From assembly GCA_035689365.1 (NCBI GenBank), contig DASSLP010000136.1, forward strand, positions 1 through 59,575: a stretch of DNA of 59,575 nt, written 5' to 3'. Position numbers and translations under genes: made by a program. Source of the stretch: Methyloceanibacter sp. GTDB lineage: Bacteria; Pseudomonadota; Alphaproteobacteria; Rhizobiales; Methyloligellaceae. How positions within the stretch are numbered: the stretch's first letter is position 1; each line of letters opens with the position of its first letter. Below, one piece after another: positions 1 through 59,575 of the stretch. A model generated the notes under the pieces. The model saw nothing but the letters and a program-made list of their open reading frames with translations, was not told where the DNA came from and searched no databases.

Positions 1-395
1 ATCACCTGTGCGCGGAAGGCCTCGGCCAGACGCAAGGCCTCGACCCGCTTCTCCCCTTTGCCGGCAACCTTCACCATCGCAAGCTCGCGCTCGATGGGGT
101 TGCCCTTGACAGTCAGGTCGGTGACCGAGTGCACCGGGACCAGCCGCTCGAGCTGATGCTGGATCTGCTCGATCACCATCGGCGTGCCGGTGGTGACGAT
201 GGTGATGCGCGAGAGACGCGCCTCGTGCTCGGTCTCGGACACGGTGAGCGACTCGATGTTGTAGCCGCGGCCGGAGAACAGCCCGATGACGCGGGCGAGC
301 ACGCCGGGCTCGTTGTCGACGAGCACGGTCATTGTGTGGGTCTCGAGCCGCTCCTCGCGATGCTCTAATGGGTAGGCCGATCCCGGCTGTGCCAT
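1..395 (-). CDS. ilvN: Acetolactate synthase small (regulatory) subunit, runs off the left edge
   Basis: Manual translation from ATG 395 gives MAQPGSAYP...HTMTVLVDNEPGVLARVIGLFSGRGYNIESLTV (ACT domain). It lies downstream of ilvB, and its ATG overlaps the upstream TGA. Confidence 0.95.
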   Translation of the reverse strand, partial: MAQPGSAYPLEHREERLETHTMTVLVDNEPGVLARVIGLFSGRGYNIESLTVSETEHEARLSRITIVTTGTPMVIEQIQHQLERLVPVHSVTDLTVKGNPIERELAMVKVAGKGEKRVEALRLAEAFRAQV

Positions 396-908
396 CAGTG
401 CCTTCCTCCTGCATCAGCCCCGCCGGTACTCTGCGATCCTTTCGCGCCGCCGAGCTCGATCATGCGAAGCGCGGTGGCGATGAGAAAGATCGAGGCCGGT
501 AGCACCAGCATCGGCCACTCGAATGGCCGCGAAAGCTCCACGGTGCCGACCACGACGCGGGCGAAGATCACGATCAGAACCACAATCACCACCTCGGCCA
601 GCGTCGCCTTGAGCTGGCCGACGCCTTCGACCTTCATCCAGTTCGGCAGTCTCTGCCCATAGCCCTTCCGGCAGACTGAAGACGAAGCCGATGGCGATGC
701 CATAGGCAAAGATCACCAACACGATGCCGAACAGGAAGGCGTCGACCGCCTCGAGCACGGAGACGACGACCTGCTGGCCTGAGAAGAAATCGAACCAGGC
801 GTGATACAGAAACGAGCTGCCCTGAAGGAACATGAGCAGCGCCCCAGCCATGGCGCCGGCCGAGCCGATCAGCATGATCGCGCGGAAGCCAAGAAGAAAC
901 GTCGGCAC
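395..908 (-). pseudogene. YqhA/UPF0114-like membrane protein split by a 1-nt frameshift at about 663-665
   Basis: The N-half is in ORF 414..908 (VLEAVDAFLFGIVLVIFAYGI) and the C-half in ORF 395..709 (LPNWMKVEGVGQLKATLAEVVIVVLIV). Removing one G from GAAGGGCTAT joins them as LPEGYGQRLPNW. Confidence 0.8.
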
Positions 909-930
909 GTTACGGGTTCCCGATTCATGC

Positions 931-2697
931 TTAGACCATCACCTTGCCTTCTTCGGTGATGGCGGCCTCGATGTCCTCCTCGGTGAGGTCATCGCCCATA
1001 AGCATGTGATTGTGCGCCTCTCCGCTCGGGATCATGGGGAAGCAATTGGCGTGCTTATCGACCCGGCAATCGAAAATGACGGGCTTTGGCACCGCGATCA
1101 TTTCGCGGATGGCGTCGTCGAGCTCCGACGGCTTCTCGGCTCTGATGCCAACCGCCTGATAGGCCTCGGCGAGCTTGACGAAATCCGGCAAGGCGGCGGT
1201 GTAGGAATGCGAATAGCGGCCGCCATGCAGCAGCTCCTGCCACTGGCGGACCATGCCCATGTATTCATTATTCAAAATGAAGATCTTGATCGGCAGGTCG
1301 TATTGCGCCGCGGTCGACATCTCCTGCATGGTCATCAGCACCGAGGCCTCGCCAGCAATATCTATGACCAGCGAATTCGGATGCGCGACCTGCACACCAA
1401 CGGCAGACGGTAGGCCGTAGCCCATGGTGCCGAGGCCGCCTGAGGTCATCCAGCGGTTGGGTTCTTCGAACTTGAAGAACTGGGCAGCCCACATTTGATG
1501 CTGGCCGACTTCGGTGGTGATGTAGGTGTCGTAGCCGCGGGTCAGCGCATAAAGGCGCTCGATCGCATATTGCGGCATGATTATATCGTCGCGCTTGCGG
1601 TAACGAAGGCATTGGCGCGCACGCCACGCATCGATTTGTGTCCACCACGTCTTGAGCGCGGCCTTGTCGACCTTGGACTTCTTGGCCTGCCAAGCATCGA
1701 TCATCTGCTGCAACACATGCGCGCAGTCGCCGACAATGGGTAAGTCCACCTTGACGTTCTTATTGATCGACGAGCGGTCGATATCGACGTGGATCTTCTT
1801 CGAGCCCGGCGAGAAGGCGTCGACGCGCCCGGTGATGCGGTCATCGAAGCGCGCACCGATGCAGATCATTACGTCGCAATCGTGCATGGCGTTGTTGGCC
1901 TCGTAAGTGCCATGCATGCCGAGCATGCCGAGCCACTGCTTGTCCGAGGCGGGGTAGGCGCCAAGGCCCATCAACGTGGAGGTGATGGGGAAGCCTGTCA
2001 TGAGCACGAGCTCGCGCAAGCGCTGGCTCGCCAGCGGGCCCGAATTGATGATGCCGCCGCCGGTATAGAAGAGCGGTCGCTTGGCGTTGGCCATCAGCTC
2101 GATGGCTGGTTGAACCGCGCGCTCGTCGCCAACGGTCCTTGGGTTGTAGCTCTTGTGCTGCGAGTTTGTGAGCCCGGTATAGTCGCCGCGCTGAAACTGG
2201 ATGTCCTTGGGAATATCGACCACGACGGGACCGGGACGTCCCGTGCGCGCGACATAAAATGCCTCGTGCAGAACACGCGACAGAGAGTTCACGTCCTTGA
2301 CGAGATAATTGTGCTTGGTGCAGGGGCGGGTGATGCCGACCGTGTCGCACTCCTGGAAGGCATCATTGCCGATGAGATGGGTCGGCACCTGCCCGGTGAT
2401 GCACACAACAGGGATTGAATCCATAAGCGCATCGGTGAGACCGGTGACGGCATTGGTCGCGCCAGGGCCCGAGGTCACCAGCATGACGCCGACCTTGCCG
2501 GTCGAACGTGCATAGCCCTCGGCGGCATGCGCGGCGCCCTGTTCGTGGCGGACCAGGATGTGCTTGATCCTGTCCTGCTGGAACAGCTCGTCATAGATCG
2601 GCAGGACGGCGCCACCCGGATAGCCGAAGATATGCTCGACGCCCTGATCGGCGAGTGCCTGAAGCACCATCTGGGCGCCTGTCATCGCACGCGACAT
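931..2697 (-). CDS. ilvB: Acetolactate synthase large subunit
   Basis: Motifs IFGYPGGAVLPIYD, RHEQGAAHAAEGYAR, SGGLGTMGYGLP and the ThDP motif GEAS...ILNN. ATG 2697 is preferred over TTG 2715. Confidence 0.97.
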   Translation of the reverse strand: MSRAMTGAQMVLQALADQGVEHIFGYPGGAVLPIYDELFQQDRIKHILVRHEQGAAHAAEGYARSTGKVGVMLVTSGPGATNAVTGLTDALMDSIPVVCITGQVPTHLIGNDAFQECDTVGITRPCTKHNYLVKDVNSLSRVLHEAFYVARTGRPGPVVVDIPKDIQFQRGDYTGLTNSQHKSYNPRTVGDERAVQPAIELMANAKRPLFYTGGGIINSGPLASQRLRELVLMTGFPITSTLMGLGAYPASDKQWLGMLGMHGTYEANNAMHDCDVMICIGARFDDRITGRVDAFSPGSKKIHVDIDRSSINKNVKVDLPIVGDCAHVLQQMIDAWQAKKSKVDKAALKTWWTQIDAWRARQCLRYRKRDDIIMPQYAIERLYALTRGYDTYITTEVGQHQMWAAQFFKFEEPNRWMTSGGLGTMGYGLPSAVGVQVAHPNSLVIDIAGEASVLMTMQEMSTAAQYDLPIKIFILNNEYMGMVRQWQELLHGGRYSHSYTAALPDFVKLAEAYQAVGIRAEKPSELDDAIREMIAVPKPVIFDCRVDKHANCFPMIPSGEAHNHMLMGDDLTEEDIEAAITEEGKVMV

Positions 2698-2713
2698 CTT
2701 TAGTCCCACTGAC

Positions 2714-2749
2714 AAAAACCGGCCCAGCGCCTCGCGGCTTGTGGCCGGT
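2714..2749 (-). terminator. Terminator-like hairpin in the ilvB leader
   Basis: On the minus strand, an ACCGGCC...GGCCGGT stem is followed by a T run, about 16 nt before the ilvB ATG. Confidence 0.5.
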
Positions 2750-2790
2750 CAAAACTCAAGGAATGGCGGAAAAGCCTTAACAAGCGGCGC

Positions 2791-2819
2791 ACCCTAAGGC
2801 TTGGCCCGAAGAGGGTCAA
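2791..2819 (-). promoter_or_regulatory. Putative sigma70 promoter of ilvB
   Basis: TTGACC-N17-TAGGGT on the minus strand. Confidence 0.55.
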
Positions 2820-3066
2820 TGCCGAATGCAAATGAATGGCAACGTTTTTGCCTTTCGTGTTTCTAAAAATTACTAATCGCTAGCGTGGCCGAGGGTTTTA
2901 TTGCGCAACCACTGGCGCGTTATGGTAGGGGACTGGCCTTTCGCAGTGCACAATCGACCTAGACAAGGGCCGTGGTTAAGCCTATGTCCCTACCGCCTTG
3001 AGGGACCGCGACGATGCTTTCCGCGTTGTCGCGATATCTTTTTCAACGCCCTTTTATCTCCTTCGC

Positions 3067-4986
3067 ATGCCGCAGGCCCAGCCAACAACTCCTGCCATAG
3101 CCGGCGGCGACGCCGCAACGCACGACTATGGTCGGTTCTGGGCACTGACACTCGGCTCAATCGGGGTCGTGTACGGCGATATCGGCACGAGCCCGCTCTA
3201 CGCGGTACGCGAGTCGGTATTGGCGGCGGTGGGGCCGACGGCGGCGGCCGGCGAAGAAGTGATCCTCGGCATTCTATCGCTCATCATCTGGGCGCTCTTC
3301 CTCATCGTCACTGTCAAATATGTGATCATTCTGCTGCGTGCCGACAATAACGGTGAAGGTGGCACGCTCGCCTTGATGGCGCTTGCCCACCGTGCCCTCG
3401 GGGGCAAAAGCTTCACCACCATCATCTTGCTCGGCATGATAAGCGCCGCGCTGTTCTACGGCGACGCGATGATCACACCAGCACTCTCGGTGTTGGCGGC
3501 GGTTGAAGGTCTTGAGGTGGCGACGCCGGCCTTCAGTCACTACGTGGTGCCGCTGGCGGTGTTCATCCTGTTCGCTTTGTTTGCTGTGCAGTCGCGCGGT
3601 ACGCACAGGGTCGCCGCATTTTTCGGTCCCATAACGCTCGTTTGGTTCATCGTCATTGCGATCGCGGGCGCCTCGTATGTGGCGCAAAATTTGAGCGTGC
3701 TCGCGGCGTTCAACCCTCTCCACGGGGTAAAGTTCTTGTTGAGCCACGGCTATATCGGCCTGCTAACGCTTGGCGCCGTGTTCCTCGTAGTGACCGGATC
3801 AGAGGCCCTTTATGCCGATCTCGGGCATTTCGGCAGAGGACCGATCCGGACGGCGTGGCTCACGATCGCTCTCCCGGCGCTTACCATCAATTATCTCGGC
3901 CAGGGTGCGCTACTCATCGGCAACCCTAAGGCGATCGAGAACCCGTTCTTTCTGCTTTATCCGGACTGGGCGCAACTGCCGATGGTTGGGCTCGCCACCG
4001 CAGCCACTGTCATCGCGAGCCAAGCGGTGATCTCGGGTGCCTACTCGTTGACGCAGCAGGCAGTCCAACTCGGCCTCCTGCCCCGTCTCGAAATTCGCCA
4101 CACCTCCGAGGCCCAGTTCGGGCAAATTTATATTCCGCGCGTCAACACGCTGCTCCTGCTCGGCGTGCTCATTTTGGTCGTGCAGTTCAAGTCGTCGGGC
4201 GCGCTCGCTTCGGCCTACGGCATCGCGGTCACCGGCACTATGGTGGTGACGGCGATGATGGCAATAGTCGTCGTTTGGAAATATTGGAAGTGGCCGATCT
4301 GGGCATCGGCCCTTTTGATCGGGCCTTTCCTCTTTATCGACCTCACATTTCTCAGCGCCAACATGCTCAAGGTGTTCAGCGGCGGGTGGGTGCCGCTTCT
4401 GATTGGCGCCATGGTGATGACCATCATGCTCACCTGGACAAAAGGCGCACGCATTCTCGGCAACAAGACGCGGCGCTTGGAAACGCCTATCGACAGCCTG
4501 ATCGCGAGTCTCGAGAGTAGCCAACCACATAAGGTTCGAGGCACGGCCGTATTTCTCACCGCCGACCCCGATAGCGCCCCTACGGCCCTTCTGCACAGCC
4601 TCAAGCACTACAAGGTGCTGCATGAGCAGAACGTGATACTCACCATCATCACCGAAAACACCCCGCGCGTGCCCGTCGCAGATCGGGTCAGCATTGAGCC
4701 TCTCGGCAAGCTGTTCACGCGCATACTGATCCGTTTCGGCTTCGCAGAGACACCGAACATTCCGAAAGCTCTCGCGCTCGCTCGCAAGCAAGGCTTGAGC
4801 TTCGACATTATGTCGACCTCGTTCTTCCTGTCGCGCCGCGCGGTACGGTCAGACCCGAAATCTGGGATGCCGACCTGGCAGGACCGGCTGTTCATCATCC
4901 TCGCCAAGAACGCCGACGATGCGTCGAGCTATTTCGGGCTTCCAACCGACCGCGTGGTCGAGATCGGCACCCAAGTCACGGTGTGA
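3067..4986 (+). CDS. kup: KUP/HAK potassium transporter
   Basis: Motifs [39 protein letters not shown] and GQIYIPRVN. The start is uncertain (ATG 3067 vs TTG 2998). Confidence 0.96.
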
Positions 4987-5896
4987 GAAAGCGGGCAATG
5001 GTAGCATCGACCGCGGCATCCGTATCAGGGAACCATTCCCAGTCGGCCATGTGGCGTCTGAGCCAGGTCATCTGCCGCTTGGCATAACGGCGGGTCTCGG
5101 TCTTTGCCTTTGCCACGGCGTCCTCGAAGCTAGTGGCACCGGCAAGATAGCCCCTGAGCTCGCGCACCCCATGCGCGCGCATGGCGGGAAGGCCGTCGTC
5201 GAGGCCGAGTGCCAGAAGAGCGCGCACCTCTTCAAGCGCGCCGAGCTCGATCATGCGGTCGAATCTCGCATCGATCGCCGCGTAAAGCGGCTCGCGCTCA
5301 GGCGCGATGACAAACTTCAGCACGGTGTCGGGATCGAACACAGGCGGCGCGTTGGCGCCTTGCCACTCGGCGAGCGAGACGCCGGTAGCGTCGATGACTT
5401 CGAGCGCGCGCACCACGCGTTGTGTATCGCTTGGCCTGACCCTGGCGGCCATGGCGGGATCGCGCGCCACAAGCTCCCGATGCAGCTCGCCAGTCCCAAG
5501 CAGCTCGGCCTGCGCGCGCCAATGAGCGCGGACCTCGGGCGGAATGTCAGGGACCGGAGCCAAGCCTTCGAGCAAAGCCTTGAAGTAGAGGCCTGTGCCG
5601 CCGACCAGGATCGGCACCCTGCCTTTGCCGCCCGCCTCAGCTATCGCCCGCGCAGCATCCTGGAGCCAGCTTCCGACCGAATAGGCGTCGCGCGCAGAAA
5701 TGATTCCGTAGAGACGATGCAGAACGCGGTCCATGTCCGCCTGCGAGGGCCGCGCCGCCAGTATGGCAAGCTCGCGATAGACCTGCATTGAGTCGGCATT
5801 GATGACGGCGCCGCGCAAGCGCGAAGCTAGTGCAAGGGCAGCGGCAGACTTGCCGCTCGCCGTCGGCCCGGCAATGAGAATTGAAGAGGGCGTCAG
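4976..5896 (-). CDS. miaA: tRNA dimethylallyltransferase with an apparent non-canonical start
   Basis: Motifs [16 protein letters not shown] and [11 protein letters not shown]. The P-loop [12 protein letters not shown] lies in frame upstream of the track ORF start (5818), and the frame opens at CTG 5896. Confidence 0.93.
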
Positions 5897-5899
5897 GGC

Positions 5900-7396
5900 C
5901 TAGCTCGTCGGCACGGCGACAAAACGGAGCTCGCCCTTGGCGTCGGACAGCAGGAACAGGATCTGCTTCCGCCCAGACTTCCTGACCGCAAGTAGTCGCG
6001 CTTTGACGTCCTGCGGCTGCTTCACCTTCTCCTGCGTCACCTCGACGATCACGTCGCCTGGCTTCACGTTCTTCTGCGCCGCCGGGCTGTCGGGCTTCAC
6101 CTCGGTGATGACCACGCCTTCGATCGATTTGCCAATGCCATATTGGTTGCGCAGCTCGTCGGTCAATGGCGCAATAGATAGGCCGAGCAGGTCCTCCTTC
6201 TCAGGCTCGCTTTGCGGCTGTTCCTCCTCGCCCTTGACCGTGTCTGCGGCTTCTTCCTCCTCCGGCAACTTCCCGACCGTGACGGTCACGTCGACGGTCT
6301 GGCCCTTGCGGAGGAGCTCGATTGGAACTGCCTTACCGATAGCGGTCGCAGCGACGGCGCGCGGCAGGCTGCGCATATTCTCGATAGGCTGCCCGTCGAA
6401 TTTGAGGATCACGTCGGAAGGCTCGATGCCTGCGGCGGACGCCGGACTGTCGGGGGTGACCTTGGCGACCAGAGCGCCGGTCGGCTCTTTCAGCCCGAGG
6501 CTGGTGGCGAGTTCATCGGTCACGTTCTGCACATGCACGCCGAGCCAGCCGCGCCGTGTCTCGCCAAATTGTTTGAGCTGATCGACCACCTGCACGGCGC
6601 TGTTCGATGGCACGGCGAAGCCGATGCCGATCGAGCCACCGCTTGGCGAGATGATCGCGGTGTTCACCCCGATCACCTGCCCGTCCATGTTGAACAACGG
6701 ACCGCCGGAATTGCCGCGATTGATGGCTGCGTCGGTCTGGAGGAAGTCGTCGTACGGCCCGGCATTGATGTCGCGCTTGGTGGCGGAGATGATGCCGACC
6801 GTGACGCTGCCGCCAAGCCCGAAGGGATTGCCGATCGCCATCACCCAGTCGCCGACCCGCATCTTTGCGGAATCGCCGAAGCTGACCGCATGAAGCGGCT
6901 TCTTCGGCTCGACCTTGAGAAGCGCGAGGTCGGTCTTGGGATCGTGACCCAAGATCTTCACCACCTTGAGTTTGGTGCCGTCGGTGAAGTTGATGATGAT
7001 CTCGTCGGCGCCCTCGATCACATGATTGTTGGTGACGATCAGGCCTGAGGGGTCGACGACGAAGCCAGAGCCGAGCGAGCTGACCTTGCGCGGCAAACCT
7101 TCCTTGTCCTCGTCGTCGAAGAAATCGTCGAAGAACTCCTCGAACGGCGAGCCCTTGGGACCCGGACCGGACTGCGTGCCTTCGGCACTACCCTTCAACG
7201 TCTGCGTGGTCGAGATGTTGACCACCGTGTCCTGCAGGCCTTCGGCAACATCGGCGACCGATTCAGGGCCACGCGCGAGGCTCGGCGTAGCAATAAGGGG
7301 CGTTCCGGTAAGAAGCACGAACGACGCTGCGGCGTAGCACCAACGCCGAAGGTTTGGCATGGAAAGAAGGGCCCTACCGCCGCTCGCCTGCATCAA
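5900..7396 (-). CDS. degP: Do/DegP-family periplasmic serine protease with two PDZ domains
   Basis: Signal peptide; catalytic motifs TNNHVI, KTDLALL and DAAINRGNSGGPL; two PDZ-like regions; GAGGAG RBS. Confidence 0.93.
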   Translation of the reverse strand: MMQASGGRALLSMPNLRRWCYAAASFVLLTGTPLIATPSLARGPESVADVAEGLQDTVVNISTTQTLKGSAEGTQSGPGPKGSPFEEFFDDFFDDEDKEGLPRKVSSLGSGFVVDPSGLIVTNNHVIEGADEIIINFTDGTKLKVVKILGHDPKTDLALLKVEPKKPLHAVSFGDSAKMRVGDWVMAIGNPFGLGGSVTVGIISATKRDINAGPYDDFLQTDAAINRGNSGGPLFNMDGQVIGVNTAIISPSGGSIGIGFAVPSNSAVQVVDQLKQFGETRRGWLGVHVQNVTDELATSLGLKEPTGALVAKVTPDSPASAAGIEPSDVILKFDGQPIENMRSLPRAVAATAIGKAVPIELLRKGQTVDVTVTVGKLPEEEEAADTVKGEEEQPQSEPEKEDLLGLSIAPLTDELRNQYGIGKSIEGVVITEVKPDSPAAQKNVKPGDVIVEVTQEKVKQPQDVKARLLAVRKSGRKQILFLLSDAKGELRFVAVPTS

Positions 7397-7496
7397 TTGA
7401 AGTCTCCTCGCTCGCCGTCATCTGAAGTGGAACGTCCGCCATTTTAGCGGAAATCCGAGGGAAAGCGACCTGCCGTCGCAAAAACCGCGTCGAGTG

Positions 7497-7682
7497 CTAG
7501 CCGCGTATCATCCAGATCAGAACGACGCCTGCGGCAACCGTGAGCGCGCCGCCGAGCCTGAGGGACGTCTCCGGGATTTCCGCCGTTGCTTCCAACATCT
7601 TACGTCCAAACCGCGGCGCAAGTGCCCAGAGCGACCCCTCGATGACGAGAACGAGCCCGAACGCAACGGCGAGGTCGCTCAT
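7497..7682 (-). CDS. DUF2065 (YjeT-like) small membrane protein
   Basis: AFGLVLVIEG...LRLGG motif, in its usual position after hflC. Confidence 0.88.
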   Translation of the reverse strand: MSDLAVAFGLVLVIEGSLWALAPRFGRKMLEATAEIPETSLRLGGALTVAAGVVLIWMIRG

Positions 7683-7720
7683 GTTGCAAGCGCCATTCCT
7701 GGTCCGCTAGCTGCCTGGCC

Positions 7721-8854
7721 TTACGGCGCCTGCCGGGCTTCCGGATGCGCTTGTTCGGCCGAAACATCGTGCTGCGGCTGGACAGTACCGCCGGCGGCCG
7801 CGCCTTGTTCGGTATCGGGGTTAGAGCCGTTGTCCGTCGGCGCAGCGGGCTTCTCGGCGGGTTTCGAGGTCGCCGGGCTCGGAGGTTGCGCCGTCTTTCC
7901 GGTGTCGTCGTTGAAATACTGGAAGAATTGCGAGTCGGGGCTTAGTAAAAGCCGCGTCCCGTCCGACTTCAGTGAAGCCTCGTAGGCCTGCATCGACCGG
8001 TAAAAGGCGAAGAAATCGGGGTCCTTGTTGAAGGCATCGGCGTAGATACGGTTGCGCTGGGCGTCGCCATCGCCGCGAATTCTCTCCGATTCTCCAGTGG
8101 CCTCGGCCTTGATCACCGTCACCTGACGGTCGGCGTCGGCGCGAATGCCGCGCGACGCCCCCTCGCCTTCGGCCCTAATTTCCGCCGCCTGCTGTTGACG
8201 CTCGGTTTGCATGCGCCGATAGATCGCTTGCATGTTCGGCTCCGGCAAATCGACGCGCTTGATACGAACGTCGACGACTTTGACGCCGAACGGCTCAGCC
8301 TCTTGGTTCACCTGGCTGGCGATGGTGCGCATTAGCGCCTCGCGTTTGTCGCGCACGACGGCGACGAAGCTTGCGCCGCCAAGCACCCGCCGCAGCGACG
8401 CTTCAAGCACTGCGCCCAGCCGCGAATTTGCAGTTTGCTCGTCGCGCACTGCCTGGAAGAACAATAGCGGGTTGACGATCTTGTAGCGGGCGAAGGCGTC
8501 GACGACGAGGCGCTTCTGATCCGATGCGATCACTTCCTCTGAACCCGTGTCGATATCGAGAATGCGCTTGTCGAAATATTCGACGTTCTGGATGAACGGA
8601 ATCTTGAAATAGAGGCCAGGTCCGGAATTGTCCGGGCCGAGTACATTACCACGAGGCTGCTGGCCTCCGGTCTCCTCCGCGGCGCCTTCCTTCGCCGGCG
8701 TCAGCCCACCGGGCGCGTTAAGGACACGGATCGGATTGCCGAATTGCAGCACCAGGGCCTGTTGCGTCTGCTGGACGGTAAACAGAGAAAGATAACCAAC
8801 GATCGCGGCGATCGCGAACAGCACAAGGAGGAACGTGAGTACAGCGCGGCTCAT
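7721..8854 (-). CDS. hflC: FtsH modulator HflC
   Basis: N-terminal TM segment, PGLYFKIPF, DKRILDID, RMQTERQ and DPDFFAFYRSMQAY. Confidence 0.96.
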   Translation of the reverse strand: MSRAVLTFLLVLFAIAAIVGYLSLFTVQQTQQALVLQFGNPIRVLNAPGGLTPAKEGAAEETGGQQPRGNVLGPDNSGPGLYFKIPFIQNVEYFDKRILDIDTGSEEVIASDQKRLVVDAFARYKIVNPLLFFQAVRDEQTANSRLGAVLEASLRRVLGGASFVAVVRDKREALMRTIASQVNQEAEPFGVKVVDVRIKRVDLPEPNMQAIYRRMQTERQQQAAEIRAEGEGASRGIRADADRQVTVIKAEATGESERIRGDGDAQRNRIYADAFNKDPDFFAFYRSMQAYEASLKSDGTRLLLSPDSQFFQYFNDDTGKTAQPPSPATSKPAEKPAAPTDNGSNPDTEQGAAAGGTVQPQHDVSAEQAHPEARQAP

Positions 8855-9972
8855 TGCTGCGGCTCCGGGCTTGGCGGGCGCTTTGAGAACTCCGGGAGCG
8901 GCAGATACGGCACGACCCCTTGCCCCGCCTTCGGATCGATGATCACCTTGTCAGTGTCGCCAAGCACGTGCTGCATGGTCTCGATGAACATGCGCTTGCG
9001 GGTGACCTCGGGCGCGAGCTTGTACTGCTCATAGACCTTGAGGAAGCGGTCGGCCTCGCCCTTCGATTCGGCGATCACTTGGCCACGGTAGCCTTGCGCC
9101 GCCTGGAGGATGCGCTCGGCGTCGCCCTTGGCTTCCTGAATTACCCTGTTGGCGTAGGCTCTGGCTTCGTTCTGGAGCCGCTCCTTATCGGCGCGCGCAG
9201 CCTGTACATCGCGGAAGGCGTCGATCACCTGCTGCGGCGGGTCCACCTTCTGTAGCTGTACTTGCCGGACCAAAACGCCGGCCCCGTAGCTGTCGAGCGT
9301 TTGTTGCATCAGTTCCTGCACCGAGGTTTCGGTCTTGGCGCGCGCCTCGGTCAGGATCGGCTCGATGTCGCTTTGGCCGACGATCTCGCGCATGGCGCTC
9401 TCGGCCACGTCCTTCACCGTGCCTTCTGGATTTTGGATATTGAACAGATAGTCGGACGCGTTCTTGATCTGCCAGAACACCACGAAGTCGACATCGACGA
9501 TGTTCTCGTCGCCGGTGAGCATCAGGCTTTCCTCGGGCACGTCGCGGATCGTGCCCGCAGTGTCGCGCCCATCTGAAGTGGTAGAGCCGCGCATGCCAAT
9601 CTCGATGCGATTGACGCGGGTAACTTTCGGCAGCTCGACCTGCTCGATTGGGTAGGGCCAGCGGAAGTTGAGGCCGGGCGGCAGTTGACGCACATATTTG
9701 CCGAATCGGAGGACGATGCCGAGTTCTTCGGGATTCACCCGCACGGTGAAGCCGAAGAAGCCGATCAGGACAACCGCAATGACGGCGGCCAGCGCAGTGA
9801 AGGGCCCGGGCACACCGCCGCCTGGCATGGCCTGGCGAATGCGATCCTGGCCGCGGCGGAGAATCTCTTCAAGATCCGGCTGCTGGCCGCCGGGTCCCGT
9901 GGGGCGCGGGCCCCAAGGGCCACCGCCGCCGCCCTTCCAACCGCCGCCGCCGCTTTGATTGCTCCAAGGCAT
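8851..9972 (-). CDS. hflK: FtsH modulator HflK
   Basis: MPWSNQSGGGG N-terminus, MLTGDENIVDV and VIDAFRDVQAA. Confidence 0.97.
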   Translation of the reverse strand: MPWSNQSGGGGWKGGGGGPWGPRPTGPGGQQPDLEEILRRGQDRIRQAMPGGGVPGPFTALAAVIAVVLIGFFGFTVRVNPEELGIVLRFGKYVRQLPPGLNFRWPYPIEQVELPKVTRVNRIEIGMRGSTTSDGRDTAGTIRDVPEESLMLTGDENIVDVDFVVFWQIKNASDYLFNIQNPEGTVKDVAESAMREIVGQSDIEPILTEARAKTETSVQELMQQTLDSYGAGVLVRQVQLQKVDPPQQVIDAFRDVQAARADKERLQNEARAYANRVIQEAKGDAERILQAAQGYRGQVIAESKGEADRFLKVYEQYKLAPEVTRKRMFIETMQHVLGDTDKVIIDPKAGQGVVPYLPLPEFSKRPPSPEPQQ

Positions 9973-10132
9973 GATGAAACATCGTCCCGATATGTTGTGA
10001 AGGGTGGCGCTAAAGACCGGCCGTGCGGAGCGATCAGCTAACGAGACAAACTAGCTCGATCAAAATGGCGGTCCTGCGACAAGGATCGGCAAGGTTATAG
10101 GCCAGTCACCGGGGCGGTGCAATGCGACCGAG

Positions 10133-10675
10133 CTACGGAGCACCCACCCGCTCAAGTACGACGAAGCTGAAGGCGTGCTCGTCGCGCGGGCCGGCCTCGT
10201 GCCTCTCGCGTGAGATCTCGCGCCATTCGCCTTTGTCGAGATCTGGAAACCAGGTGTCGGCATCCGGCGAGGCGTGCACCTCGGTGCGATAGATGCGGCG
10301 GGCTCGCGGAAGCACCTCACGAAACACATCCTCGCCGCCGATCACCATGATCTCGTCCGCGCCTGTCCGCTTCGCGGAGGCGCGCGCCGCGGCGAGCCCC
10401 GCCTCGAGGCTGTGGGCCATGACGGCGTCAGGCGCGACGAAGCCTTGGTCTCGGGTGAGCACGATATTGAGCCGTCCGTCGAGAACGCGCGGCAGGGACT
10501 TGAAGGTGCGCCGTCCCATGATCACCGGCTTGCCCATGGTGATCTTGCGGAAATAGCGCATGTCGCTCGACAGCCGCCACGGCAAGTCCCCGCCTCTGCC
10601 GATCGCCCCGTTCTCGGCCATCGCCACGACCAGCGCGATGACAGGCGACTCAGCCGCCCGTTTGTCAGGAGTCAC
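10133..10675 (-). CDS. folA: Dihydrofolate reductase
   Basis: [20 protein letters not shown] and IGG; overlaps the thyA stop. Confidence 0.96.
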
Positions 10676-11466
10676 ACGGCCACCTTGGCACTGATGGCGG
10701 GGTGCGGGTCGTAGCCGACGAGCTTGAAGTCCTCATAGGCGAAACCGAACAGCGAGCGCACCTCGGGATTGATCTCCATGCGCGGGAGCGCGCGAGGGAT
10801 GCGCTTCAACTGCTCGTCTGCCTGGTCGAGATGGGTCAGATAGAGATGGGCGTCGCCGAAGGTGTGGACGAACTCGCCAGGCTCTAGGCCTGTCACCTGC
10901 GCCACCATCTCCGTCAGCAGCGCATATGAGGCGATGTTAAAGGGCACGCCAAGAAACACATCGGCCGAGCGCTGATAAAGCTGACAGGAGAGCCGGCCCT
11001 CTGCCACATAGAATTGAAACAGACAGTGGCAGGGTGAGAGCGCCATCTTGTCGAGCTCTCCGACATTCCAGGCACTAACGATATGGCGGCGCGAATCGGG
11101 ATCGCGCTTCAAGCCCTCGACGACTTTGGCAATCTGATCGATGTGGCGTCCATCTGGCGTCGGCCAAGAGCGCCACTGCCGGCCGTAGACAGGCCCGAGG
11201 TCTCCGCTCTCGTCAGCCCACTCGTCCCAGATCGTCACGCCGTGACCGTTGAGGTAACGTACATTGGTCGAGCCTTGCAGGAACCACAGCAGCTCGTGGA
11301 TGATCGATTTGACGTGGAGCTTCTTGGTGGTGACGAGCGGAAATCCTCCGGCGAGATCGAACCGCATCTGGTGGCCGAAGATGCTGAGCGTGCCGGTATT
11401 GGTCCGGTCGTCCTTGCGGGCGCCAGTCTTGCGAATGCGAGCGAGGAGATCGAGATACTGACGCAA
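10672..11466 (-). CDS. thyA: Thymidylate synthase
   Basis: [21 protein letters not shown] and [18 protein letters not shown]; TTG start. Confidence 0.98.
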
Positions 11467-11610
11467 GGGTGAGGTCTTCTCCTATGATCTTACGGGATGA
11501 CTAGGCCTCAGTTTTTTCAATCCCAGCATAGCATTTGCGCCCGATTCGCGGCTGGGGGTTACCGTCCTATCAATCTTTTTTTCGCCCCCATAGAAGCCTA
11601 TATTGAGTTC

Positions 11611-11990
11611 CGTCGGCGCGAGTCGACTATGGCGATAAATAGCCTTCGTAATAAGCCATTCGGACCCGGGGGCGGTACCCGGCGCCTCCACCATTCAGGG
11701 AGCAGAAATCAGTGGTCATGAATCAGATCGGGGCAAGCTTCTGATTTCTGGCGTCTGATTTCTGGGACCTGATATGGGGGCGAAATAGGATCGACGAGGG
11801 TGTAAAGGACGCGCTTTCGCTCGGCATGGCTCCGCCGTTATCGGGCCGACCAAATAGTTGCCAACGACAACTATGCGGAGGCTGCTCTCGCTGCGTAAGC
11901 GGCGCGATAGCCTGAAAATCAAGTCCCAGCCCCTTCGCAGGGGTTAGGCGCGGTTTCGGAGGGCACCGGGCAACAGAAGCCCTCCACTTT
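11611..11990 (+). ncRNA. ssrA: Two-piece (circularly permuted) tmRNA with tag peptide ANDNYAEAALAA
   Basis: The acceptor piece ends GGCGCCTCCACCA at 11693. An intervening hairpin follows, and the coding piece starts GGGGGCGAAATAGGATCGAC at 11776. The tag ORF GCC AAC GAC AAC...GCT GCG TAA spans 11860-11898, and sspB follows. Outer ends are approximate. Confidence 0.95.
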
Positions 11991-12039
11991 ATGACGGGGG
12001 AACTGCCTAGCGTCGCAGAGAGGGTAGGCGGCGGTATCG

Positions 12040-12579
12040 ATGGCAGAAGACGAAATCAGATACGACCTTCTCACGCAGGATGCACTGCGCGGCGTGGTGC
12101 GCCAGGTGTTGGCGCGCGTGCAGCGCGAGGGCCTTCCCGGCGAGCATCATCTCTATATCGCTTTCGACACCGGAGCCGACGGGGTCTCGGTATCGAAGCG
12201 CCTCAAAGAGCAATATCCGGAGGAGATGACCATCGTCCTGCAATACCAGTTCTGGGATTTGCAGGTGTCGAATGACCGCTTCGAGGTGAAGCTCTCTTTC
12301 TCCAACGTGCCGGAGCGGCTGGTCGTGCCGTTCGCCGCAGTCAAGGCCTTCTACGACCCGTCCGCCCAATTCGGACTTCAGTTCGGCAAACCCGGCGCGG
12401 CGAATGACTCTGCCCGCCAGCACATGGCTGCCGCCCTTCCCGATCTTGTGGGCGAGCCTGAGGAGCCGCGCGGAGCTCTAGAGCCTCCGCATGACGAGGG
12501 CGAGGCACAAGCGTCGGAAGTCGTGATGTCGCGGCCTCCGGCGGAGGTCGTGCATCTCGATCGGTTCCGCAAGAAATAA
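12040..12579 (+). CDS. sspB: ClpXP adaptor SspB (alphaproteobacterial type)
   Basis: IRYDLLTQDALRGVV, YPEEMTIVLQYQFW and C-terminal VVHLDRFRKK; adjacent to ssrA. Confidence 0.95.
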   Translation: MAEDEIRYDLLTQDALRGVVRQVLARVQREGLPGEHHLYIAFDTGADGVSVSKRLKEQYPEEMTIVLQYQFWDLQVSNDRFEVKLSFSNVPERLVVPFAAVKAFYDPSAQFGLQFGKPGAANDSARQHMAAALPDLVGEPEEPRGALEPPHDEGEAQASEVVMSRPPAEVVHLDRFRKK

Positions 12580-12715
12580 CCCTTTCCTGCTCCGGTCCTT
12601 TTTCTTCACCTGCAACAAAATTTCACCACGAGCCGCTCGTCGCGTCATTGGCCTGCGGTCCCAATTCCGTCTAATGATGCTGGACCGCATTGGGTCGAGG
12701 GGCTGGGGAGCTCGC

Positions 12716-14599
12716 ATGAAGAAGGCTGTTGGCGCACAACGCGTCGTGGGCGCGCAGGACACCGCCGTGCTTGCGCCGGTGGAAGATTATCTTGCCGAGC
12801 TGCATAGCCGGGTTTCGGCGCTGACCGGCGGCAAACCCGCCGACTACATCCCCGAGCTTGGCAAGGCCAACCCTGCTCACTTCGGCATCGCCATCGCCAC
12901 CATCGACGGCGAGGTGTATACCGTCGGCGACGTCGAGCAGGCCTTCACCATCCAGTCCGTTTCCAAGCCGTTCATGTATGGCTACGCGCTCAATCGTTAT
13001 GGCCGTGATGCCGTGCTAAAGCGTGTGGGCGTCGAGCCCACGGGAGAGGCATTCAACTCGATCGTCCTCGACGAGGTCGCCAACCGTCCATTCAACCCCA
13101 TGGTCAACGCCGGCGCCATCGCCGTGGCCGAGCTGATGGACGGCACCTCGCCGGAAGAGCGCATCGCCAACATGCTCGCGTTGTTCGGTGGCCTCGCCGG
13201 CAGACAGGTCGAGATCGATGAGGCGGTGTTCCTGTCGGAGCAGGCGACCGGACACCGCAATCGCGCCATCGCTTACATGATGCTCAATACCGGCATGATC
13301 AAACACGACCCGAACGAGGTACTCGATCTCTATTTCCGGCAATGCTCGGTCAACGTCACCACCCGCGATCTCGCCGTCATGGCCGCAACGCTTGCCAATG
13401 ACGGCACCAATCCGGTCACAGGCAAAAGAGTGTTTGAGGCCCAATATGTGCGCGACGTGCTGTCGGTGATGAATTCCTGCGGCATGTACGACTATGCCGG
13501 CGAGTGGGCCTATGAGGTCGGCATGCCGGCCAAAAGTGGCGTCTCGGGCTGCATCATCGCCGTCATTCCGGGGCAGATCGGCATCGGCGTATTCGCGCCG
13601 CCCATCGACTCGCACGGCAACAGCGTGCGCGGGATTCGCGTCTGCCAGGAAATCTCGAAGGAGTTCGAGCTCCACGCCTTCAACAATCGCACCAATGTCA
13701 GAAGCGTGATCAGGCGCGAATATCGCGGCGACGCGGTGCGCTCGAACCACCTGCGAACGCCTGACGAGCGCGATGTGCTCGACCGCGAGGGGCACAAGGT
13801 CGCCGTGCTCGACGCGCAGGGGGTCCTGTTCTTCGGTTCGACCGAGCAGCTGTTGCGGCGCATCATGCAGCTGGCGGCCGAGACGAGCTATATCATCGTC
13901 GATTTCAAGCGCGTGCATCTCGCCGATGCCTCTGCCCGCAAGCTGATTGCGCGCGCCGCGCGCTCTCTGGCAGGCGGGCGGGCCGAACTCGTGTTCGCCG
14001 CAATCGCCGATGACGGACCGCTTGGCGCGCTCGCTCGCGAACTTGGCGCGCAGGGCGAAGGGCGCCCCGTGCGCGTTTTCTCCGACACCGACGCTGCGCT
14101 TGAATGGTGCGAGGACCAGCTATTGGCGAGCTCCTCGACCGGAGGCTCGGGGACGAAGTTCGCGCTTTCCGAGCTCGATCTGCTCAAAGGCTTGAGCGCC
14201 GAGGACTATCGGCTCATCGAGCCCCTGGTGAAGCCATTGGTCTTCGAGAAGGGCGAGGTCATTATCCGCGAGGGGGCTGAAGCCAAACTGTTCTTCGTAG
14301 TGGCGCGCGGCACGGTTAGCGTCCAGATCAAAGTGCCGGGACAGAACGGCCGAAAGAAGCGGGTGGCCTCGATTGGGCCCGGCTTGAGCTTCGGCGAGAT
14401 GGCGTTGCTCGACGGTGGTAAACGCTCCGCCGATATCGTGGCCGACGAGAAGGTGATCTGTTACGGGCTTGCGGTCGATCAGCTCGAGGAACTTGCGGCC
14501 GAGCATCCCAATATCATGATCACCATCCTAGGCAATCTGACGCGTGACTTCTCCGAGAGATTACGCCATGCCAACGAGGCGATCAGCGCGCTCGAATAG
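12716..14599 (+). CDS. glsA: Glutaminase A fused to STAS and cNMP-binding domains
   Basis: Glutaminase motifs ADYIPEL, FTIQSVSKPF, NPMVNAGAI and PAKSGVSG; STAS (GVLFFGSTE, IIVDFKRV); cNMP (FGEMALLDGGKRSADIVA). GGGGAG RBS before ATG 12716. Confidence 0.93.
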   Translation: MKKAVGAQRVVGAQDTAVLAPVEDYLAELHSRVSALTGGKPADYIPELGKANPAHFGIAIATIDGEVYTVGDVEQAFTIQSVSKPFMYGYALNRYGRDAVLKRVGVEPTGEAFNSIVLDEVANRPFNPMVNAGAIAVAELMDGTSPEERIANMLALFGGLAGRQVEIDEAVFLSEQATGHRNRAIAYMMLNTGMIKHDPNEVLDLYFRQCSVNVTTRDLAVMAATLANDGTNPVTGKRVFEAQYVRDVLSVMNSCGMYDYAGEWAYEVGMPAKSGVSGCIIAVIPGQIGIGVFAPPIDSHGNSVRGIRVCQEISKEFELHAFNNRTNVRSVIRREYRGDAVRSNHLRTPDERDVLDREGHKVAVLDAQGVLFFGSTEQLLRRIMQLAAETSYIIVDFKRVHLADASARKLIARAARSLAGGRAELVFAAIADDGPLGALARELGAQGEGRPVRVFSDTDAALEWCEDQLLASSSTGGSGTKFALSELDLLKGLSAEDYRLIEPLVKPLVFEKGEVIIREGAEAKLFFVVARGTVSVQIKVPGQNGRKKRVASIGPGLSFGEMALLDGGKRSADIVADEKVICYGLAVDQLEELAAEHPNIMITILGNLTRDFSERLRHANEAISALE

Positions 14600-14602
14600 G
14601 CG

Positions 14603-16546
14603 CTAGGCCTCGGCCGCCGCCTTCTGCTGTGGCTTGGTGCGCGGCTCCTTAGACGGCTCGAGCGGCACGTTCATCTCGACATAGAGGCCGGTCGGCCTGA
14701 ACTCGACCTTGGTGTCGCCGCCGAGATTGTGGCGGATGCCCTTGTCGATCAACTGCATGCCGAAACCGCCACCATTTGAGCTGCGCCGCGCCGGCACGTG
14801 GATGAGCGTGCCCCGCTCCTCCCAGGTGAGCAGGAGGCGGTTGCCGCGCGAGGTTTTCCAGCTGATACCGAGCTGCCCGTTATTGTGCGACAGCGCCCCG
14901 TATTTCACCGCGTTGGTGGCAAGTTCGTGCAGGGTCATGGCGAGGATCGAGGTGCATTGCGGTGGGAGCAGCACGTCCGAGCCTTTGACCATGATCTTGG
15001 GGCCGCCTTCGCGGCGATAAGGATCGAGCTCGCGCTCGACCATCGCCTTGAGGCTCGCGCCTGACCATTGCGATTCGAGCAGGAGATCATGGGCGCGATG
15101 CAAGGCTTGCAAGCGCTCGGCAAGCGTCTGGGCCATGGCCTGCGCTGGCCGAGACGTCGCCTGACGAAGGCTCGCCTGTACCAGAGATTGCACGATGGCG
15201 AGCGCGTTCTTGACGCGATGATTGAGCTCGCCGACCAGCATGCTTTGGCGCTGGGCGGTACGCCTCCGCTCAGTCACGTCGCGGAAAATGAGCACCGCGC
15301 CAGCGAGCGAGCCGTCGAAGCCTAGGATAGGCGCACCGCTATGCTCTACCGGCACCTCTCTTTCGTCGCGGGTGACAAGGAGGGCGCCAGATTCGAGCCG
15401 AGTCACGGCGCGCTCACGCAGCGCCTTTAGCGCAGGGTCGTCGACCGGCTTGCGCGAGTTCTCGTTAATGACGCGGAACACCTCCCAGATCGGGCGCCCG
15501 CGCGCCTCGGGGCCAGACCATCCCGTCATCTGCTCGGCGATCTTGTTGAGAAGCAGAACGCTGCCGTTGGGGTCGGTGGCGATGACCCCATCGCCGATCG
15601 AGGCAAGGGTCGTGCTCAACCACTCGCGCTGGCCGCGCAGCTCCATCAGCGCAGCGTTGCGGTCGCGGTCGGCGCGCCGCACTGCACCGATCGTCGTCCA
15701 AGCAAACACGGCAAGCACGAGGATGCTCGCCACCGCAAAGATCGCGAGCGTCGCAGCGCTGTCGTAGAAGGTGTGGACTTCGGCCAAATGGGCGAACCAG
15801 CCGATGACGAGCGGCAGGACGAGGATGCCGGGAAGCAGCCTGCGCAGCATCTCCCCGGCAGGCGACTGCTCGACGATTGCGGCGGCAATGCCGTATTCGG
15901 GAGAGGCGGCAAGCAGCCCGAGCGCAAGCAGCAAGCTGCTGATGGCGCCATAGAGCGACATCGAGGTGAACGGGAACGGATAATAATAGGTGGCGACGCC
16001 ATAGGCGTAACCCGCGAGCACGATCAGCACCTGGGCGATAATGATGAGCGCAAGGATCTGGCTGAACGCCGAGGAGATGCTTCCCTGCTTGGCGTAAAGC
16101 AGCGCGAGCCCGAACAGGATCAGCGAGCCGGTAATGCCGGGCGATATATGCAAGGGCTGGCCCGAGGAAGAGGCGTCGGCGAGGAGGACCTCGGCGCGAA
16201 CCAGCGCCTGGTCGATGCCGAGGTTGAAGCCGAGCAGATCTTGGGTCATGACGGCGAGCCCCAAGACGACGAGGGCAAAGCCGATCACTCTCGCGAGCGG
16301 ACGGAGCGCCCTGAAGGTGAAGCAGAACAGACCAACGCCTGCGGCGAGAACGCCCACAGCGGCATGTGGCGTCATGCTGGCTAGACCAGGTAGCGCCTGT
16401 GAGAGCTCGGGATCGGGGATCTGCCAGCCGAGGAGCACGACACCGCCCATGACGCAGACGATGAAGGCAGCAGAGCGCGCTACGAGCAACGAGATGTGCT
16501 CGGCACGCGGCGCTGGCAGCGCCAGTTTTGCCGGAACTTCAGCCAC
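14603..16546 (-). CDS. Membrane sensor histidine kinase, HWE family, with PAS domain (orphan)
   Basis: Multi-TM N-terminus, PAS (TLASIGDGVIATD...VLIFRDVTE), H-box ELNHRVKN, LHELATNAVKYGALS and WEERG. Confidence 0.92.
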   Translation of the reverse strand: MAEVPAKLALPAPRAEHISLLVARSAAFIVCVMGGVVLLGWQIPDPELSQALPGLASMTPHAAVGVLAAGVGLFCFTFRALRPLARVIGFALVVLGLAVMTQDLLGFNLGIDQALVRAEVLLADASSSGQPLHISPGITGSLILFGLALLYAKQGSISSAFSQILALIIIAQVLIVLAGYAYGVATYYYPFPFTSMSLYGAISSLLLALGLLAASPEYGIAAAIVEQSPAGEMLRRLLPGILVLPLVIGWFAHLAEVHTFYDSAATLAIFAVASILVLAVFAWTTIGAVRRADRDRNAALMELRGQREWLSTTLASIGDGVIATDPNGSVLLLNKIAEQMTGWSGPEARGRPIWEVFRVINENSRKPVDDPALKALRERAVTRLESGALLVTRDEREVPVEHSGAPILGFDGSLAGAVLIFRDVTERRRTAQRQSMLVGELNHRVKNALAIVQSLVQASLRQATSRPAQAMAQTLAERLQALHRAHDLLLESQWSGASLKAMVERELDPYRREGGPKIMVKGSDVLLPPQCTSILAMTLHELATNAVKYGALSHNNGQLGISWKTSRGNRLLLTWEERGTLIHVPARRSSNGGGFGMQLIDKGIRHNLGGDTKVEFRPTGLYVEMNVPLEPSKEPRTKPQQKAAAEA

Positions 16547-16753
16547 TAGCCTCCCTCACCCAACTTTGCGGACCAAACAACCCCGAGAACCTTGGGCGCT
16601 CCTCGGCAGAAGGCCGCAACGCTTTGCAAAACCGCGTTCTCCCACCCTTTTTTGGCAATGTTATACCCCCATAGAACCCGTAGGTCATTCGGTCACAGGC
16701 AAAGCACGGGTACAGTGTCCCCGTAGCTCCGCCCATCCACAGGAGAATTGAGC

Positions 16754-18181
16754 ATGCCTCATAAGCGAGGTCCTTTGAGCGAATCGAAAGGCGCCACCCG
16801 TATCGAATCCGATTCGCTCGGGACAATCGACGTGGAGCAGGAGCGATATTGGGGCGCCCAGACCGAACGCTCGCGCCGGAACTTCAAGATCGGCGAGGAG
16901 AGCATGCCGAAGCCGCTGATCAGAGCGCTCGCTTTGGTCAAAAAGGCGGCAGCGCTGACCAATCGCGACATCGGCCTGCTCGAGGAGCGCCTCGCTACGG
17001 CGATCGCCACATCTGCCGATGAAGTCATCGAAGGCAGGTTCGACGCTCATTTCCCCCTGGTCGTCTGGCAAACCGGTTCCGGCACCCAGACCAATATGAA
17101 TTTGAACGAGGTGATCGCTAACCGCGCCAGCGAACTTTTAGGCGGCACCCTCGGATCAAAAAGCCCCGTTCACCCCAACGATCACGTCAATCTCGGACAA
17201 TCCTCGAATGACGCGTTCCCCACTGCCATGCACGTCGCAGCCGCCGAGGAGATCGCCTATCAGCTTAACCCCGCTCTCGCTCGGCTCTACCAGGCCCTCA
17301 AGGACAAGGCCGAGGCCTTCCAAGACATCCTCAAGATCGGCCGTACGCACTTACAGGACGCAACCCCCCTTACTTTGGGGCAAGAATTCGGCGGCTATGC
17401 GGCACAGGTCGATCACGGAATCGAGCGAATAAAGCTCACGCTTCCAGGCCTTTACGAGCTTGCCCAAGGCGGTACCGCGGTCGGAACCGGCCTAAATACG
17501 AGCCCGCTCTTCGCCGAAGCCTTCGCCGCTAAGATCGCCGAACTGACACGGCTGCCGTTCGTGAGCGCCAAGAACAAGTTCGAGGCGCTCGCCACTCACG
17601 ACGCCATGGTCTTCGCGCATGGCGCGCTCAACGCCGTGGCAGTGTCGCTGTTCAAGGTCGCCAACGATATCCGGATCCTGGGCTCCGGCCCGCGGTCTGG
17701 CTTTGGCGAGCTGCTCCTGCCGGAGAACGAGCCGGGGTCATCGATCATGCCGGGGAAGGTGAATCCGACGCAATGCGAGGCCGTGACCCAGGTGGCGGCG
17801 CGGGTGATGGGTAACAACACCACGATCACCTTCGCGGGAAGCCAGGGCCATCTCGAGCTCAACGTGTTCAAGCCGGTGATCGCCCACGCCATGCTGCAAT
17901 CGATCAGGCTCTTGGCCGACGTCGCGGACAGCTTCACCGAGAAATGCATCGTCGGCATCGAGCCTGACCGGCCGCAAATGAAGCAGCATTTGGAGCGCTC
18001 GCTCATGCTGGTCACGGCGCTTGCGCCGCATATCGGCTATGACAAGGCAAGCGAGATCGCCAAAGCCGCGCACAAGAACGGTACGACGTTGCGCGAAGAG
18101 GCGATAAGATTGGGTCATGTGCGCGCGGAAGATTTCGATCGCCTGGTGCGGCCCGAAGATATGACCGGGCCTAAGCGCTAG
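16754..18181 (+). CDS. fumC: Class II fumarate hydratase
   Basis: [22 protein letters not shown] and [11 protein letters not shown]; AGGAG RBS. Confidence 0.97.
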
Positions 18182-18189
18182 GCATTGGC

Positions 18190-18423
18190 ATGGCGCCCGC
18201 GCACAATAAGCGCTCGCTCACCATCGCGCGGCATCGGACGAGCATCTCGCTCGAGGATGAATTCTGGAATGCGCTCAGTGACATTGCCCGGAGCGACGAC
18301 AAGTCCGTCGCGGCGCTGATCGGCGAGATCGACAAGAGAAGGTCCACGATGCAGGAGCGCCAGCCAAGCCTTTCCGCCGCAATCCGCCTCTATGTGCTCG
18401 AGCGGACCCGCCGCTCGCGCTGA
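18190..18423 (+). CDS. Ribbon-helix-helix (RHH_4-type) protein
   Basis: KRSLTIARHRTSISLEDEFW...LSAAIRLYVL. Confidence 0.88.
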   Translation: MAPAHNKRSLTIARHRTSISLEDEFWNALSDIARSDDKSVAALIGEIDKRRSTMQERQPSLSAAIRLYVLERTRRSR

Positions 18424-18437
18424 ACCAAGGATCGGAG

Positions 18438-21400
18438 CTACGGGCCGAAGATGCTGATCCCCTTCTTCCACGCATCAGGGGCCTCACGAGGAGCGCTCAG
18501 GGACCGGCGCGGCCGGCTTGAGGAGCGCTGACGCGGCGGTGCCGCCACATCGGCGGCGGCTGCGGTCGGTTGAGCCTCAGTGCTCGCCGCCGCGTCGGGC
18601 GTTGGCGTAGGCAACGGAGGCTCTTCCGGAGAAGCGATCGCCGGGGCAGCCGCAGCAGGCTGAGCCTCCGGCGAAGGCAACGGAGCTTCTGCCGGCGCGG
18701 CTACCGTCGGGGCAGAGGGCGGTGAAGCCTCCGGCTCGGCAGTTTCAATCGGCGGAGCGGCAGGCGGTGAAGTCTCAGGCTTGACAGCTTCGGCGGGCGG
18801 CGCCGAAGCCTCTTTCGGCTCGGCGATCGTAGGGGCAGAGCGCGGTGAAGCCTCGGGCTCGGCAGCTTCAATCGGCGGAGCGGCAGGCGGTGAAGTCCCA
18901 GGCTTGGCAGCTTCGGCGGGCGGCGCCGGAGTCTCTTCCGGCGCGGCGATGGTTGGGGCAATGGGCGGTGAAGTCTCAGGCTCGGCAGCCTTGATCGGTG
19001 GAGCGACCGGTAAAGCCCCGGGCTTGGCAGTTTCGGCGGACGGTGCGGGCGCCTCTTGCCCTGACGGCTCAGCAGACGGCTCTCCCGCGGGCTGATTGGC
19101 AGGATCGGCCAACACCCGCGCGATGCCGTCACTCTCCTCGGGCTGTGCTGGCGCTTCCTCACGCGCCTCTGTGGGAGTGGGCGCCACGTCGGCCGAGGAC
19201 GCCGGGGCCGATTGCGGCAAAGCCTCCTGAGGCTGCTCGGTCTCGGCGCGGGGGCTCGGCTCGCTCGGCTGCCCGGCTTCCACCGGCGGCTCGGGAGGCG
19301 GGCTCTCGGCCGCCGGGCCGGTATCGTCAACGGGCGGCTGCGTCTTGCCGCTCACGTCAAGCGTCTCGAGACGCTCAACGTCCTCCCGCATACGGCGCAT
19401 GGTGAGATAGCTCTCGATCGCACCGGTATCGATGGAAGGCGAAATCGCGTCAGCTTGGCTGAGGGCCCCCGCGAACACGAGTGTCACCGGCGGCACGTCC
19501 TGGTTTTTGCCACCTGCGAGATTTACAGCCCATTCGCTGTCGAGCTTGAGGCTTGCAAGCTCGACATAACCGTTGATCTTGGTCACACCGGTCGGACTCG
19601 CCAGCGTGGTCGGCGCAAGCCGGAGCGTGCCGCTCTTGATATCGAAGGCAAGCTTCACCGGGCCATATTTGTAAATGCCCTTGGTGACCTTGTCCCTCAC
19701 GGTGCGCGCTTCCTCGGCGATCTGCTCTCTGTCGACCTTGATCCGCGTGTTGGAGGCGACCACCGCCACGCGGCGAAGCGGATCTGGATTTAGCGCGAGC
19801 ACTGCGCCGGGCCCAAGCGACAGCGTACCCTCTCCACTCAGTCCCGCCACAAGGCCGGGGGGGCTTAGGCCCTCACCCTGAAGGTTGAAGGCGAGATCGA
19901 ACGGGCCCTTGGCGAGACTATTGTCGAAGATGCTCTTCGAGAGATCGTCGAGCTTGCCTCCGGCAATCTCGGCATGAGCCTTGAGATCGGCACCGGCGCC
20001 GAGTGGCGTCAGGCTTCCCGACGCCGCGAATGTCCCGCCGAACAGGTGCCCCGTGAGGCTGGTGACGTTAAGCCCGTTCTTGTCGACGCGGCCGGTAAGC
20101 GTGGCGCCCGTGACTTGAAACGGCTCTCCAAGCGCGAGCTTCCCCGTGCTCAGCGTGATGTCACCTTCGGAATTCTCGATGATGCCAAGCGAGAAGCCCC
20201 GCGACGGCCACACCTCGGAGGCGCCAGCGCCGATCGCGCCAAGCATCTCCTCGGTCGATGGCGTGCGCTGCCAGGCGACCAGGAGTCCGAGCAGAGACGG
20301 CAAGGAGACGCTGTCGGCGCTTGCCGCGAGCTTGAAGCGAGTCTTGCTTCCGTTTTTGTCGAAATGCGCGCTTCCTGCGACAGCCTGGCCTGCGACCATG
20401 CCCTTCACGCCGGTCAGGTCGATACTCGGTCCTTGCTTGACGAGGTCGGCGCGAAGGCTGAGCGGGACGCCGGCGGCCGAAGGCGGCGCTTCAAAGCCTA
20501 CCAGCATGAGAGCAAGGCTCGCATCTTTGCTCGTGGCGGAGCCTTTGCCTGCAAGCGCAATCCCGCTCTCTTGCAATGAGCCCTGGCCTTCGAAGGCAAT
20601 ATCCATCGTCGCGGTGGCGAGCTCGGCCTTGCCGACAACCTTGGTCTTCGGCACGCCGGCAAGATTGACGGAGAGCTTGCCCTGGCTTCCGCCTGAGGCC
20701 GCGGCGAGGCGCTCGGCGGGCAGATCAGGGAAGAGGAGGACAAGGATCGCCTCGGGGCGCGCCCCGGTGACGCTGCCGTCGAGGTCGATCTTGGCTTCGC
20801 TGAGCTTGGCAGGCTCGCCCACCGCATGCGCGGCTAGCGCTATGCCTGACCCGCCGGCTTGGCCGCCAAGCTGCACGGAGGCCCTGGTCGCATCGCCTTC
20901 ACGGCCGGCAACGAGTCCAACATGAAGATCGAGCGGAGCGAGGCTCGCAAGATGCGGCGATTTGGTCACGCTGTCGGGCAGGCCAAACAGACCAGAGGCG
21001 ATGTGCAGACTGTCGGGCGTCGAAGCCTTGAGCGCGAAATCGACGCGTCCCGAAGGCGCCTCGCTTAGCTGCTCGATCCGGCCTTTGCCGTTGAACGCGA
21101 TCGCGGAGCCCGCGGCAAAGTCGAGCTGTTCGACGTCGAGCGTGCCATTGATGAGCGAGAACCGCGCACCGAGCTTGCCGGCGGGAATGTTGGGGAGCAG
21201 AAGTTCACCTACCCGCAAGGTCACACGCACATCGTCATCGCGGAACTGGCTGAGCAGGTTCTGCTCCTCGGTGGGGGCAGCTTGCGGCGTGGGCGCCACT
21301 GCTGGCGTTGACACCTCCGGCATCCAGGACCGCCAGATCGGTCCGTCGCCGATCATGTCCCTCAAGTCGAGCCGGTCGCTGTCGAGCGAAAGCTCGATCA

Positions 21401-22922
21401 GGCTCCGCGCGCCGCCCTGAAAGCGCAGATCGCCGCGGAACTTGGTTCCACTTAGCTCACCGGTGGCTTCCGCGAGCTTGAGCTCGCCGTCGCCGACCTT
21501 GGCCATGCCTTGCAGGCTGAATTCGCCGGTCGAAACTTGCCCTGAGGTGTCGCGGTCGCCCGCCGCCCAGCGGGTCAGCGGTCGAAGGCCTGAGCCCGCG
21601 ATCTTGATGGGACCGGTGAACACCGGGCCAAAATCGCCATGGGTCAGGCGGCCCGAGGTTTCGATATTGTTGCCGCCCGGCAGCACGGCCTTGAGCCGCT
21701 CGACCTTGAGCCCGCCGTCCTGTGTTGAAAGAGCGAGATCGATAGTGCCGATGAGGTCGCCGCCAAGGCTCGCCTGCTCGAGGTTGACGGCAAGGCTCCC
21801 CTCTCCAAATCCTGCCGCCTCACCGAGGGCCTGGTCGGCAAACGCATAAAGCACCGCCGCGGGAGATGGCTGCACCTGTGCGCCCGGCGCACCGAACAGA
21901 AGATCGAGATCGACGAAACTCGCGGTGACCTCACCTGTCGTCTTGAACCGATCGGCATAGTCGAACGTGAGCTTGCCCTTGAGCAGCTGCGGATGGCCAT
22001 TGGAATGGATAGTGAGATCGAAATCGGAAAGTTCGGCCGCTTCCGGTGTCGCCTTGAGCGGGCCCTTCAATTCGAGCAGCGATGATTTGTCAGCCGGCTG
22101 CGAAGCTGCTTGTTGCTGTTGGTCTTCGTTTGCAGGCTCGCTCTCCTCCTCGGCCTCGCCGCCTGGCGCGGCCTTGGCCACACGCACGACGATGTTGCCG
22201 TCATAAACGAGTTTGCCTCCGAGTCCCGTCACGCCGCCATCGAGGAGATAGGCGGTGTTGCGCTCGGGATCGCGCAGCGACGACTTGACTCTGAACAGGC
22301 CGGAAGCATCGGGCTCGCTGGTCGAGAAGCGAAGCTCCTGTGTGCGTCCCTCGAATTCATAGGTAGCTGAGACCTTGTAGGGTCCGGACAAGGACTGGGC
22401 ACTTGCCGCACCATTGACCTTGCCGAGGGTCAGCCGCGGCGCGCCCTCCTTGGTGATCTCGACACGGCCGCCGCTCACATTGACCGAATCGAGCATCACG
22501 TCCTTTGGCGCGAAGGGAAGAGCAACGCCACGGCGGCCGACATCGCTCCAATTGCCGGTGCCGTCGGCCTTGACGTCGAGACGCAACACCGGATCGACGA
22601 TGGAGATCTGCTTCGCCTCCATGCCGCCGCTCATCAGAGCGCCGATGTTGAGCCAGGCCTCGACCGAGCGGGCCTCGAGGAACGGACGATCAAGCAGCCC
22701 CTGCTGGTCGGCAACCTTGATGTCGTCGAATCTGAGCTCAGGCGCGGGCAAGAGGACGAGGTGCACCTCCCCGCCGACCTTGACCTGGCGGCCGAGCAGC
22801 TTGGTCGCTTGCGTCTCGAACACCGGGCGGTAGTCGTTCCAGTCGATAAAGAGCGGCGCGGCAAACAGCGCGCTCAGCACCAAGATCAGAAATGCCGTCA
22901 AACCGAGCAGAAATGAGTTCAC
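18438..22922 (-). CDS. Large AsmA-family envelope protein with a Pro/Ala/Glu-rich tail
   Basis: N-terminal TM anchor followed by APLFIDWNDYR..FETQA..LLGR, a long beta-rich body and a low-complexity C-terminus; 1494 aa. Confidence 0.88.
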   Translation of the reverse strand: MNSFLLGLTAFLILVLSALFAAPLFIDWNDYRPVFETQATKLLGRQVKVGGEVHLVLLPAPELRFDDIKVADQQGLLDRPFLEARSVEAWLNIGALMSGGMEAKQISIVDPVLRLDVKADGTGNWSDVGRRGVALPFAPKDVMLDSVNVSGGRVEITKEGAPRLTLGKVNGAASAQSLSGPYKVSATYEFEGRTQELRFSTSEPDASGLFRVKSSLRDPERNTAYLLDGGVTGLGGKLVYDGNIVVRVAKAAPGGEAEEESEPANEDQQQQAASQPADKSSLLELKGPLKATPEAAELSDFDLTIHSNGHPQLLKGKLTFDYADRFKTTGEVTASFVDLDLLFGAPGAQVQPSPAAVLYAFADQALGEAAGFGEGSLAVNLEQASLGGDLIGTIDLALSTQDGGLKVERLKAVLPGGNNIETSGRLTHGDFGPVFTGPIKIAGSGLRPLTRWAAGDRDTSGQVSTGEFSLQGMAKVGDGELKLAEATGELSGTKFRGDLRFQGGARSLIELSLDSDRLDLRDMIGDGPIWRSWMPEVSTPAVAPTPQAAPTEEQNLLSQFRDDDVRVTLRVGELLLPNIPAGKLGARFSLINGTLDVEQLDFAAGSAIAFNGKGRIEQLSEAPSGRVDFALKASTPDSLHIASGLFGLPDSVTKSPHLASLAPLDLHVGLVAGREGDATRASVQLGGQAGGSGIALAAHAVGEPAKLSEAKIDLDGSVTGARPEAILVLLFPDLPAERLAAASGGSQGKLSVNLAGVPKTKVVGKAELATATMDIAFEGQGSLQESGIALAGKGSATSKDASLALMLVGFEAPPSAAGVPLSLRADLVKQGPSIDLTGVKGMVAGQAVAGSAHFDKNGSKTRFKLAASADSVSLPSLLGLLVAWQRTPSTEEMLGAIGAGASEVWPSRGFSLGIIENSEGDITLSTGKLALGEPFQVTGATLTGRVDKNGLNVTSLTGHLFGGTFAASGSLTPLGAGADLKAHAEIAGGKLDDLSKSIFDNSLAKGPFDLAFNLQGEGLSPPGLVAGLSGEGTLSLGPGAVLALNPDPLRRVAVVASNTRIKVDREQIAEEARTVRDKVTKGIYKYGPVKLAFDIKSGTLRLAPTTLASPTGVTKINGYVELASLKLDSEWAVNLAGGKNQDVPPVTLVFAGALSQADAISPSIDTGAIESYLTMRRMREDVERLETLDVSGKTQPPVDDTGPAAESPPPEPPVEAGQPSEPSPRAETEQPQEALPQSAPASSADVAPTPTEAREEAPAQPEESDGIARVLADPANQPAGEPSAEPSGQEAPAPSAETAKPGALPVAPPIKAAEPETSPPIAPTIAAPEETPAPPAEAAKPGTSPPAAPPIEAAEPEASPRSAPTIAEPKEASAPPAEAVKPETSPPAAPPIETAEPEASPPSAPTVAAPAEAPLPSPEAQPAAAAPAIASPEEPPLPTPTPDAAASTEAQPTAAAADVAAPPRQRSSSRPRRSLSAPREAPDAWKKGISIFGP
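18680..19050 (-). repeat. Three degenerate tandem copies of about 120-123 bp (40-41 aa) in the AsmA tail
   Basis: The anchor CAG(C/T)TTCGGCGG recurs at 18785, 18908 and 19028. The peptide unit is AEAAKPGTSPPAAPPIEAAEPEASP... Confidence 0.85.
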
Positions 22923-23013
22923 TGCCGTCCAGGCCTAAGGGTTAGCTGGGTCGCGCGATTCTCTGCGGCAAACGCCCACGGCGTCAGCACGGTCCCGGTC
23001 CCCGCGACGCTCG

Positions 23014-24429
23014 TCATGCTAACGCAAAAATCTTACCAGGATTGAGGATATTCAAAGGGTCGAGCGCCTTTTTTATGGCAATCATGACCTCGACTCCGGA
23101 CCCGTGCTCGGCCCTGAGATAGGAAATTTTGCCTTCTCCGACCCCGTGCTCGCCCGTGCAGGTCCCGCCGAAGCCAAGCGCCCTTTCAATTAGCCTATCG
23201 AGGAAGGCCTGCACCTTAAGCCTCTCCTCGGCATCGGCAGGGTCGATCAGCGGCATGACGTGGAAGTTGCCATCGCCGACATGGCCTACGATCGGCGCGA
23301 GCAAGCCGAGGGAATCGATGTCGCGGCGTGTTTCGGTCACGCAGTCGGCAAGTGCCGAGATCGGTACGCAGACATCGGTCGAGAGCACCTCTGCGCCAGG
23401 CCTGAGCCCGCGGGCTGCCCAATAGGCATCGTGGCGGGCCTGCCAGAGCTTGTTGCGGTCCTCGGGCCGCTCGGCCCACTTGAAGTCTCCTCCCCCTTCG
23501 CCGCGAGCGATCTCTGCAAAGGTCTCGACCTGCTCGCGCGCGCTTTGCGCTGTGCCGTGGAATTCGAGAAAGAGCGTCGGAACCTCCGGCAGGCTGACAT
23601 GCGAATAGGCGTTGCAGGCACGGATCTGCACCTCATCCGCAAGCTCGATGCGGGCAAGCGGCAGACCCATCTGCAGCGCGGCGATCGTGGCGTTGCAGGC
23701 GCCAGCGATGGAGGTGAAGGGGCACACCGCCGAGAGAATCGTCTCAGGGATGCCGTAGAGCTTGAGCGTGAGACCGGTGATGATCCCGAGCGTTCCCTCA
23801 GAGCCGACCAGAAGCCGGGTGAGGTCGTAGCCCGCGGAAGATTTTCGGGCCCTGCCCCCGGTCTTGATCACGCTGCCGTCGGCAAGAACGGCTGAGAGTC
23901 CGAGCACCAAATTGCGCATGGTGCCATAGCGCACGGCATTGGTACCGGACGCGCGCGTCGCCGCCATGCCGCCAAGACTGGCATCGGCGCCTGGATCGAC
24001 GGGGAAGAACAGGCCCGCGTCGCGCAGGTGATCGTTAAGCTGCTTGCGGGTGACACCGGGCTCGACCACGCAATCGAGGTCTGCCTCGTGCACCGCGACG
24101 ATGCGGTTCATGCGCGAGAGATCGAGCGAGACGCCGCCGAAGGGCGCGTTGACATGGCCTTCAAGTGAGGTGCCGGTGCCAAAAGGAATTATCGGCATGC
24201 GCGACGCCGCGCAGAGCTTCACGACATCCGAGACGTCGGCCTCAGATTCGGCGAACACGACGGCGTCGGGCGGTTCGCATCCGAGCCAGGTGAGAGTGTT
24301 GGCGTGCTGCTCGCGCAGAGCCTGGCTTGCCGAGAAGCGGTTGCCGAAACGTGCGGCAAGAGCGGAAAGTACAGCCTTCTTTCCCTCGCCCTTGGGGCGT
24401 TGCACTGCCTTGGCCAGACCTGCGGTCAT
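23014..24429 (-). CDS. FAD-linked oxidase, D-lactate dehydrogenase/GlcD-like
   Basis: PFGTGTSLEG, GTNAVRYG, GSEGTLG, GHVGDGNFH, GEHGVG and DPLNILNPGK. Confidence 0.92.
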   Translation of the reverse strand: MTAGLAKAVQRPKGEGKKAVLSALAARFGNRFSASQALREQHANTLTWLGCEPPDAVVFAESEADVSDVVKLCAASRMPIIPFGTGTSLEGHVNAPFGGVSLDLSRMNRIVAVHEADLDCVVEPGVTRKQLNDHLRDAGLFFPVDPGADASLGGMAATRASGTNAVRYGTMRNLVLGLSAVLADGSVIKTGGRARKSSAGYDLTRLLVGSEGTLGIITGLTLKLYGIPETILSAVCPFTSIAGACNATIAALQMGLPLARIELADEVQIRACNAYSHVSLPEVPTLFLEFHGTAQSAREQVETFAEIARGEGGGDFKWAERPEDRNKLWQARHDAYWAARGLRPGAEVLSTDVCVPISALADCVTETRRDIDSLGLLAPIVGHVGDGNFHVMPLIDPADAEERLKVQAFLDRLIERALGFGGTCTGEHGVGEGKISYLRAEHGSGVEVMIAIKKALDPLNILNPGKIFALA

Positions 24430-24480
24430 GGCCCGCATCTATAAGCTGATTTGCAGGGAAATGCCTGGGGGTTTTCGGGA

Positions 24481-25122
24481 TCAAATACCGGCCACGCCAA
24501 GCACCGCCGCGTAGTGGCAGCTCGCCGCCGTCAGCACAAAGCCGTGCCAGATGGCGTTCTGATAAGGCAGCCTCTCCCACAGGTGAAACACTACGCCGAT
24601 GGTGTAGAGCACGCCGCCGAGTCCCAGCAGAATCGCGACCCAGGTCGGCACCGCCGTCACCAGCGGGTGCCAGGCTGCGACAATCGCCCAACCCTGTATG
24701 AGATAGAGGCCCACCGTGAGGCCCTCGAGATAGCGCGGGAAAAGAAGCTTGATGGCAATCCCGATGGCGGCGATGGACCACACCACGGCGAGCAGTCCCA
24801 AACCCCAGGTGTTGTGCATCTTGATCAGGACGAACGGCGTGTAGGTGCCGGCGATCAGGAGAAAAATCGCGGCGTGATCGAGGCGGCGGAACACTTCCTT
24901 GAGCTTCGGTCGAACCGGAAGCGAGAGATTATAGCCCGCGGAGCACACGAACATCGCAACCAGCGCAAGGCCGTAGATCGCGAGGCTCACGCCCCATAGC
25001 AGCATCTGCGACTGGACGCCGATGATGAGGAGAGCGGTCAGCGCGATGAGACTCGCGGTGACGCCGATGATGTGGATGCATCCATCGGCAATGCGCTCAC
25101 CAAGGGTGTATTGCGGGAACAT
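24481..25122 (-). CDS. Hemolysin III/PAQR (TrhA-like) membrane protein
   Basis: RRLDHAAIFLLIAGTYTPF and AIWHGFV with 7 TM segments. The start may be 25164. Confidence 0.92.
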   Translation of the reverse strand: MFPQYTLGERIADGCIHIIGVTASLIALTALLIIGVQSQMLLWGVSLAIYGLALVAMFVCSAGYNLSLPVRPKLKEVFRRLDHAAIFLLIAGTYTPFVLIKMHNTWGLGLLAVVWSIAAIGIAIKLLFPRYLEGLTVGLYLIQGWAIVAAWHPLVTAVPTWVAILLGLGGVLYTIGVVFHLWERLPYQNAIWHGFVLTAASCHYAAVLGVAGI

Positions 25123-25226
25123 GACGCTGCCCAGATCGCTAAGCCGGTTCAATCCGTCTACCACTTAAGTCTGAAAATCAACTTAGCAAGCCATGTGGCA
25201 AGGATGAGGCGCATTGCCGCTCAACA

Positions 25227-25625
25227 TCATGGCCGAGGTATTCCTTGGCCACAAGCAGCCGAGCCAGTGGTGCAAACATAGGGCACGACCACGCCAGTGA
25301 AGCAGGTCGTGTAGAACTGGAAGGTAACGATGTCGGGCTTGATCTGCGCGTCGGCAGGGACACCGTTCGGTCGAACCGCCTTCCAAAACGGATCGCCCTT
25401 CACTCTGTGGGCATACAGGGTGAGGTAGGCCCAACCCCTCGCGCGCTTCAGTTGATTGGCGCTTTGAACAACAAGCGCCTGCGAGGTGTGGGCCGCCTCA
25501 GCCGGCGAGGCCTCGCTGGCCGTGGCCGTCACCAATTGGCAGGCGGCTTGCGCGAGCCCAGGGCTGCATAGGCTCAATCCCAAGATGCCAATTGAAGTGA
25601 AGCCGATCCGCAAGGCGTGAAGCAT
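25227..25625 (-). CDS. Secreted hypothetical protein, paralog B (132 aa)
   Basis: GGGAG RBS, signal peptide ending AQA-A, 4 mature-region Cys, and a C-terminal block near-identical to the neighbouring gene. Confidence 0.85.
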   Translation of the reverse strand: MLHALRIGFTSIGILGLSLCSPGLAQAACQLVTATASEASPAEAAHTSQALVVQSANQLKRARGWAYLTLYAHRVKGDPFWKAVRPNGVPADAQIKPDIVTFQFYTTCFTGVVVPYVCTTGSAACGQGIPRP

Positions 25626-25662
25626 CTTGCTTCTCCCGGTTGCCCGACGCGGGGGGCCCTGG

Positions 25663-26055
25663 TCAGCGGGCTCCGCAGACGGTTGAGCCTGTCGTACAGA
25701 CATAAGGCACGACAACGCCAGTGAAACAGGTCGTGTAAAAGCGCGACGTGACGAGATCGGGCTTGAGCTGCGCGTCGGGCGGCACGCCGTTCGGCCGAAC
25801 GGCCTTCCAGAACGGATCGCCCTTCACTCTCCGCGCGCTCATGGACATGTAGCTCCAGCCCCTGGCGCTCTTCAGTTGATAAGCGCTCTGGACAGCAAGC
25901 GCGCGCGAGCTCGCTGCGGCTTCAGTTTTGGAGGGGGCGCTATGGGTCGCCGTGATCAGCTGGCAGGCGGCTTCGGCGGACCCCATTCCGAATGAAGCAA
26001 ACGTAAACCCGGCAACTGCAAGCACAGCAACAGCCATCCTCAAAAATTGAAGCAT
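25663..26055 (-). CDS. Secreted hypothetical protein, paralog A (130 aa)
   Basis: GGGAG RBS, signal peptide ending AEA-A, 4 Cys; paralogous to 25227..25625. Confidence 0.85.
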   Translation of the reverse strand: MLQFLRMAVAVLAVAGFTFASFGMGSAEAACQLITATHSAPSKTEAAASSRALAVQSAYQLKSARGWSYMSMSARRVKGDPFWKAVRPNGVPPDAQLKPDLVTSRFYTTCFTGVVVPYVCTTGSTVCGAR

Positions 26056-26383
26056 GTCCCGTCTCCCAACTGAGGTGAAGTATGGCGTCTTGTTAGCCGG
26101 TGCGTCCTTGCGCACGCAACCGCCATAACAGACTTTTTCTGCGGTTTGTTGTCAAATTAAAGCTCGGAATTTTGCCCCATCGCGACACCGCGCCGCTCGC
26201 GCCCAAAACTTGATCACTGTCAGTGCACGGATGCACTCTCCAAGCGCATTGCCCCAGCGGGCGCTCCGCACATGGAATTTCCCGCAAGCGCGCTCGATAT
26301 AGGTCTTGAGAGCCCGCGCTTGCCCCCTACATCTCGGCGCTCTTTTTTTGCCGATTGCGGCCAATGGTATAGTTTTGGATTCG

Positions 26384-28720
26384 ATGACAAAGATTCGCGC
26401 CTCAGCCGTTGCTTTGCCTTCACCCGAACACGAGCAGCTCTCCACGTCGGAGCGGGCCATGCGGCGGGGGCCAAGTCACTATCTCGATGCGCTCAACCCC
26501 GAGCAGCGCGAGGCAGTCGAGACGCTCGACGGGCCGCTGCTCGTGCTGGCCGGCGCCGGCACCGGCAAGACGCGCGTGCTCACCACCCGCATCGCCCATA
26601 TTTTGAGCTTGGGCCGGGCGCGTCCGTCTCAGATTCTCGCAGTTACCTTCACCAACAAGGCCGCGCGCGAGATGAAGCAGCGCATCGGAGAGCTGATTGG
26701 CGGCGTGGTCGAAGGCATGCCTTGGCTCGGCACCTTCCACGCCATCGGCGTCAAGATCCTGCGCCGCCATGCCGAGCTCGTGGACTTGAAGCCATCCTTT
26801 ACCGTGCTCGACACCGACGACCAGATCAGGCTGCTCAAGCAGTTGCTCGAAGCGGAGAATATCGACGAGAAGCGCTGGCCTGCGCGTCTTCTCGCCTCGA
26901 TGATCGACGGCTGGAAGAATCGAGGCTTGCGGCCGGAGCGCGTGCCCGAGGGCGAGAGCTTCGCCTTCGCCAATGGCCGCGCGCGCGACCTTTACTCGGC
27001 TTATCAGCGGCGGCTGAAGGAGCTGAACGCCGCCGATTTCGGCGATCTGCTCTTGGAGAATCTGCGGCTGTTCCAAGAGCACCAGGATGTGCTGGAAAAA
27101 TACCAGCAACGCTTCCTTTACATGCTGGTCGACGAATACCAGGACTCAAATGTCGCGCAATATCTCTGGCTACGCCTGCTTGCCCAAGGCAATGGGAATA
27201 TTTGCTGCGTCGGCGATGACGACCAGTCGATCTATGGCTGGCGGGGCGCCGAGGTGGACAACATTCTCAGATTCGAGACCGACTTTCCCGGCGCCAAGAT
27301 CATCAGGCTCGAACGCAACTACCGCTCCACCGGGCATATTCTCGGCGCGGCCTCTGGGCTGATCGCCCATAACAAGGGCCGTCTCGGCAAGACGCTCCGC
27401 ACCGACGGCGAGGCTGGCGACAAAGTCCTGGTCGAGGGCTGTTGGGACGACGAGGAGGAAGCGCGCGTCATCGGCGAGGACATTGAGCAGCTCCAGCGCC
27501 AAGGTCATGCTTTGAGCGAGATCGCCATTTTGATGCGCGCCTCGTTCCAGATGCGCGCCTTCGAAGACCGCTTCATCACGCTCGGCCTGCCCTATCGCGT
27601 GATCGGGGGTCCGCGCTTCTATGAGCGCCAGGAGATCAAGGACGCCACTGCCTATTTCGAGGTGACGCTCAATCCGGCCAACGATCTCAAATTCGAGCGC
27701 ATCATCAATGTGCCGCGGCGGGGCCTTGGCGAATCCAGCCTCAAATCTCTTCACCAGCTTGCGCGGGCGCACGGCGTGCCGTTGTTTCAGGCTGCGCGGT
27801 TGATGATCGAGACCGAGGAGCTGAAGCCTAAGGCACGCAAGGCGCTCGCCGATCTGATTGCAGCCTTCGACCGCTGGCGCTCGCTGATCGACACCATGCG
27901 TCACACCGAGCTTGCCGAACTGATCCTCGATGAGTCCGGCTATACCGGCATGTGGCAGGCCGAGCGCTCGCCACAAGCGCAGTCGAAGCTCGAAAACCTG
28001 AAAGAGCTGATCCGCTTCATGGAGGAGTTCGACACGCTGGCCGGCTTCCTCGAGCACGTGGCCCTCGTCATGGATGCGCAGACCGAGGAAGGCGCAGACC
28101 GCGTCAACCTGATGACGCTGCATTCAGCCAAGGGTCTCGAATTCGATACAGTATTCCTTCCCGGCTGGGATGAAGGGTTGCTTCCGCATCAGCGGAGCCT
28201 CGATGAGGCAGGCCGCTCAGGGCTCGAAGAGGAGCGCCGGCTGGCGCATGTCGGGCTTACGCGCGCAAGGACCCGCGCCAAGATCACCTTCGCCCAGAAC
28301 CGCCGCACACGCGGCACTTGGCAGACGGCATTGCCGTCACGCTTCATCGACGAATTGCCGGTCGAACATGTCGAAGTCGCGGAGGACAAGGGTCTACGCG
28401 GCTATGGGCCGAGCCGCTTCGACACGGCGGAGAATCTATTCGCGAGCGGTTTCTACGAGACGCCGGGGTGGCAGCGCGCGCAACGCAACCGGCCGCGCGG
28501 CGGTGCGCCGCAAGCGCCGCGCCGCGAGCCGATCACCATCGACGGCACGCTGGTCGCAGCGAGCACCGCGGAAGGCGCAGGGCTTAAGATTGGCATGCGG
28601 GTGTTCCACCAGAAATTCGGCTATGGCCGGGTGGCCCATGTCGACGGCAACAAGCTCACCGTCGATTTCGATAAGGCAGGGCAGAAGAAGGTGGTCGACA
28701 CCTTTATCGAGCGCGCCTGA
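26384..28720 (+). CDS. uvrD: UvrD/PcrA-family DNA helicase
   Basis: LAGAGTGKT, LVDEYQD, VGDDDQSIY, LERNYRS, LMTLHSAKGLEF, EERRL and a C-terminal Tudor-like RVFHQKFGYG. An extended -10 TGGTATAGT lies at 26365-26373. Confidence 0.96.
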   Translation: MTKIRASAVALPSPEHEQLSTSERAMRRGPSHYLDALNPEQREAVETLDGPLLVLAGAGTGKTRVLTTRIAHILSLGRARPSQILAVTFTNKAAREMKQRIGELIGGVVEGMPWLGTFHAIGVKILRRHAELVDLKPSFTVLDTDDQIRLLKQLLEAENIDEKRWPARLLASMIDGWKNRGLRPERVPEGESFAFANGRARDLYSAYQRRLKELNAADFGDLLLENLRLFQEHQDVLEKYQQRFLYMLVDEYQDSNVAQYLWLRLLAQGNGNICCVGDDDQSIYGWRGAEVDNILRFETDFPGAKIIRLERNYRSTGHILGAASGLIAHNKGRLGKTLRTDGEAGDKVLVEGCWDDEEEARVIGEDIEQLQRQGHALSEIAILMRASFQMRAFEDRFITLGLPYRVIGGPRFYERQEIKDATAYFEVTLNPANDLKFERIINVPRRGLGESSLKSLHQLARAHGVPLFQAARLMIETEELKPKARKALADLIAAFDRWRSLIDTMRHTELAELILDESGYTGMWQAERSPQAQSKLENLKELIRFMEEFDTLAGFLEHVALVMDAQTEEGADRVNLMTLHSAKGLEFDTVFLPGWDEGLLPHQRSLDEAGRSGLEEERRLAHVGLTRARTRAKITFAQNRRTRGTWQTALPSRFIDELPVEHVEVAEDKGLRGYGPSRFDTAENLFASGFYETPGWQRAQRNRPRGGAPQAPRREPITIDGTLVAASTAEGAGLKIGMRVFHQKFGYGRVAHVDGNKLTVDFDKAGQKKVVDTFIERA

Positions 28721-28798
28721 GCAATTCACAGCCTTTTTCGGCGGATTCTCGTTGGATTTTTTGAGCGGGGCGCAAGCGATTCTTTGCAATTTTTGTGA

Positions 28799-28813
28799 GA
28801 ACAAAACGTGTAC
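28799..28813 (+). promoter_or_regulatory. Putative alphaproteobacterial LexA (SOS) box GAAC-N7-GTAC
   Basis: GAAC AAAACGT GTAC in an AT-rich intergenic region, about 50 bp upstream of a small CDS. Confidence 0.6.
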
Positions 28814-28861
28814 CTTCGCGGGGGCGGCGGGTGGTGAATGCACGTGATGAGGGAGATGCCT

Positions 28862-29131
28862 ATGCGTGCCGCTATCGTCTTCGTTCTTGGCTTGTTCCTG
28901 CTGCTCACCATGTCTGTTGCTTATGCCGACGACGCCTGCCGTTGCCGTGGCTGCGGCTGCAAGGGCGGTCCAGCCTGGCGCGGGTCTGATGGGCTGTGCG
29001 TGTCCAAGGCCTCGCTCGCTAAGGTCTGTGGCACGCCGGCTGGAGCGCCGTGCAAACAGGAGTCGGCAACACGCGTCTGCTTCGGCGGGCAATCCGCGCT
29101 GGCCGCCCCGAAGCCGGCGCAGCCGCAATGA
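28862..29131 (+). CDS. Small secreted Cys-rich hypothetical protein (89 aa, 8 Cys)
   Basis: GAGGGAG RBS, signal peptide ending AYA-D, then CRCRGCGCKGGPAWRGSDGLCV...VCG...C...C. Confidence 0.8.
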   Translation: MRAAIVFVLGLFLLLTMSVAYADDACRCRGCGCKGGPAWRGSDGLCVSKASLAKVCGTPAGAPCKQESATRVCFGGQSALAAPKPAQPQ

Positions 29132-29185
29132 GTCTCGGCATCGAGGTTTGCTTGCGGATGGCGCGGTCGCTTAAGCTGCCGCGCC

Positions 29186-30111
29186 ATGCAAGATCTGGCC
29201 GAGCGCGCGCCTGCTTCCCTCTGCCGCGATAAACCGCGGAGAGATGGAGCAGAGACATCGATCTTCTACCAGGCGACTGTCGTGACAGATGAAGCTGCGG
29301 CGGAACGAATAGCGCGTGCGCTCGAAGAGACTTTCGATCCAAGGGACGCTTCGAGGTCTTCGCCCATTTCGCCGAGGCTCCGCCCCGCGATGCGCTGCTT
29401 GCGCTGATCGAACACGCCGCAGATGGCGCACCACACATGGCTTTGCGTATCGAGCAAGTCGCCGACGAGGATTGGGTGACGCTGACGCAGGGTAAGCGCA
29501 GACCTGTCGAAGCCGGGCGTTTTCTCGTTTATGGCAGTCACGATCGAGCGCGAGTGGCGCATCGTCTGCTCGCCATCGAGATCGACGCCGGGCAAGCTTT
29601 CGGCACGGCGCATCATGCAAGCACGCGCGGCTGCCTCATCGCGCTCGACGACGTGTTGAAGCGTTCCCGTCCGCGATCAATCCTCGACATCGGAACCGGC
29701 ACCGGCGTTCTCGTCATCGCCGCAGCCAAGGCACTGAAACGGCCCGCCCTGGCAACCGACGACGATCCGCTCGCGGTCGACATCGCCCGCGACAATGCGC
29801 GGAAGAACGGCGTCGTTTCCTTGGTTCGGGTATTGAAAGCAACTGGCTTCGCCTACGAGAAGCTCCGGTCGGCTCCCGATCTCGTGCTCGCCAATCTGCT
29901 CGAGCGCGCTCTTTACGAGCTGGCGCCGACGCTTGCGCGCTACATCCCTCCGCATGGACGCGCGATTCTCTCCGGCCTCACCAGCGACCTGGCGCGCGGC
30001 ACCCAAGCGCGTTACCGCGCGCACGGCTTCATCCTCGAAAAACGCATCATTCTCGACGGATGGACAACCTTGGTGATAGTCCGCCGCAACGGCCAAGCTT
30101 TGCGTGATTGA
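29186..30111 (+). pseudogene. prmA: Ribosomal protein L11 methyltransferase, frameshifted near 29340
   Basis: The C-part has EDWV, IDAGQAFGTAHH, LDIGTGTGVL and LVLANL, and extends upstream in frame to KGRFEVFAHF (29341). The N-part YQATVVTDEAAAERIARALEETFDP is in another frame. The start is uncertain. Confidence 0.8.
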
Positions 30112-30146
30112 TCGGGGCAGCGCTTTGCGCTTACATACGCCCGCCC

Positions 30147-31964
30147 ATGTATCAAGTTTTCGAAGAAGTTAGCGTAGCAGGGGAAAGCGGCGAGCGGGTC
30201 AAGGCGTTACAGCGGGAGCTGAAAGCACGGAGGCTCAAGGGCTTTCTAGTTCCCCATAGCGACGAGCACCAGAACGAGTTCCTGTCTCCTTCGGCCGAGC
30301 GACTGGCTTGGCTCACCGGCTTTACCGGATCTGCTGGCGTTGCGATCGTGCTCGACAAGGCGGCCGCGCTGTTCGTCGACGGCCGTTATGTCTTGCAAGC
30401 GCGGGCGCAAACCGATCCTGCCTTGTTCGAGGTGCTGCAAACGCCAGAGGCTAAAGCCTCGACCTGGCTGATCGAAAAGCTCAGCAGGGGCGCAAGCGTC
30501 GGCTACGATCCATCGCTGCATACGATCAAGGAGATCGAGCGCCTCAGCGAGACCTTGGGCAAAGCCGGCATCAAGCTCGTTCCGGTCGAGACCAACCCGA
30601 TCGACGCGGCCTGGCACGACCGGCCCAGGGCGCCTTCGGTCCCCATCGTGCCGCATGGCATCGAGTTCGCAGGCCGCAGCGCGCAAGACAAGATCGGCGA
30701 CGTGCAGGAGCTGCTCCGCGAGGAGAAGGCCGACGCCGCGCTCCTCACCATGCTCGACTCGATTGCTTGGCTGTTCAACATCCGTGGCGGCGACATCAAG
30801 CACACACCGGTCGCGCTCGCCTACGCAATCGTGCCGGCCACCGGCCGGCCGACGCTGTTCATCGGTCCGGAGAAAATCGGGGACAATGTGAAGCCCGCGC
30901 TCGGCGACTATGTCGACCTCGCCGAGCCTGCCGCCCTCGAAGGCAGGCTCAAGACGCTCGGGCAGGAGAAGGCACGGGTGCGGCTAGACCCGGAGACCAC
31001 GCCAGTCCGCTTCGCGCAATTGCTCGAGGCCGAAGGCGCCAAGTTCGTCCCTGGCACCGATCCCTGCGTTCGCCCAAAGGCCGTCAAAAACGAGGTGGAA
31101 ATCAAGGGCGCACATGCCGTGCATCTGCGCGACGGCGTGGCTATGGCGCGCTTCCTCGCCTGGCTCGACGAGGTGGGCGAGAGCGGCAGGATCGACGAGA
31201 TTGCCGCAGCGCTCAAGCTCGAAGAGTGCCGCCGCCAATCGGGCCAACTAAGGGATATCAGCTTCGACACGATCTCGGCGGTCGGGCCTAACGGTGCCAT
31301 CGTCCATTACCGCCCAACCACCAAGAGCAAGCGCACTTTGCAGAAAGGCTCGCTCTATCTCATCGACTCTGGCGGGCAATATCGCGACGGCACCACTGAT
31401 GTGACGCGCACCATCGCCGTCGGGGCGCCGACCGCGGAGATGCGGCGACACTATGGGCTCGTGCTCAAAGCGCACATCGCCATCGCCACCGCACGATTCC
31501 CCAAGGGCACGCGCGGGCAGGATCTCGATCCGTTCGCCCGCAGGCCGCTTTGGCAGGCAGGGCTCGACTTCGATCACGGCACCGGTCACGGTGTTGGCAG
31601 CTATCTCGCGGTGCATGAGGGGCCGCAGCGGCTGTCGCGGCTCGGCACCGTTGAGCTCGAGCCAGGCATGATCCTGTCGAACGAGCCAGGCTTTTATCTC
31701 GAAGGCCATTACGGCATCAGGATCGAGAATCTCGTGCTGGTCACGCCGCCGGAGAAGATTGCTGGTGGCTCGCGCGAGATGATGGGATTCGAGACGCTGA
31801 CCCTCGTTCCCTTTGACCGGCGTCTGATCGACCCGAAGCAACTGCTTCCTTTTGAGCGCGAATGGCTCAACGCCTATCACGCGCGCGTTAGGCGCGAGAT
31901 CGAGCCGCAGATGCTGAGCAACGACCGGGCATGGCTCCGCCACGCCACCGCGCCGATCGGCTGA
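30147..31964 (+). CDS. Xaa-Pro aminopeptidase (aminopeptidase P, M24B)
   Basis: WLTGFTGSAG, DSGGQY.DGTTDVTRT, HGTGHGVG, HEGP and SNEPGFY...GIRIEN. Confidence 0.95.
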   Translation: MYQVFEEVSVAGESGERVKALQRELKARRLKGFLVPHSDEHQNEFLSPSAERLAWLTGFTGSAGVAIVLDKAAALFVDGRYVLQARAQTDPALFEVLQTPEAKASTWLIEKLSRGASVGYDPSLHTIKEIERLSETLGKAGIKLVPVETNPIDAAWHDRPRAPSVPIVPHGIEFAGRSAQDKIGDVQELLREEKADAALLTMLDSIAWLFNIRGGDIKHTPVALAYAIVPATGRPTLFIGPEKIGDNVKPALGDYVDLAEPAALEGRLKTLGQEKARVRLDPETTPVRFAQLLEAEGAKFVPGTDPCVRPKAVKNEVEIKGAHAVHLRDGVAMARFLAWLDEVGESGRIDEIAAALKLEECRRQSGQLRDISFDTISAVGPNGAIVHYRPTTKSKRTLQKGSLYLIDSGGQYRDGTTDVTRTIAVGAPTAEMRRHYGLVLKAHIAIATARFPKGTRGQDLDPFARRPLWQAGLDFDHGTGHGVGSYLAVHEGPQRLSRLGTVELEPGMILSNEPGFYLEGHYGIRIENLVLVTPPEKIAGGSREMMGFETLTLVPFDRRLIDPKQLLPFEREWLNAYHARVRREIEPQMLSNDRAWLRHATAPIG

Positions 31965-31995
31965 CCGGCTCGCCTCATGTTTATTGAATGAAAAT

Positions 31996-32026
31996 CGTGG
32001 ATGGCCGGGCCAAGCCCGGCCATGAC
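31996..32026. repeat. REP-like palindromic element (Hyphomicrobiales type), single arm
   Basis: CGTGG ATGGCCGGGC CAA GCCCGGCCAT GAC, a perfect 10-bp stem with a terminal TGAC. Confidence 0.8.
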
Positions 32027-32065
32027 AGTGTTCGCCCGGCCAAAAGTCCCTTAAGAGGGGAAGAG

Positions 32066-32320
32066 ATGTCGACCGAGATCCTCGTCTCCGCTGCGGCGGC
32101 CACATTGACCACGGCTGCCTTCGTGCCTCAGGCGCTGCACATCATCCGCTACAAGGAGACGCGGGCGATCTCGCTCGTCATGTACGTCGCGTTCGCTTCC
32201 GGTGTCGCGTTCTGGCTCCTCTTTGGCTGCCTGATCGGCAACTGGCCGATCATCGTGTCTAATGCCATCACGCTTGCGCTTGCACTCGCCATCATCGGCA
32301 TGAAGCTGAAATACGGATGA
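32066..32320 (+). CDS. SemiSWEET/PQ-loop transporter
   Basis: LTTAAFVPQA...TRAISL and W..G....WPII..N; 84 aa with 3 TM segments. Confidence 0.92.
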   Translation: MSTEILVSAAAATLTTAAFVPQALHIIRYKETRAISLVMYVAFASGVAFWLLFGCLIGNWPIIVSNAITLALALAIIGMKLKYG

Positions 32321-32384
32321 CGCTCGCCGCTGGGTGCAACAGCCCGCCCTTGCGTTTCGGTCGCCTATATTTAGATCATTGCAA

Positions 32385-33654
32385 ATGATCCACTCGAACG
32401 CTCGCTCCTGGAATGAGGATTGGGAAGAGATCCGCTTGGGACCGTCGGGAGGCCAAGCGTCCTCTAAGGTTGCCCGCCGACGCGACGGGACTATCGTCTT
32501 GGGGTTCATAAAAATACTAAACAAGCAGAAAGATCAGGAACGACGCGCACGGCTTTACCGCGAAGCGGCCAGTCTCGAAACGCTAGCGATACCCGGAATA
32601 CCTCAGCTGCTCGAAACGAACGCCAGGCATTATGAGGAGTCTTCCTACGATCTGTATTTGGCCACCGAGTTCATTGAAGGTCACCACCTCCGCGAGGTCG
32701 ATGCGAAATTTACGGCCGAGCAAGCTATCAAATGGACGCTGCAACTCGTTGCCATTTTGGACGCTTGCCACAAGTAAAAGGTAGTCCACAGGGACATCAA
32801 ACCAGAGAACTGCATCATTGGCACAGACGGTCGGCTCTATTTGGTCGACTTCGGAATAGCGTTTCGTGAAGAGGTCGATTCTGGATTCGCCACGCCTATC
32901 GGGCAGGAGCTGGGTAACCGCTTCTTGCGGCTTCCCGAGTTGCACGCTGACAGTCCAAACAAGAATGACCTTCGGTCCGACCTTACTCTAGCTGCAGGTA
33001 TCCTATTCTATCTGCTTACCCAGATAGATCCCCGTGTTCTCACTGACGACAAGAACCGGCTGCCCCATCAGCGCAATGCCTGTCTGGACAAATTAAAGGA
33101 CATCCCGCCCAGACAGACTTCTGTCACTGTTCGACCAAGCGTTCGATCCACACATCGATAGGCGGTTTCAGTCCGCCGATGCCCTCCGAGCGGCACTGCA
33201 AAGTTGCCTGGCCGAGCGGGATCAGCGAGAGGATTCGCAAGCGATTCTTGCCCGAATTCGTGAACTCGCCAGCAGCCCTCGCCACATTCAGTTCAAAGAT
33301 GTAATGAGCAAATTCTCCGTCATTATCCAGCGGATTTACCGTCTTACGGACGAGATCGTTGGTAACTCAGCTGGTTTGTTCTCCCTTTGCAGCGGGCCGA
33401 ACGAGGTCCATGCCGCCGATCTCTGGCAAGCCTACAGCATGGGGTTTATGTACCAACTTAGTAACCGAGTACTCTTCGTTCCGACGTACGAACTGCGGTA
33501 TGTCGGAAACGAGATCATCATCCGACTCTGGTTCGAACGGCAGTCGCTCATTGAGCTTAGGGTTCCTTCAGACTCTTCGGGACTCGACAAGTCGTCACTC
33601 GATCGCCTTCGCACCGTGCTCTTGGGTAGGCTCGAGGCAATAGCGAGAACTTAG
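32385..33654 (+). pseudogene. Hanks-type Ser/Thr kinase with an in-frame TAA (32775-32777) and a frameshift (about 33105-33112)
   Basis: GGQA loop, FIKIL and REA, then stop, then in-frame KVVHRDIKPENC and LVDFGIA, SDL. After the shift the frame reads DRRFQSADALR and continues to 33654. Confidence 0.88.
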
Positions 33655-33689
33655 ATCGCCCTCCGTGGCACAGAGCGTCCAACTGAGCC

Positions 33690-35840
<2,151 letters not shown>

Positions 35841-35843
35841 TCA

Positions 35844-37523
35844 TCATGCCGAACGGCTCATCAGCCGGTCGGCTGCGGCGCGCGCCTCGTCGGTAATGGT
35901 CTGGCCGGCGAGCATGCGCGCGATCTCCTCCCGGCGATGCGGACCTTCGAGCACGGCGACCCGGGTCGCCATGGCCTCTCCTTCGGGACCGCGTACCGCT
36001 TCCTTGGCGATCAAAAGGTGCCCGCTCGCCACCGCCGCGACCTGCGGCGCATGCGTCACGGCAAGCACCTGAACGCGCGCGGCAAGCTTGGCGAGCCTCT
36101 CGCCAACTGCTGCGGCGGTCGCTCCACCGACACCAGAGTCGGCTTCGTCGAACACCAGCGTCGGCGCAGAGCCGCGGGCAGCCAGCACCACCTTCAGCGC
36201 AAGAATGAACCGCGCAAGCTCGCCGCCAGAGGCGACCTTCATCAAGGGCCCAGGCTCGGTGCCGGGATTTGTCCCGACAAAGAACGCGATGCGGTCGATG
36301 CCGTTGGGTCCGCCCTCGGAGAGGGGAACAGCCTCTATATTGGTGATGAACCTCGCCTTGTCGAGCTTCAGCGGGGCGAGCTCGACCATGACCTCCTTGT
36401 CGAGGCGCTGCGCAGCGTTGGCCCTCGCCTTGCTCAAATCGAGCGCCAGCGTTTCGTAGCTCTCCCGCGCGATCCCGGCCGCGCGGGCAAGCTCACTGCT
36501 CTGCGTCTCGCTGTGGTCGAGTGCGGCAAGCTCAGTCTCTAGGCGCCCCATCAGCGCGGGCAGATCGTCGACCATGACCTTATGCTTGCGGGCGAGCCCG
36601 CGGAGCGCAAACAGTCGCTCCTCTGCGCGCTCAAGCTCCTTAGGCTCGAACGCGGTCAAGGCCAGCGCCTCCTCGATTCGCGCCCGCGCGGTGTCGGTCT
36701 CGGCAAGCACCCGTTCAAGCGCCTCGGCGACCAATGCCAAGACAGGTCCCGCAGACGCGGCCTGGCGCTCGATGCGCCGAAGCGCCGCGGCGAGCCGCGC
36801 CCCTGAGGTCCCTTCCCCCTGCAAAGCGTCGAGCGCCTCGTTAAGCTCGGCCGCAATCTTTTCTGCGTTCATCATCAGCTGGCGGCGCGCGGCGAGCGCC
36901 TCCTCCTCACCTTGCTCCGGATCGAGCCCTCGGAGTTCTTCCAGCGCGTGGCTCAGATAGCCGGCGTTGGCGCGGGAGGCTGCGATCTCGCTGTCGTGCC
37001 GCGCCCGCTCGGCCTCCGCCGCATGCCAGGCTTCGTAGGCCTCGGCCACGCGGCGAGCCTCGCCCGTCAAGCCGCCAAACGCGTCAACCAAGTCGCGATG
37101 GCCGCTTGGATCGATCAGCGCGCGATCGTCATGTTGGCCATGGATCTCGACCAGGGCTTGGCCCACTTGCCGCAAGAGCTGCACGCTCACGCTGACATCG
37201 TTGATGAAGGCGCGGCTCCTGCCGTCGGCCCCCTGTACGCGGCGCAAAATGAGGCCGTCTCCTGCCTCAAGCCCGTTTGCGGCGAGAAGCTCGAACACGA
37301 GATGGTTCGGCGCGAGATCGAAGCTCGCCGTCACCTGGCCCTGCGAGGCGCCCCGCCGCACCAACGCGGCATCTCCCCTGCCTCCGATCGCGAGGGAGAA
37401 AGCGTCGAGTAGGATCGATTTGCCGGCGCCGGTTTCCCCCGTCAGCACCGAAAGGCCTTGGCCGAATTCGAGATCGAGTTTGTCGATCAGGACGATGTCG
37501 CGGATCGACAGGGCGGCTAGCAT
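35844..37523 (-). CDS. recN: DNA repair protein RecN
   Basis: TGETGAGKS, HGQHD, ASGGE, VFDEAD and VTHAPQVA. Confidence 0.97.
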   Translation of the reverse strand: MLAALSIRDIVLIDKLDLEFGQGLSVLTGETGAGKSILLDAFSLAIGGRGDAALVRRGASQGQVTASFDLAPNHLVFELLAANGLEAGDGLILRRVQGADGRSRAFINDVSVSVQLLRQVGQALVEIHGQHDDRALIDPSGHRDLVDAFGGLTGEARRVAEAYEAWHAAEAERARHDSEIAASRANAGYLSHALEELRGLDPEQGEEEALAARRQLMMNAEKIAAELNEALDALQGEGTSGARLAAALRRIERQAASAGPVLALVAEALERVLAETDTARARIEEALALTAFEPKELERAEERLFALRGLARKHKVMVDDLPALMGRLETELAALDHSETQSSELARAAGIARESYETLALDLSKARANAAQRLDKEVMVELAPLKLDKARFITNIEAVPLSEGGPNGIDRIAFFVGTNPGTEPGPLMKVASGGELARFILALKVVLAARGSAPTLVFDEADSGVGGATAAAVGERLAKLAARVQVLAVTHAPQVAAVASGHLLIAKEAVRGPEGEAMATRVAVLEGPHRREEIARMLAGQTITDEARAAADRLMSRSA

Positions 37524-37533
37524 GGCGGACCGA

Positions 37534-38364
37534 CTAGGCCGGTTTGCCGTTGCCTCTCCAGGTCTGGGTGATCCACGACCCCTCGTGTTCCTGCGGCTGA
37601 GCGCCGTTCTGCTGCAAGAGGGTGTAGGCGTGGTTGTACCATTTGCTGTCCGGGAAGTTGTGCCCGAGCACCGCAGCCGCGGTTTCGGCCTCGTTGACGA
37701 TGCCCAACGCCATATAGGCCTCGGTCAGGCGCATCAAGGCCTCTTCCACCTGCTCGGTGGTCTGATAGTCGGTCACCACCACGCGGAAGCGATTGATGGC
37801 GGCAAGATAGTTGTTGTGGCGGAGATAATAGCGTCCGACCGTCATCTCGCTGGCGGCGAGAAGGTCACGCAGGATGCGCACCCTGTTTTCCGCCTCGGCC
37901 GCGTAGCGCGAATTGGGATAACGCTGGAGCAGCTGCTCGTAGGCGTTGAGCGCCTTCCGCGCCGTCGTCTGGTCGCGCTTCGGATCGAGGATCTGGACGT
38001 AATAGGACATGGCAATAATGTTCTGCGCGAGGTCGGACTCAGTCGTGCCGGGGTGCAGCGTGAGATAACGATCGGCGGCCGAGATGGCGTCGTCATACTT
38101 GCCGGCCTTGTAATAGGCGAAGGCCGCCATGACGATCGCCTTACGGGCCTCCTGCGAATAGGGATGATTGATGTCGACTTCTTCGTATTGCTTGGCGGCT
38201 TCCTCGAAGCTGCCCTTGTTGATCATCGTCTCGGCCTTGCCGTAGATGACATCGGGCGGATCGTTGTTCTCCACGATCTCCTTCTTGCCGCCCCACCAGG
38301 AGCCGCAACCGGCGAGCAGACTCGCCGAAAGAGCGAGGCAGAGCAGGGTGAAGGAAAGCCGCAC
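37534..38364 (-). CDS. bamD: Outer membrane assembly lipoprotein BamD
   Basis: Lipobox LAGC, TPR repeats, RDQT, AAINRF and LGHNFPDSKWY. The GTG start is approximate. Confidence 0.93.
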   Translation of the reverse strand: MRLSFTLLCLALSASLLAGCGSWWGGKKEIVENNDPPDVIYGKAETMINKGSFEEAAKQYEEVDINHPYSQEARKAIVMAAFAYYKAGKYDDAISAADRYLTLHPGTTESDLAQNIIAMSYYVQILDPKRDQTTARKALNAYEQLLQRYPNSRYAAEAENRVRILRDLLAASEMTVGRYYLRHNNYLAAINRFRVVVTDYQTTEQVEEALMRLTEAYMALGIVNEAETAAAVLGHNFPDSKWYNHAYTLLQQNGAQPQEHEGSWITQTWRGNGKPA

Positions 38365-38633
38365 GGGCCCGGGACGCGTCTTTGCTCCGAGCGGCTCGAC
38401 CGGATTTGGTATGCCACCCCTCAAGATCGGTCCCCCTCGCAGGCCAAGCTCGCCCACGCAACATCGAGCCCGCCAGCGAAGCTGGCGCAGCCTAAAGCCA
38501 ACCAACTAGCGGATTATGGTGTTTTTTTGCCCGTTCCGCAGGGTACCCGCACTCCCGCGCAAAACGCCCTCCGCGGCGCGAAACGCGAAGGTCTGCGCGA
38601 GCAGGACTACCGGCAGTTAGCGCAAAGGTCCGA

Positions 38634-39584
38634 TCAGCTCCGTTCGGCGGCGAAATTCGCTGCCGCAAGACGGTGGCTGAGCTCGGCATGACGAACCTCG
38701 CGATAACGCGGGGCTTCGATCATGGTCCAAGCGTCGGCGTCGGCAAACAGGGCCTTGAGCACCAGCGTGTTGAGCCGGTGGCCGCCCCTGCGCGAGCGAA
38801 AGGCCCCAAGGATCGGTGCGCCGGCAAGCGCAAGATCGCCGACCGCGTCGAGCGCCTTGTGTCGCACGAACTCGTCGGAGAAGCGCAAGCCTTCGCGGTT
38901 GATAATGCGGTCGTCGCCGATCGCCACGGTGTTCTCGAGAGAAGCGCCGAGCGCAAGACCGGCGGCCCACAAGCGCTCCACATCTTTCATGAAGCCGAAG
39001 GTGCGGGCGCGAGCAAGCTCGCGGCGGAAAGAACCAGGATTTATGTCGATCTCGATCTTCTGATTGCCGATCAGCGGAGTGTCGAATTCGATCTCGACGT
39101 CCAGGTGGAAGCCGTTATGCGGCGTTAGTTCGCCATAAGCGCCGGCGTCTTCCACAGCAATCTTCTTCAAGACTTTGAGGTAGCGGCGCGGCGTCTCAAG
39201 CTCGGCAAGGCCGACTTCGTCAATCGCTTCGACGAAGCGGGCAGCGCTGCCGTCCATGATCGGAACTTCTGAGCTGTCGATCTCAATAATCGCGTTATCG
39301 ACGCCAAGCCCGCGCAGGGCTGCGAGAAGATGCTCGACGGTCGCGACGCAGGCGCCGTTGCCGTCGCCGAGAATCGTACAGAGCGTGACGCCGGTGACCC
39401 AGCGCTGGTCCGCGGCGATCTCGGTGCCGTCGGGATGACCGTTGGAGAGAAGAAACCGTAAGCCGGTGTCGCCGTCTGCCGGACAAAGCGTGATGGAGAC
39501 TGGTGCCCCGCTATGTACGCCCGTTCCGGTTAGTGAGATTTCGCCGGCAAGTGTGGTTTGCCGTGCCCCTATAAAACCCCTCAT
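38634..39584 (-). CDS. lpxC: UDP-3-O-acyl-GlcNAc deacetylase
   Basis: RQTTL, GTGVHSG, TVEHL, ARTFGF and RHKALDAVGDL. Confidence 0.97.
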   Translation of the reverse strand: MRGFIGARQTTLAGEISLTGTGVHSGAPVSITLCPADGDTGLRFLLSNGHPDGTEIAADQRWVTGVTLCTILGDGNGACVATVEHLLAALRGLGVDNAIIEIDSSEVPIMDGSAARFVEAIDEVGLAELETPRRYLKVLKKIAVEDAGAYGELTPHNGFHLDVEIEFDTPLIGNQKIEIDINPGSFRRELARARTFGFMKDVERLWAAGLALGASLENTVAIGDDRIINREGLRFSDEFVRHKALDAVGDLALAGAPILGAFRSRRGGHRLNTLVLKALFADADAWTMIEAPRYREVRHAELSHRLAAANFAAERS

Positions 39585-39738
39585 GGCCCCCGTCGGCCCC
39601 CGCGCCGTATTTTTGAGTTCCCTACTTAGCTCGGGTACCACCCCGAGCCCCCCGATTGACCGGCTCTCCCTGGCACTTTCCGCCGCCCCCGGCGTGTTAT
39701 GCCTTTTTGGTCCTGGTCGTGCCGTTCAATCTGGACAA

Positions 39739-39767
39739 ACCTTAACGCTCACACCGGGAGGCGACAA
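39739..39767 (-). promoter_or_regulatory. Putative sigma70 promoter for lpxC-bamD
   Basis: TTGTCG-N17-TAAGGT on the minus strand in the ftsZ-lpxC gap. Confidence 0.5.
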
Positions 39768-39885
39768 ATCACGGTTTCTTTCACTCTATTACCGTGGCCA
39801 TGTGGTCACAACGCGCTGTTCTAACTTTGCTTTTTTGCTCCGTTAACTATGCCGCAACTGGTTTTGTCGTGTGCTCACGTTAACC

Positions 39886-41625
39886 TCAATTCGCCCGGCG
39901 ACGCAGGAAGGCGGGAATCTCGAGGTCGTCGCCAGCGGATGATTCGCCAGCGGCGCCAGCAACTTCGGCGACCGGGGCCTTGGGCTGCGCTTCGATCCGT
40001 TTTGGCGCTGCTGGTGCCGCCTCGCCGCGCGGCCGCTCGATTCTGATGGCTCTCGGCGCGACCGCCTGAGCTAGCGGCCTAGACTGATTCTGGGGCTGGG
40101 GCTGGGGTTTCGGCGTCTCGGGCAGCGAAGCAAGCCTCGGCTGACCGAACTCGGGCTCGAGTTTGGCCGGCAACTCGGCGTCAGGCTCCTTGCGGTGCCG
40201 CCCGACATTGGCAAGCCGCTCGAGGAAGCCAACTTTCTTCTTTTGCCCGGCAAGACCCTGTGCAGGCGCGTGGCCCGATTGCGCTTTGATCTCGTTCTGC
40301 GCCGTGATCGGCAGCTCCTCGACGTTCGGCATGCGCCGCACCGGGCGCCTGATCGCTGCCGGCGGAGCCGGCTGGAACGGCCCGGCCTGAGGCGCGGCAG
40401 ATTTGCCTTGCGAGGGGTGCGGGAAAGTCATGCCGGTCACTTGCGGCGGGCGCTTCTCGATCACGACGTTGCCGGGAGCGCGCCACACCGAAGGCTCCTT
40501 CACCACCTCGTTCTGCCCGAGGATGAGGCTGGGCTCGTCGAGATCGACGGGAACGCCTGGGAGCGTGGCAAGTCCGGCAAGCCGCTCGCTCAGCCTGCTC
40601 CTCTCCTGCAACACGGCAGGCTTTGGAGCGTCAAGCGCCGGCCTGGTCGACTGAGTGCTAACAAGGCCGATGCCGGTCGCCACCACCGACACCCTGATCG
40701 AGCCGTCTAGCTCGTTATCGAAGGTCGCACCGACGATGATGTTGGCATCTGGATCGGCCTCGGCCCTGACCCGGCTCGCCGCCTCGTCTACCTCATAGAG
40801 CGTGAGGTCGTTGCCTCCGGTGATGGAGACGAGCAGCCCGCTCGCACCCTTCATGCACACATCGTCGAGAAGCGGATTGGAGATGGCGGCCTCTGCCGCC
40901 TCGATGGCGCGGCGCTCGCCGCTCGATTCGCCTGTGCCCATCATCGCCTTGCCCATGCCGGCCATGATGGTGCGGACGTCGGCGAAGTCGAGATTGATCA
41001 GTCCTTCCTTCACCATCAGGTCGGTGATGCAGGAGACGCCGGCGCGCAACACGTCGTCTGCCATGGCGAAGGCATCGGTGAAAGTGGTCTTCTCGTTGGC
41101 GACGCGGAACAGATTCTGGTTGGGGATGATCAGCAGCGTATCGACATATTTCTGTAGCTCGTCGATGCCGGTCTCGGCGGCGCGCAGGCGCCGCGTGCCC
41201 TCGAACTGGAACGGCTTGGTGACCACGCCGACGGTGAGGATGCCCTCTTCGCGCGCGGCGCGCGCGATCACCGACGCTGCGCCGGTGCCGGTGCCGCCGC
41301 CCATGCCGGCGGTAATGAATACCATGTGACAGCCGACGAGATGGGCCTTGAGATCGGCCATCGCCTCCTCGGCGGCTGCAGCGCCAATCTCGGGCTTCGA
41401 GCCTGCGCCGAGGCCTTCGGTCACGTTGGCCCCCATCTGAATGCGGCGCTCACACTGCGAGCTTGCCAACGCTTGCGCGTCGGTGTTGGCGACCACGAAC
41501 TCGACGCCTTTGAGACCGCACGTGATCATGTTGTTGACGGCATTGCCGCCAGCGCCCCCGACACCGAAGACGGTGATGCGCGGTTTGAGTTCGGTCAAAT
41601 CTGGAACTCTGAGGTTGATTGTCAT
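39886..41625 (-). CDS. ftsZ: Cell division protein FtsZ (long alphaproteobacterial linker)
   Basis: [23 protein letters not shown] and C-terminal LEIPAFLRR. Confidence 0.98.
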
Positions 41626-41709
41626 GGCGGTCATCCGATCCTTAGCGAATTGCCCTTGCTCCGGCTCCGTTGGCGCGTCCCCGTGGAGCGCTATGGGAAC
41701 CCTTCGTCC

Positions 41710-43005
41710 TTAGAAGTTGTCTCTGATCCATTCGCCAACCCTGGCGAAGTACCCGGTACCCGTACGCAAGAACCGCTGCTCTGCACGTCCTGAAAGTCTG
41801 TCGTCGCCGCGCTCCCATTGCAGGAGCAGGCCAATGGATGAGGCGAAATCGGGCGCAGCAGCCACGGCGGGGAGCCCGCTCAGCGAGCGGGGACGCCCAA
41901 GCCGCGCGGTGCGTCCGAACATGTTGGTGGCAAGCTCCGCAATTCCGGTGAGCTGGCTTCCGCCACCGGTCAATACGAGATGCTGCGTCGCCTCGGCGGC
42001 CACGCCGCTCGCGGCCAGGCGTCGCCGCATCAAATCGAGAATCTCTTCGATGCGCGGGCGAATGATGAGCGCGAGTTGTGCCTTGGTGATCTGGTTCAGG
42101 CTCGGCTGCGGCAGGCCGGTGACGGCGGGATAGGTGATGATCTCCCGCTCGTCGGAGATCGTGGCGAATGCGCTACCGTGAAGCGTCTTGAGCCGCTCGG
42201 CGTGTTCTAGGGGAGCGCCAAGTGTGCGGGCGATGTCGGTGGTAACGGCGTTGCCGCCGAGCGCGATGCCGTCGGCATGAATGAAATGGCCGTCGGCGAA
42301 CACCGAGAGCGTAGTGGTGCCGGCGCCGAAATCGATGCAAGCCACGCCGAACTTGGCCTCGTCCGGCGTGATCACAGAAAGCGCGCTGGCATAAGGCGCA
42401 GCAACCAGGCTCGCCACACCGAGATGGCAGCGCTCGACGCAAAGCATGATGTTGCGCATCGCCACCCCGTCGGCGGTGACGGCGTGGAGGTCGACCGAAA
42501 GGCGCTCGCCGCACATGCCCTGCGGCTCGCTGATCCCGCTATTCTCATCAATGCGGTAGCTCGTGGGCAGCGCGTGCAGCACGCTCCGCTTGTCGCGGGC
42601 GGCGTATTGGCGGCCTCCGGCAAGCAGCCTCAAAATATCGTCTTCACGCACGGCGCCTGAGGGCAGCGCCACGCTTGCCGAGAAGCTTTCGCTCCTGAGC
42701 CTCCCGCAAGTGACGCTCACATGCACATCTTCGACGGTGACGCCGGCCATGCGCTCTGCCGCATCGACCGCCGAGCGAATGCACGCCTCGGCGCTGTCGA
42801 GATGGGCGACCATGCCGGCTTTGAGGCCCTCGGCGCGGGTGTGATCGAAGCCGAGCACCTCGAATTGCACCGCCTCGCCTTTGCCTTCGAACCAGTCGGG
42901 CGCGGGAGAGGTCTTGGCGATCAGGCAGCAGATCTTGCTCGTGCCGACGTCAAGCGCGGCTACGATGCGCTGGCGTTTGCTCCTGATCGTCGTCGTGTAA
43001 ACCAT
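41710..43005 (-). CDS. ftsA: Cell division protein FtsA
   Basis: LDVGTSKI, IDFGAGTT, AERLK and VLTGGGS. Confidence 0.96.
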   Translation of the reverse strand: MVYTTTIRSKRQRIVAALDVGTSKICCLIAKTSPAPDWFEGKGEAVQFEVLGFDHTRAEGLKAGMVAHLDSAEACIRSAVDAAERMAGVTVEDVHVSVTCGRLRSESFSASVALPSGAVREDDILRLLAGGRQYAARDKRSVLHALPTSYRIDENSGISEPQGMCGERLSVDLHAVTADGVAMRNIMLCVERCHLGVASLVAAPYASALSVITPDEAKFGVACIDFGAGTTTLSVFADGHFIHADGIALGGNAVTTDIARTLGAPLEHAERLKTLHGSAFATISDEREIITYPAVTGLPQPSLNQITKAQLALIIRPRIEEILDLMRRRLAASGVAAEATQHLVLTGGGSQLTGIAELATNMFGRTARLGRPRSLSGLPAVAAAPDFASSIGLLLQWERGDDRLSGRAEQRFLRTGTGYFARVGEWIRDNF

Positions 43006-43029
43006 CCCCCTGTTCCCTCGGACTTCGTG

Positions 43030-44034
43030 TTACGTCTTGCCTTTGGCCTTTGTGCCCTTGGTGCTCGCGGTCGGTTGATCTTCCGGGTTAGCGCCGTCGG
43101 AAGGCGCGACCGATGCCGTCTCGTGCAGACGCACCGTAATCCGATCGAGCAGGCGCAAATCCACAGCGGCAATATCCCGCTCAAGCACGCCATGCTCCTG
43201 CTCGAGCTTGGTGAGCGAAGCGAGCGCCTCGTCGACATTGTCGTCGGGCAGCATCACCTCGACGCCGGATTTCAGTTTCAGCGTCCACCGCCGGTCGCCG
43301 ACTCTAATCGCCCCCAACATCTTTTCTTTCAGATCGGGATAGCGAACGAGGACGGCGAAGAGTTGCGAGGCGCTCTTGCCGGCACCCTCGCCGACGACGA
43401 GCGGAAGATCGGGATAGGCGTCGCGAAGTGCGCGGGTGAGGACGACGCCTTCGTCGTCGACGACATAAGTCTGACCGTCCTTCTGCCAAACGGCATAGGG
43501 CGAGCGCTCCTCGATCACCACCTGAAGCGTCGAAGGAAGGAAGCGCATGACCTGGGCATGTCTAATCCACGGGACCGCCTCGAGCCGTGCCTTGGCGGCA
43601 TCGGTGTCGAAGCCAAGCATCATGGTATTGGGGCCGGCCTTGAGCGCGGCGGTGATATCGGCATCGGTCGCGTGAAGCTGGCCTTCCACGGTGACGCGCT
43701 TCACGCCGAAGCCTGCGGCGACGGCGAGCCGCTCAACGCCTCCGGTGAATAGGTCGATGTCGATGATCTTCGACCTCTGGCCGCCGACCCGGGCGCCATA
43801 GGTGACAGCCGTGGCGAGGAAGAGCACGCAAAGTACGAGCCATTTGCCGCGCATGCGGTCGGGGCCGAGCTTGCCGAGCCGGACGGCCTTGGGGCTGCGC
43901 CTCAGGACCGAGCGCACGCCCGTCAGGGCTGGCACGCGTCGCGAGCCGCGGGGCGCGGCAATGCCGCGCGCAAGTAGGGCATCTTGCGCTCCCCGTCTCC
44001 TCATCTGCCCCCTTCCGGGGTTCAGCGATTGCAC
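43030..44034 (-). CDS. ftsQ: Cell division protein FtsQ
   Basis: TM segment plus POTRA, GDRRWTL and VDLRL. The GTG start has a GGAGG RBS and overlaps the ddl end. Confidence 0.92.
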
Positions 44035-44957
44035 GACGCGTCCTCCACGATCCATTTGACCAGCTCGCCGAATGTGCGGCCGCTATGGGCGGCGAGCTCG
44101 GGCACGAGCGACGTCCCTGTCATTCCGGGCTGGGTGTTGACCTCAAGGCAGATCAGTTCCCCCGTGCCCTCTGGCCGGTCGTCGTAGCGAAAGTCGGAGC
44201 GACTGACCCCACGGCAGCCCAGTGCCCTATGAGCCGCTAGCGACAGCTTCTGTACCAATTGGTAAACATTTGGTTTAAGCGGCGCCGGGAGGACGTGAAT
44301 TGAGCCGCCGGGGGCATATTTTGCGTCATAATCGTAGAAGGCGAGCCCTTCAGCCGGGCGGATTTCGATCACCCCGAGCGCCTCTTCGCCCATAACGGCG
44401 CAAGTCAGCTCCCTTCCGGCGATATAGCGCTCGACCATGACCTCCTCGCCAAGGGACCATTCCGCGCTTGTCAGCTCCTGGGGCGGGTGACGCTGGTCCT
44501 CGCGCACGATGAACACGCCGACGCTTGACCCCTCTGTTGGCGGCTTGATCACGTAAGGGGGCTTCATGGCGTGCGCCTTGGCGACCTCGGTGCGCGAGAG
44601 CACGACGCTCTCGGCGACTGGCACGCCGGCGGCGGCAAGCACGGCCTTGGCGCGCTCCTTGTGCATGGCGAGTGCGGAGGCGAGCACGCCGGAATGGGTG
44701 TAAGGGATGTCGAGCATCTCGAGCAGGCCCTGGATGCAACCATCCTCGCCGTAGCGGCCATGCAGCGCGTTGAAGCAGACGTCCGGCTTGATTTCGGCGA
44801 GGCGCTCGGCGACGTCGCGGCCGACATTGAGCCTGGTCACGCGGTAACCTTGCCCTTCGAGTGCGTCGGCGCAGGCCGCGCCCGAGCGCAGCGACACTTC
44901 TCGTTCGGACGACCACCCGCCCATGAGAACGGCGACGTGAATTTGCTTGGCGGTCAT
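44022..44957 (-). CDS. ddl: D-alanine--D-alanine ligase
   Basis: [31 protein letters not shown] and LEVNTQPG. Confidence 0.97.
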
Positions 44958-45000
44958 TCGACCCCCCATCGATTGTCGAGACTAAGTTTCATCCCATCAT

Positions 45001-45078
45001 GTCATCGCCCGGCTCGACCGGGCGATCCAGTAATCACCGCCAGTGGTTACTGGATTACCCGCTTTCGCGGGTAATGAT
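45001..45078. repeat. Composite REP/BIME-like three-hairpin element
   Basis: Three stems: ATCGCCCGG/CCGGGCGAT, TCCAGTAATCAC/GTGGTTACTGGA and ATTACCCGC/GCGGGTAAT. Ends are GTCAT...ATGAT. Confidence 0.85.
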
Positions 45079-45103
45079 ACCGAAAGTGAAAGCGGAGGCC
45101 GGC

Positions 45104-46024
45104 TCAGCGTGGGACGCCGAGGCGCTTGATCTCCCATTCAAGCTCGACGCCGCTAGTCTCCTTCACCCGAGCCCGCACCGTCTCGCCAAGCTCCTCGAGA
45201 TCGGCCCCGCTCGCCTTCCCCTCGTTGATGAGGAAGTTGCAGTGCATCTCCGAGACCTTGGCGTCGCCGACCGAGAGGCCTCGGCAGCCGGCGGCGTCGA
45301 TGAGCTGCCAGGCTTTGTGCCCCTGGGGGTTCTTGAAGGTCGAGCCACCGGTGCGGCTCTTGATGGGTTGCGCCTGCTCGCGATAGGCGGCGATGCCGTC
45401 CATCTCGGCGAGGATCTTCGCAGGTTCCCCAGACTCGCCCTGGAAGAGAGCCTCGGTGAAGATGAGGTCCTCTGGCGCGCCGCAATGGCGATATTCGTAG
45501 TGCAGGTCTGCCACGGGAAGCACGTGGACCTGACCTTTGCGGTCGACGGCGCGCGCCTCGATCACGACCTCGCAGGTCTCACGGCCATGTGCGCCTCCGT
45601 TCATGCGTAGCGCGCCCCCGACACAGCCTGGGATGCCGCGATAGAAGGAGAGGCCGGCGATGCCCGCATCAGCTGCGGCGCGGGCGACCTTCACGTCGGG
45701 CACCGCAGCTCCGGCGCGGAGGCGATGGTCCCCCTCGACCTTGATGTCGCCGAAGCCGCGCCCCAGGCGGATCACCACGCCCTCGATGCCGCCGTCGCGC
45801 ACCAGCAAATTCGAGCCGAGCCCGATCACGGTGACCGGAATGTCGGTTGGCGTCTCGCGCAGGAAATAGGCGAGGTCGGCTTCGTCAGCGGGCGAATAGA
45901 GGACTTCGGCGGGGCCGCCTGCCCTGAACCAGGTGAGATCGGAGAGAGCAGCTTCGGCTTTCAGCTTGCCGCGCAGATCGGGCAGGCTTGCTGTGAGCTT
46001 AGTGATGAGAGCCTCGCCGTTCAT
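45104..46024 (-). CDS. murB: UDP-N-acetylenolpyruvoylglucosamine reductase
   Basis: [23 protein letters not shown] and HCNFLIN. Confidence 0.97.
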
Positions 46025-47451
46025 GCTCGGCTCCTCGTCTCGAGCCGCTTAGGCAGCGCGTTCATCCAATCGGTGATGGTGCCGGCGCCAAGCCCAACCA
46101 CGAGGTCGCCCTTCTTTGCCACCGAAGCGACCGTCTCGACCAGCGTGTCCTCACCATCGACGGTTAGCACATGTGGATGGCCGTGACGGCGCAAGCCTGA
46201 GGCGAGCTCGTCGCGGTCGATGCCGGGGATCGGCGCCTCGCCAGCCGAATAGACCGGCGTCACCACCACGATGTCTGCATCGTCGAGGCAGGCTGAGAAC
46301 TCGTTGAACAGGGATTGCAGGCGTGTGTAGCGATGGGGCTGCATCACGGCGATGATCCGCCCGTTGTTGCCGGCCATGCGCGCCGCTCGCAGCACCGAGG
46401 CGATCTCGACCGGGTGGTGCGCGTAATCATCATAGAGCGCGACACCCTGCCATTCGCCGGCGCGACTGAAGCGCCGCTTCACACCTGAGAACTTCGCGAA
46501 GGTCTTGCGAATCACATCGTCGCTGACGCCGGCCTCGGTTGCCGCGGCAAGCGCGGCGAGTGCGTTCAGCGCGTTGTAATGGCCGAGCACGGGAAGCATG
46601 AGGTCTTCGAGTTTGCGCGTGCCGCCTTTCACTGCCGGACCAAGATCGGCATCGAAGGTGATCGTATTGTGGTCGGGGCGTACATTGCTAAGCCTGATAT
46701 CGGCATCGCGCGCGACGCCGTAGGTCAAGGTGCGGCGGCCATTAGCGGCGCCCCCGAGCTTGGCGAGAAGCTCGCGCACTACTGGATGATCGATGCAGGC
46801 GACGGCGAGACCGTAGAACGGGATCGCATCGATGAACTGGCGAAACGCCGCGTGCAGCGCGTCGAGCGACGGCCAATAGTCCATGTGCTCGGAATCGATA
46901 TTGGTCACCACCCCGATCTGAGTGGGCAGCTTGATAAACGTGCCGTCAGACTCGTCGGCCTCGACTACCATCCACTCGCCTTTGCCGATGCGGGCATTCG
47001 TGCCCCAGGCGTTGATGATGCCGCCCGTGATCACCGTCGGGTCGAGGTCGCCGGCTTTGAGAATGTCGGCGATGAGCGACGTGGTGGTGGTCTTGCCGTG
47101 GGTGCCGGTGATCGAGACGGTGGCGCAAGGGCGCATCAGCTCGGCCAGCATCTCGGCACGGCGAATGATTGGGATGCCGCGCTCCCTTGCGGCTTCGAAC
47201 TCTGGATTGCCGGGCTTCACGGCGCTCGAGATGACGAGATAGGCCGCGTCCTTGATGTTGCCCGGGTCGTGGCCAATCAGAGCGGTGATGCCGTGCGCAC
47301 GCAGGCGCTCGAGATTGGCGCCGTCCTTGAGGTCGCTCCCCTGCACGCGATAGCCGCGGGTATGCATCACCTCGGCGATCGCGCTCATGCCGATGCCGCC
47401 GATTCCTACGACATGGAACAGACCCGTCTTGTCGGGCGGAGGCAGATGCAT
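46021..47451 (-). CDS. murC: UDP-MurNAc--L-alanine ligase
   Basis: [23 protein letters not shown] and DDYAHHP. Confidence 0.97.
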
Positions 47452-47468
47452 GTTACGACCTACTCGAC

Positions 47469-48572
47469 TTAACTCTTGCTCTCGGCAAGTTCCTCAGCCA
47501 GATCGCCGAGCTTAGCCACGGCTCTTGTCTCAGCCATGGCTTTCGCCTTTTCCGCGGCCTTTGCCAAGACCTCAGGCGAGGAGAACAGGCGTTCAAGCTC
47601 CTTGGCGAGGCGTTCAGGGCTGAGCTCGCTTTGCCGGATACACCAGCCCCCGCCCCCTTCTTGGAGCCGAGTTGCGTTTTCAAGCTGATCGTTGTCAAGG
47701 GCATGGGGCAGCGGCACAAGCAGGCAGGGCCGCCCGATCGCCATCAGCTCCGCCACGGTCGAGGCTCCGGCGCGGGCGATCACGAGATGCGTCTCCGCAA
47801 TGCGCTCGGGCAGGTCGCGAAAGAAGGGCGCGAGATAGGCAGCGATGCCCGCCTTCTTGTAAGCCTCGCGCAGCTCATCGAGATCTTCCTCGCGCGCCTG
47901 CTGCACGACGGTGAGGCGTTGGCGCATCTCCGCAGGCAGGAGCTTAAGCGCGGCCGGCAAAGCCTCAGAGAAGAAATGTGCGCCTTGGCTTCCGCCGAAG
48001 ACGAGAAGGAGGAGGCGCTGCCCTGGAGCGGGTGGAGCGTAGGCGGTATTGCGATAGGCAAGTACTGCGTCGCGTACCGGAATGCCGGTCAACCGCGCCT
48101 TAGTTTCGGCGTCGGCGCGAAGCAGCTTGGTCGGCTTGAATGACAGCGCAATCTTGTCGACGAAGCGCGCCAGCAGCCGGTTGGCGCGGCCCATGATCGC
48201 GTTCTGCTCGTGGATTGCGGTCGGGATTTTCAGCGTGTTCGCGGCGATGATCGGCGGCAGCGTGGGATAGCCGCCAAAGCCGATGACCGCCATGGGTTTG
48301 AGTTCCTGGAGCAAACGCCGCGCGCCGAGAAAGCCCATGCCGAGCCGCGAGAAGGTCGCCGCGACGGCGACTGGATTGCGGCTGGTGAGCGTCGCCGACG
48401 GGATGCGATGAATGGAGCGGGCCGGAAACTCCACGCCATATTTCTCGGCGCGGATGTCGGTTGCGAGTTCGACGTCATACCCGCGACGGGCAAGCTCCTG
48501 AGCGAGCGCTGCGGCGGGAAAGAGGTGCCCGCCAGTGCCTCCAGCAGCGAGCAGAATCAAGCGGCCACTCAA
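47469..48572 (-). CDS. murG: Lipid II GlcNAc transferase
   Basis: GGTGGH, GFGGY, HEQN, GGSQGA and RAGAST. The TTG start overlaps the ftsW stop. Confidence 0.96.
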   Translation of the reverse strand: MSGRLILLAAGGTGGHLFPAAALAQELARRGYDVELATDIRAEKYGVEFPARSIHRIPSATLTSRNPVAVAATFSRLGMGFLGARRLLQELKPMAVIGFGGYPTLPPIIAANTLKIPTAIHEQNAIMGRANRLLARFVDKIALSFKPTKLLRADAETKARLTGIPVRDAVLAYRNTAYAPPAPGQRLLLLVFGGSQGAHFFSEALPAALKLLPAEMRQRLTVVQQAREEDLDELREAYKKAGIAAYLAPFFRDLPERIAETHLVIARAGASTVAELMAIGRPCLLVPLPHALDNDQLENATRLQEGGGGWCIRQSELSPERLAKELERLFSSPEVLAKAAEKAKAMAETRAVAKLGDLAEELAESKS

Positions 48573-49747
48573 GCCGCCTGCTCCTTGATGCCGGCGTGCT
48601 CCTGATCGGGCTCGGCTGCCACGCTGACGGTGACCCGCCCCGCCATCGGCCGCTTGCGCGTGAGACCCAGCGCAAATCCCATGGTCAGAGCCATGGCGAG
48701 CAGGGAAGAGCCTCCATAAGAGATGAACGGCAACGTCATGCCTTTGGCCGGGAGGAGCCCGACATTCACCGCCATGTTGATGAGCGCCTGAAGGCCGAAC
48801 AGCATGACGAGCCCCGCTACGGCATGCCTGATGAAGCCATCGGGCTCTTGCGAGGCCTTCGACAGGCCGCGCAACACGATGAAGGCGAAGAGGGCAAGCA
48901 GGATCAGGCATGCGATCAAGCCATACTCCTCGGCGGCCACGGCGTAGATAAAGTCGGTGTGCGAGTCTGGTAGCACGTCCTTCACCGTCCCCTCTCCTGG
49001 TCCTTGCCCGAACCAACCGCCATGCAGGAAGGAGTCGATCGACCGGTCGGTCTGATAGGTGTCGCCAGAGGCAGGGTTTAAGAAGCGATCGATGCGCGAG
49101 GCCACATGGGGTGCAAGGAAATAAGCCGACGCCACGCCAGCCATCCCGCCAAGGCCAAGGGCGGCCATCCAGATCAGATTAATGCCAGCCATATAGACGA
49201 GCACGCCCCACACCAAAGTGACGAGGAGCGTCTGGCCGAAATCAGGCTGCATGATGAGCAGGACGACGAACACGGCGTAGAGCGCGACCGCCAATTGGAT
49301 GCCTGGCACGTCGCGCCGCTTCTGCGCCTCATTGAACAGCCACGCGGTCAACACGATGAAGGCGGGCTTTACGAATTCCGACGGCTGCAAGGAAATGAAT
49401 CCGACCTGAAGCCAGCGCTTGGCGCCTTTGATCTCAGGGCCAAGACCGAGGATCAGAGCCATGAGCGCACTGCCGACGAGAAAAATAATGAGGCTCGCAC
49501 GGCGGATCTGCTTCGGCGTCAGGGTCGAGGCCGCGAACATGATGGCGACCGAAGGCAAAAGCAGGGCCGCGTGGCGGCGCACGAAGTGAAACGGCTCGAG
49601 GTCGTATTTCGCGGCTATGGCCGGGCTAGCCGCGAAGGACAGAACGAGGCCGAGACCCATGAGCAGGAGAAGGCCGAAGAACATGAGGCGGTCGACGGTG
49701 AACCACCAGTCTGACAGCACGCTGCGGTCGGCGCGGGTGATCCTCAT
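48569..49747 (-). CDS. ftsW: SEDS peptidoglycan polymerase FtsW
   Basis: GAKRW, QPSEFVK, QPDFG, HTDFI and PFISYGGSS. Confidence 0.97.
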   Translation of the reverse strand: MRITRADRSVLSDWWFTVDRLMFFGLLLLMGLGLVLSFAASPAIAAKYDLEPFHFVRRHAALLLPSVAIMFAASTLTPKQIRRASLIIFLVGSALMALILGLGPEIKGAKRWLQVGFISLQPSEFVKPAFIVLTAWLFNEAQKRRDVPGIQLAVALYAVFVVLLIMQPDFGQTLLVTLVWGVLVYMAGINLIWMAALGLGGMAGVASAYFLAPHVASRIDRFLNPASGDTYQTDRSIDSFLHGGWFGQGPGEGTVKDVLPDSHTDFIYAVAAEEYGLIACLILLALFAFIVLRGLSKASQEPDGFIRHAVAGLVMLFGLQALINMAVNVGLLPAKGMTLPFISYGGSSLLAMALTMGFALGLTRKRPMAGRVTVSVAAEPDQEHAGIKEQAA

Positions 49748-51162
49748 GCCGCCTGCCCCTGCTTAGGCCGTACACTCTCGGCGCCATCGAGGCTCATGAC
49801 GATGGCGCGGAAGGCCTCGCCGCGCTTCTCGAAATTGGCGAACTGGTCGTAGGAGGCGCAAGCGGGCGAGAGCAGCACAACAGGCTCTTCCGCGGACGAG
49901 CGGCCAGCGTCGGCGGTGGCAGTTGCCACGGCTTGGTCGAGCGTGCCGCAATAGATATGAGCCACGGCGCTGCCAAGCTGGCGCGCGAAGGCATCCGCAG
50001 CCTCGCCGATCAGGTAGGCGCGCACAATTCGCGGAAAGAATGGTTCAAGCCCCGCCAAGCCCCCCTCCTTGGGCCTGCCGCCAATGATCCAGTAAATGTC
50101 AGTAAAGCTTGCCAGCGCCTTACCGGCGGCGTCGGCATTGGTCGCCTTGGAGTCATTGACGAACAGGACCTTGCCCCTTTTTGCCACCTGCTCCATGCGG
50201 TGGGAGAGCCCAGCAAAGCTCTGCAAACCTTGGGAAATGGCAGTGGCCGAAAGGCCTTGCGACCGGGCGAGCGCGTCGGCAAAGGCCGCGTTTTGCCAAT
50301 TATGGGCGCCTCTGAGCGAGCCGATCCCGGCGAGATCGACCTGGGCCAGCTCTTTGCCGTCTTCCGTCTCGTGCAATACCCCCTGATCGGCCCAGACGCC
50401 GGTCTTCACAGGACGCCCCACCGCGACACGTTTGACGGCGAATGGTCCCTTCAGCGCGTCGGCCACAGCGCGCGAGGGTTCGTCATCGACGCCCACGACT
50501 GCGGTCGCTCCAGGGCCGAGCTTGGTAAAGACCTGCGCCTTGATGCGCGCATAGTTCTCAAGCGTGCCGTGTCGATCGAGATGGTCCGGAGTGATGTTGA
50601 GAAGCGCGGCGGCATCGGGCGCAACCGAGGGCGCAAGGTCGATCTGAAATGACGAAAGCTCGATCACGTAAGTGAGGTCGGGCGCGAACGGCTCAAGATC
50701 GAGCACCGCCTTGCCGATATTGCCGCCGAGCGCCACGCGCTTTCCGGCGGCTTCCAGGAGATGGGCAGTAAGGGCGGTCGTGGTCGATTTGCCATTGGTA
50801 CCGGTGATGACCACGACCTTACCCGGCGCTTTGTGCTTGGCGCGCTCGCGAAAGAACAGCTCGATATCGCCGATCACCTCGATACCTGCTTCGCGCGCCT
50901 TCTTCACCGCCCAATGCGGCTTGGGGTGGGTCAGCGGAATACCGGGCGCAAGCACGAGAGCTGCGAAGCGCGACCAGTCGGCCGAGGAAAGATCGGTCAG
51001 GGCGAGGCCTGCCGCGAGCGCGTCGGCTCTGCCGTTCTCCTTGTCGTCCCAGGCAAAGACATTGGCGCCGCCGGCCTCGAGCGCGCGCGCCGACGCGATG
51101 CCGCTCAGCCCAAGCCCCAGCACCGCAACGTCGCGGCCTGAGAAGATCGTAACGGGAATCAT
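49744..51162 (-). CDS. murD: UDP-MurNAc-Ala--D-glutamate ligase
   Basis: GLGLSG, GTNGKSTT, ELSSFQ, DHLDRH, NDSKATN and SPACASYDQF. Confidence 0.97.
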   Translation of the reverse strand: MIPVTIFSGRDVAVLGLGLSGIASARALEAGGANVFAWDDKENGRADALAAGLALTDLSSADWSRFAALVLAPGIPLTHPKPHWAVKKAREAGIEVIGDIELFFRERAKHKAPGKVVVITGTNGKSTTTALTAHLLEAAGKRVALGGNIGKAVLDLEPFAPDLTYVIELSSFQIDLAPSVAPDAAALLNITPDHLDRHGTLENYARIKAQVFTKLGPGATAVVGVDDEPSRAVADALKGPFAVKRVAVGRPVKTGVWADQGVLHETEDGKELAQVDLAGIGSLRGAHNWQNAAFADALARSQGLSATAISQGLQSFAGLSHRMEQVAKRGKVLFVNDSKATNADAAGKALASFTDIYWIIGGRPKEGGLAGLEPFFPRIVRAYLIGEAADAFARQLGSAVAHIYCGTLDQAVATATADAGRSSAEEPVVLLSPACASYDQFANFEKRGEAFRAIVMSLDGAESVRPKQGQAA

Positions 51163-51173
51163 GAGATCAGAAC

Positions 51174-52259
51174 TTAGCGCAATTTCAGTGTGGCGAGGCC
51201 GGCTAGCGCCAGCACCACGGCGATGATCCAAAACCTGATCACCACCGTCGATTCTGGCCAGCCCTTCTGCTCGAAATGATGATGCAGCGGCGCCATCCTG
51301 AAAACGCGCACGCCGAACAGCTGATACGAGGTGACCTGCACGATCACCGAAGCTGCTTCGAGCACAAACAGCCCGCCGACGATGGCCAGAACCAATTCAT
51401 GCTTGGTCGCGACGGCGATGGTGCCGATCGCGCCGCCAAGCGCGAGTGACCCGGTATCGCCCATGAAGATGAGCGCTGGCGGCGCATTGAACCACAGGAA
51501 GCCGAGGCCTGCGCCGACCAGTGCCCCGCATACCACGGCGAGCTCGCCGGTTCCCTCAACGAAGTGGATCTGCAAGTAGTCGGCGAACACCACGTTGCCG
51601 ACCAGGTAGGAGATGAAGCCGAACGTGGCTGCGGCGATCATCACCGGCACAATAGCAAGGCCGTCGAGCCCGTCGGTCAGATTTACCGCGTTGCCCGCGC
51701 CCACGATGATGAAGGCGCCGAACGGAATGAAGAACCAGCCGAGATCGACCTCGATAAACTTGAAGAAGGGAATGGCGAGCTCCGTGGAAAGCGGAGCCTC
51801 ACCGACTTTGGCGATAACTGCGGTTGCGATCAGGGCCGCCGCGCCCTCGATAATGATCTTGATGCGGCCGCGAAAGCCTTCGGCCGACTGCTTGGTCACC
51901 TTGAGATAGTCGTCGTAGAGGCCGACCGCGCCATACACGAGGGTAAGCAACAGGACGACCCATACATAAGGATTGCGCAGATTGCCCCACAGCAGGACGG
52001 CGACCGTCACGCCGGACAAGATCATGAGCCCACCCATGGTCGGCGTGCCCTGCTTCTGCAGCAGATGACGCTCCGGGCCTTCTTTCCTGATCGGCTGGCC
52101 CCTGCCCTGACGGATGCGCAAAGACTTGATAATGCGCGGTCCGAACAGGAACACGAACAGAAGCGCGGTGAGCACCGCGCCGCCGGTGCGGAACGTGATG
52201 TAGCGGAAGATATTGAAGATGGGGAGCTCAGGGGTGAACTCGGTCAACCAGTAAAGCAT
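51174..52259 (-). CDS. mraY: Phospho-MurNAc-pentapeptide transferase
   Basis: [22 protein letters not shown] and MAPLHHHFE. Confidence 0.98.
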
Positions 52260-52283
52260 CCCTTTCCCCGTTTAAGGCCTGGC

Positions 52284-53702
52284 TTAGACCGATGCAGTTT
52301 CCGCCCCGAAGCGGCGCTTCAGCGCCTCGACGAGCGGGCCCATGCGGCTGCCGAGAGACCCCTTGACCATGATCACGTCCCCCGGCCCTACAGCTTCCAC
52401 CAGACACGGAGCAAGCTCCTCGGAGGTCTTGGCGTAAGCGCCACGGCGGCTTGCCGGCAGTGCCTGGTAGAGCGATCCCATCAGCTCGCCACAGGCAAAG
52501 ACAACATCTACGCCCGCCCCGTCAATGAACTCTGCGAGCCCCTCGTGAAGTTTCTGTCCCTCAGGCCCAAGCTCGAGCATGTCGCCAAGCACGGCGACCC
52601 GGCGGCCGAACTTCGATCTCGGTGTAAGCCCCAGCGTTGCAAGCGCCGCGCGCATCGAAGCCGGGTTGGCGTTATAGGACTCATCGATGATGGCAATGCG
52701 CCGGTCTTTGCTGCCGAGAAAAGTGCGCGCGCCGCGGCCGGCTTGCGCCTGAAGGCCCGGGAGCGCACGCGTAGCAAGATCGAGATCGGCGCCTGCGATC
52801 TTCACCGCGGCGAGCACAGCGAGCGAGTTCTGCACGAGGTGGCGACCAGGCGCCCCGAGCGCGTAGCTGATCGGGGTGCCGAGGATATTGGCCTTCACGT
52901 TCGAGCCGTCGGAATGAAGCTCCACCTTTACCAGCCGCGCCTCTGCGTCTTCAGCTTCGCCGAAGCCGACGATCGTGGCGCTGGCTTTGAGTGCATCACT
53001 TTTGAGTCTCTCGTAGTAGGGGCTGTCGCGGTTGATGATCGCAGTGCCTCCGCGCTCAAGCCCGCGAAAGATTTCAGCCTTAGCGTCGGCGATCTCTTCG
53101 ACCGAGCGGAAGAAGCCGAGATGGACAGGCGCGACGGTGGTGATAATGGCGATATGCGGCCTGATCAGCCTCGTCAGCGCGTCGATCTCGCCGGCATGAT
53201 TCATCCCCGCCTCGAACACGCCGAACCGTGTGTCCTTCGGCATGTTGGCGAGCGACAGAGGCACACCCCAATGATTGTTGAAGGACTTGACCGAAGCATG
53301 CACCGAGCCGCTCGGCGTTAGCGCGAGTCTGAGCGCTTCCTTAGTGCCGGTCTTGCCGACGCTGCCGGTAACGGCGACCACCACCGTGTTGTGCGCCCGC
53401 GCCCGACCTGCTCGGCCGAGAGCGTTCAGTGCTTCGAGGGTCTCCCCAACACGGACCAGCTTCTCCTCATCGCCGGACGGGAAGCTTCGATCGACGACCG
53501 CGCAAACTGCGCTCTGCTCCAAGGCAGCAGCGACGAAGGCGTGGCCGTCGCGGTTTGGACCTCTGATGGCGATGAAGCCCTCGCCTTTGGTAAGGCTGCG
53601 GGAGTCGATCGACAGGCCAGTGACTGGCGCATCGGGGGCGCCGAGGCAGATGCCACCGGTCGCGGCGCCAATCTCTCCCAACGTCCAAAGCGGCTCAGCC
53701 AA
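52284..53702 (-). CDS. murF: UDP-MurNAc-tripeptide--D-Ala-D-Ala ligase
   Basis: TGSVGKT, NNHWGVP, DESYNANP, GDMLELG and VKGS. Confidence 0.97.
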   Translation of the reverse strand: MAEPLWTLGEIGAATGGICLGAPDAPVTGLSIDSRSLTKGEGFIAIRGPNRDGHAFVAAALEQSAVCAVVDRSFPSGDEEKLVRVGETLEALNALGRAGRARAHNTVVVAVTGSVGKTGTKEALRLALTPSGSVHASVKSFNNHWGVPLSLANMPKDTRFGVFEAGMNHAGEIDALTRLIRPHIAIITTVAPVHLGFFRSVEEIADAKAEIFRGLERGGTAIINRDSPYYERLKSDALKASATIVGFGEAEDAEARLVKVELHSDGSNVKANILGTPISYALGAPGRHLVQNSLAVLAAVKIAGADLDLATRALPGLQAQAGRGARTFLGSKDRRIAIIDESYNANPASMRAALATLGLTPRSKFGRRVAVLGDMLELGPEGQKLHEGLAEFIDGAGVDVVFACGELMGSLYQALPASRRGAYAKTSEELAPCLVEAVGPGDVIMVKGSLGSRMGPLVEALKRRFGAETASV

Positions 53703-55155
53703 CCTTAGCCTCCTGCTTCAAAGCGGCCTCAACTGCGTCGTGATCGCAAAACGGAATCACCGTGGTCCCGATGGTCTGTCCGGTCTCGTGGCCCTTACCG
53801 GCGACGAGCAGGACATCGCCCCGCTTAAGCTTGGCAACTGCCTCAGCGATAGCGCTCGCACGATCTCCGATCTCGAGCGCTCCCGGCGCTGCCGCCAAGA
53901 TCTGGCGGCGAATGTCGTCCGGCCGTTCGCTGCGCGGATTGTCGTCGGTGACGATGGCAAGGTCCGCCTTCTGCACCGCCACGCGTCCCATCTCTGGCCT
54001 CTTGCCCTTGTCGCGGTCGCCGCCGCAGCCGAAGACGACGACGAGCCGGTTCTCGACGTAAGGCCGCAAGGCGTCGAGCGCCTTGGCGAGGGCGTCCGGC
54101 GTGTGGGCGTAATCGATGAAGATTGGCGCGCCCCCTCTCGCCGTTCCAGCGAGGTCCAGACGGCCACGCGCCCCGCGCAGCGTTTCGAGCAACGGCAGAG
54201 CCGTATCGGCAGTCCCGCCTGTCGCCATGGCAAGGCCAGCCGCGACAAGTGCGTTGGAGGCCTGGAAGGCGCCGACCAGCGGCAAGCGCACTTTGTGCTT
54301 CTTGCTGTCATGCTCGACCACAAGGATCTGGCCGAAGCCGTCGATTTCTGCCGAGACAAGCCGCAGAGCCTTGCCTGAGCGCCCGACCGAGATGAGCTTC
54401 AGTCCTCTAGCCTTAGACGCATCGGCGACGCGCAAGCCCGCCTCGCTGTCGACGTCAACCACTGCGCCGGCGCCTTTCGACAGAAGCTCGGTGAACAGGC
54501 GAAGCTTCTGCGCGAAATAATCCTCGACGCTCGCGTGATAGTCCAAGTGATCGCGGGTAAGATTGGTGAAGGCGCCGGCGGCAAAGCTGATGCCGTCCAC
54601 GCGGCGCTGCTGAAGGCCATGGCTCGACGCTTCCATCGCCAGATGCGTAACTCCATCCCTGGCGAGCCGGGCGAGGAGCGCGTGTAGCTCGATCGGGTCC
54701 GGCGTCGTGTGCTTGAGGACCTCGGTGCCGCGCGGGCTTACTACGCCCACCGTCCCGAGGCTTGCGGCCTTGAAGCCCTGCCCCGCCCAGATCTGCCGCA
54801 CGAAGGAGGCCACCGAAGTCTTGCCGTTGGTGCCGGTGACGGCGACAGCGGTCTTAGGCTGAAGGCCGAAAAAGCGAGCAGCGATGAGGGCGAGAGCCCT
54901 GCGCGGATCGCTATCCTCCACGACCGGCACTGAGACGCTTGAGGGCGCACCGCCCCTGGGCGCGAGGATCGCCGCCGCGCCGCGCTGCAAGGCCTCAGCG
55001 ATGAAGCGCGCGCCGTCGGTCTTCACCCCAGGTAGAGCAGCAAACAGATAGCCAGGCTTGACTGCGCGGCTATCGGCAGCGAGGCCGGTAATGTCCACGC
55101 GCGCCGCGCCCGCAGGCAGCTTAGCCTCGAGCCCGATTAGCTCACCGAGTGTCAT
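53695..55155 (-). CDS. murE: UDP-MurNAc-dipeptide--meso-DAP ligase
   Basis: TGTNGKT, EASSHG, DYAHTPD, DNPR (DAP specificity) and AGKGHE. Confidence 0.97.
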   Translation of the reverse strand: MTLGELIGLEAKLPAGAARVDITGLAADSRAVKPGYLFAALPGVKTDGARFIAEALQRGAAAILAPRGGAPSSVSVPVVEDSDPRRALALIAARFFGLQPKTAVAVTGTNGKTSVASFVRQIWAGQGFKAASLGTVGVVSPRGTEVLKHTTPDPIELHALLARLARDGVTHLAMEASSHGLQQRRVDGISFAAGAFTNLTRDHLDYHASVEDYFAQKLRLFTELLSKGAGAVVDVDSEAGLRVADASKARGLKLISVGRSGKALRLVSAEIDGFGQILVVEHDSKKHKVRLPLVGAFQASNALVAAGLAMATGGTADTALPLLETLRGARGRLDLAGTARGGAPIFIDYAHTPDALAKALDALRPYVENRLVVVFGCGGDRDKGKRPEMGRVAVQKADLAIVTDDNPRSERPDDIRRQILAAAPGALEIGDRASAIAEAVAKLKRGDVLLVAGKGHETGQTIGTTVIPFCDHDAVEAALKQEAKVG

Positions 55156-55233
55156 TTCCGGACCTGAACCCCGAAATGCGGCGCTTCCTTGAGGCCCCAA
55201 GCTCTCCGCCAACGCCTTGACATGAGGCGTCTT

Positions 55234-56928
55234 TTAATAGGAGGCGAGCACCTTCGCGTCAAATTGGCGCTGGTCCTCGGGGAGCCGCGGCGCGACGCCG
55301 AGGATCGGGCCGATGCGCTCGATGATCTTGCCTGCGGTAGGAGCGGCGTTGGTGCCTGCCGTCGCCTGATTGCTCGACTCAGGCACGCGCTGCGGCTCGT
55401 CGAGCATAACGAGCACGAGATATTCTGGCGCGTCGGTCGGGAAGGTGCAAAGGAAGCTCGTAAGCAGGGATGAGGTCGAGTAATGCCGCCCAACCACCTT
55501 CTCGGCCGTGCCGGTCTTGCCGCCGACGCGATAGCCTTCGGCATTGGCGCGCTTGCCGGTGCCCTTCAGCACATTGAGCCGCATCAGCTTTATCATGGCG
55601 GCGCTGGTCTGCCGCTTTAGTACGCGCGTGCCCATGCTCATTCCCTCTTCGCGCGAGCGTGGCAGGAAGGTCGGAGTCACGGCAATGCCGCCATTGACGA
55701 GCGGCAAAGTGGCTGTGGCGAGCTGGAGCGGCGTGACCGACAGACCATGACCGAAGGCGATGGTCATGGTGTTCAGCTTTTGCCAGTGAGCGGGAATGAT
55801 GGGCGCAGCGGTGTCGCCTATCTCGGTCGGCGTTCGGCCAAGCAAGCCCAGCTTCCTAAGGAAGGCGCGATGGCGATCAATGCCCATCTCGAGCGCCATT
55901 TTCGCCGCCCCGACATTCGAGGAATAGGTGAACACCTCGGGCAGGCTCAAGACCCGGTGCTGGCCGTGAAAGTCACTGATGGTGAAGGACGCATAGTGGA
56001 TTGGACCGGTGGCATCGAAGGTCGAATGCATCGAGGCAAGCCCGTAGTCGACCACGCCGGCCACGGTGAACACCTTGAACACCGAGCCCATCTCGTAGAC
56101 GCCGAAGCCGATGCGGTTGAGCCGGTCCTTCTCCAGCGCCTGCTCTCTGCGATTCGGGTCGAAGTCCGGCAGCGAAGACAGCGCGAGCACCTCACCAGAA
56201 TGGACGTCCATGACGATGCCCGCAGCGGCCTTGGCGTGGTAGGTCGCCATCGCGCGGGTGAGCTCCTCACGCAACACATGCTGCACGCCGAGATCGAGAG
56301 ACAGCGAGACGCTCTCGTCAGACGACGGCGTGTCGGGATGGAGCATGGTGAGCTGGGGATTGTCGTCTACGAATTTCTCGATGCCGGCGAGACCTCTGTT
56401 GTCGACATCGACCAGGCCGACCACGTGGCTTGCGGTCGCGCCCAGGGGATAGACGCGGCGATATTCCTCGATGAAGTCGAGACCTGGCAGTCCGAGCTCG
56501 TAAATCTCCTCCTGCTGCTTGGGTGTGAGCTCGCGCCTGATGCGGACGAATCTCTTTCCGGCTTTCAGCTTCTCGCGGAGCTCTGCGGCGTTCACATCTG
56601 GAAGCACGCTCGTCACCTGCTCGACCAGCTCGTCGATGTCGATGACCTTCTGCGGGTCGGCGTAAAGAGTCGCGCCCTTGATGTCGGTGGCAAGCAGCCT
56701 TCCGTTGCGGTCGACGATGTCGGGCCGGTGAACGGTCGTCGAGATGTCTCGCAAACTTCCGCCGCCGGGCCCGCTTCCGATGAAGCCGAGCGTCACGAGA
56801 CGGCCGGCGATCAGCACGAAGGCGAGCGCGAAGCCAAGGCAGGCGAGGCGGAAGCGATACCTGCCTCGTGCAAGATAGGCCCGCTCGGCTCGGGCCTCTG
56901 CGGCATTCCATTTGGCAGACTCGGACAC
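55234..56928 (-). CDS. ftsI: Class B penicillin-binding protein FtsI/PBP3
   Basis: TM segment, RPDIVDRNG, SxxK (GSVFK), SSN and KTGT. The GTG start is approximate. Confidence 0.94.
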   Translation of the reverse strand: MSESAKWNAAEARAERAYLARGRYRFRLACLGFALAFVLIAGRLVTLGFIGSGPGGGSLRDISTTVHRPDIVDRNGRLLATDIKGATLYADPQKVIDIDELVEQVTSVLPDVNAAELREKLKAGKRFVRIRRELTPKQQEEIYELGLPGLDFIEEYRRVYPLGATASHVVGLVDVDNRGLAGIEKFVDDNPQLTMLHPDTPSSDESVSLSLDLGVQHVLREELTRAMATYHAKAAAGIVMDVHSGEVLALSSLPDFDPNRREQALEKDRLNRIGFGVYEMGSVFKVFTVAGVVDYGLASMHSTFDATGPIHYASFTISDFHGQHRVLSLPEVFTYSSNVGAAKMALEMGIDRHRAFLRKLGLLGRTPTEIGDTAAPIIPAHWQKLNTMTIAFGHGLSVTPLQLATATLPLVNGGIAVTPTFLPRSREEGMSMGTRVLKRQTSAAMIKLMRLNVLKGTGKRANAEGYRVGGKTGTAEKVVGRHYSTSSLLTSFLCTFPTDAPEYLVLVMLDEPQRVPESSNQATAGTNAAPTAGKIIERIGPILGVAPRLPEDQRQFDAKVLASY

Positions 56929-56936
56929 CGTTTCGT

Positions 56937-57395
56937 CTATTGAGCTGAGGCCTGGACTGGAGCCACGATCTTGGCGGCCCACGGCAGGGCAGTGATAGTC
57001 GTGGACTCGGCCTCCGCCGTTGCGATCGCGGCTTTCGGCTTCGCAGCCGGCTTGATCGCTGCCGCTGTGGCAGCAGGCGGCGGCGTCGCGGCGGTGATCT
57101 CGAACCGGCTGCGATCGAAATCGCGGTCCGACACGGTGTCGACGGTGACAAGCTGGCGGGGCTGAGTCGGAGCGAGCTTCAGATATTTCTGCGCAAGGCG
57201 CTCGATGCGCTCGGGCCGATTGAGCAGGCTCCATTCGGCCCGCAACACGGCAAGCGCGTCACGCTCCTGGTCGACTTGCTTGCCGAGAGAGACGATCTCC
57301 TCGTCGAGCGCGCGAGCTTCGTACTTCACCTGATAGATGACGTAAGCGAGCGCGACCAGGCCGAGGACAAGGCAGACATTTACGAAACGCAACAT
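56937..57395 (-). CDS. ftsL: Cell division protein FtsL
   Basis: TM segment, YQVKY, a coiled coil and LRAEWSLLNRPERIERLA; lies between rsmH and ftsI. Confidence 0.9.
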   Translation of the reverse strand: MLRFVNVCLVLGLVALAYVIYQVKYEARALDEEIVSLGKQVDQERDALAVLRAEWSLLNRPERIERLAQKYLKLAPTQPRQLVTVDTVSDRDFDRSRFEITAATPPPAATAAAIKPAAKPKAAIATAEAESTTITALPWAAKIVAPVQASAQ

Positions 57396-57419
57396 TTGGA
57401 ACTCGCGAACTTGACTAAT

Positions 57420-58451
57420 TCACATGCCAAAACTGATCTGCGGGACTCCTAGAGCAGAAAGGTCGAGACCATGGGCAGGCGCAGCGGTCCGCTCCGCCGC
57501 CCTGAGGCGTGCCGAGCGGGCACGGGGGTTTTGCCTGATCTCGGATTGATTCGGTTCTATCGGACGCCGGTTAAGAAGCCGGAAGCTCGGCGCAAGGGCC
57601 TGCGCCGTGCTGTCGGGCAGATGCCGCGAGCCGCGCGGCGCAGGCGTGCTCCGGCTCGCGAAGAAGCGCTTGGCGATGCGATCCTCGAGCGAATGGAAGG
57701 TGACGACTGCCAGCCGGCCACCGGCCTTGAGCAACCGCTCAGCGGCGGAAAGACCGCGGGCGAGCTCATCGAGCTCGTCGTTCAGATAAAGACGGAGCGC
57801 CTGGAAGGTACGCGTCGCCGGGTGCTTAGCTTCGTCGCGCTTGCGGCCGAGTACGCGCGCGACAATGTCCGACAGCTCTTTCGTCGTTTCGATCGGCGCT
57901 TCGGCGCGCCGTGCCACGATAGCCTTGGCAATTGCGCGCGAGCGGCCTTCCTCGCCGAGCTTGCTGATGATCTCGGCGAGTTCTCCGGCGGAGAGCGTGT
58001 TGACGATGTCGGATGCGCTCGGCCCCTCTTTGCTCATGCGCATGTCGAGGGGCCCTTCCTTCATGAAGGAGAAGCCGCGCTCCGGCCCATCGAGCTGCAT
58101 CGAGGAGACACCGAGATCGAGCGCGACGCCGTCGACGGTCTCGACTCCTTGCCGCTTCACGATCTCGTCCATGGCGCCAAAGCGGCCGGCGACCAGCCTC
58201 AGCCGGCCCGGGAACTCCGCAGCAAGCGCGCGACCTGCTGCGACCGCCTCGGGATCGCGATCGATGGCGATGACCTCGCAGTCCGCAGCTTCGAGGATGG
58301 CTTTGCTGTAACCGCCGGCGCCGAACGTCCCGTCGACGATGATTGCGCCGGACTTCGGCTCAAGCGCGTGAAGCACCTCCGAGAGCATCACGGGAATGTG
58401 GCGGGCCGGTCCGCCGACGGCCGCCATATGCGCGCCGCGACCCGCCATCAT
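57420..58451 (-). CDS. rsmH: 16S rRNA m4C1402 methyltransferase
   Basis: HIPVML, DGTFGAGGY, DLGVSSMQ, FHSLED and NPRARSA; ATGA overlap with mraZ. Confidence 0.97.
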   Translation of the reverse strand: MMAGRGAHMAAVGGPARHIPVMLSEVLHALEPKSGAIIVDGTFGAGGYSKAILEAADCEVIAIDRDPEAVAAGRALAAEFPGRLRLVAGRFGAMDEIVKRQGVETVDGVALDLGVSSMQLDGPERGFSFMKEGPLDMRMSKEGPSASDIVNTLSAGELAEIISKLGEEGRSRAIAKAIVARRAEAPIETTKELSDIVARVLGRKRDEAKHPATRTFQALRLYLNDELDELARGLSAAERLLKAGGRLAVVTFHSLEDRIAKRFFASRSTPAPRGSRHLPDSTAQALAPSFRLLNRRPIEPNQSEIRQNPRARSARLRAAERTAAPAHGLDLSALGVPQISFGM

Positions 58452-58930
58452 TCCCGTGCTCCCTCTGGCCCGCCGCTTCCGCGGCGCCCCGCGCCGAGTA
58501 ACTTGCGAAGATCGCGCACTTTCTGGCGCGCCTCCGCCTGATAGGTTTCGAAACGCTTGGGCTCCCACATCTGAAACTTCTCGCCGAGCCCGACGAACGT
58601 GATGTGGCTCGTGATGCCGGCATGCTCGCGTAGGCGCTCCGGCAAAGTGGTGCGTCCATCCTGATCGATGGAGAGAACCTCGCTCGAGCCGAATAGAGCG
58701 GTCGCGAGCTGGTCCTTCTCGTCTGAATAAGGGGCGAGGTCCTCGACCAGCGCGTTGATCTTGTCGACCAGCCGCTTGCCTCCGGCGTCGAGCGCAGGCG
58801 CATCGAGCGACGGATAGCAGTAGATGCCGTCGAGACCGTCTTTGGCGAGAACTGTGCGGAAAGAAGCCGGGACTGAGACGCGGCCTTTCGTGTCGATCCT
58901 ATTAGTGAATGTCGACACAAACTGGTCCAT
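58448..58930 (-). CDS. mraZ: Transcriptional regulator MraZ
   Basis: Two DxxGR motifs (IDTKGRVSVP and IDQDGR); first gene of the dcw cluster. Confidence 0.96.
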   Translation of the reverse strand: MDQFVSTFTNRIDTKGRVSVPASFRTVLAKDGLDGIYCYPSLDAPALDAGGKRLVDKINALVEDLAPYSDEKDQLATALFGSSEVLSIDQDGRTTLPERLREHAGITSHITFVGLGEKFQMWEPKRFETYQAEARQKVRDLRKLLGAGRRGSGGPEGARE

Positions 58931-59073
58931 CTCCCCCTCATGCGCATTCGGACCGACGAGCGACTAACGAGCCTCGAGTGCGAGACCTCGTCTCAAAGAG
59001 CGGTGGGAGAGGCGGCGCAGATCCCCCCGTGGCCTGTAAGGAGCGCGGCCAGCCTCCCCCACTTACTCACCGA

Positions 59074-59128
59074 ACGGGCAGTAATGGGATAACATGGGAT
59101 TTTATGGGCGTCAACGGAAAGCGGCGGG
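59074..59128 (-). promoter_or_regulatory. dcw promoter with MraZ-type 10-bp-period direct repeats
   Basis: ATGGG occurs on the plus strand at 59084, 59094 and 59104, with degenerate flanking copies. These overlap the minus-strand TTGACG(59114-59109)-N17-TATCCC(59091-59086). Confidence 0.8.
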
Positions 59129-59287
59129 AGTGAGGCAATCATCAACGGGAAAGCATCGCCAAAGTCGTTCATGCTGCTTTACTTTTGGTTAACCACGTTG
59201 ATTGCCGCTCGGCGGCGAAGCGGGTTACAACGCGAAGAGACGGGTTGGCGTTTTGCGCCACTGATTCGCGGGGCACTTAAGGAACGC

Positions 59288-59312
59288 GGAACCGCCAACA
59301 GTGGCGCCCGTT
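59288..59312 (+). promoter_or_regulatory. EcfG/sigmaT general-stress-response promoter
   Basis: Exact GGAAC-N16-CGTT, 32 bp upstream of ATG 59345. Confidence 0.7.
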
Positions 59313-59344
59313 GTCAGCGTGAGGGATCAAGGACTTTGCGGCGC

Positions 59345-59575
59345 ATGGCGAAGAGGGAGCTAAGTGCTCTCGGCGTTGCCGTGATCGCGTTAGCGCTCGG
59401 CTCCTGCGCTCTAACCGCAGGCGAGATGATCGGCGGCCCGTATGCCCGGCTCGGTCCACCAGACGCGCCGGTCAGGCTGCATTATCAAGATGAGGGCAAA
59501 GGTCCCCCCCTCCTCCTCATCCACGGCTTCGGCACGAGCACCTATACGTGGCGCTATATCGCGCCTGCGCTTGCC
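59345..59575 (+). CDS. Alpha/beta-hydrolase lipoprotein, runs off the right edge
   Basis: Manual translation MAKRELSALGVAVIALALGSC...LHYQDEGKGPPLLLIHGFGTSTYTWR shows the lipobox LGSC and the HGF oxyanion motif. Confidence 0.88.
   Translation, partial: MAKRELSALGVAVIALALGSCALTAGEMIGGPYARLGPPDAPVRLHYQDEGKGPPLLLIHGFGTSTYTWRYIAPALA

Follow-up and report, generated by a model that had tools for sequence, protein, structure and literature searches.

Tandem paralogous genes of Methyloceanibacter encode predicted exported four-cysteine members of an undescribed small protein family

The window analyzed here, a stretch of 59,575 nucleotides from Methyloceanibacter sp., harbors two adjacent minus-strand genes, designated A and B, which an earlier sequence-only reading had described as a tandem pair of secreted four-cysteine proteins, each with a GGGAG ribosome-binding site, a signal peptide of the AxA type and a mature N terminus ACQL(I/V)TAT. 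All of these elements were found at the positions given below, together with the neighboring genes and a conserved upstream element.

25663..26055, minus strand: gene A, encoding a 130-aa precursor, plus stop codon (open reading frame and translation; start set by the GGGAG site and by homologs starting with MLxxLR)
25227..25625, minus strand: gene B, encoding a 132-aa precursor, plus stop codon, 65% identical to A (open reading frame, translation and BLASTP)
26063..26067, minus strand: ribosome-binding site GGGAG of A, with the ATG 7 nt downstream (read from the sequence; invariant in 8/8 aligned upstream regions)
25633..25637, minus strand: ribosome-binding site GGGAG of B, with the ATG 7 nt downstream (read from the sequence)
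25969..26055, minus strand: predicted signal peptide of A, residues 1-29, ending in AEA (by inspection; a low-pLDDT helix in the model)
25545..25625, minus strand: predicted signal peptide of B, residues 1-27, ending in AQA (by inspection)
25684..25830, minus strand: conserved C-terminal module of A, residues 76-124, comprising the loop RVKGDPFWKAVRP and the modeled strands b3-b5 with C110 and C120 (BLASTP, family alignment, model and dN/dS)
25260..25406, minus strand: conserved C-terminal module of B, residues 74-122 (BLASTP and dN/dS)
26116..26156, minus strand: conserved upstream element TTTGACAACAAACCGCAG-N-GCGGTTGC, 41 nt, approximately 60-100 nt upstream of A (conserved in 8 orthologous upstream regions)
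24481..25164, minus strand: HlyIII-family membrane protein, downstream of B and possibly cotranscribed with it (Pfam PF03006, E 1.4e-27)
23014..24438, minus strand: FAD-linked oxidase of the D-lactate dehydrogenase type (Pfam)
18438..22922, minus strand: AsmA-family protein, 1494 aa (Pfam)
26306..28720: divergent UvrD helicase (Pfam)

Longer versions of the two open reading frames, beginning at GTG 26115 or TTG 25715, are unlikely because homologs start at the MLxxLR motif. The same-strand genes are separated by gaps of 37 nt (A to B), 62 nt (B to the HlyIII gene) and 42 nt (HlyIII gene to the FAD-linked oxidase gene). Two further features of this neighborhood deserve mention in their own right. 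The C-terminal third of the AsmA-family protein encoded at 18438-22922 on the minus strand consists of a long low-complexity repeat rich in Pro, Ala and Glu (APxxEAxKPExSPPxAPxIxAxEPE...), and a 97-aa open reading frame downstream of uvrD (28838-29128, plus strand), with a hydrophobic N terminus, a Cys-rich mature part (CRCRGCGC...) and no Pfam match, may encode a further small exported Cys protein.

By inspection, the signal sequences of A and B are composed of a basic n-region, a hydrophobic core and an AxA c-region, with predicted mature N termini at AEA/ACQLITAT (A) and AQA/ACQLVTAT (B), the slash marking the cleavage site. A corresponding pattern, MLxxLR followed by 15-20 hydrophobic residues and then AxA, was recognized by eye in nearly all of 41 genome-derived family members. 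Both products are, therefore, predicted from these motifs to be exported by the Sec pathway and cleaved by signal peptidase I one residue ahead of the first Cys. A lipoprotein identity was considered and rejected, as no lipobox of the form [LVI][ASTVI][GAS]C is present, the residues preceding the Cys being A-E-A-A, A-Q-A-A, A-Q-A-D, A-A-A-K or A-Q-A-R; position -3 before the Cys is occupied by E, Q, D or N, and position -1 by K, R or D in several members. A type IV pilin-like identity, which would call for a short basic leader, a G|FTLxE prepilin cleavage motif and an N-methylation domain, was likewise discarded: the AGFTFAS segment of A has no Glu at +5 and follows a 15-residue hydrophobic stretch, the motif is absent from B and from most members, and no pilin or N_methyl Pfam model matched at E <= 1.

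The products of A and B are identical at 83 of 128 aligned positions (65%; BLASTP E 8e-58), a similarity far beyond chance. Within the block RVKGDPFWKAVRPNGVP...VCTTGS, 44 of 49 residues are identical, the five changes being P/A, L/I, L/I, S/F and R/Q, which reproduces the count given in the sequence-only reading. The four Cys residues (C31, C110, C120 and C127 in A) are invariant in 56/56 aligned members and in 26/26 members of a wider set. Nei-Gojobori estimates for the A/B comparison yielded a dN/dS ratio of 0.20 over the whole length (dS 1.35, dN 0.26), 0.26 for residues 30-75 (dS 1.16, dN 0.30) and 0.07 for residues 76-127 (dS 1.03, dN 0.072), ratios which are rough because dS is saturated (approximately 1 in each segment) and which nonetheless lie clearly far below 1. 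The purifying selection suspected by the earlier reading is thereby borne out, and orthologous pairs, analyzed by the same method, gave dN/dS values of 0.05-0.25. Because the synonymous divergence of the C-terminal block is as high as that elsewhere in the genes, it is selection, rather than recent gene conversion, that maintains the block.

A maximum-likelihood tree of 41 mature domains resolved two deep clades, of which the first (26 rows, including A and B) ends in ...VCG[NQ] and the second (15 rows, including a copy from contig C13 of the same genome) in ...VCW. Two other genomes possess their own orthologs of A and of B (tree support 97/80 and 100/96), and the A/B duplication is, therefore, older than those species. 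The source genome contains four family loci in total, namely, A, B, the copy at C13:1423-1788, which shares 38% identity with A, and a fourth, frameshifted one on contig C36. The last of these (C36:26609-26960, plus strand) is located between the PanB and MinC genes and is distributed over two reading frames with a break near 26712-26719; the break reflects either pseudogene formation by frameshift or an error in the assembly of the metagenome-assembled genome (MAG).

Methyloceanibacter is a widespread genus of soil and sediment methylotrophs growing on methane-derived carbon. With A as the query, family matches were obtained in 24/24 genomes of the same genus (1-7 matches each), with adjacent family pairs in at least nine of them. 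Sixteen genomes representing other families of the same order were also searched; 15 gave no match, and the sole hit was a stop-ridden one at E 0.0026. A profile built from 56 sequences matched in 8/8 genomes of the genus, in 0/292 genomes from 128 other genera of the order and in 0/400 genomes from 307 other genera of the class; the counts for order and class are samples, and the absence holds for the genomes searched. An exhaustive HMMER search of 1.84 billion representative proteins returned 209 sequences at E <= 1e-3, 126 at 1e-10 and 21 at 1e-30, many of the 209 representatives being fragments. Of 1155 candidates from a word-indexed protein search, 1005 clusters matched at E <= 1e-3; the 120 clusters listed carried neither a Pfam domain nor an informative name, and the labels encountered among the clusters listed were two of Methyloceanibacter sp., one of Actinomycetota (a MAG) and one of "PilV" (P0117). 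In a genome search with a VCW-clade profile, the best 80 of 207 loci were each at least 61% identical to the contig C13 paralog; the record titles of 27 of these 80 name Methyloceanibacter, among them M. methanicus R-67174 and M. superfactus R-67175, the remainder bore mostly higher-rank labels, and other names occurred on four short MAG contigs. The family is thus genus-restricted, multicopy and often tandem, the genus being Methyloceanibacter by record names.

Divergent full-length members retain the four Cys residues, P81 and an ending of the form ...KPDxVT...YTxCWxGVxxPxVCTSGxKxC. Some divergent metagenomic members (P0150, P0176 and P0211) add an N-terminal CxxxC or CxxxxC motif, and in two VCW-clade loci (L034:149-538 and L035:138-527) the long loop described below is extended by 8 inserted residues, CFNIWCGI; judged from the sequences, the additional Cys pairs of such members would form further disulfides on the same scaffold. 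Fused forms were not found, the single longer match being an overcalled open reading frame.

The sequence-only reading recognized no family for these proteins, an assessment with which all searches agree. Neither Pfam nor NCBIfam contains a family matching A or B at E <= 1, and a Pfam search with 14 divergent members returned subthreshold noise only, e.g., DUF7311 at E 0.013. No PHROGs family was matched, the nearest being an Rz-like spanin at E 0.094 whose similarity was confined to the signal peptide, and PADLOC returned no match. The best match of a PDB sequence profile search, a SAGA-associated factor at E 0.068, was judged to be due to chance. The ESM Atlas contained the family's own unnamed clusters only, with no usable named cluster, Rfam gave no match across positions 24000-27000, and a literature search for Methyloceanibacter hypothetical proteins with a signal peptide found none. 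A and B, therefore, represent an undescribed small protein family with no evident multigene system, and the designation of the pair as the best candidate for an undescribed system was, in the latter respect, overstated.

AlphaFold2, supplied with the family alignment, modeled the precursor with a pLDDT of 84.4 (above 90 for the mature part) and the mature domain alone with a pLDDT of 92.6 and a pTM of 0.81. The model consists of one long helix packed against a five-stranded sheet and comprises, in precursor numbering, b1 (30-40), a 23-residue helix (43-65), b2 (69-74), a 21-residue loop (75-95), b3 (96-102), b4 (107-111) and b5 (118-129). The most conserved motif of the family, DPFWKAVRP, is carried by the loop 75-95. 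As strands 31-40 and 118-127 are of equal length and the hairpin 107-112/118-123 is in register, C31 would lie opposite C127 and C110 opposite C120; two disulfides are accordingly predicted from the model, one joining the N terminus to the C terminus (C31-C127) and one stapling the b4-b5 hairpin (C110-C120). The pairing of N- and C-terminal Cys residues proposed in the earlier reading would fit this modeled strand register. The mature domains are basic, with a median pI of 9.6 and values above 8.3 in 38/41 members, one member having a pI of 5.6.

Structural comparison identified no relative of this model. Foldseek found no match in the PDB (best E 0.37 for the full model and 0.63 for the mature model) or in a viral library (best E 0.34), and VIA-align, applied to 48,161 chains, gave best Z scores of 6.0 and 5.9, to the IKe g3p pilus-binding domain, with none at Z >= 8. 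Lower-ranking neighbors included DUF74, RcsF, dodecins, HP1454, BP26, Lpp20 and YdgH, and in every case, the IKe domain included, the alignment spanned only 60-75 residues. Since all of these neighbors fall under the noise level for unmatched models, which the tool states to be Z 7-8, the fold offers no functional lead. The modeled domain appears to be a helix-on-sheet sandwich of a generally widespread type, for which no relative could be identified.

Among these neighbors, RcsF (PF16358), an outer-membrane stress-sensor lipoprotein of the Enterobacterales, was examined further because it possesses four Cys residues with similar C-terminal spacing. The two have in common a small exported alpha/beta domain with one Cys near the domain start and three clustered C-terminally (109/118/124 in RcsF versus 110/120/127 here). 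The structural match to RcsF (2y1b) is weak and within the VIA-align noise (Z 5.8, rmsd 3.1, 66 residues; Z 5.2, rmsd 2.4, 62 residues), and no sequence relation exists: when the family profile was aligned with E. coli RcsF by hhalign, the probability was 0.14%, A and B had no PF16358 match at E <= 1, and the Pfam RcsF model found nothing in the whole source genome, with the E. coli control being positive. Unlike RcsF, the family has an additional conserved 21-residue loop, an additional strand and no lipobox. RcsF contains two nonconsecutive disulfides, a pairing different from that suggested by the model here, namely, a consecutive hairpin staple together with an N-to-C bond.

The dodecins, which form flavin-storage dodecamers, would share a b-a-b-b core with the model (VIA-align Z 4.9-5.7 over 61-65 residues, under the noise level; Foldseek E 1-3, with a TM score of up to 0.46 when normalized to the shorter dodecin chain). 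They differ in being approximately 65-70 aa long, only some 60% of the family domain aligns, and no Pfam match connects the two; dodecins are not known to possess a signal peptide or disulfides. The YhcN/DUF1471 proteins (BhsA and YdgH), Lpp20, HP1454 and BP26/SIMPL resemble the present family in being lineage-restricted, multiparalog, signal-peptide-bearing small envelope proteins, with VIA-align Z values at noise level (YdgH 4.3 and 3.8; Lpp20 4.3 and 4.5; HP1454 5.3 and 5.5; BP26 5.4 and 4.9). These groups are set apart by the absence of any Pfam or NCBIfam match at E <= 1 and of any PDB sequence match, and they are not known to feature the invariant four-Cys pattern or the DPFWKxVRP loop.

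Family loci from 18 relatives, one per genome, were compared, of which 14 displayed the neighborhood uvrD, family gene, and HlyIII or oxidase gene, and four were situated elsewhere in the genome. The HlyIII gene directly follows the family gene in 11 of the 14 shared-neighborhood loci, and in the other three (L041, L042 and L043) HlyIII is absent and the oxidase gene directly follows; since HlyIII is missing in three genomes of the genus, its linkage is not fixed. Cotranscription of the pair with the HlyIII gene, as suggested by the earlier reading, is possible, given the shared strand, the 62-nt gap and a single RNA-library contig spanning that gap, but an obligatory association is contradicted by the three loci without HlyIII. 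Tandem family genes occur in 4 of the 14 loci, and a single copy occurs in 10. Other paralogs adjoin unrelated genes (AraC/DJ-1, CysNC, SDR and MFS, or PanB/MinC), and none of the examined paralogs was flanked by a gene for an usher, a chaperone, a sortase or any secretion or assembly function. Clustering of the neighbors of the best 80 of 207 loci from the VCW-clade search linked no gene family across paralog classes; by analogy with the contig C13 locus, the top neighbor clusters of those 80 loci are read as probable SDR/family gene/MFS/HlyD-type synteny. Synteny inside one genus is expected from ancestry and does not establish a functional link.

The element at 26116-26156 contains the inverted repeat ACCGC-N17-GCGGT, and a matrix derived from the eight upstream regions identified it as the sole site in the genome scoring above 18 bits. 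It may serve as a promoter or 5' leader of A and is not a regulon motif. A promoter scan of the locus returned no promoter-like sites. A terminator scan returned three terminator-like sites. Those at 25719-25706 and 25295-25282 were dismissed, each falling within the coding motif GVVVPYVC that A and B share as homologs; the remaining one, at 24500-24488, is situated at the 3' end of the HlyIII gene.

The sequence-only reading had counted absence of expression against its own proposal; transcription of a syntenic gene is documented in the RNA-seq data of PMC6417678 (supplementary file 10), in which M. caenitepidi Gela4 was grown in methanol pure culture or in coculture with a methanotroph. GL4_1593, a 381-bp hypothetical coding sequence located between uvrD and the D-lactate dehydrogenase gene and assigned to the family by synteny and size, is transcribed in this cultured species and increases approximately 2-fold in coculture, from 177 to 359 RPKM (log2FC 1.0, FDR 3.7e-9; PMC6417678, supplementary file 10). 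Its neighbors gave 101 RPKM in pure culture and 74 in coculture (uvrD) and 105 and 88 (D-lactate dehydrogenase) in the same file (PMC6417678). Three further genes, identified from the positions at which the family matched in a single complete genome of this genus, rose from 62 to 86 RPKM (GL4_0175, log2FC 0.47), from 83 to 145 (GL4_2976, log2FC 0.80) and from 96 to 193 (GL4_2977, log2FC 0.99) in that supplementary table (PMC6417678). The main text of PMC6417678 mentions neither GL4_1593 nor hypothetical proteins and leaves the other three genes undiscussed as well.

Parts of A, B and the HlyIII gene are represented, at 90-99% identity, among contigs from soil RNA libraries (runs X15-X18), and one such contig bridges the gap between B and the HlyIII gene. 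Because a 16-kb stretch is likewise covered by these runs in 18-29 of its 30 bins, their signal is compatible with carried-over DNA; it adds little and does not permit a ranking of genes, and uncovered parts carry no evidential weight. Elsewhere in the window, in three of the four RNA libraries, the summed depth is very high over a segment of approximately 30 nt at 31996-32026, situated at the start of an open reading frame (31988..32320, ...GRAKPGHD...), and loose ends occur at either flank. Searches for tRNAs and Rfam families gave nothing for this segment, which looks like a short, widely repeated element common to many organisms.

Several explanations may be considered for the role of these proteins. 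The sequence-only reading favored structural subunits, whereby A and B would form hetero- or homo-oligomers and assemble into a disulfide-held fiber, surface layer or other polymer, and the recurrence of tandem pairs in the genus (4/14 shared-neighborhood loci), the beta-rich ends with invariant Cys residues and the presence of oligomeric dodecins among the weak fold neighbors are consistent with such a role. However, the model is that of a compact single domain (pLDDT 92.6) in which all four Cys residues are positioned for intramolecular pairs, 10 of the 14 loci possess one copy, assembly functions of the kinds listed above are absent beside the examined paralogs, and neither repeats nor fusions were found; surface-layer proteins are, moreover, usually far larger. 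The compactness of the model, the occurrence of single-copy loci and the missing assembly genes speak against a fiber, a surface layer or an obligate heteromer, and we regard structural subunits as quite improbable. A secreted inhibitor or antagonism factor, in which the loop would plug a foreign enzyme such as a lysozyme or peptidase or would strike competitors, with biotic interactions driving family expansion, would suit small, basic proteins with predicted export and predicted disulfide stabilization, a genus-specific and expanded family, and transcripts increasing about 2-fold in the presence of a methanotroph partner (PMC6417678, supplementary file 10). Against it, selection is strongly purifying and the putative contact loop is the most conserved part of the protein, which is not the pattern of arms-race proteins; neither an immunity-like gene nor a target gene was recognized in the vicinity, and PADLOC and PHROGs gave no match, such that this role, too, is given a low probability.

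Somewhat better placed, though still unlikely, is a function in envelope stress akin to that of the RcsF sensor or the YhcN/DUF1471 proteins (BhsA and YdgH), in which the proteins would report or buffer outer-membrane damage. This would accord with the RcsF-like number and spacing of Cys residues, the weak fold neighbors RcsF (Z 5.8 and 5.2) and the YdgH C-domain (Z 4.3 and 3.8), the lineage-restricted, multicopy nature of the family, the location of the envelope genes HlyIII and AsmA downstream, and the increase in coculture of all four Gela4 paralogs examined (log2FC 0.47-1.0; PMC6417678, supplementary file 10). The Z values are, however, under the noise level, the profile comparison and the Pfam RcsF model gave no relation, no lipobox is present, the strand register favors a Cys pairing other than that of RcsF, and synteny within one genus does not establish a functional link. 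Finally, the notion that A and B are nonfunctional, being chance open reading frames or decaying copies, draws on the frameshift in one of four source-genome copies (contig C36), and it retains virtually no probability in view of the dN/dS of 0.05-0.25 between orthologs, the presence of the family in 24/24 genomes of the genus, the confidently predicted fold and the transcription of GL4_1593 in a cultured species (PMC6417678, supplementary file 10).

We propose instead, with a probability of roughly 0.5, that A and B are tandem paralogs of a genus-restricted group of exported, disulfide-stapled proteins of approximately 100 residues which likely serve as stand-alone soluble binders in the envelope rather than as fiber subunits. 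According to this proposal, the precursor would be exported by Sec and cleaved at the AxA site, whereupon the mature chain would fold into a compact alpha/beta domain (b1-helix-b2-long loop-b3-b4-b5), likely with two disulfides. The protein would then remain soluble in the envelope, either periplasmic or at the cell surface, and act alone. The exposed, conserved loop D80-P-F-W-K-x-V-R-P88, aromatic and basic in character, may constitute the working surface of the basic domain and may bind an envelope component that is itself conserved and probably anionic. Duplication into A and B would have given rise to two specialized copies rather than to an obligate heteromer, although the tandem pairs recurring in at least nine genomes would also be compatible with heteromers. 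A more far-reaching idea, to which we assign only a slight chance, is that the paralogs of this genus-specific family, having a fold without a solved equivalent, assemble on the cell envelope and mediate how the methylotroph interacts, physically or metabolically, with methanotroph partners; the rise in coculture of all four copies examined in the Gela4 data would suit this idea (PMC6417678, supplementary file 10).

Orphan families confined to a single lineage are common, and the practical value of the present one is modest pending a phenotype. Given a confident model with no close solved relative, determination of its structure and localization would yield a new small-domain family. A family that is under strong selection, occurs in all genomes of the genus searched and was found in none searched outside it would, furthermore, represent a lineage-defining envelope trait of Methyloceanibacter.
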